Below, in pieces: positions 1 through 64,000 of a DNA stretch of 64,000 bases; position 1 is the first letter of the stretch, and each line of letters begins with the position of its first letter. The stretch comes from Eledone cirrhosa (Eukaryota), in NCBI GenBank assembly GCA_964016885.1, contig OZ024759.1, positions 8,184,001-8,248,000 on the forward strand. Direction: 5' to 3'. Under the pieces are notes generated by a model that did no database searches, was not told the DNA's origin, and was given only the letters and a program-made list of their open reading frames with translations. Both the position numbers and the translations under genes were made by a program.

Positions 1-510
1 GCTACACCAAGAGGATTGCCAAGATGAAGGAGATAAGCTACTGGGAGAGGCTAAAGGAACTGAACCTCTACTCCTTGGAACGAAGACTGGAGAGATACGC
101 AGTGATCTACATGTGGAAAATCCTGGAGGGACTAGCACCAAACTTTGGCATTGGGAGCTGGACCAACCCCCAAACAGGACGTCACTATGTGGTGTCTTCC
201 ACATCTAGAATAAGGAGCAGGTATTGCAATAGCCTGGGGTTCAAAGGCACTCAACTCTTCAACAAGCTGCCGAGGGATCTGAGAGATCTGCATGGTGTGG
301 AGGTGGATGTTTTCAAGAAACATCTCGACACCTTGTTATCCAGGATCCCAGATGAGCCCACAGCAAGGCACAAAGGTAACCGAAGAGCAGCAGCAACAAA
401 CTCCCTCTTGCACCAGTGGCCACCGAACACAGGCTGGGGATACAACATGTAGCAACAAGGGCGGTGCCCCAGAATGGCCTCAGCCGGGTGGGTGGAACAG
501 GTAAAGAGTA
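1..510 (+). mobile_element. 3' end of a CR1/L2-group LINE (ORF2 C-terminus), cut by the window edge
   Basis: ORF 24..452 reads Y.ERL..L.LYSLERR.ERY..IY.WKI...G..LFN.LP..LR...FKK.LD..L..IPDEP, a typical CR1/L2-group ORF2 tail. A related fragment lies near 37955-38050. Confidence 0.75.
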
Positions 511-654
511 ATACATATATATACATATATGTATATATATATTTGTATATATATATATGTATATATACATACATATATGTATATATACATACATATATGT
601 ATATATATATGTATTTATATATATATAATGTGTGTATATATACATACATATATG

Positions 655-1866
655 TAAGGTATAGAAAAATTCTTAATAGGAACAATATAAAAATATCCTT
701 CTCTACTACTCCTAACCTAGCAGACATCATAGGAATAACGAACCACAGTAAGATCACCAAGACACAGCACCTCGACACAGACGCACCTACACCTGACAAT
801 AACTATATCAGCCTTAACAACTCCCTAGCAGCATCCAATAGTGTTGGCAACGGCATCCGCAGACGCAACCAGCATAACCGCGAAATGACTGGGGAACATG
901 CAGAACATGACGTGCGGAATAACAATCGCACCATCCCGCGTGCTGTAGGTTGTAATTGTGCTAACGACAGCTGCGGTAGCGTAGGTAACAACGTAGGCAG
1001 CAACAATGATAGCCTTACCGTGAGAAATAGACGGAACCGCGACAGAAATTGCAACTGCCGCGACAGAGGACGCTGCCCCCTTAGAGGATACTGCTTGACT
1101 GATAGGGTTATATATAGATGCACTATTACTAGCCACAATAGCGTTAAACATTATATAGGGGCTACCTCCGGCCCGTTCAAAATTAGGTTTCGAACACATC
1201 TCCACTCTTTCACAAATAGAAAACTAAGGCACCCCACTTCGCTCGCGGACTACATCACATCACTAAAGGACTTAAACATCAGCTTCTCCACGCACTGGGA
1301 GATTATCGGCAGGGCTGCACCGTACAACTTCAAGAGGAAATGCGATCTTTGCCTCATGGAGCTCTACCACATCATAACTGCCCCCCACGAGCTCATTAAC
1401 AGCAGAGCTGAAACAGCGATAAGTTGTACACATCGCTTAAAAATATCCTTCTTCAGATGGGTTAAGGATGAGGAGTGAAACCGTACACCGGATCTCCCTG
1501 CAACAAGTCTTAACACCCCGGCGGGCAGGTGCTGCAAAATAACACCCAGGAAACTATCCTTGCATACCAGACCCAGCCTCAGACAAACAGATGCGGCAAA
1601 AAAAAAAAAAAAAAATTGGCCGGGAAAAACTGCCCTAACACCGGCCAGAGTTACCTCCCTTGACCTGCTGCAAAATCAAAACAAGATATTTTTGCGAGCA
1701 ATGAACCTTGATGTGGATTTAACCCCAAAAACTCTTTCCGAGCAATATAAGGAACACTTGTGATTATTTATGCCCTTGAGAAGCCCAACTGGGCGAAACG
1801 TACGTAGGTGCTGTTTTAAATAAACATGTTTTAACGGTCTATTCTCCGATTTTTTACTTTCCCATA
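655..1866 (+). mobile_element. 5'-truncated Penelope-like element: C-terminal GIY-YIG endonuclease plus 3' pseudo-LTR, inserted in (TA)n
   Basis: The frame is open from about 655 to 1478 and reads [57 protein letters not shown]. The N-terminal YIYI part of the called ORF is microsatellite. (TA)n flanks both sides and a hammerhead-like motif lies at 1771-1810. Confidence 0.85.
1771..1810 (+). ncRNA. Minimal type I hammerhead-like motif (U3-A8 core variant) in the Penelope pLTR
   Basis: tgccc TTGAGAA gccc-aact-gggc GAAA cgtacg (palindromic stem III) TA ggtg. Stem I is weak. Confidence 0.6.
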
Positions 1867-1888
1867 TGTATTTATATATATATATATG

Positions 1889-1965
<77 letters not shown>

Positions 1966-1967
<2 letters not shown>

Positions 1968-2943
1968 CGAAGGAAATGTGGTAAGGAACCAGGTGGACCA
2001 TAACGCACCAAAGTACTTAATACTTAGAGTAGTAGAGTGGGTAATAGGAACGAGTAGGACCCCGACGGCTGAGCTCAAGCCGTTTCGACGGCTAATTCTG
2101 GACTAAATGAACATTTTTATCCTGGTATATGAATAGCCGAGCTTCTCAGGGGGTAATTCCATATATGGTAAAAGTGATTGTCACAAGGATTGGTCAAAAG
2201 TTTGTTGTTGAGACACGTAATTCTATCATGGCAATTTGTGGAAGGAAGGTGTAGCTGAACCTGCCAGTAGAAGAAAGAGGGAGGCGGGGTGGAGGAAACC
2301 CAGTTGTGCATTGATAGTGCCAACAACAGCAGGGCAGGAGGTCAAGGAAGTATACTAGGGAGGGGGAGGAAGTCGAAACAATAAGTAAAACAATATGGGG
2401 TAAATATATAGAGGAATACGGAGAATGTTAAAAAAACAATTAAATATAGAAAAAAACAATTTCTGGTTACTATAACCTAAGGACAGCTATCACTCTCTAG
2501 CTGTCCTTAGGTTATAGTAACCAGAAATTGTTTTTTTCTATATTTAATTGTTTTTTTAACATTCTCCGTATTCCTCTATATATTTACCCCATATTGTTTT
2601 ACTTATTGTTTCGACTTCCTACCGCTCCCCCTCCCTAGTATAGGTGCTTGACCTCCTGCCCTGCTGTAGTTGGCACTATCAACGCACGACTGGGTTTCCT
2701 CCACCCCCCTCCCTCTTTCTTCTACTGGCAGGTTCAGCTACCCCTTCCTTCCACAAATTGCCATGATAGAATTACATGTCTCAACAACAAACTTTTGACC
2801 AATCCTTGTGACAATCACTTTTACCATATATGGAATTACCCCCTGAGAAGCTCGGCTATTCATATACCAGGATAAAAATGTTCATTTAGTCCAGAATTAG
2901 CCGTCGAAACGGCTTGAACTCAGCCGTCGGGGTCCTACTCGTT

Positions 2944-2948
<5 letters not shown>
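1966..2948. mobile_element. Fold-back element family A: 78-nt tail plus about 450-bp near-perfect inverted repeat, flanked by (TA)n
   Basis: Arm 2044-2489 is the reverse complement of arm 2498-2948, with an 8-nt loop (tcactctc). Tail is 1966-2043. Shorter copies lie at 8436-8544 and 48117-48303. Confidence 0.9.
2838..2933 (+). ncRNA. Type I hammerhead-like motif, atypical core CUGAGAA (mirror copy at 2059-2154 on minus)
   Basis: acccc CTGAGAA g..cggcta[long loop]tagccgtc GAAA cggct-tgaactc-agccg TC ggggt. Confidence 0.7.
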
Positions 2949-3002
<54 letters not shown>

Positions 3003-3207
3003 CATACATATATATATTTCAAGGCTACCATAATATAAATATGGTACCATAAATATAGTTTCCATTTATTTAATATCATTGAATATTTACTCGAGAAAGC
3101 TGTTGAGTGCTCTAAATCAGTTATAAACATTTATATTTGTTGGACTTCCAACAAATTAAATACCCCTTCTACTTATACATATATATATATGTATTTATAT
3201 ATATATA

Positions 3208-6005
3208 GGTATACCACTATTGGCCGCTAAAGGTTTCTCACTAAAAATGAAAGGCAGGCTGTATGATGCCTGCATACGAACAGCAATGTTACATGGCAGT
3301 GAGTGAGACCTGGGCATTGTGTGCAGAGGATATACGCAGACTGGAGAGGAACGAAGCTTGCATGCTCCGCTGGATGTGTAATAGTAAGGGAGAAATAGAC
3401 TGATAATTAGCGACCTCATAGTCAGGACGAGACGTACTCGACAGCAGAAGAGGACTATCCCCAGGAGAAAAATATGGAAGCTAAAGGACCCCACAGCCAG
3501 AAATAAATTTAAAAGCATATTACTTGATGCTTTCGACAGTAAGGAAGAGCATTTAGAGTCGTACAATATAGAGGGACAGTGGGAATTCCTGAAAGCAAAC
3601 CTGCTGATGGCGGCAGACGAAGTCTGTGGCTGGAGCAGGCTGTAGGCTTGGAAAGTATGGCGGGATGGGGGAAGTAGAGAAGACTATCAAGTGGCCAGGA
3701 GGGAAGCTAGGAGACAAGTATACTTCGCAAGAAGGGAAGCAGAGGAAAGAAAGTTCAAGCATGGACCAAAAACGTGAGGTGTTCAGGATTGCTAGGCAAT
3801 GTGTCAAGGAAAACCGTGATATTGTCGGGGAGAAGTGTGTCCTTAATGATGATGGTGTACTTGCCATCACTGACGCTGATAAGAAGGTAGCTTGGAAGTG
3901 TCTCTACGAAAGGCTACTAAATGAGGAGAATAAATGGGAGAAAGACAGTCTCCCCCACATCGACCCAATAGAGGGACCAGCAGTGTTTGTCGAAGGTAGT
4001 ATAATAAGTAAGGCAATCAAAGACATGAAGACGGGTAAGGCGGCTGGGCCTTTGGAAATAGTTGCTGAAATGCTGAAAGCTTCTGGAACGGTGGGACACA
4101 CCATGGTCACTCGGATAGTAAACCAAGTCATACAGAATGGGGTTGTTCCGAAGGACTGGCGTAGCAGCATCATCATTAACTGCTACAAGGGTAAAGGAGA
4201 TGCCATAGATAGGAGTAACTATAGAGGCATTAAATTAATCGACCAGTTATGAAGGTCACAGTAAAAGTAATAGCGCAACTAATCAGAGAGAGAATTGATC
4301 TAGATGAAATGCAGTTCGGGTTTGTGTCAGGTAAAAGTACCACAGACGCTCTTTTCATTGTACGACAACTACAGGAGAAATACCTAGCTAAAAGTAAACC
4401 CCTATACTTAGCTTTTGTTGACTTGGAGAAAGCCTTCGACAGAATCCCCCGTTCCATTATCTGGTGGGCTCTTAGAAAACTAGGTGTTGATGAATGTCTT
4501 GTGAGAGCTATACAAGCTATGTATAAAGAAACAGTCAGCAAGGTTAGAATTAAAAACGAATATAGTGAAGAGTTTAGCGTAAACGTTGGTGCTCCGTGCT
4601 TAGCCCCCTACTATTTATTATTGCCCTTCAGGCTATAACAGTGGAGTTCAAGACCGGCTGCCCATGGGAACTCCCATACGCAGATGATCTAACGCTCATA
4701 GCTGAATCAATGGCCGAACTAGAGAAGAAATTTCAAACATGGAAGCATGGCCTAGAATCAAAAGGCTTTAAAATGAACCTGTCTAAGACTAAAGTTCTAG
4801 TTTGTAGGAAGGAAAATAGGGCGCCGGTCCCATCCGGGAAATGGCCATGCTCAGTGTGTAGGAAAGGAGTAGGTAGAAACTCCATTTTATGTCCCAAATG
4901 CAAAGTATGGGTGCATAAAAGATGTAGTGGGATCACAGGTAAGCTAACTAAGAACATAGATTTTATATGTGGCTGGTGCTCTGGTGCAATAAGTAGCAGC
5001 AAGTGCCCACAGAATACTAGCTCATTCCATTGCACAGATGGTTCTATAGAAATAGTGGACAGCTTCCGTTACCTGGGTGACAAAATCAGCAGTGGGAGAG
5101 GGTGCTCTGAAAGTACAGTAGCTAGATTCAGAACTGGATGGAAAAAGTTCAGATAGCTTATACCACTATTGGCCACTAAAGACTTCTCCCTAAAAATGAA
5201 AAGCAGGCTGTATGATGCCTGCATACGAACAGCAATGTTGCATGGCAGTGAGACCTGGGCATTGTGTGCAGAGGATATATGCAGACTGGAGAGGAACGAA
5301 GTTTGCATGCTCCGCTGGATGTGTAATAGTAATATACGCGAACGGCAAAGCATAAACGAACTAAGGGAAAAATTAGAAATAAGAGGGATCAGATGTTGTT
5401 TACTCGAGAGAAGACTACGTTGGTATGGTCACGTGATGCGCATGAAAGACGACAGCTGTATAAAAAAGTGCAGGGCAATAAAAATAGACGGTAGCCACGG
5501 AGTAGGCAGACCCAGAAAAACCTGGGACGACTTGATAAATTCCGACCTCACACACTTACACCTCTCCAAGACAATGTCACTGGACCGAGATCTTTGGCGC
5601 TACACAGTAATAGAGATAACCCGCCTTACCTAAGTACAAAGTGAAACCTACTACTGTCAGTAGGCACCTCTAACAAAATACACCCCCGTCCCACTACCTC
5701 CACCCCATCCACACCGCCCCTTTCAATGTAAAGTTATGTTGGTACCACAACACCCAGTCCGAAACAAATGAGGTCGTGTAGGTGTCACAACAAAAAAACA
5801 CACACAGTCCACGGTGTAATGTGGCCGTGTAGGTAACACGGTAAAAACCTCCCAGTTCCACACTGTAAATGTGGTTGGTGTTAGGAAGGGCATCCAGCCG
5901 TAGAAAACCCGCCAGACAGTCCTATACGAGCAAGACAACCACTCTTGCCTCAAGTGGGACAACTCCCGTCCAAACCCATGCAAGCGTGGAAGATGGACGT
6001 TAAAC
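3208..6005 (+). mobile_element. Degraded RTE-clade LINE (RT with Cys/His finger insertion, 3' UTR)
   Basis: Frameshifted ORFs 3626-5633 carry KAAGP, YKGKGD..NYRGIKL, QFGF..GKSTTDA, FVDLEKAFD, YADDL, C..C..C..C..H..C, FRYLG, RRLRWYGHVMR and GRPRKTW. The 3' UTR has aggaagggcatccagc. Confidence 0.9.
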
Positions 6006-6081
6006 AAGACCACAAATTTCACAAGGAAGATATTATTAAAAGATTGTCAACATAATTTTAGTTTAATGTAAGGAATGTAGA

Positions 6082-6123
<42 letters not shown>

Positions 6124-6127
<4 letters not shown>

Positions 6128-6232
6128 TGTTTCTACTTTAGGCACAAGGCCAGCAATTATCCAGTGCATTACTGGTACTTTATTTTATCGACCCCATAAG
6201 GATGAAAGGCAAAGTCAACCTCGGTGGGATTT
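6124..6232 (-). mobile_element. Partial tRNA-derived SINE (family S1, Nin/Deu-like body)
   Basis: Reverse complement of actttgcctttcatcctta..ggggtcgataaaataaagtaccagtaatgcactgg..tagaaacaatta, a motif repeated more than 15 times in the window. Confidence 0.8.
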
Positions 6233-6249
6233 GATAATAATAATAATAT

Positions 6250-8050
6250 TGATAAGATGGTAATGAGGAATTGCAAGAGGAGACACACTGGTCTTGCCAT
6301 GGGATGGATAGACTACAAAAAGGCATTTGACATGGTGCCTCATTCTTGAATAACCAAAAGCCTAGAGATCTTCAAGGTGGCAGATAACATCAGACAGTTG
6401 TTGGGTAAAAGTATGAAGTCCTGGAAAACAGAGTTAACATCAGCTGGAGAATCCTTGGGAAGCGTGAAGATCAAGAGAGGTATCTTCCAGGGAGATAGTC
6501 TGTCCCTTCTGTTGTTTGTCCTTGCCCTGATGCCCCTGACCATTATACTGCGAAAAGTGAGAGCAGGATACAAGTTGGGAAAAGAAGAGCTTACCATCAA
6601 TCACCTCCTCTTCATGGACGATCTTAAGTTCTTCGGGATTTAAGCTGTCCGTATTTTCAGCAATGATATATGTATGGAATTTGGTATTAATAAGTGTGGA
6701 GTCCTAGTGATGAAGAAGGGTAAATTGAGCAGAAGCAACGGAATCCAGGTACCAACAGGTGAGATGATAAAGGAAATTGACACTGAAGAAGGATACAAGT
6801 ATTTGGGTATTCTGGAGGCTGATGACACCAAGAACAAAAAAATGAAGGAATTGATAAGATCTGAATACATTCGGAGAGTAAGGAGCGTATTAAAGTCACA
6901 TCTGAACAGTAGGAATGCCATAAGTGCAGTAAATTCCCGAGCTGTGTCTATTATTAGGTACAGTGCGGGAATTCTGAGATGGAATGTTGCTGAACAAAAA
7001 GAAATGGATAGGAAGACTAGGAAGCTATTGACTATCTACAGCATGTTCCACAAGAGAAGTGATGTCGATAGACTCTACTTAAGGAGATCTGAAGGTGGAA
7101 GAGGTCTTATCAGCATAGAGGACTGTGTTCAGATGGAGAAAAACAACCTACACAAATACGTGACTGATAGTAAGGAGCCAATGCTCAGAACTGTACTGAA
7201 GGAGAGGACAATAGACCAGGGATGTCCAAGGAGGAAATAACAACAAGGAGAAAGAGCAGCCTTCATGAAAAATCCCTTCATAGTACCTTCTTTGAGAAAA
7301 CTGAATTCAGAGATCCACAGACATGGAACTGGTTGAAAAGGGGAGACCTTAAAAAGGCTACAGAAGGAATGTTAATGGCTGCGCAAGAGCAGGCCCTCAA
7401 AACGAAGTGGTTGAAACACCATATTTACAAGGAGGAGGCTAGCCTACTATGCAGGATCTGTGTAAACACCTAGCCCAGACTCACTATAAGGGCTGGAGAC
7501 ATGATGTGATGGGCAGGTTGATCCACTGGCACCTATGCAAAGTAAACAATTTACCACATTCTGAGAAGTGGTATGAGCATAAGCCAGAGTCGGTGATAGA
7601 AAACGACCAGGTGAAGGTGCTGTGGGATTTTAGGATACAGACGGACAAGAAACTGGAACACAATAGACCTGACCTAGTGGTTGTGGACAAAGAAAAAAGA
7701 TCGTGCCTGATTGTGGATGTGGCCTGTCCATTCGACACGAGAGTGCAAGAGAAGGAGAGGGAGAAAATTAACCGATACCAGGACTTAAAGTGGGCGGTAA
7801 AAAGGATTTGGAACTGCCATGAAGTCAAAGTGGTCCCGATTGTCATAGGCGCACTAGAGACTATCTCAAAAAGTTTCCAGGGATGGTTAAAGAAAATTAG
7901 CCCCGCCACGCTTCAAAAGGCATGCTTTGCTGGGAACAGCAAGAACCCTCCGATACGACCTGAATATCTGAGGCTGCAGGTAGTGGTTTGATATTCATTT
8001 CAACAAACTTTCCAGTTAACTAACATCAATGACTGAGACTCAAAGAACAA
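6250..8050 (+). mobile_element. 5'-truncated R4/Dong-like non-LTR retrotransposon (RT plus restriction-like endonuclease), degraded
   Basis: RT motifs WIDYKKAFD, RGIFQGDSLS, HLLFMDDLK, YKYLG and GGRGL are followed by CRIC, RHD, LWDFRIQTD..RPDLVVVD..DVACP..EKINRY. (TAA)n flanks the element. Confidence 0.88.
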
Positions 8051-8233
8051 TAATTGTTTCTACTTTTGGCACAAGGCCAGCAATTACCCAGTGCATTACT
8101 GGTACTTTATTTTATCGACCCCGTAAGGATGAAAGGCAAAGTGAACCTCGGCGGGATTTGAACTCAGATCGTAAAGGGACGTAACTATGCTGGAAAGCAT
8201 AGCGTCCGACTCTCCACCGATACTGCCAATCCA
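8051..8233 (-). mobile_element. Full-length SINE S1 with a target-site duplication
   Basis: The head has A/B-box-like tggcagtatcgg and gagttcaaatcc. TSD actcaaagaacaataat occurs at about 8038-8054 and 8233-8249. Confidence 0.85.
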
Positions 8234-8435
8234 CTCAAAGAACAATAATAATAATAATAATATTAATAATGTCCGTTTAGAATTGTTTCGCTGCTCCATA
8301 TAATGTTGATCCTCTCCTATCTCCATCTCTCTCTTTAAGATTGGTTACTCTTGAACTGTGTATATATATATATATATGTGTGTGAATATATATATATGTG
8401 TGTGTGTATATAAATATATATATATATATATATAT

Positions 8436-8544
8436 AACGAAGGAAATGTGGTAAGGAACCAGGTGGACCATAACGCACCAAAGTACTCAATACTTAGGGT
8501 AGTAGAGTGGGTAATAGGAATGAGTAGGACCTACTCATTCCTAT
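8436..8544. mobile_element. Minimal copy of fold-back family A (tail plus 15-bp hairpin)
   Basis: Same tail as 1966-2043, then ataggaatgagtagg-a-cctactcattcctat, then (TA)n. Confidence 0.85.
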
Positions 8545-8569
8545 ATATATATATATATATATATTAGAG

Positions 8570-8766
8570 CAAATACAGATTAGAGCAAACATCACGGGCG
8601 CTCTATCTCGAAATTATTTTTGAAAAGCATTAGAAATGCGCAACCGGTGAAAACTTAAAACCAAAACTGAATACTAACCAATACTTATTACTAATTTTTA
8701 CTTATTCCTAATTAAACTATTTTTTCACTGGGAACAATTTGTCAGCATTTTCTTTTCCTTTTACCA
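8570..8766 (+). repeat. Dispersed repeat family G (inverted copy at 11160-11360)
   Basis: Diverged reverse-complement match, including tgaaaagcat..aaatgcgcaaccggt and aatttgtcagcattttct. Confidence 0.7.
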
Positions 8767-8904
8767 ATATATATATAGAGGTTATCTCCCTTGCTGGGTA
8801 CCATGTGCGTTTTTGGCTACAGGTCTCCTCTTTATTGTCGGACGAAATCCCGTTGAGAAAGCTCTTCCGCGTCCACCCCTTCTCTAGAAGTCTTATATAT
8901 CTTT

Positions 8905-9219
8905 TATGTGGGCTGATAGTGATTGGATTAAGGAATTGCAGAAACCCAAGAAGCTAGATTTAACACCCTTCTAGCGGGTCCGGGTGAGTTTTTTACATTC
9001 ATTTAATTTATTGATTTATTGATATTTTATTTGAGTGACCCGAATCTTCCTGGTCGTTCTTTTTCGGCTGCACGGGTGATTTTAGGCATGACCTCTATGT
9101 GTTGGTAATTTAACGATGGTTATAGCTCTGATTTATCCAAATTATTGAGCCCTCTGCCACACATGTCGGATATTGTTTATCGTGATTTCCTAAGCTGATT
9201 TTCCGATTCTCGATTATTC

Positions 9220-9222
<3 letters not shown>
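8905..9222 (+). repeat. Dispersed repeat ending in (TA)n (inverted copy at 13367-13683)
   Basis: Shared blocks gaaacccaagaagctagattta, ctagcgggtccgggt and ctcgattattctac(ta)n. Confidence 0.7.
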
Positions 9223-9263
<41 letters not shown>

Positions 9264-9667
9264 GGGATAACAAGTTATCGTTATAGGTAATCCAGTTAGA
9301 GGTTGTGAGTACTATGGATAGTTTTAAAGTACGGCGTTGTTTGACTCAACAAGACGTTTCCTTAGTTAGGTGGCGAGTTTAAGAGAATTCCCATACAGGT
9401 TATTCTTGGAGTAATAGTAGTGAAAGAGTGAAGAATAACATGGTCGGCTGTACAAAAAGGGTTTATTTACAGTACTAACAATTGTTAATGGGAGACAAAC
9501 TCAAGATTGGACAGTTAATTTTCCAAAGCGATCGCGCCAAAAATAGATTCAAAAATGGCTAAGAATCGTGACGTGCAGTGGTCAAGTAAGAAAGAATGTG
9601 ATTAGTTGCTTATGGCGGGTAGGCTGGTTGCTAGAAAGCGCTAGAAAGCGCAACCCAATATCGCCCA

Positions 9668-9705
<38 letters not shown>

Positions 9706-10271
9706 TATATTTATATATATATATACATATATATACATATATGTATGTATATATATACATATATGTATGTATGTATATATACATATATGTATATATATAT
9801 ACATATATGTATATATATATACATATATGTATATATATATATATGTATATATATACATAGAAACGATCGTAAAGCAGTGAAGTATATCTCTAATGACTTG
9901 ATTTTTTATTTCATTGTTTTAACTTATATCATGACTCTGTTTTCCTTTTAATGTTTTATTGTTTTCCGAGATTTATCTTAACCTACAACATTTTCAACAT
10001 ATGGATTACATTGAGTTCTTCATGCAGAATAGACCCCACAACTTACTGTGGATACCTCTGTGTATATACATATATGTATGTATATATATATATATATACA
10101 TATATGTACATACATATATGTATATATGTATATATACATACATATATGTATATATGTACATATATATATATACATATATCCATACATACATATATGTATA
10201 TATGTACATATATATATATACATATATCCATACATACATATATGTATATATGTATATATATATATATATAT

Positions 10272-10622
10272 CATCATCATCATCATCATCATGTCATTTT
10301 ACGTCCGCTTTTTCCCTGCTTGCAAGGGTGGGATGGGAACTGATTCTGGCTTGATTTCTACAGCTGGATGCCCTTCCTAACACCAACCTCATTTACAGTG
10401 AGTGCTGGGTGCTTTTTTTTTGCCGTGGCACCTCCACGACCACTTTGCAGTGGAATGATAGGGACCCCAGTCCCTATCATCTCATTTCTACAGCTGAGTA
10501 AACTGGAGCAATGTGAAATAAAGTGTCTTGCTCAAGGAAACAACACATCACCCGGTCTGAGAATTGAACTCACAACCTTTCGATTTCAAGGCCAATGCTC
10601 TAATCACTAAGCCATGTGCCTC
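10272..10622 (-). mobile_element. tRNA-head, CORE-like SINE with an RTE-derived 3' tail ending in (GAT)n (family S2)
   Basis: Head ggcacatggcttagtg..gtgagttcaattc, CORE-like tccttgagcaagacacttt, and a tail matching the RTE 3' UTR at 15550-15700. Confidence 0.85.
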
Positions 10623-10639
10623 CATATATATATATATCG

Positions 10640-10869
10640 ACAGTCGATCGACTTTTTTTCAAATCGGACCGAGGAAACGATGTTTCCATTGATCTTTCTA
10701 ATTGCTAATACTATCTATCGGTCACAACTCTAGGTAGAAGGAGCAACGTGAAATAAAGTGTCTTGCTCAAGGACATAACGCATCGCCTGGTCTGGGATTC
10801 GAACTCACAACCTCACAATTGCGAATCCAATTCTCTAACCACTCAGCCACGCGCCTCTCTCTCTCTCTC

Positions 10870-10923
<54 letters not shown>

Positions 10924-11137
10924 GCGTGTGGCTGAGTGGTTAGAGAATTGGATTCGCAATCGTAAGGTTGTGAGTTCGATTCCTGGACCAGGTGATGCGT
11001 TATGTCCTTGAGCAAGACACTTTATTTCACGTTGCTCCTTCTACCTGGAGTTGCGACCGATAGAGAGTACTAGCAATTGGAAAGACCAACGGAAACATTG
11101 TTCCCTCGGTCCGATTTGACGAAAGTCGATCGTTCCC
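10640..11137. mobile_element. Two head-to-head copies of CORE-like SINE family S3 (10640-10855 minus, 10924-11137 plus)
   Basis: A box tggctgagtgg, B box gagttcgattcc, the CORE-like block and a distinct tail gaaagtcgatcg. The copies are separated by (CT)n(TA)n. Confidence 0.85.
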
Positions 11138-11378
11138 TATATATATATACATTTTTTTTTGGTAAACGGAATAGAAAATGCTGACAATTTGTTCACAGTT
11201 GAAAAATGGTTTAAATAGGAATAACAGAGTATTAGTGATTGTATGGGTTAGTATTCAGTTGTGGTTTTAAGTTTTTAAGTTTTTACCGGTTGCGCATTTC
11301 TAAATGCTTTTCAAAAATAATTTTGAGATAGAGTGTCCGTGCTGTTTGCTCTGATCTGATTAGTTTTGGGAATTCTAC

Positions 11379-11628
11379 CTGTTTTTATGTTAAAAAAAGT
11401 GGCTCCAGCGCTACTTTGGTGTTGCAAAAATTCTTGTGGTCAAAACAGTTTTGATTGGTCGGTAGAGGTCATGTGAATGTAAAAAATTGATTTTGCGCCA
11501 AGACTGTTTTTATGTTAAAAAAATGGCTCCAGCGCTACTTTGGTGTTTGCAAAAATTCTTGTGGTCAAAACAATTTTGATTGGTCGGTAGAGGTCATGTG
11601 AATAAAAAATTGATTTTGCGCCAAGACT
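11379..11628. repeat. Tandem duplication of an approximately 124-bp unit
   Basis: ctgtttttatgttaaaaaa..tggctccagcgctac..ttttgcgccaaga occurs twice in a row. Confidence 0.85.
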
Positions 11629-11651
11629 GAGAAATGACTCCTTCACAACAA

Positions 11652-11691
<40 letters not shown>

Positions 11692-11760
11692 TAGTAGTAG
11701 TAAGGTGTTCGATGTTGTGATAATGGTTAGCAGGGATGTGTGTCAAATGGCTATTAAGAT

Positions 11761-11821
<61 letters not shown>

Positions 11822-11993
11822 GCAGAGTAATTCGTGGTAGCAGGGATGGTCAGTAGGAATGTGTCTGTAAGGGGTATTTTAGCATGTCAAAAGATATTTT
11901 TCAGCTTTTGTCTTATACGGAGAAGTGCGTGTGTGTGTGTGTGTATAAGTCTCTTTGTATGTTAATGTACGCGTGTGTATGTGTGTGTGTGTG

Positions 11994-12036
<43 letters not shown>

Positions 12037-12152
12037 ACCAGTAATTTTTTCCCCTTGGTAAAATGGTGTACATTATTCGATTTTTTCAGTAAAATCGGTT
12101 CTCTTAATGCTCTATGCACATGCTCTATAGTGCAACACAAAAAATATATGTG

Positions 12153-12184
<32 letters not shown>

Positions 12185-12188
12185 GTGA

Positions 12189-39020: not shown

Positions 39021-39559
39021 TGAAATTTGAATGACAAACACTTCTCGTAAACCTTGACGTGAATATTTGGAAAATATTTTTTTTTTATTATGGAAACCTA
39101 AAGGTAGAAAGTGATTTTGTTATAAATAAAGTCCCAAAAGGGCCAGTTTAAAGCCCTTACTTAGTAAACTTAACATTTAAATTAAACCAAACTGTGTTAG
39201 GGAAACGTCAAATATTTTACGCAGTGTTTCTCAAGATGAAGGCGTGGGACTTTGGAGTTGAGGGACTTAATACATTACTGTTTTATATACTAACTTGGGT
39301 CAGCTCGTTGTTGTGGTGGTGGTGGTGGTGGGGGGGGGGGTCGAAGTGTGAAGAGGGGTGGAGCAAAAGAAAACGGGTTGAAAAATACTGGTTTTATAGA
39401 AAACCACCATCAAATTATTGGCTGGAATAGAACGAGAAATGAAGAAAGCAAAACAAAACAAGAAGGAAAAAATAAAAATAAACGAAAGAAACAAATAAAG
39501 AAGAAAGAAAGAAAGGTTAAAGTAAAATAAATAAATAAATATTGAAATAGTTCACTTAC

Positions 39560-39998
39560 CTATGGCGGCTGCAGCAAGCAATGAAACCGGAAGAGATGGT
39601 TTTGGGCAATCCGGAAATATGGGTTCGATTATATAATAAGAAAATGTAAGGGCCACGATTGCTTGGGAACATGGTCGAACAATCATACATTCAACCCATA
39701 GTCTTAGGAAAGCAGGAAATGCCCCAAAAGCTTCGTAAATGTAAGCATAGTCGGCCCCGGAGCGCATGATAGAGGTCCCCAATTCGGCATAGCAATAGGC
39801 CCCGATCATTGAAAATATCCCACTTAAAATCCAGACGATCAATGAAAGAGACACACTTCCGGAATTGACGAGAACACCCTTGGGACTGACAAATATACCG
39901 GAGCCAATTATACAACCTACAATGACTGTTACGCCATTGAGAAGCGACAACTTTGGTTGTAATTCAATCACTTCCTTCTCATTTTTCGAACTTGACAT
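39560..39998 (-). CDS. First coding exon of an L-type amino acid transporter light chain (SLC7A5/SLC7A8 LAT family, LAT2-like)
   Basis: Reads LSLLNGVTVIVGCIIGSGIFVSPKGV, GAYCYAELGT, SGADYAYI.EAFG..PAFLRLW and P.FPDC (the Cys that links to the heavy chain). It ends at a G|GTAAGT donor (phase 1) at 39560/39559. The paralogue cannot be assigned from one exon. Confidence 0.95.
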
Positions 39999-40021
39999 CT
40001 TTCTTTGAAATTTGATCCCTC

Positions 40022-40201
40022 GACTTCTTCAGCCTCGTCTCCTGTCTCTCGTCTTCTTCAGTCTCGTCTCCTGTCTCTCGTCTTCTTCAGTCTCGTCTCC
40101 TGTCTCTCGTCTTCTTCAGCCTCGTCTCCTGTCTCTCGTCTTCTTCAGTCTCGTCTCCTATCTCTCGTCTTCTTCAGTCTCGTCTCCTGTCTCTCGTCTT
40201 C
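40022..40201. repeat. 29-bp tandem repeat (about 6 copies) immediately upstream of the SLC7 start codon
   Basis: Unit cttcttcagtctcgtctcctgtctctcgt. Confidence 0.9.
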
Positions 40202-40749
40202 ACAACAGCAACAACAACAAAACAATAAATAATAATAAATAATAATTTTGTTTGTAGCGCTTTTTTTTGTTTTATATATACACACACATATATATATTTA
40301 TATATATATATCCAAATACACGTATATATCTATCTATCTATCTATCTATCAATCTACATATATAGATATATATAGATGTTTGGTCTTATACTTTAACTTT
40401 AAACAATTTATCTCTGGATTCTCTGGTTCTTCTGTCACCTCTTATAATTAATATGACGAGCTGGGTTGAGCTGGAATTAAAACACTAAACTTGTCTCTCC
40501 TCCTTCCTCTCTAGTCTCTAAGTTGGGACAACGATTAACCAATCAAACAACTGTTACAAAGTAATCATTATTATTATTATTATTGTTATTATGGTTAGTT
40601 GTTACTTCCCGCCTTCTCGTGGTCGTCGCCGAAACAATTAACTCAGCTGACATTTCCAGACTCTTAAGTTCCTCTCCGTTAATGAATACTTTAAAACACT
40701 TTCAGATGTCAACCAGTAAACTGCCAAAGTGGCAAAGTGTGCCATCTGC

Positions 40750-40860
<111 letters not shown>

Positions 40861-41124
40861 GGCAGTATCGATAGAGCGTCGGACTAAATGCTTTGTGGCA
40901 TAGAATTATGGCCCTTTACGTTCTGACTTCAAATCCTACCACGGTAACACACTGGGTTCGATTTAATTAACTTCCCCCTCCCCAAAATTGTTGGCCTAAA
41001 TTAGAAACAATTATTTAGTATAGAAATGATTTCTATAGGACTAGAATTGATTCATTTGTATGAAATCAGGGCATTCCTGATGATTTCATATGGTAGCCAT
41101 TGTAGAAGTCATTTCTATATTAAA

Positions 41125-41310
41125 TAATTGTTTCTATGTTTGGCACAAGGCCAGCAATTATCCCAGTGCATTACTGGTACTTTATTTTATCGCCCTCATA
41201 AGGATGAAAAGCAAAGTTAACCTCGACGGGATTTGAACTCAGACCGTAAAGGGACGTAACTATGCTGGAAAGCATGGCGTCCGACCCTCTACCGATACTG
41301 CCAATCCACT
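41125..41310 (-). mobile_element. SINE S1 with a TSD
   Basis: TSD ttctatattaaataat at about 41113-41128 and 41315-41330. Confidence 0.85.
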
Positions 41311-41430
41311 AGCCTTCTATATTAAATAATGATGTTTACACTCATATATTGAGTACCTTTTCTAATTGTGGTTACTCCCGAAATTACTTTATAGGATGTT
41401 CACACACATTACACACACACACACACATAC

Positions 41431-41490
<60 letters not shown>

Positions 41491-41618
41491 TAGATATTGG
41501 TAGAACACTGGTAGGTTATATCCGTAGTAGTAGAGCACTCAGTCCATGGGACGAGTTTGGTAGAAGTGGTAACACAACAGTTAGTTTCTGAGAAAAAATG
41601 TTTCACCTTGGATGGATC

Positions 41619-43610
41619 TGTAGCAGTTGCCTCCCTTGTTGTGACTCACAACCCCAATAGATTAACAACATCTAGACGGGAAGTAGAACCCTTTCTGTAA
41701 CTTCCGGTCAGAACCCTATAAAACTAACAACTTTAAGTTCTCACTCTCTCATTTGCCCTTACGGCGCCTGGCCTTAGCCAGGCGTCTTCTGCCAGCCGCG
41801 TTTGCCTGGCAATCAAGACGGTAACTACTAACTTTGCTTCATTCTTTCGTTTATTCATTGACACGTCAACTATACTGTTAAATTGTTGATTAAATATTAT
41901 CCACACAAACCATGTCTCCTTGTTACATTCATACACACGAGTTCTCCGCTATATTGGTAACCCTGACGTGATACGAACACACAGCCGTTCATTGTTATAA
42001 GTGGTCACCCCGAAAAAAGAAAAAAATAGCAGAATCTGGTGTTGTGTGAGTAACATTACGAATACACAGCAAATTTATTGACAAACTATGAAAATCCTCA
42101 GTCAAAGAAACGCTCACACGCACATCTGAAACTTTCGTGCAGACAGACTTTTTCTCTCACGCATCAACTAACTGTCGCATTTCACGATATATATATGTTT
42201 CTCGTTTCTTACAACGAACACTTTCAAAACAAAAAAAAAAAAGAAATTTGATATTTTTTTAAAAACATTTCAACAGGAACATTTATTTTCGATGAACCCA
42301 TTGCCTTTTTTTTTTTTTTTTCATCGTTTTCTTCATCGTTCAAGTTTTTTTTTTCAAAGTTCACACCAATAATTATGCTAAGTGAAGCCTTTCTTTTTCC
42401 TCATTGTCACTTTCACACTTGCACTTTCATTTTCTCGCGCGTTAGAAATATTATTTTTTTCAACCTAACTTAACCTTGTATTGGCACGTCTAGGCAGCAC
42501 AAATTCTCAACTCACGGAGATATCTCGACTCACAGAGATAGCCGCACGCCAGAGATAACATTTCTCGCCAAGGATTTTTCAGCCTTAAGCTATATTCTTC
42601 TATTTGCCGGTTTAAAAATTTACCACGTAAATTTGCCGTTGAAAACTGCGCATTTATTCAGAATGCTTATTTCTTTGGTCGCTGGCCTCTTGACCCTTCC
42701 AGGTCAACGCATTCTCAACATCGACCATCAACTTCGGCTGTTATTTCTAGCCCTTTGCGCAACTCATTTTTTCTGAAAATTTTTTTTTTTTACTGTGAAT
42801 TTAAACACCGAATACGCTCACTCCGCGAGACAACAACATCAACAGCAACACAGCTTCAACAACAACCAAAACCAGCAGAACAAGCCAGAGAATTTATTTT
42901 TGCAGCACTCTTCCTGTGAGAAAATCCATTCGGAGGTTGGAAATTTCACGATATACCACAGAACAGAAACCACCTGCATTCATTCTCTGGAACACACTTT
43001 CTTTCCTGCTGTCATGTGATTGCACACCTGTGAACTATATTTTGTACATTTGAACTTTGAGCTCTTCTCTTACTTTATTACATTGTATCTTTGGGTGATG
43101 GATAGATAGATGTCCAGTCGTTCTCTGGCCAAGAGCGGTTGGCTACCTTGATATCTATCATTGATTTTTGCAAACATTCTTTTATCGTAATTTTCATGCC
43201 TGTTACAACATTCTCGCCAACTTGCTACATATTTCATTCGATTTTTATATTCTAAAATTCTGGCGGGAGGTTATGTAGCAGTTGTCTCCCTTGTTGTGAC
43301 TCACAACCCCAATAGATTAACAACATCTAGACGGGAAGTAGAACCCTTTCTGTAACTTCCGGTCAGAACCCTATAAAACTAACAACTTTAAGTTCTCACT
43401 CTCTCATTTGCCCTTACGGCGCCTGGCCTTAGCCAGGCGTCTTCTGCCAGCCTGCGTTTGCCTGGCAATCAAGACGGTAACTACTAACTTTGCTTCATTC
43501 TTTCGTTTATTCATTGACACGTCAACTATACTGTTAAATTGTTGATTAAATATTATCCACACAAACAATGTCTCTTTGTTACATTCATACAACCCAGTAT
43601 CCTCGCTATA
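41619..43610 (+). mobile_element. Non-autonomous LTR retrotransposon (LTRs 41619-41953 and 43274-43610; tRNA-Trp PBS; PPT; 4-bp TSD GATC)
   Basis: About 335-bp direct repeats tgtagc..gctata. PBS tggtaaccctgacgtgat at 41955 and purine tract ggcgggagg at 43262. gatc occurs at 41615-41618 and 43611-43614. No gag or pol ORF. Confidence 0.88.
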
Positions 43611-44811
43611 GATCATCAACTTGGTTTAAATGAGATTATCCGGAAAAGTAGGACATCCTACTTGCATCTCCTGACCAGGATTGAACCACAGACCAGGATC
43701 TCCACCATCTCTAATACAACCCACTAGGCCACAGTATAATCTCATTTCAACGGAGCTAATGGTCCGTCTAAGGTGAAACAAATTGTTCTCGGAAATGGTA
43801 GATTAACTGTTGTGGAACTACAAAGATTCACAGAGGAAGTATTCTTTACTGAGTTAGCAAAACAGAAGACAAATGTCTGCTGGCTATTATAGCATTTACT
43901 CCTAGAACGTAGTCCTGACTAAATACCGCAAAACAGTCCGACGATCTACCGATTCTGCCTATCTACCACCCTCAGAAATGAATGGCTTCTCATTTATTGA
44001 CAAGTCCAACAATTTCGGGGGAAGGGGAAAGTTAATTAATCGACCCCAGTGCATTACTGGTACTTTATTTCATACACCCTGTAAGGATGAAATGCACAGC
44101 TAGCCTCAGCGGGATTTGAACTCAGAACGTAAAGGGCCGTAACATGTTATCCGACGCTCTACCGATTCTGTCAATCCACTGATTTTATAATAACATTCCT
44201 GCGACAATTAATTTTCTTTATACTTTAAAAAACATTATACATGACAAAAAAGGAACATGACTAGAAATCCCATATGTTATAAAATAAATATGATGGGTTG
44301 GGGTCTCAATATGTAAACTAAACGACTAATTCTGGTTTGTAAAAAAACCAACAGAGTCAACCTAGAAAAATTACCAATTTTGCCAACTGCCCCTACCTCG
44401 CTCATCTCCCCATTATTTGGGACACGTGAGTCACAAAGCTTGTCCGACGTTACCCCGACACAGTAATCAACACTTAGCTGCACAATTTATATCCAGTGCT
44501 GTTAAAAATAAATAAATGCAAACCAATCTGTACATTCATTAACGACTTCTAATTAATTAGCTACTAATTAGTTCTCGTTGCCCCCTTCTTTAATTTAGTA
44601 ACACAATACGTTTATGTAGTTTTATTATCTACCTCTTCACTTTCTTAATAGAAAAATACTTTGTTTAATGAGAAATCCATGAAGTTGTTATACATGGAGC
44701 CATGCCACATGGTGGATTGGCAGTGTCGGGAGAGGGTGGGACAGGCTTTCCAACAGAGTTACGTCCCTTTAAGATCTGAGTTCAAATCTCGCCGAGGTTA
44801 ACTTTGCCTAA

Positions 44812-45640
44812 CATTACACACCACACCACACACACGTCACACACCACACCACACACGTCACCCCACACATCACACCACACACGTCACACGTCACACTCCA
44901 CACCACACCGTCACACATCACACCACACACACGTCACACCACACACGTCACACACCACACACATCACACCACACACACCACACACACGTCACACACCACA
45001 CCACACACGTCACCCCACACATCACACCACACACCACACGCCCCACACCACACACATTACACCACACACATCACACATCACACCACACACATCACACACA
45101 CCACACACATCACACCACACACACCACACACCACACACACCACACACATCACACACCACACACGGCACACACCTCACACATCACACACATTACACACACA
45201 CAGCCATATGCATACACACATATCACACATCAAACACACGCCACACACAACACACATCACGTACATCACACACTTCACACTCAAAACACAAACACACACA
45301 TCACAGATGCATCACACACACATCACAGACAGCCACACACATAGCCACATACATACACACACACATCACATCACACACCATATCACACAATGCACACATC
45401 ACACGTCACACACACATCACACGTCACACACACATCACACAAACACACACACATCACACAAACACACACACATCACACCACACACATCACACATGATATA
45501 TCACACATCACACATAACACAAACACATCATACACTTCACACACACATTACACAGATCACACACGTCACACACGTCACACACTTTACACACACATCATAC
45601 ACACCTCTCACATTACACATATACATCATACACATACATA
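44812..45640. repeat. Degenerate CA-rich low-complexity tract
   Basis: cacac and cacatca units. Confidence 0.9.
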
Positions 45641-45733
45641 TGTATGTGTATGTATATATATATGTATATGAGTGTGTGTTTGTGCGTGTGTGCGGGAGTG
45701 AGGGCATGTGTGTGTTTGATTGTAGGCACCTGA

Positions 45734-46128
45734 CCCAGAGTGGCACCCCAGAGTGGCACCCCAGAGTGGCACCCCAGAGTGACACCCCAGAGTGGCACCC
45801 CAGAGTGACACCCCAGAGTGACACCCCAGAGTGACACCCCAGAGTGGTATCCCAGAGTGGCACCCCAGAGTGACACCCCAGAGTGGCACCCCAGAGTGAC
45901 ACCCCAGAGTGGCACCCCAGAGTGACACCCCAGAGTGACACCCCAGAGTGACACCCCAGAGTGACACCCCAGAGTGACACCCCAGAGTGACACCCCAGAG
46001 TGACACCCCAGAGTGACACCCCAGAGTGACACCCCAGAGTGGCACCCCAGAGTGACACCCCAGAGTGGCACCCCAGAGTGACACCCCAGAGTGGCACCCC
46101 AGAGTGGCACCCCAGAGTGGCACCCCAG
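45734..46128. repeat. 13-bp minisatellite, about 30 copies
   Basis: Unit gagtg(g/a)cacccca. Confidence 0.95.
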
Positions 46129-46294
46129 TGTGAACTTGACTATAGATTTCTTTCTGCCTTTGTTACTCTAAATATAGCCTTTAAAGAAATCCCTTTTATT
46201 TAAACCCATCAACCAATGACCTCCACCCATCCCAATCCCCACCCTCTCCCACCACCAGAAAAGATATAAATACCACCATATTACTTGGACAGTT

Positions 46295-46345
46295 GGCTTC
46301 CTGATGATTTCTCCCGAATGAAACAGTTCTAGTCCTGTAGAAGCC
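46295..46345 (+). ncRNA. Type I hammerhead ribozyme motif
   Basis: ggcttc CTGATGA tttc-tccc-gaat GAAA cag-ttctagtc-ctg TA gaagcc. Stem I has 6 bp. A degenerate fold-back relative lies at about 41020-41120. Confidence 0.78.
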
Positions 46346-46602
46346 TTTTCTATATCAAATATTTATACACTGCTTACTGTGGTTACCCCCGATTGAAACC
46401 GCGATAAACTTCAAATCCCGCCGTGGTCTTTGCGTTTCATGCTTTCGAGGTCGATAAGTACTAGCCCCGGGGTCGATTCTTTCTCGATTGTGTTCAGACC
46501 TAGAGAGGGTTGGGCCAGGTTTAAAAGTGCCCTAGACACGCCATATGACAGAGCCTCTATGACTCCACAAGGAGTTATAGGATCTTTATCTTTTCTTCTT
46601 AT

Positions 46603-46655
<53 letters not shown>

Positions 46656-46825
46656 AATATAAATTCAGCGAGAATCGCATTTCGGCGGGTAGAAAAAGCG
46701 AAACGTAACGCAAATTCCGAGTCATGCTGGCAAGCCCTCCATGGGCTAAAAAGGCCAGAGCAATAAACATAGGTTATAAAGGCCATACAAACTGAGAAGG
46801 CGGTCAAGAAACCATTAACCACCTG

Positions 46826-46882
<57 letters not shown>

Positions 46883-46885
<3 letters not shown>

Positions 46886-47420
46886 GACGTAAAATAAGAA
46901 AATTATAAAAATTAACTTACTAAAATTTCACTCCAACTAATTAGTTTCTGAAAGGGAATAAACATGGTTTCCGAATGGAGCAACATGGAGAAAAATCCTT
47001 TCGTCATCAGGGAGGTCTATTCTCAGCTAAGTTTCCAGGCAATGCGTGGACACAGGGAACTTATACAAAAATAATTCAGTGGATGGAAAAAAGCAAGCGA
47101 GGACTAAATTCCAGGACATTGAAAAAATCACTGCCTACTTGGTCTGTGGCAAATTCAAAAGAATCAATCACGTGACATCGAGGTCAATCAGTGAGGAGTG
47201 GGGTGCTAATAAGACAGTAGCCTGACTATTACTATGAACCACAGTAGTAGTTTTGGCAAATTTTTGCTCAACAAAATAATTTGGAGATAATTATAAAGAA
47301 TTAGTATATCTACCAACATATATAAGTTCCCTGTGTCCACGCATTGCCTGGGAACTTAGCTGAGAATAGACCTCCCTGATGACGAAAGGATTCTCCATGT
47401 TGTTATTTCTGTTTACCTTT
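46883..47420. mobile_element. Fold-back element in (TA)n with a hammerhead
   Basis: Arm 46981-47065 pairs with arm 47321-47402. Confidence 0.8.
46931..47014 (-). ncRNA. Type I hammerhead motif with an extended stem II
   Basis: Minus strand reads ctcc CTGATGA cgaaagg..cctttca GAAA ctaattag (palindrome) TT ggag. Confidence 0.7.
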
Positions 47421-47423
47421 TAC

Positions 47424-47492
<69 letters not shown>

Positions 47493-47947
47493 AAAGAAAT
47501 AAGATTTCGCTTCAAGCATAGCTTTATACAAAAATGTATAGAAATTTCGTATTTCTAAAGAAACACGGTTTTAGTATGCAAACACCGGGAACTAACGCCC
47601 TCCGCTGGTGTCCACCAGAAGCAAGGGGGACAACCGTCTATGCATGTCAGGCTTGACTGGCCTTCGTCAGGACGGTCCCTCCCACCGCTTGCTACTGCTG
47701 GACTTATGCAGCTTCATATGCAAATGAGATTAATCACCTCATTTACTCAGAGGAGAAAACTATATATTCTCGACTGTTTTCAAGTCCAGTAGTAGCAAGC
47801 GTGGGAGGAACCGTCCTGACGAAGGCCAGTCAAGCCTGAAATGCATAGACGCTTGTCCCCCTTGCTTCTGCTGGACACCACCAGAGGCCGTTAGCCCCCG
47901 GTGTTTGCTTCCTAAAACCGTGTTTCTTTAGAAATACAAAATTTATA
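47493..47947. mobile_element. Fold-back element in (TA)n: tail plus about 165-bp inverted arms
   Basis: Arm about 47541-47705 pairs with arm 47782-47947. Tail is 47493-47540. Confidence 0.85.
47812..47851 (+). ncRNA. Minimal type I hammerhead ribozyme motif (mirror at 47633-47676 has GAAA changed to GACA)
   Basis: cgtc CTGACGA aggc-cagtcaa-gcct GAAA tgca (palindrome) TA gacg. Confidence 0.85.
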
Positions 47948-48116
47948 TATATATATATTTATATATTTATATATAAACCCGTAGAGCAAATATTTATTAA
48001 AATAACAGATTAAAGTTTAAGCAAAGAATCGCTGCTTTCGCCTTTAACGGGATCTTCTAAAGTTTCAAAAGACCCCGTTAAGGGTTCTTATAATATATAT
48101 ATATATATATATATAT

Positions 48117-48303
48117 AACGAAGGAAATGTGGTAAGGAACCAGGTGGACCATAACGCACCAAAGTACTCAATACTTAGGGTAGTAGAGTGGGTAATAGGA
48201 ACGAGTAAGACCCCGACAGCTGAGCTCAAGCCGTTTCGCTCAGTCCAGAATTAGCCGTCGAAACGGCTTGAGCTCAGCCGTCGGGGTCTTACTTGTTCCT
48301 ATA
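48117..48303. mobile_element. Intermediate-length copy of fold-back family A
   Basis: Same tail and same right end as 1966-2948, with arms of about 44 bp. Confidence 0.85.
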
Positions 48304-48649
48304 TATATATATATATATATATGCATGGAAATGCTGGGGCTTTTCAATATATATCCTGGTAAAGATGAGAGATGTATGCTATCCAGGTTCCTTGATACAA
48401 CCATAATTTAAACTCGGCTGATTTTAAACACTCTTCTGCTTTGTTGTTGCTTTTGAATGTGTCTGTAATTTGCAACAGATTGATATGCTATGAGCCTCGT
48501 CTATGGTATGAACTTATCTCTTGTATACATTACTAGTGAAACTTCTAATAATATCTAATTTCCTAAAGATATGTAGAGCAATGGACAGTTACCTGTTATG
48601 TATCTTGCCATGGCTCACCCTTATACACTGTATATGTATATATATAAAT

Positions 48650-50310
48650 TGTTAACCGTCTTGCCAACAACCCTGAGTACCTTTTTGATTTCCATGTGTC
48701 TAACACACGTGGACATGCCCACAAAGTAAGAAAACAGCACAGCTCCCATGACTTTCGGAAACATTTTTTCACGCTCAGAGTTGCTGAAGCATGGAACAAA
48801 CTACCTGCATCAGTTGTTAGCTGTCGAGACACTGCATCCTTTAAAACCTCCATGGAACAAACTACCTGCATCAGTTGTTAGCTGCCGAGACACTGCATCC
48901 TTTAAAACATCCATGGAACAAACTGCCTGCATCACTTGTTAGCTGTCGAGACACTGCATCCTTTAAAACCTCCATGGAACAAACTACCAGCATCAGTTGT
49001 TAGCTGTCGAGACACTGCATCCTTTAAAACCTCCATGGAACAAACTACCTGCATCAGTTGTTAGCTGTCGAGACACTGCATCCTTTAAAACCTCCATGGA
49101 ACAAACTACCTGCATCAGTTGTTAGCTGTCGAGACACTGTATCCTTTAAAACCTCCATGGAACAAACTACCTGCATCAGTTGTTAGCTGTCGAGACACTG
49201 CATCCTTTAAAACCTCCATGGAACAAACTACCAGCATCAGTTGTTAGCTGTCGAGACACTGCCTCCTTTAAAACCTCCATGGAACAAACTACCTGCATCA
49301 GTTGTTAGCTGTCGAAACACTGTATCCTTTAAAACCTCCATGGAACAAACTACCTGCATCAGTTGTTAGCTGTCGAGACACTGCATCCTTTAAAACCTCC
49401 ATGGAACAAACTACCTGCATCAGTTGTTAGCTGTCGAGACACTGCATCCTTTAAAACCTCCATGGAACAAACTACCTGCATCAGTTGTTAGCTGTCGAGA
49501 CACTGCATCCTTTAAAACCTCCATGGAACAAACTACATGCATCAGTTGTTAGCTGCCGAGACACTGCATCCTTTAAAACCTCCATGTAACAAACTACCTG
49601 CATCAGTTGTTAGCTGTCGAGACACTGCATCCTTTAAAACCTCCATGGAACAAACTACCTGCATCAGTTGTTAGCTGTCGAGACACTGCATCCTTTAAAA
49701 CCTCCATGGAACAAACTACCTGCATCAGTTGTTAGCTGCCGAGACACTGCATCCTTTAAAACCTTCATGGAACAAACTGCCTGCATCAGTTGTTAGCTGT
49801 CGAGACACTGCATCCTTTAAAACCTCCATGGAACAAACTACCTGCATCAGTTGTTAGCTGTCGAGACACTGCATCCTTTAAAACCTCCAAGGAACAACTA
49901 CCAGCATCAGTTGTTAGCTGTCGAGACACTGCATCCTTTAAAATCTCCATGGAACAAACTACCTGCATCAGTTGTTAGCTGCCGAGACACTGCATCCTTT
50001 AAAACCTCCATGGAACAAACTACCTGCATCAGTTGTTAGCTGTCGAGACACTGCATCCTTTAAAACCTCCATGGAACAAACTACCTGCATCAGTTGTTAG
50101 CTGCCGAGACACTGCATCCTTTAAAACCTCCATGCTTCCCGAGATTCGCCAACACTACACCTAATGTTTCCCCGCCATACACATACACACATGTATATCA
50201 TGACTCATACACTATTCACTTCCCTGACATTTGTATATTATTCTATGTACTATACATACACCTTTGACGAGTTGTAGTGCACCTGAGCACTGTACACAAT
50301 AATTTCACCT
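48650..50310 (+). mobile_element. CR1/L2-group LINE 3' end containing a 61-bp tandem array (about 22 copies, 48790-50134)
   Basis: Reads TRGHAHKVRK..RKHFFTLRVAEAWNKLPASVV..ASFK. Unit is catggaacaaactacctgcatcagttgttagctgtcgagacactgcatcctttaaaacctc. Confidence 0.88.
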
Positions 50311-50379
50311 GTGTCTGTGTCTCATGTGAGTGTATATGTGTGTATCTGTGTGGCACGGTATTGCGGTGTGATGTAGTGA

Positions 50380-51240
50380 AGAGTAGTATAGTGTAGTGTG
50401 GTGTGGTGTGCTGTAGTGTAGTGTAGTGTGGTGTGCTGTGCTGTGTAGTGTGGTGTGGTGTGATGTGGTGTGGTGTGGTGTGTAGTGTGGTATAGTGTAG
50501 TGTGGTGTGTAGTGTGGTGTAGTGTAGTGTAGTGTAGTGTAGTGTAGTGTAGTGTAGTGTAGTGTAGTGTAGTGTAGTGTAGTGTAGTGTAGTGTAGTGT
50601 AGTGTAGTGTAGTGTAGTGTAGTGTGGTGTGGTGTGGTGTAGTGTGGTGTGGTGTGGTGTAGTGTAGTGTGGTGTGGTGTAGTGTAGTGTAGTGTAGTGT
50701 AGTGTAGTATAGTGTGGTGTGGTATAGTGTGGTGTAGTGTGGTATAGTGTGGTGTAGTGTGGTGTGGTATGGTGTAGTGTAGTGTAGTGTAGTGTAGTGT
50801 AGTGTGGTGTGGTGTGGTATAGTGTAGTGTGGTGTAGTGTAGTGTAGTGTAGTGTGGTGTGTAGTGTAGTGTAGTGTAGTGTAGTGTAGTGTAGTGTAGT
50901 GTAGTGTAGTGTAGTGTAGTGTAGTGTAGTGTAGTGTAGTGTAGTGTGGTGTGGTGTAGTGTAGTGTGGTGTGGTATAGTGTAGTGTGGTGTAGTGTGGT
51001 GTGGTGTAGTGTGGTGTAGTGTAGTGTGGTGTAGTGTGGTGTGGTATGGTGTAGTGTAGTGTAGTGTAGTGTAGTGTAGTGTGGTGTGGTGTGGTATAGT
51101 GTAGTGTGGTGTGGTGTAGTGTAGTGTGGTGTGGTGTGGTGTAGTGTGGTCTAGTGTGGTGTAGTGTAGTGTAGTGTAGTGTGGTGTGGTGTGGTATAGT
51201 GTAGTGTGGTGTGGTGTGGTGTAGTGTGGTGTGGTGTGGT
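50380..51240. repeat. (GTGTA/GTGTG)n pentanucleotide microsatellite
   Basis: Read directly from the sequence. Confidence 0.95.
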
Positions 51241-51749
51241 ATATAGAGTCGTAGGCACGCCATATTGAAATATATCGTTTCTCGGCCATTTTAAGCCCGG
51301 CGGTGTCCACCTCTCTCCAGGCCTGAGTACAGCAGATTTCGTCCAGGAAAAGGTAGAAAGTGATAGAGAGAGGGCAAGAATCGACTCCAGTATTTGACTG
51401 GTACTTTTTTTTATCGACCTTCAATGGATGAAAGGTAAAGCTCTCTGGAATTCGAACTGAGAGAAGAGATAGCAGCAGACATTCTGCTGCCGTCTACCAT
51501 CTACAACATACCTAACATAACTGATAATACCAGGCATGTCTTTTTACGACTGTTTCTTTCTGTTTCAGCAGAGGTTGAGCAATTGTATGTTTGTATATTT
51601 GTTTACAACATTGACAGCATCTGACTAGAATATAATTAGAATAATGTTTTGATGATTTGGGGCCAAATACTGCTCTTTCTCCTTGACTTGCTTTCTCTTA
51701 TCAACAAACAAGCTTCGTAGGAAAATACAGAAGGACGTTCATTTGTTGA

Positions 51750-52263
51750 ACCACCACCAACACCACCACCACCACCACCACCACATCTATCACCACCACC
51801 ACCACCACCGCCGCCACCACATCTATCACCACCACCGCCACCGCCACCACATCTACCACCACCACCACCACCACATATATCACCACCACCAACAACAACA
51901 CCATCACCACCACCACATCTACCGCCACCACCACGACATCTATCACCACCACTACCACCACCAGCACCACCACCACCACATTCGACACCAAACCACCACC
52001 ACCACTACCACCACATTCAACACCACCACCACCACCACATTCAACACCAAACAACCACCACCACTACCACCACATTCAACACCACCACCAGCACCACCAC
52101 CATTACCAGCACCACCACCACCACATTCAACACCACCACCATTACCAGCACCACTACCACCAGCACAACCACTACTACCACCACCACCAACAACAACAAC
52201 AACACCAACGCCAACACCACCACCACTACCACCAGCACAACCACTACTACCACCACCACCACC

Positions 52264-52294
<31 letters not shown>

Positions 52295-52366
52295 CCAACG
52301 CCAACACCACCACCAGCAACAACAACAACACCACAACCACCACCACCACAACCACCACCACCACCA
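51750..52366. repeat. Imperfect (CAC/CAA)n trinucleotide tract
   Basis: Read directly from the sequence. Confidence 0.9.
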
Positions 52367-52372
52367 TATCTC

Positions 52373-53310
52373 TCTATATATATACAACAGAGGATGTCTG
52401 TCTGTGTAAATCCTTCAAACTCGAGAAGTACCCGACCGATTCTTTTCAAACTTTACACATGCGTTACTTATATTTCTTGAAGTGCAATGCGCTAAAAAAA
52501 GTTTTAACCTTTTCTGCCCTACGGGCCGCAGTAGGCGAAAAACCGCATTTTAAAGGCATTTTTAGACTCTTTTGAGGCGTAATTAGTTAGTCCCCTCGCA
52601 TTGCTGTGGACAAAAGAATTTCCGATTCCATTAATGGTTTCTAGGAAATTTACGAATTAGCATTGGGCATTACATGCCATTTTCATTTTTAATATAAACG
52701 CTACTTAAACATCGTAAGTAACGTATAGTATTTCGTTAAAAATTTGGTTTATTTAACAGAGGACACAACACTTAATTTTAAGCAGGACCATTTTCTGGGG
52801 ATTGAGGAAATGAGAAGGGCCTTAAAATTTTTGTCAGCGCCCTGTTGACGCTTAGTGCTTTCATCACGTACACATCCGGGCTCTGTGTACGTTGCCGTGT
52901 TATTGACACCGTAAAACTCATGTCTGTGCTATTTCTACTAAGACCCCTTTTGTTGCACCTACCCCGCAGTATGAACGCCCTGCACAAGGTGCTAATCCTG
53001 CAGTGGCCCCTTTTGTCGCACCTTTGTTGCTGTGTAAACGCAGTGCAGCCAGTGCCGCCCAGGGTTTGTGCTAATTGACCTATGACCCTCTTCTGCTGCA
53101 GCTGCGTTGCCACGGTGATTTCGCCATCTCAATATCCCTACTTAAACGTACATCCCTACTTGGTTTTCACACAATTGACTACGTCTCTCCTCAATCTTTC
53201 CCTGAGAATAAGGGAATTCAAAAAGTACACAGCTACATTCCTCAATCTTTGCATATGCGTGTTGCTATTTCACGTTTCCTACCCCGTGCAACGCCGGGTC
53301 TTGCTGTTAG
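52373..53310 (+). mobile_element. Non-autonomous Helitron
   Basis: The 5' end resembles 21328 (tctatatatata..gaggatgtctgtctgtgt). The 3' end is cccgtgcaacgccggg..gttag|t. Confidence 0.75.
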
Positions 53311-53389
53311 TATACATATATACATATACATATATATAAATGAAAAGTATAGAAATTATTGTGAGCAAGAAGCCAACAGTATTTCATAA

Positions 53390-54401
53390 TCTATATATAT
53401 AAAACTGTGGTTGTCTGTCTGTCTATCGATTTTTGGCACACATCTCCTCTTAGAATCTCTCACGGAATTGCACCGAAATTGCTATACTTGTACATTGAGC
53501 CCTAGCGAAGACATCGGAAAAAAAAAATTTCAAATTGACCCACCCTATGTGACGAAATCGAATATAATGTATCGATTTTTGAGCGTAAGTTATCAGTTAT
53601 TTCCCTTTGTTCTGTTTACATTGAGCGTCTTACATAAAAAATTACGCTGGCTTTCTCAGCGTTTAAAATGACATTAACACAATACACGAACAGTTGTTGT
53701 CGAGCCAGCAAAATATTGACCTGCAAAATTCATCAGTTCGAACACTAGGCTTCCGTTTTGCTTCATTTCCATTTAAAAGCATTTTAAAACAATATTTTTA
53801 CTTGAAAACAAGTCTATTTAAAGACTACGTAAAACAAGCAAATATTTCGTCGTTAGGCGTGCAGACAGACAGTCGTGCAGAGAGGTGATATACGCGTGCA
53901 GACAGATAGTCGTGCAGAGAGGTGATATAGGCGTGCAGACAGACAGTCGTGCAGAGAGGTGATATAGGCGTGCAGACAGACAGTCGTGCAGAGAGGTGAT
54001 ATAGGCGTGCAGACAGACAGTCGTGCAGAGAGGTGATATAGGCGTGCAGACAGACAGTCGTGCAGAGAGGTGATATAGGCGTGCAGACAGACATAATAAC
54101 TGATAATTTGGTTACGCTAATGTTTTTCTCTGCGTTGCAGTGTTTACATTTTCGATCTTTGTTAATAAATAACCAGTGCAGTTTCTATCCCCAGCATCCT
54201 CTTTTGTTATAACATTCGGGTTATCGTTATGTTTTCTTAACTTCATAAGGCATATTGTTGGTTGAGGGAATATTAATCAAAAACACCACATGCAAGTCTG
54301 CACAGTAGACACTACAGTTTTTAAGCCAAGAAAGAAACTTAACATTGTAACTTTAACACAGCTACTGAGCGACCCCGAGCAACGCCGGGCTTTGCTGCTA
54401 G
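53390..54401 (+). mobile_element. Non-autonomous Helitron containing a 37-bp tandem array (53856-54092, about 6 copies)
   Basis: A|TCtatatatataaaac at the 5' end and cccgagcaacgccggg..CTAG|T at the 3' end. Unit is ggcgtgcagacagacagtcgtgcagagaggtgatata. Confidence 0.8.
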
Positions 54402-54413
54402 TATATATATATA

Positions 54414-55603
54414 TCTGTATATATATAAAATTAAGTATGTGTGTGTGTGTCTGTGTGTCTGTGTATTACCTATAGGGGCCTACATCTTACGACCGATTTT
54501 CATGAAACTTTACAGTCTCATAGATTAGTCATCGGGGAGTGTTTTCTATATATCAGCGTATCGTTTTCTTATTCCGGGGTCAATCTGCAGATAAAAATCG
54601 ATAGGGGGGGATCATCCTATTTTTAGGTATCGAAAAATAAGATTTTTGGCTCTAGCACCCACATTTTACCACCGATTTCGTTCAAATTGTAAAGCAAAAT
54701 AGAATTTATCATTGCACATCCTGTAATAGCTTTATATTTTGCATTTGTTGTTCAGGGACGGCGTGGCAGCCGCTTAAATATTCAAAAATACCACTTTTAG
54801 ACTCAAATTTCCACTTTTGCGGCTCTATCTCCCACATTAATCAACCTACTTTGTTCAAACTTTACACTACGCTAGATCTGATTATTTCACGTCTTAAAGT
54901 GGCTTTACATTTTGGATTTTTTGTTCAGGAATGGCGTGGCAGCCGCTTAAATATTCGAAAATACCACCTTTTCGCTCAAATTTCCGCCTTTTCGGCTCTA
55001 GCCCCCACATTTTTCAACCGATTTCGTTCAAATTCGAAACTTCGGCTCCACCTCACACATAAATCAATTTATTTGGTTCAACGTTTATACTACGATAGAA
55101 CCTATCATTGCACATCTTATAGTAGCTTTACACTTTGCATTTTTTGTTCAGGAACGGCGACCTATCATTAGCTCCCACATTTTTCAACCGATTTCGTTCA
55201 AATTCGAAACTTCGGCTCCACCTCACACATAAATCAATTTATTTGGTTCAACTTCTATACTACGATAGAACCTATCATTGCACATCTTATAGATGGTCAA
55301 AGGCAAAACGATGGCCACTGACGTCGTCTGAGCTTTTAGTTGTGTATTTGAGAATTCATCGGTTTCCAATCAAGTAGCGTGAGCAAATTTGGCTTAGTGT
55401 TAAAGGTCATTACCTCCCTCCCCCAACATGCCCCTTCGTCAGTCACCCGCGTTTCTCAGTGATAGAGGTCATCACCACCCTCCCCCGCATGGCCTGTATG
55501 TGGCCATAGATGAGTCATCTAGAAGCAGTCGCTAAGATCAACACCTTTTCATCACAGCAGATATTATTTTACCTACCCAGGCAATGCTGGGTACTGCTGC
55601 TAG
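54414..55603 (+). mobile_element. Non-autonomous Helitron with internal duplications
   Basis: A|TCtgtatatatataaaa at the 5' end, then a tacccag-gcaatg-ctgggta hairpin and CTAG|T. About 55000-55120 is duplicated at 55170-55292. Confidence 0.78.
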
Positions 55604-56305
55604 TATATATATAACTAAACTAAAACCGGAACGAACAATGAAACATTTACAAATACCTATGTCTCTCTAAAGAGTTACCTCCCTAACACCCTACCTAATC
55701 CTTTTTCTTAAATAAATTAAATACCATCCACCATTTCTCTCCCACCCTGAATTACCTCCCCCTGCATATTAACTCTCTAAAAAGGGAAATCATATCAAAC
55801 CCCAGTCCACCATTTGCCTCCATCATGGATCAACTAAGCACCCTTGCTATATTAACATTTAGATCTGCTTATCTTCAAGAACTATGCCTGTAAATAACAT
55901 TATTTTTTCTTTCACATTGACTTATTATACTCCACATTACGCCCCTTTTTTTCTTTTTTCTTTTCACTTCATAAACCTTGTTTGTAAATAACATTATTCT
56001 TTCTGCACCATTTCTTTAACATGTCCAACACCACCATTCTACACCAATACATATTATTATCATTTGATAATGCATAAAAATGCTGAAACCGGTAATAGAC
56101 AATTATTAAATATATAAATAAATAAATGGCATTGTTAATTAATAAATAAATCAACTAATACCTCAACACTTCACACAAAGTAAAATATTTCGTTTTAATC
56201 ATTTTCTAACCCAGAAAAAAGAGAGAGAAAAATAAAAAGGAAAAAAAAACTATTTTTCTTCCTAATAATCGTCTTTTTCTCCCTGTTTTCATATATATAT
56301 ATATA

Positions 56306-58105
56306 TCATCATCATCATCATCACCATCTGACAGCCTAAGCCAAAATGGACTCAACAATTGATCTCCACGTGAGTCTGTTGTTCATTGCCATTGCCAAGT
56401 CCTGGGTTTCAATACCAGAATCTCTGGAGATGACATCGGGGTAGCAGAGCTTGCGCCTCTTGTTATTAGTGACTGCTTGTGATTTCCAAAGCACTAATGG
56501 GGACACAGCCCCATAGGTGGCACGATGACAGTGGCCAGCAAATCTTACTCTCCTCTTATGTACACCGACAGATATGCGTGGGAGGCCGGCATATATCTCT
56601 CTCTAAGTCACATGTCACCAGCTTATGTTCTGAATGTGCTGAAGCAGGGGAGTGTAGGTGCCATCAAGGTGCTTTTGTCGTTTGGATGAAAGCGTCCATG
56701 TTTCACTTCCATGTAGCAAGATTGGTTGAATTGTTACTTGGATGAGTCTGATCTTGGTGTGGTTGGAAAGATTTGAGCACCAAGCTCGATCCATCCTGTT
56801 GCAAGCTGACCATGCTTGGGCCTTTCTGGTGGCCAAATCCTTCCCAGACTCCATGATCCGGGACCCAAGATACTTGAAATCCTCCACTTGCTTAATATCA
56901 CTGCCATTAATTACTTTGATGTTGTTGCCTGTACAGTTTGATATGTATTCTGTTTTACCCTCGTTAAGATGAAGGCTAATGAGAGCGGCTGCTTCCTGGA
57001 GAGATGTCAAAAGTCGCTGCACATTTTCTATGAAATCTGCAACAAGTGCAATGTCAAGGTCGGTGAGATGTTTAGAGGGGTGCCTAGAGCTCATGCGGCG
57101 GTTGATGGTTTTACCTTTGTTATTGGTTTTGTCAACTGAGAGTCTCAGGACGTATTCCAGTGCAATAATAAAGAGAAATGGGGCTAGAGTGTCACCGTGC
57201 AGCACTCCTGCTGAGTTGTCAAAGAACTCTGTTGGGCCATCAGGGGTGATGACTGAGGCACTTGTGTTGAGATACAGGGCCTTAATTGCTTCCACAAGTC
57301 TTGATGGTATGCCATACAAGGGTAGAATTTCAAGCAGAATGTCTTTGTTGTTGATGCTCCCAAAATCTTTTCTAAAGTCAACAAAAACCAGAGCCATTTG
57401 TCTGTTGGAGTTTCTCATCTCCTCCACTATTCTTCTCAAGGCTAAAATCTGTGCAAGTGTAGATCTACCACGCCTAAAACTGTTTTGGTTGATGCGAAGG
57501 ATTGGATCAACATACGGAACTAGACAGTTGAGGATTAGCTTGTTGTAGACCGAGGCAGCAATGGACATAAGTGATATTCCTCGGTAGTTTGGGGGGATGA
57601 GAGGTCACCTTTTTGGGGGACAGGAACTATGCCTGCTTTTAGCCAACTTGTTGGAGGAGTTTTGTTGCTTAAGGTGTCGCTACAGATTGATAATAGGACT
57701 GAAGTAAGGTTTGGGTCTTTCCAAATTATACTGGGTATGTTGTCGAGACTGGGTGATTTTTTGTTTTCAAGTGTTTTGATCACCTGGTCGATCTCACTCA
57801 AGGTGAAAAGTCCAGTGGAGATGTTGAGTTCAGGTGATACCACAGACTTTGGGAGCTTGCCTTCTACAGGGGATGGTTCACCCAGTAGACCCTTGAAGTG
57901 GTCAGTCCAGCTCTTTTTCCTTGCTTCTTGAGAGCCTCCTTTGATGATGGGTGAAAGCTTCTCTTTTCTGCCAGTTATTCCGTTGATTAAAGCCCATGCA
58001 GTTGCGTGTTGTTTGTTTATATGAAGGGTCTAAAGTTTGTTTATTTTACCTTCTACCTACTCTGCAAGAGCAGTTGTGTCCGCCTCATCAAGGTCTTTTT
58101 TGCGT
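56306..58105 (-). mobile_element. 5'-truncated degraded RTE-group LINE (RT)
   Basis: KSPSLDNIP, QNSFRRGRST, FVDFRK, GVLHGDTLAP, FKYLGS and LLHGSETW are present. The catalytic ADD motif is deleted and there is a (GAT)n tail. Confidence 0.85.
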
Positions 58106-58994
58106 TGGGTCATTTCATTTGTCAGTAAACTAGTTGGATTTGAGTGGTGTTGGTGGGGATGGTGGCGGTGGCGGCGGTGGTGATGGTGGCGGTGGCGTTG
58201 GCGGTGAAGAAGAAGAAGAAGAAGAAGAAGAAGAAGAAGAAGAAGAAGAAGAAGAAGAAGAAGAAGAAGATCTGTCAAGAGATGTCACCTTTGAATATTT
58301 GCCAACAGTTGACAATGTCCTGGGGGTCACCTCCTGACCTCTAACAACTCCTTGTCAACATTTTCCAAATCATTTTAATGACACTGTTTTCGGCTGATCT
58401 TAACAATCATCTCTCTTTGTCTTCTATCTCCTGTGTCTCGCTTGTCTACCGCCCCCCTCCAAACACACATTTTGACCCCCAGAAATTATGTGTCTTTTAT
58501 GGACCTTAATGTGTCATTCTTATTATTCTAACACCCCTCCTACCCATTCTTTATTGCTTTGCCTTGTTTTTTTTTCTGTCTGAAGGCTTTAAACCCTTTC
58601 CTGGCCGTATTTTTAATGGAATGCTCCCTATTTAAAAAAAATAATTAATGAAGGATTTCGAATGGAATTACTGAAGTTATTAATTATTTGATTTCTAAGA
58701 TATTGCAGTCCTGTGGTTAGAATGTCTCAGGAAAGAATCGCTGGACAGATTTTTACGGGCAACAACTAACCGGAAGGAGATTCAGGGGTTGACCCCGAGC
58801 AAGATAGTTGGATAAGATCCATGAGCTTGGCTGGTCACGCTTGTGGATCTAGCTAGATCAGTTGGAGACAGTTGCTTCTGACAGGACCTGGTGGATGGAG
58901 GGTTTGAGGACTCGGCCCTCATGAGTTCTCTCAGAAATAAGTGGGAAAATAAGACAATATATATTATATATACAATATATCAACCCGCCAGACT

Positions 58995-59492
58995 CTTTCA
59001 AAAACGAAAGAGAAGCGGTTTTCCTCTGTACGGTGGCTATGGTGAAAGAAGTTATATGGTGGACGAGGTTGAGAGGACTGAGGACAGATGCCTTTCTCTC
59101 CGGACAACAATTGATTCCCTTCTTTAAGTATCACTTTAGAAGGAGAATCAGGGTGGAGAGAGAGGCACTGCACCCCAGTAAATTTACTGAAAGGTGGGTG
59201 AATGAAGCGAAAATGGCCCGAGTGATTGGGCCTTCTCTGTTTATAAGCCTGTAGGTTGAGGAAGAGAGCAAAAGGAAGAAAGGAGCACTTGCACAACACG
59301 CTCCTCGAGTTGAGGGTTGTTCTATCGACGGGGTATTAAACAACCCATTTGTGGCGCCTCCCCCCTATTGGGGATTTCGATTGTTGAAATTGTTTGTTTG
59401 TTTTTATATTTTTTACACGACTGTATGTAAAATCCCCGGCATGTCTTTGTATTGTCCCCTTTCTTGTTGCGCCCTTGTGGCTAATAAAGAAA
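58995..59492 (+). mobile_element. Probable L1/Tx1-like LINE 3' end
   Basis: ORF 59033-59254 reads K.VIWWTR..F..RW, a pattern typical of Tx1-type ORF2 C-termini. The T-rich UTR ends in aataaagaaat. Confidence 0.5.
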
Positions 59493-59654
59493 TCAATATA
59501 ACTGTTATACAACTTATATGATATAAGTTTGGTTGGTCCTGTTTAGAGATCAATTGAAGACTGTTGTTAGTATCAGGACTCACTGGAAGGAGGTTTGGAG
59601 GACTCCCACCAGTTTTTGAGTACTACTCACACACCAACTAATCAATCATGTTCC

Positions 59655-62600
59655 CGCCACTGGTAGAGTCAGTCGTTGGGGTGCCACTCTACATGTGCCA
59701 CTGGTAGAGCCAGTCGTTGGGGTGCCACTCTAGATGTGCCACTGGTACAGCCAGTCGTTGGGGTGCCACTCTACATGTGCCACTGGTACAGCCAGTCGTT
59801 GGGGTGCCACTCTACATGTGCCACTGGTACAGCCAGTCGTTGGGGTGCCACTCTACATGTGCCACTAGTACAGCCAGTCGTTGGGGTGCCACTCTAGATG
59901 TGCCACTGGTAGAGCCAGTCGTTGGGGTGCCACTCTACATGTGCCACTGGTACAGCCAGTCGTTGGGGTGCCACTCTACATGTGCCACTGGTACAGCCAG
60001 TCGTTGGGGTGCCACTCTACATGTGCCACTGGTAGAGCCAGTCGTTGGGGTGCCACTCTACATGTGCCACTGGTACAGCCAGTCGTTGGGGTGCCACTCT
60101 AGATGTGCCACTGGTACAGCCAGTCGTTGGGGTGCCACTCTAGATGTGCCACTGGTACAGCCAGTTGTTGTGGTGCCACTCTAGATGTGCCACTGGTACA
60201 GCCAGTCATTAAGGTGCCACTCTAGATGTGCCACTGGTAGAGCCAGTTGTTGTGGTGCCACTCTACATGTGCCACTGGTACAGCCAGTCGTTGGGGTGTC
60301 ACTCTACATGTGCCACTGGTAGAGTCAGTCGTTGGGGTGCCACTCTAGATGTGCCACTGGTAGAGCCAGTCGTTGGGGTGCCACTCTACATGTGCCACTG
60401 GTAGAGTCAGTCGTTGGGGTGCCACTCTACATGTGCCACTGGTAGAGTCAGTCGTTGAGGTGCCACTCTACATGTGCCACTGGTAGAGCCAGTCGTTGGG
60501 GTGCCACTCTAGATGTGCCACTGGTAGAGTCAGTCGTTGTGGTGCCACTCTAGATGTGCCACTGGTAGAGTCAGTCGTTGTGGTGCCACTCTAGATGTGC
60601 CACTGGTAGAGCCAGTCATTGGGGTGCCACTCTACATGTGCCACTGGTAGAGCCAGTCGTTGGGGTGCCACTCTAGATGTGCCACTGGTACAGCCAGTCG
60701 TTGGGGTGCCACTCTAGATGTGCCACTGGTAGAGTCAGTCGTTGTGGTGCCACTCTAGATGTGCCACTGGTAGAGTCAGTCGTTGTGGTGCCACTCTAGA
60801 TGTGCCACTGGTAGAGCCAGTCATTGGGGTGCCACTCTACATGTGCCACTGGTAGAGCCAGTCGTTGGGGTGCCACTCTAGATGTGCCACTGGTACAGCC
60901 AGTCGTTGGGGTGCCACTCTAGATGTGCCACTGGTAGAGTCAGTCGCTGGGGTGCCACTCTAGATGTGCCACTGGTAGAGCCAGTCGTTGGGGTGCCACT
61001 CTAGATGTGCCACTGGTACAGCCAGTCGTTGGGGTGCCACTCTAGATGTGCCACTGGTACAGCCAGTCGTTGGGGTGCCACTCTACATGTGCCACTGGTA
61101 GAGCCAGTCGTTGGGGTGCCACTCTACATGTGCCACTGGTAGAGCCAGTCGTTGGGGTGCCACTCTAGATGTGCCACTGGTAGAGCCAGTCGTTGGGGTG
61201 CCACTCTACATGTGCCACTGGTAGAGCCAGTCGTTGGGGTGCCACTCTACATGTGCCACTGGTAGAGTCAGTCGTTGGGGTGCCACTCTACATGTGTCAC
61301 TGGTAGAGCCAGTCGTTGGGGTGCCACTCTACATGTGCCACTGGTAGAGCCAGTCGTTGGGGTGCCACTCTAGATGTGCCACTGGTACAGCCAGTCATTG
61401 GGGTGCCACTCTAGATGTGCCACTGGTACAGCCAGTCACTGGGGTGCCACCCTAGATGTGCCACTGGTACAGCCAGTCATTGGGGTGTCACTCTAGATGT
61501 GCCACTGGTACAGCCAGTCATTGGGGTGCCACACTAGATGTGCCACTGGTACAACCAGTCATTGGGGTGTCACTCTAGATGTGCCACTGGTACAGCCAGT
61601 CATTGGGGTGCCACTCTACATGTGTCACTGGTACAGTCAGTCTTTGGGGTGCCACTCTAGATGTGCCACTGGTACAGCCAGTCGTTGGGATACCATTCTA
61701 GATGTGCCACTGGTAGAGCCAGTCGTTGGGGTGCCACTCTAGATATGGTACTGGTACAGTCAGTCATTGGGGTGCCCCTCTAGATGTGCAACTGGTACAG
61801 CCAGTCATTAAGGTGCCACTCTAGATGTGCCACTGGTACAGCCAGTCATTGGGGTGCCACTCTAGATGTGCCACTGGTACAGCCAGTTGTTGGGGTCCCA
61901 AACTAGATGTGCTACTGGTAGAGTCAGTCGTTGGGGTTCCACTCTACATGTGCCACTGGTAGTGTCAGTCGTTGGGGTGCCACTCTAGATGTGCCACTGG
62001 TACAGCCAGTCGTTGGGGTGCCACTCTACATGTGCCACTGGTAGAGTCAGTCGTTGGGGTGCCACTCTACATGTGCCACTGGTACAGTCAGTCGTTGGGG
62101 TGCCACTCTAGATGTGCCACTGGTAGAGCCAGTCGTTGGGGTGCCACTCTACATGTGCCACTGGTAGAGCCAGTCGTTGGGGTGCCACTCTACATGTGCC
62201 ACTGGTAGAGTCAGTCGTTGGGGTGCCACTCTAGATGTGCCACTGGTAGAGCCAGTCGTTGGGGTGCCACTCTACATGTGCCACTGGTAGCCCAGTCGTT
62301 GGGGTGCCATTCTAGATGTGCCACTGGTAGAGTCAGTCGCTGGGGTGCCACTCTAGATGTGCCACTGGTACAGCCAGTCGTTGGGGTGCCACTCTAGATG
62401 TGCCACTGGTAGAGTCAGTCGCTGGGGTGCCACTCTAGATGTGCCACTGGTAGAGCCAGTCGTTGGGGTGCCACTCTACATGAGCCACTGGTACAGCCAG
62501 TCATTGGGGTGCCACTCTACATGTGCCACTGGTAGAGCCAGTCGTTGGGGTGCCACTCTACATGTGCCATTGGTACAGCCAGTCGTTGGGGTGCCACTCT

Positions 62601-64000
62601 AGATGTGCCACTGGTAGAGCCAGTCGTTGGGGTGCCACTCTAGATGTGCCACTGGTAGAGCCAGTTGTTGGGGTTCCACTCTAGATGTGCCACTGGTAGA
62701 GTCAGTCGTTGGGGTGCCACTCTAGATGTGCCACTGGTAGAGTCAGTCGCTGGGGTGCCACTCTACATGTGCCACTGGTACAGCCAGTTGTTGGGGTGCC
62801 ACTCTAGATGTGTCACTGGTACAGCCAGTCGTTGGGGTGCCACTCTACATGTCCCACTGGTACAGCCAGTCGTTGGGGTGCCACTCTACATGTGCCACTG
62901 GTACAGCCAGTCGTTGGGGTACCACTCTAAATGTGCCACTGGTAGAGTCAGTCGTTGGGGTGCCACTCTACATGTGCCACTGGTACAGCCAGTCGCTGGG
63001 GTGCCACTCTAGATGTGCCACTGGTAGAGCCAGTCGTTAGGGTGCCACTCTACATGTGCCACTGGTACAGCCAGTCGTTGGGGTACCACTCTACATGTGC
63101 CACTGGTAGAGTCAGTCGTTGGGGTGCCACTCTACATGTGCCACTGGTAGAGTCAGTCGTTGGGGTGCCACTCAAGATGTGCCACTGGTAGAGTCAGTCG
63201 TTGGGGTCCCACACTAGATGTGCCACTGGTACAGCCTCTCGTTGGGGTGCCACTCTAGATGTGCCACTGGAACAGCCAGTCACTGGGGTGCCACTCTAGA
63301 TGTGCCAATGGTACAGCCAGTCGCTGGGGTGCCACTCTAGATGTGCCACTGGTACAGCCAGTCATTGGGGTGCCACTCTAGATGTTCCACTGGTAAAGTC
63401 AGTCGTTGGGGTTCCACTCTAGATGTGCCACTGGTACAGTCAGTCATTGGGGTGCCACTCTAGATGTTCCACTGGTAAAGTCAGTCGTTGGGGTTCCACT
63501 CTAGATGTGCCACTGGTACAGTCAGTCATTGGTGTGCCACACTAGATGTGCCACTGGTACAGCCAGTCACTGGGGTGCCACCCTAGATGTGCCACTGGTA
63601 CAGCCAGTCATTGGGGTGTCACTCTAGATGTGCCACTGGTACAGCCAGTCATTGGGGTACCACTCTAGATGTGCCACGGGTACAGCCAGTCATTGGGGTG
63701 TCACTCTAGATGTGCCACTGGTACAGCCAGTCATTGGGGTGCCACACTAGATGTGCCACTGGTACAGCCAGTCATTGGGGTGCCACCCTAGATGTGCCAC
63801 TGGTACAGCCAGTCATTGGCGTGCCACACTAGATGTGCCACTGGTACAGCCAGTCACTGGGGTGCCACCCTAGATGTGCCACTGGTACAGCCAGTCATTG
63901 GGGTGTCACTCTAGATGTGCCACTGGTACAGCCAGTCATTGGGGTGCCACACTAGATGTGCCACTGGTACAGCCAGTCATTGGGGTGTCACTCTAGATGT
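59655..64000. repeat. 41-bp tandem satellite, more than 100 copies, running off the window
   Basis: Unit gtgccactggta(g/c)ag(c/t)cagtcgttggggtgccactcta(c/g)at. Confidence 0.97.

What the first reader, a model, noticed from the sequence alone, without database searches (positions are those of the whole stretch)
1966..2948. Family A allelic series: fixed ends with a variable turn-around point, hinting at the insertion mechanism
Seen: three copies (1966-2948, 8436-8544, 48117-48303) share the left tail (aacgaaggaaatgtgg..) and the right end (..ttcct|atat), but their arms are about 450, 15 and 44 bp. Copy-specific variants appear in both arms of the same copy (aatgag/ctcatt at 8519-8539; gtaaga/tcttac in the 48k copy). 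Both junctions have TA microhomology to the target. Inference: reverse transcription stops at a random point, the cDNA folds back and primes its own copy, and synthesis ends at a fixed TAT that anneals to the other (TA)n end.
Basis: partly seen in the sequence, partly recalled or inferred. Interest (0 to 1): 0.8.

Follow-up and report, generated by a model that had tools for sequence, protein, structure and literature searches.

The report
Penelope retrotransposon stumps with inverted ends
These three hairpin-shaped repeats in TA microsatellites match the known stump form of Penelope-like jumping genes, and sequencing reads suggest they likely arise when the element's RNA is copied from both broken DNA ends at two fixed start points, rather than by one copy folding back on itself.

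Summary
The three copies are real. They share a 78-nt tail and a fixed inverted end (2044-equivalent) and sit in (TA)n. Each has the published Penelope-like element (PLE) insertion form: inverted 5'-truncated copy plus one-sided tail. A hammerhead-like motif lies in copy 1. Raw reads confirm the fixed end (3421 of 21,781 and 2905 of 21,735 reads), so the architecture is not an assembly artefact; the three individual junctions were not shown in reads. Copy 3 is asymmetric. All 15 joints shown (of 124) have an inverted arm reaching 30-113 nt further than the tail-side arm, and 10 have no palindrome at all, which simple fold-back cannot make. The turn-around is not random: contigs and reads point to a dominant limit near 2104-2108, at the arm's only initiator-like motif. 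Best reading: two-ended (twin) priming at two fixed reverse-transcription starts, with joining in the middle. Self-priming and two start sites are already in print. This scan found the same architecture many times on other DNA. Ordinary element, modest mechanistic value.

The parts
1966..2043 (-). Copy 1 tail, 78 nt, 3' end of the element's sense strand, joined to (TA)n 1893-1966
2044..2489 (-). Copy 1 tail-side arm (pLTR plus upstream non-coding sequence); 2044 is the fixed internal end
   Evidence: no long ORF
2490..2497 (.). Copy 1 loop, 8 nt
2498..2948 (+). Copy 1 inverted arm, ends at the fixed site, then (TA)n to 2997
2059..2154 (-). Type I hammerhead-like motif (core starts 2149, predicted cut 2064/2063; C3 opposite A8 in this copy, U3 in 18-61% of other copies' reads or depth)
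   Evidence: row 2149; no Rfam hammerhead hit
2838..2933 (+). Same hammerhead-like motif in the inverted arm
2105..2110 (-). Only TCAKTY initiator-like motif on the sense strand of 1966-2497; its +1 A is 2108, the dominant 5' limit of copies in reads (inferred transcription start)
8436..8544 (-). Copy 2: tail 8436-8513, arms 8514-8528 and 8530-8544; turns at 2058-2061 equivalent, 2-5 nt from the predicted ribozyme cut
48117..48302 (-). Copy 3: tail 48117-48194, left arm 48195-48238 (to 2087 equivalent), 3 extra letters 48239-48241, inverted arm 48242-48302 (from 2104 equivalent)

Best explanation
These are 5'-truncated insertions of what is most likely a Penelope-like retroelement (PLE) family, likely made by two-ended (twin) priming rather than by fold-back. 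Inferred steps: the element's endonuclease cuts both strands in a (TA)n tract. One target end primes reverse transcription at the tail end (1966). The other end primes at a fixed internal site (2044), helped by a 3-nt TAT match. Both cDNAs run towards the RNA's 5' end, stop, and are joined head to head, often through 1-5 nt of microhomology. The usual RNA would start at about 2108 from the repeat's own promoter, which sets the common stop. If the tail-side cDNA stops early, a non-palindromic inversion results. If both reach the same RNA end, a near-symmetric hairpin with shared variants results. Copy 1 would come from a longer read-through RNA; copy 2 perhaps from an RNA cut by the ribozyme. 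Shown: the anatomy, the fixed end in reads, the asymmetric joints, the 5' limit. Not shown: any enzyme, RNA or parent ORF. PLE identity about 0.9; this mechanism about 0.6.
For: Architecture equals the published PLE form: inverted 5'-truncated copy, one-sided tail, (TA)n targets (PMC8557442, passages; PMC3846280, passages). Hammerhead-like motif upstream of the fixed end: a strict scan hit only the two arms of copy 1, against 5 hits in 50 shuffled windows; the U3-A8 core is a described PLE variant (PMC4209133, part 1 of 4). In vitro a PLE protein cuts and extends both target strands and starts at two RNA sites whose interval is the tail (PMC11167929, parts 1-2 of 4). Reads: 9 of the 11 opposite-strand joints shown (15 of 20 joints shown) join 2005-2050 to 2094-2104, and 5 of these 9 occur both in X1 contigs and in X18/X19 raw reads of another study. 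In one search, 15 of 15 joints shown (of 124) have the inverted arm reaching 30-113 nt further, 10 with no overlap, 13 starting at 2098-2106. 5' limit: summed contig depth falls 33-fold (X1) and 10-fold (X4) between 2074-2091 and 2110-2127. 84 and 81 contigs have loose ends before the 2104-equivalent whose consensus ends in ATTT, preceded by non-element letters. One X4 contig turns back at 2108. The only TCAKTY on the arm has +1 at 2108 (0.0016 per base in the window); PLE repeats carry TATA- and Inr-like motifs (passages).
Against: No parent ORF, no RNA and no whole genome were available. The joints shown are the best-supported few. No joint with 20 nt or more of overlap appears in either table, so hairpin forms are probably hidden by library or assembly bias, and their share is unknown; the window's own three copies are all hairpins. 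The reference caps the inverted-arm start at 2104-equivalent. Microhomology at the joints fits later deletion from a full hairpin equally well. Copies 1 and 2 are symmetric to within 8 and 1 nt away from the hot spot, which needs one shared RNA end or true fold-back. Two joints do not fit (1991-2042 and 1966-2044). The initiator match was noticed after the fact, and 2108 is also near the apex of predicted helix II, so a polymerase stall would look the same. Rfam gave no hammerhead hit, and the hammerhead fold (-23.7) is less stable than the free fold (-26.9 kcal/mol). The tail is 78 nt, not 30-40.
Confidence: 0.6

Rival explanations
1. Fold-back self-priming: one cDNA from the tail end snaps back, copies itself, and is resolved at 2044 by an endonuclease nick or annealing. 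Asymmetric copies would be later deletions from full hairpins.
For: Copies 1 and 2 are symmetric to 8 and 1 nt and share rare variants between arms. The first 6 letters across copy 3's junction can pair with its own left arm (6-bp stem, 12-nt loop), which may be a short snap-back. Self-priming was proposed for palindromic PLE junctions, there on an antisense RNA (PMC3846280, passage). Symmetric joints are hidden in the read tables.
Against: Copy 3 and 15 of 15 joints shown need an extra one-sided deletion. A 1-nt loop with a 2-bp stem (copy 2) is a poor primer (own knowledge). Longer TA runs on the arm are passed over. A PLE protein is known to start at the internal site in vitro.
Confidence: 0.25
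2. A pre-existing hairpin locus is transcribed whole and copied; reverse transcriptase jumps across the RNA stem at variable points, so both fixed ends are inherited from the master copy.
For: Explains near-symmetry at any position and small asymmetries. Copy 1's arms differ by a cluster at 2347-2366, and at 2347 both alleles are common in other copies, as if the arms had different histories.
Against: Does not explain why synthesis ends exactly at the same base of the inverted arm in diverged subfamilies (loose ends before 2044 and 2056), nor junctions inside the tail, up to 56 nt outside any stem.
Confidence: 0.1
3. Two different RNA molecules prime the two ends (dual priming).
For: The PLE protein is predicted to be a dimer; dual priming is described as indistinguishable from twin priming in L1 (PMC2837659, passages); the 2347 cluster in copy 1.
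Against: Near-private letters shared by both arms of copy 1 and copy 2, and near-equal arm lengths far from the hot spot, favour one template.
Confidence: 0.1
4. Assembly or library chimeras.
For: The three junctions themselves were not shown in reads; no long reads were available.
Against: Fixed TA junction at 2044 in thousands of raw reads; the same inversion joints in contigs and raw reads of two studies; arms of copies 1 and 3 differ from each other, partly by CpG-type changes.
Confidence: 0.03

Closest known systems
EN+ Penelope-like element insertions with inverted pLTR and one-sided tail (Craig et al. 2021, PMC8557442; Adineta Penelope, PMC3846280)
   Same: Inverted 5'-truncated copy joined head to head, tail on one side only, palindrome at the junction, microsatellite target, hammerhead in the repeat.
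   Different: Tail 78 nt against 30-40; no ORF in these copies; target duplication unreadable in (TA)n.
Poseidon_Ac internal initiation (Frangieh et al. 2024, PMC11167929)
   Same: Two fixed ends downstream of the hammerhead whose interval is the tail; AT-rich target.
   Different: There the two starts are adjacent and shown in vitro; here they are 78 nt apart and inferred. In the parts read (1-2 of 4) the paper does not explain the inverted join.
L1 twin priming and dual priming (as described in PMC2837659)
   Same: Second target end primes inside the RNA, giving an inverted part and an internal deletion.
   Different: Here the internal site is fixed, there is no poly(A), and the two parts often overlap to form a hairpin.
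Hydra clade of PLEs (PMC8557442, section 11)
   Same: (TA)n insertion and hammerhead; the neighbouring ORF at 453-1478 has the CxCX5C, CxxC and CxH motifs of this clade.
   Different: Family A has no protein to place, and its sequence does not match the neighbour's 3' region above shuffles (27 of 200 score as well).

Membership tests
EN+ Penelope-like element | ORF with telomerase-like RT and GIY-YIG endonuclease | not testable with these tools
   The copies hold no long ORF; no genome held; the tail pattern found nothing in metagenome contigs.
EN+ Penelope-like element | Inverted 5'-truncated copy joined head to head | tested here: met
   joints.
EN+ Penelope-like element | Tail extension on one side only | tested here: met
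   78 nt in 3 of 3 copies; longer than the 30-40 bp quoted in PMC8557442.
EN+ Penelope-like element | Hammerhead motif in the terminal repeat | tested here: met
   Motif scan with shuffles; C3/U3-A8 core; not recognised by Rfam; activity untested.
EN+ Penelope-like element | Target-site duplication | tested here: inconclusive
   Both flanks are (TA)n.
Hydra clade PLE | CxCX5C linker, no CCHH, RWK and DKT motifs | not testable with these tools
   No family A protein; the linker motif is seen only in the neighbouring ORF.
Hydra clade PLE | Insertion into (TA)n | tested here: met
   3 of 3 copies; reads. Shared with Naiad and Neptune, so not diagnostic.
Hydra clade PLE | Canonical hammerhead | tested here: inconclusive
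   Core is C3 or U3 with A8, long helix II.
Animal non-LTR retrozyme | Tandem array of hammerhead-bearing monomers | tested here: not met
   Three dispersed single copies, no tandem units in the window; definition from the abstract.
MITE or foldback DNA transposon | Inverted repeats at both termini (recalled) | tested here: not met
   The 78-nt tail lies outside the inverted repeat, and many read joints have no inverted repeat.

The most novel reading that the evidence does not exclude
Family A stumps are a genome-wide record of an obligatory twin-priming step in PLE integration: both cut ends of (TA)n start cDNA at two protein-defined sites on one short RNA that begins at an initiator inside the hammerhead (2108). 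The junction distribution would then map the RNA's start site, its ribozyme cut and the collision of the two polymerases in vivo, and would replace the self-priming account of PLE inverted repeats.
Probability: 0.4. Interest if true: 0.55.

Novelty: new member of a known kind. Interest (0 to 1): 0.32.

Why it matters
How PLEs make their inverted repeats and tails is an open question (stated in PMC8557442 and PMC11167929). A high-copy family with two fixed ends and a mappable middle junction lets fold-back and two-ended priming be told apart by counting. The element type itself is known, and this scan has already noted the same form in this and other genomes, so the added value is the read-level asymmetry and the possible start-site link.

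Tried and rejected
Whole-genome copy collection: no genome held. Tail pattern in metagenome contigs: 0 matches. Rfam on 1900-3000 at E up to 10 gave 41 matches, all below gathering score and none a hammerhead; the top ones are microRNA models drawn by the palindrome. Rfam on the whole window at gathering gave 0. Unconstrained folds of the hammerhead region and of family A tails are no more stable than shuffles (z -1.05, 0.53, -0.26, 0.05). No RNA holder listed; this is no evidence either way. Read pile-ups ending at 2097, 2155/2158, 2233 and 2458 coincide with AATT sites and were rejected as restriction-digest ends (inferred from the RAD library); for the same reason RAD depth beyond 2097 was not used. 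The pile-up at 2108 (630 and 744 molecules) also needs an AATT, so it shows only that the sequence changes there. Summed contig depth was not used as a copy number. The cluster of tail-side ends at 2045-2050 would fit a collision with the second primer, but is confounded by a subfamily that diverges at 2051, so it is not counted. Neighbouring ORF: no Pfam family of use, no homologue among 49 longer candidates, Atlas hits unnamed apart from one cluster with GIY-YIG in 11% of members. It is not shown to be the parent of family A. ADAR-type editing, reported by other notes in this genome, was not tested formally; the few copy-1 variants do not look one-directional. Literature searches for Penelope with twin priming (2 listings), with template switch and hairpin (2 listings), with palindrome (1 listing) and with head-to-head and transcription start (1 listing) listed no paper whose title or abstract start proposes twin priming for PLE inversions; those papers were not opened, the library lacks most subscription papers, and no supplements were read.

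Full report
Observation. The window is animal-type DNA, rich in (TA)n and LINE-like fragments; no genome is held. Self-BLAST finds the family at three places only. Each copy reads: (TA)n, a 78-nt tail, an arm starting at 2044-equivalent, a junction, an inverted arm ending at the same base, (TA)n. Copy 1 has arms 2044-2489 and 2498-2948 with an 8-nt loop, 10 substitutions and 2 indels, the inner 123 bp perfect. Copy 2 has 15-bp arms and a 1-nt loop. Copy 3 is asymmetric: the tail-side arm stops at 2087-equivalent, while the inverted arm starts at 2104-equivalent after 3 extra letters.

Is it real? Reads of four runs were laid on 1966-2497. (TA)n lies directly before 2044 in 3421 of 21,781 and 2905 of 21,735 raw reads, in 77 X1 contigs and in 3 X4 contigs of another organism label. 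So the fixed inverted end is a property of the family. The three junctions themselves were not shown. Copy 3's right flank matches X2 and X3 contigs exactly, and one X3 contig crosses the junction position but with 7 differences in 78 letters, so it is not proof.

Shared variants. Copy 1's arms both carry G at 2217 and 2284, where nearly all other reads have A (257 of 263 and 182 of 191 in X18). Copy 2's shared T is under 5% in reads (absent from table 3) but lies at a CpG. Copy 3's shared A at 2057 is common (46% of X1 depth, 31% of X18 reads), and its arms differ at 2 of 44 sites. So a single source for both arms is supported for two copies of three. That fits fold-back and one-RNA twin priming alike.

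What it is. A type I hammerhead-like motif lies on the sense strand upstream of the fixed end (2149 to 2059). A strict scan hits only copy 1's two arms, against 5 hits in 50 shuffled windows. The core is C3 with A8 in copy 1, and U3 in 18-61% of other copies' reads or depth; U3-A8 is a described PLE variant (PMC4209133, part 1 of 4 read). Against this, Rfam lists no hammerhead and the hammerhead fold is 3.2 kcal/mol above the free fold. An inverted 5'-truncated copy, a one-sided tail and (TA)n targets are the published PLE insertion form (PMC8557442, passages and section 11; PMC3846280, abstract and passages). The copies hold no long ORF, so membership rests on anatomy. Other hairpins with hammerhead cores in the window show the same plan in other families.

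The junction. In one search, 15 of 20 joints are shown; 11 change strand; 9 of these join 2005-2050 to 2094-2104, and 5 of the 9 occur both in X1 contigs and in raw reads of another study. Two (1991-2042, 1966-2044) do not fit the pattern. In one search, with copy 3 as reference, 15 of 124 joints are shown. In all 15 the inverted arm reaches 30-113 nt further than the tail-side arm; in 10 the tail-side part ends inside the tail, so there is no palindrome. A cDNA that stopped in the tail never held the sequence of the inverted arm, so it cannot have copied it from itself. Yet these copies carry the same inverted segment. Limits: the rows shown are the best supported; the reference caps the inverted start at 2104; no joint with 20 nt or more of overlap appears, so hairpin forms are probably hidden and their share is unknown; later deletion from a full hairpin is not excluded.

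The stop is not random. Thirteen of the 15 inverted starts fall at 2098-2106; letters between are TT or TTT in 4 of 12 rows shown (of 107), which extends the arm to 2106-2107. 84 and 81 contigs have loose ends there whose consensus ends in ATTT after non-element letters (agreement 0.52 and 0.47). Summed contig depth falls 33-fold in X1 and 10-fold in X4 across about 2110 (the tool warns this is no copy number). The only TCAKTY initiator-like motif on the 532-nt sense arm has its +1 A at 2108 (motif consensus recalled). PLE repeats are reported to carry TATA- and Inr-like motifs and an internal promoter (passages). I infer an RNA start at 2108. The idea came partly from note e1-9820663; the match is after the fact, no RNA was available, and a stall at the apex of helix II would look the same.

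The fixed end. The 3-nt TAT match exists at the right end only. Longer TA runs lie further up the arm, so annealing alone does not select 2044. In vitro, an anole PLE protein cuts and extends both strands of AT-rich DNA and starts at two RNA sites that bound the tail (PMC11167929, parts 1-2 of 4 read). That gives a direct reading of both fixed ends as start points.

Mechanism. Most likely (0.6): both cut ends prime on the RNA, at 1966 and at 2044; the two cDNAs stop, usually at the RNA's 5' end, and are joined. It works like L1 twin priming (PMC2837659, passages) but with a fixed internal site. All enzymatic steps are inferred. Fold-back (0.25) stays possible for near-symmetric copies such as copy 1, and a short snap-back may explain copy 3's extra letters. 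Self-priming for PLE palindromes is already in print. Copying of a master hairpin (0.1), dual priming (0.1) and artefact (0.03) are weaker; these are not all exclusive.

Novelty. The element is a new member of a known kind. Earlier notes of this scan describe the same form and similar two-ended models in this and other genomes; they are unchecked and are not counted as support. My searches listed no paper that by title or abstract start proposes twin priming for PLE inversions, but the library is partial, those listings were not opened, and no supplements were read; the supplements of PMC11167929 and PMC8557442 may bear on this and on clade assignment. Interest 0.32.

Noticed in passing
window 453-1872 (+): 3' part of a PLE directly left of copy 1: GIY-YIG-type reading frame to 1478 with CxCX5C, CxxC and CxH motifs as described for the Hydra clade, a TA/TG insertion near 511-657, and a compact U3-A8 hammerhead core at 1776. 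Copy 1 sits in the (TA)n at its end.
   Followed up: partly
window 29374-29837: Second hairpin family in the opposite orientation: arms of about 188 bp at 98% identity, 1-nt loop, canonical CTGATGA hammerhead in both arms, 89-nt tail on the right, (TA)n on both sides.
   Followed up: partly
window 3018-3180 (+): Diverged fragment related to the right arm and tail of the 29.4-kb family, directly right of copy 1; its tail folds better than 199 of 200 shuffles.
   Followed up: partly
window 8483-8490, 48164-48171, 29767-29774, 3103-3110: A TTGAGTRC motif lies about 19-24 nt into the tails of family A and the 29.4-kb family and in the 3.1-kb fragment; 9 matches in the window against 3.8 expected. 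In family A it sits in a small predicted hairpin.
   Followed up: partly
window 16940-17440: Inverted-repeat element after (TA)n with a 147-nt spacer and a U3-A8 hammerhead-like motif at 17015-17096; the left arm has about 33 extra bases near its outer end.
   Followed up: no
window 46882-47430 and 47534-47952: Two more inverted-repeat elements between TA tracts, with hammerhead cores at 47010 and 47376 (minimal form) and at 47816.
   Followed up: no
reads on window 1966-2060: At least one sister subfamily with different letters at 1966-1977 and 2051-2056 but the same two ends; a joint of tail end to fixed end (1966-2044) in 27 raw reads.
   Followed up: no
window 2347-2366 versus 2621-2646: Three substitutions in 4 nt and a 6-nt indel between copy 1's arms, with both alleles at 2347 common in other copies; possible conversion or second template.
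   Followed up: partly
window 22219-24437: About 2.2 kb of nearly pure, interrupted TA repeat with higher-order units.
   Followed up: no
window 39552-40028 (-): Reading frame that looks like the first coding exon of an SLC7-type amino acid transporter (recalled resemblance, not searched).
   Followed up: no
window 10645-11132: Two copies of another repeat (about 91% alike) facing each other across a (TC)n(TA)n tract; an inverted pair of a different kind.
   Followed up: no
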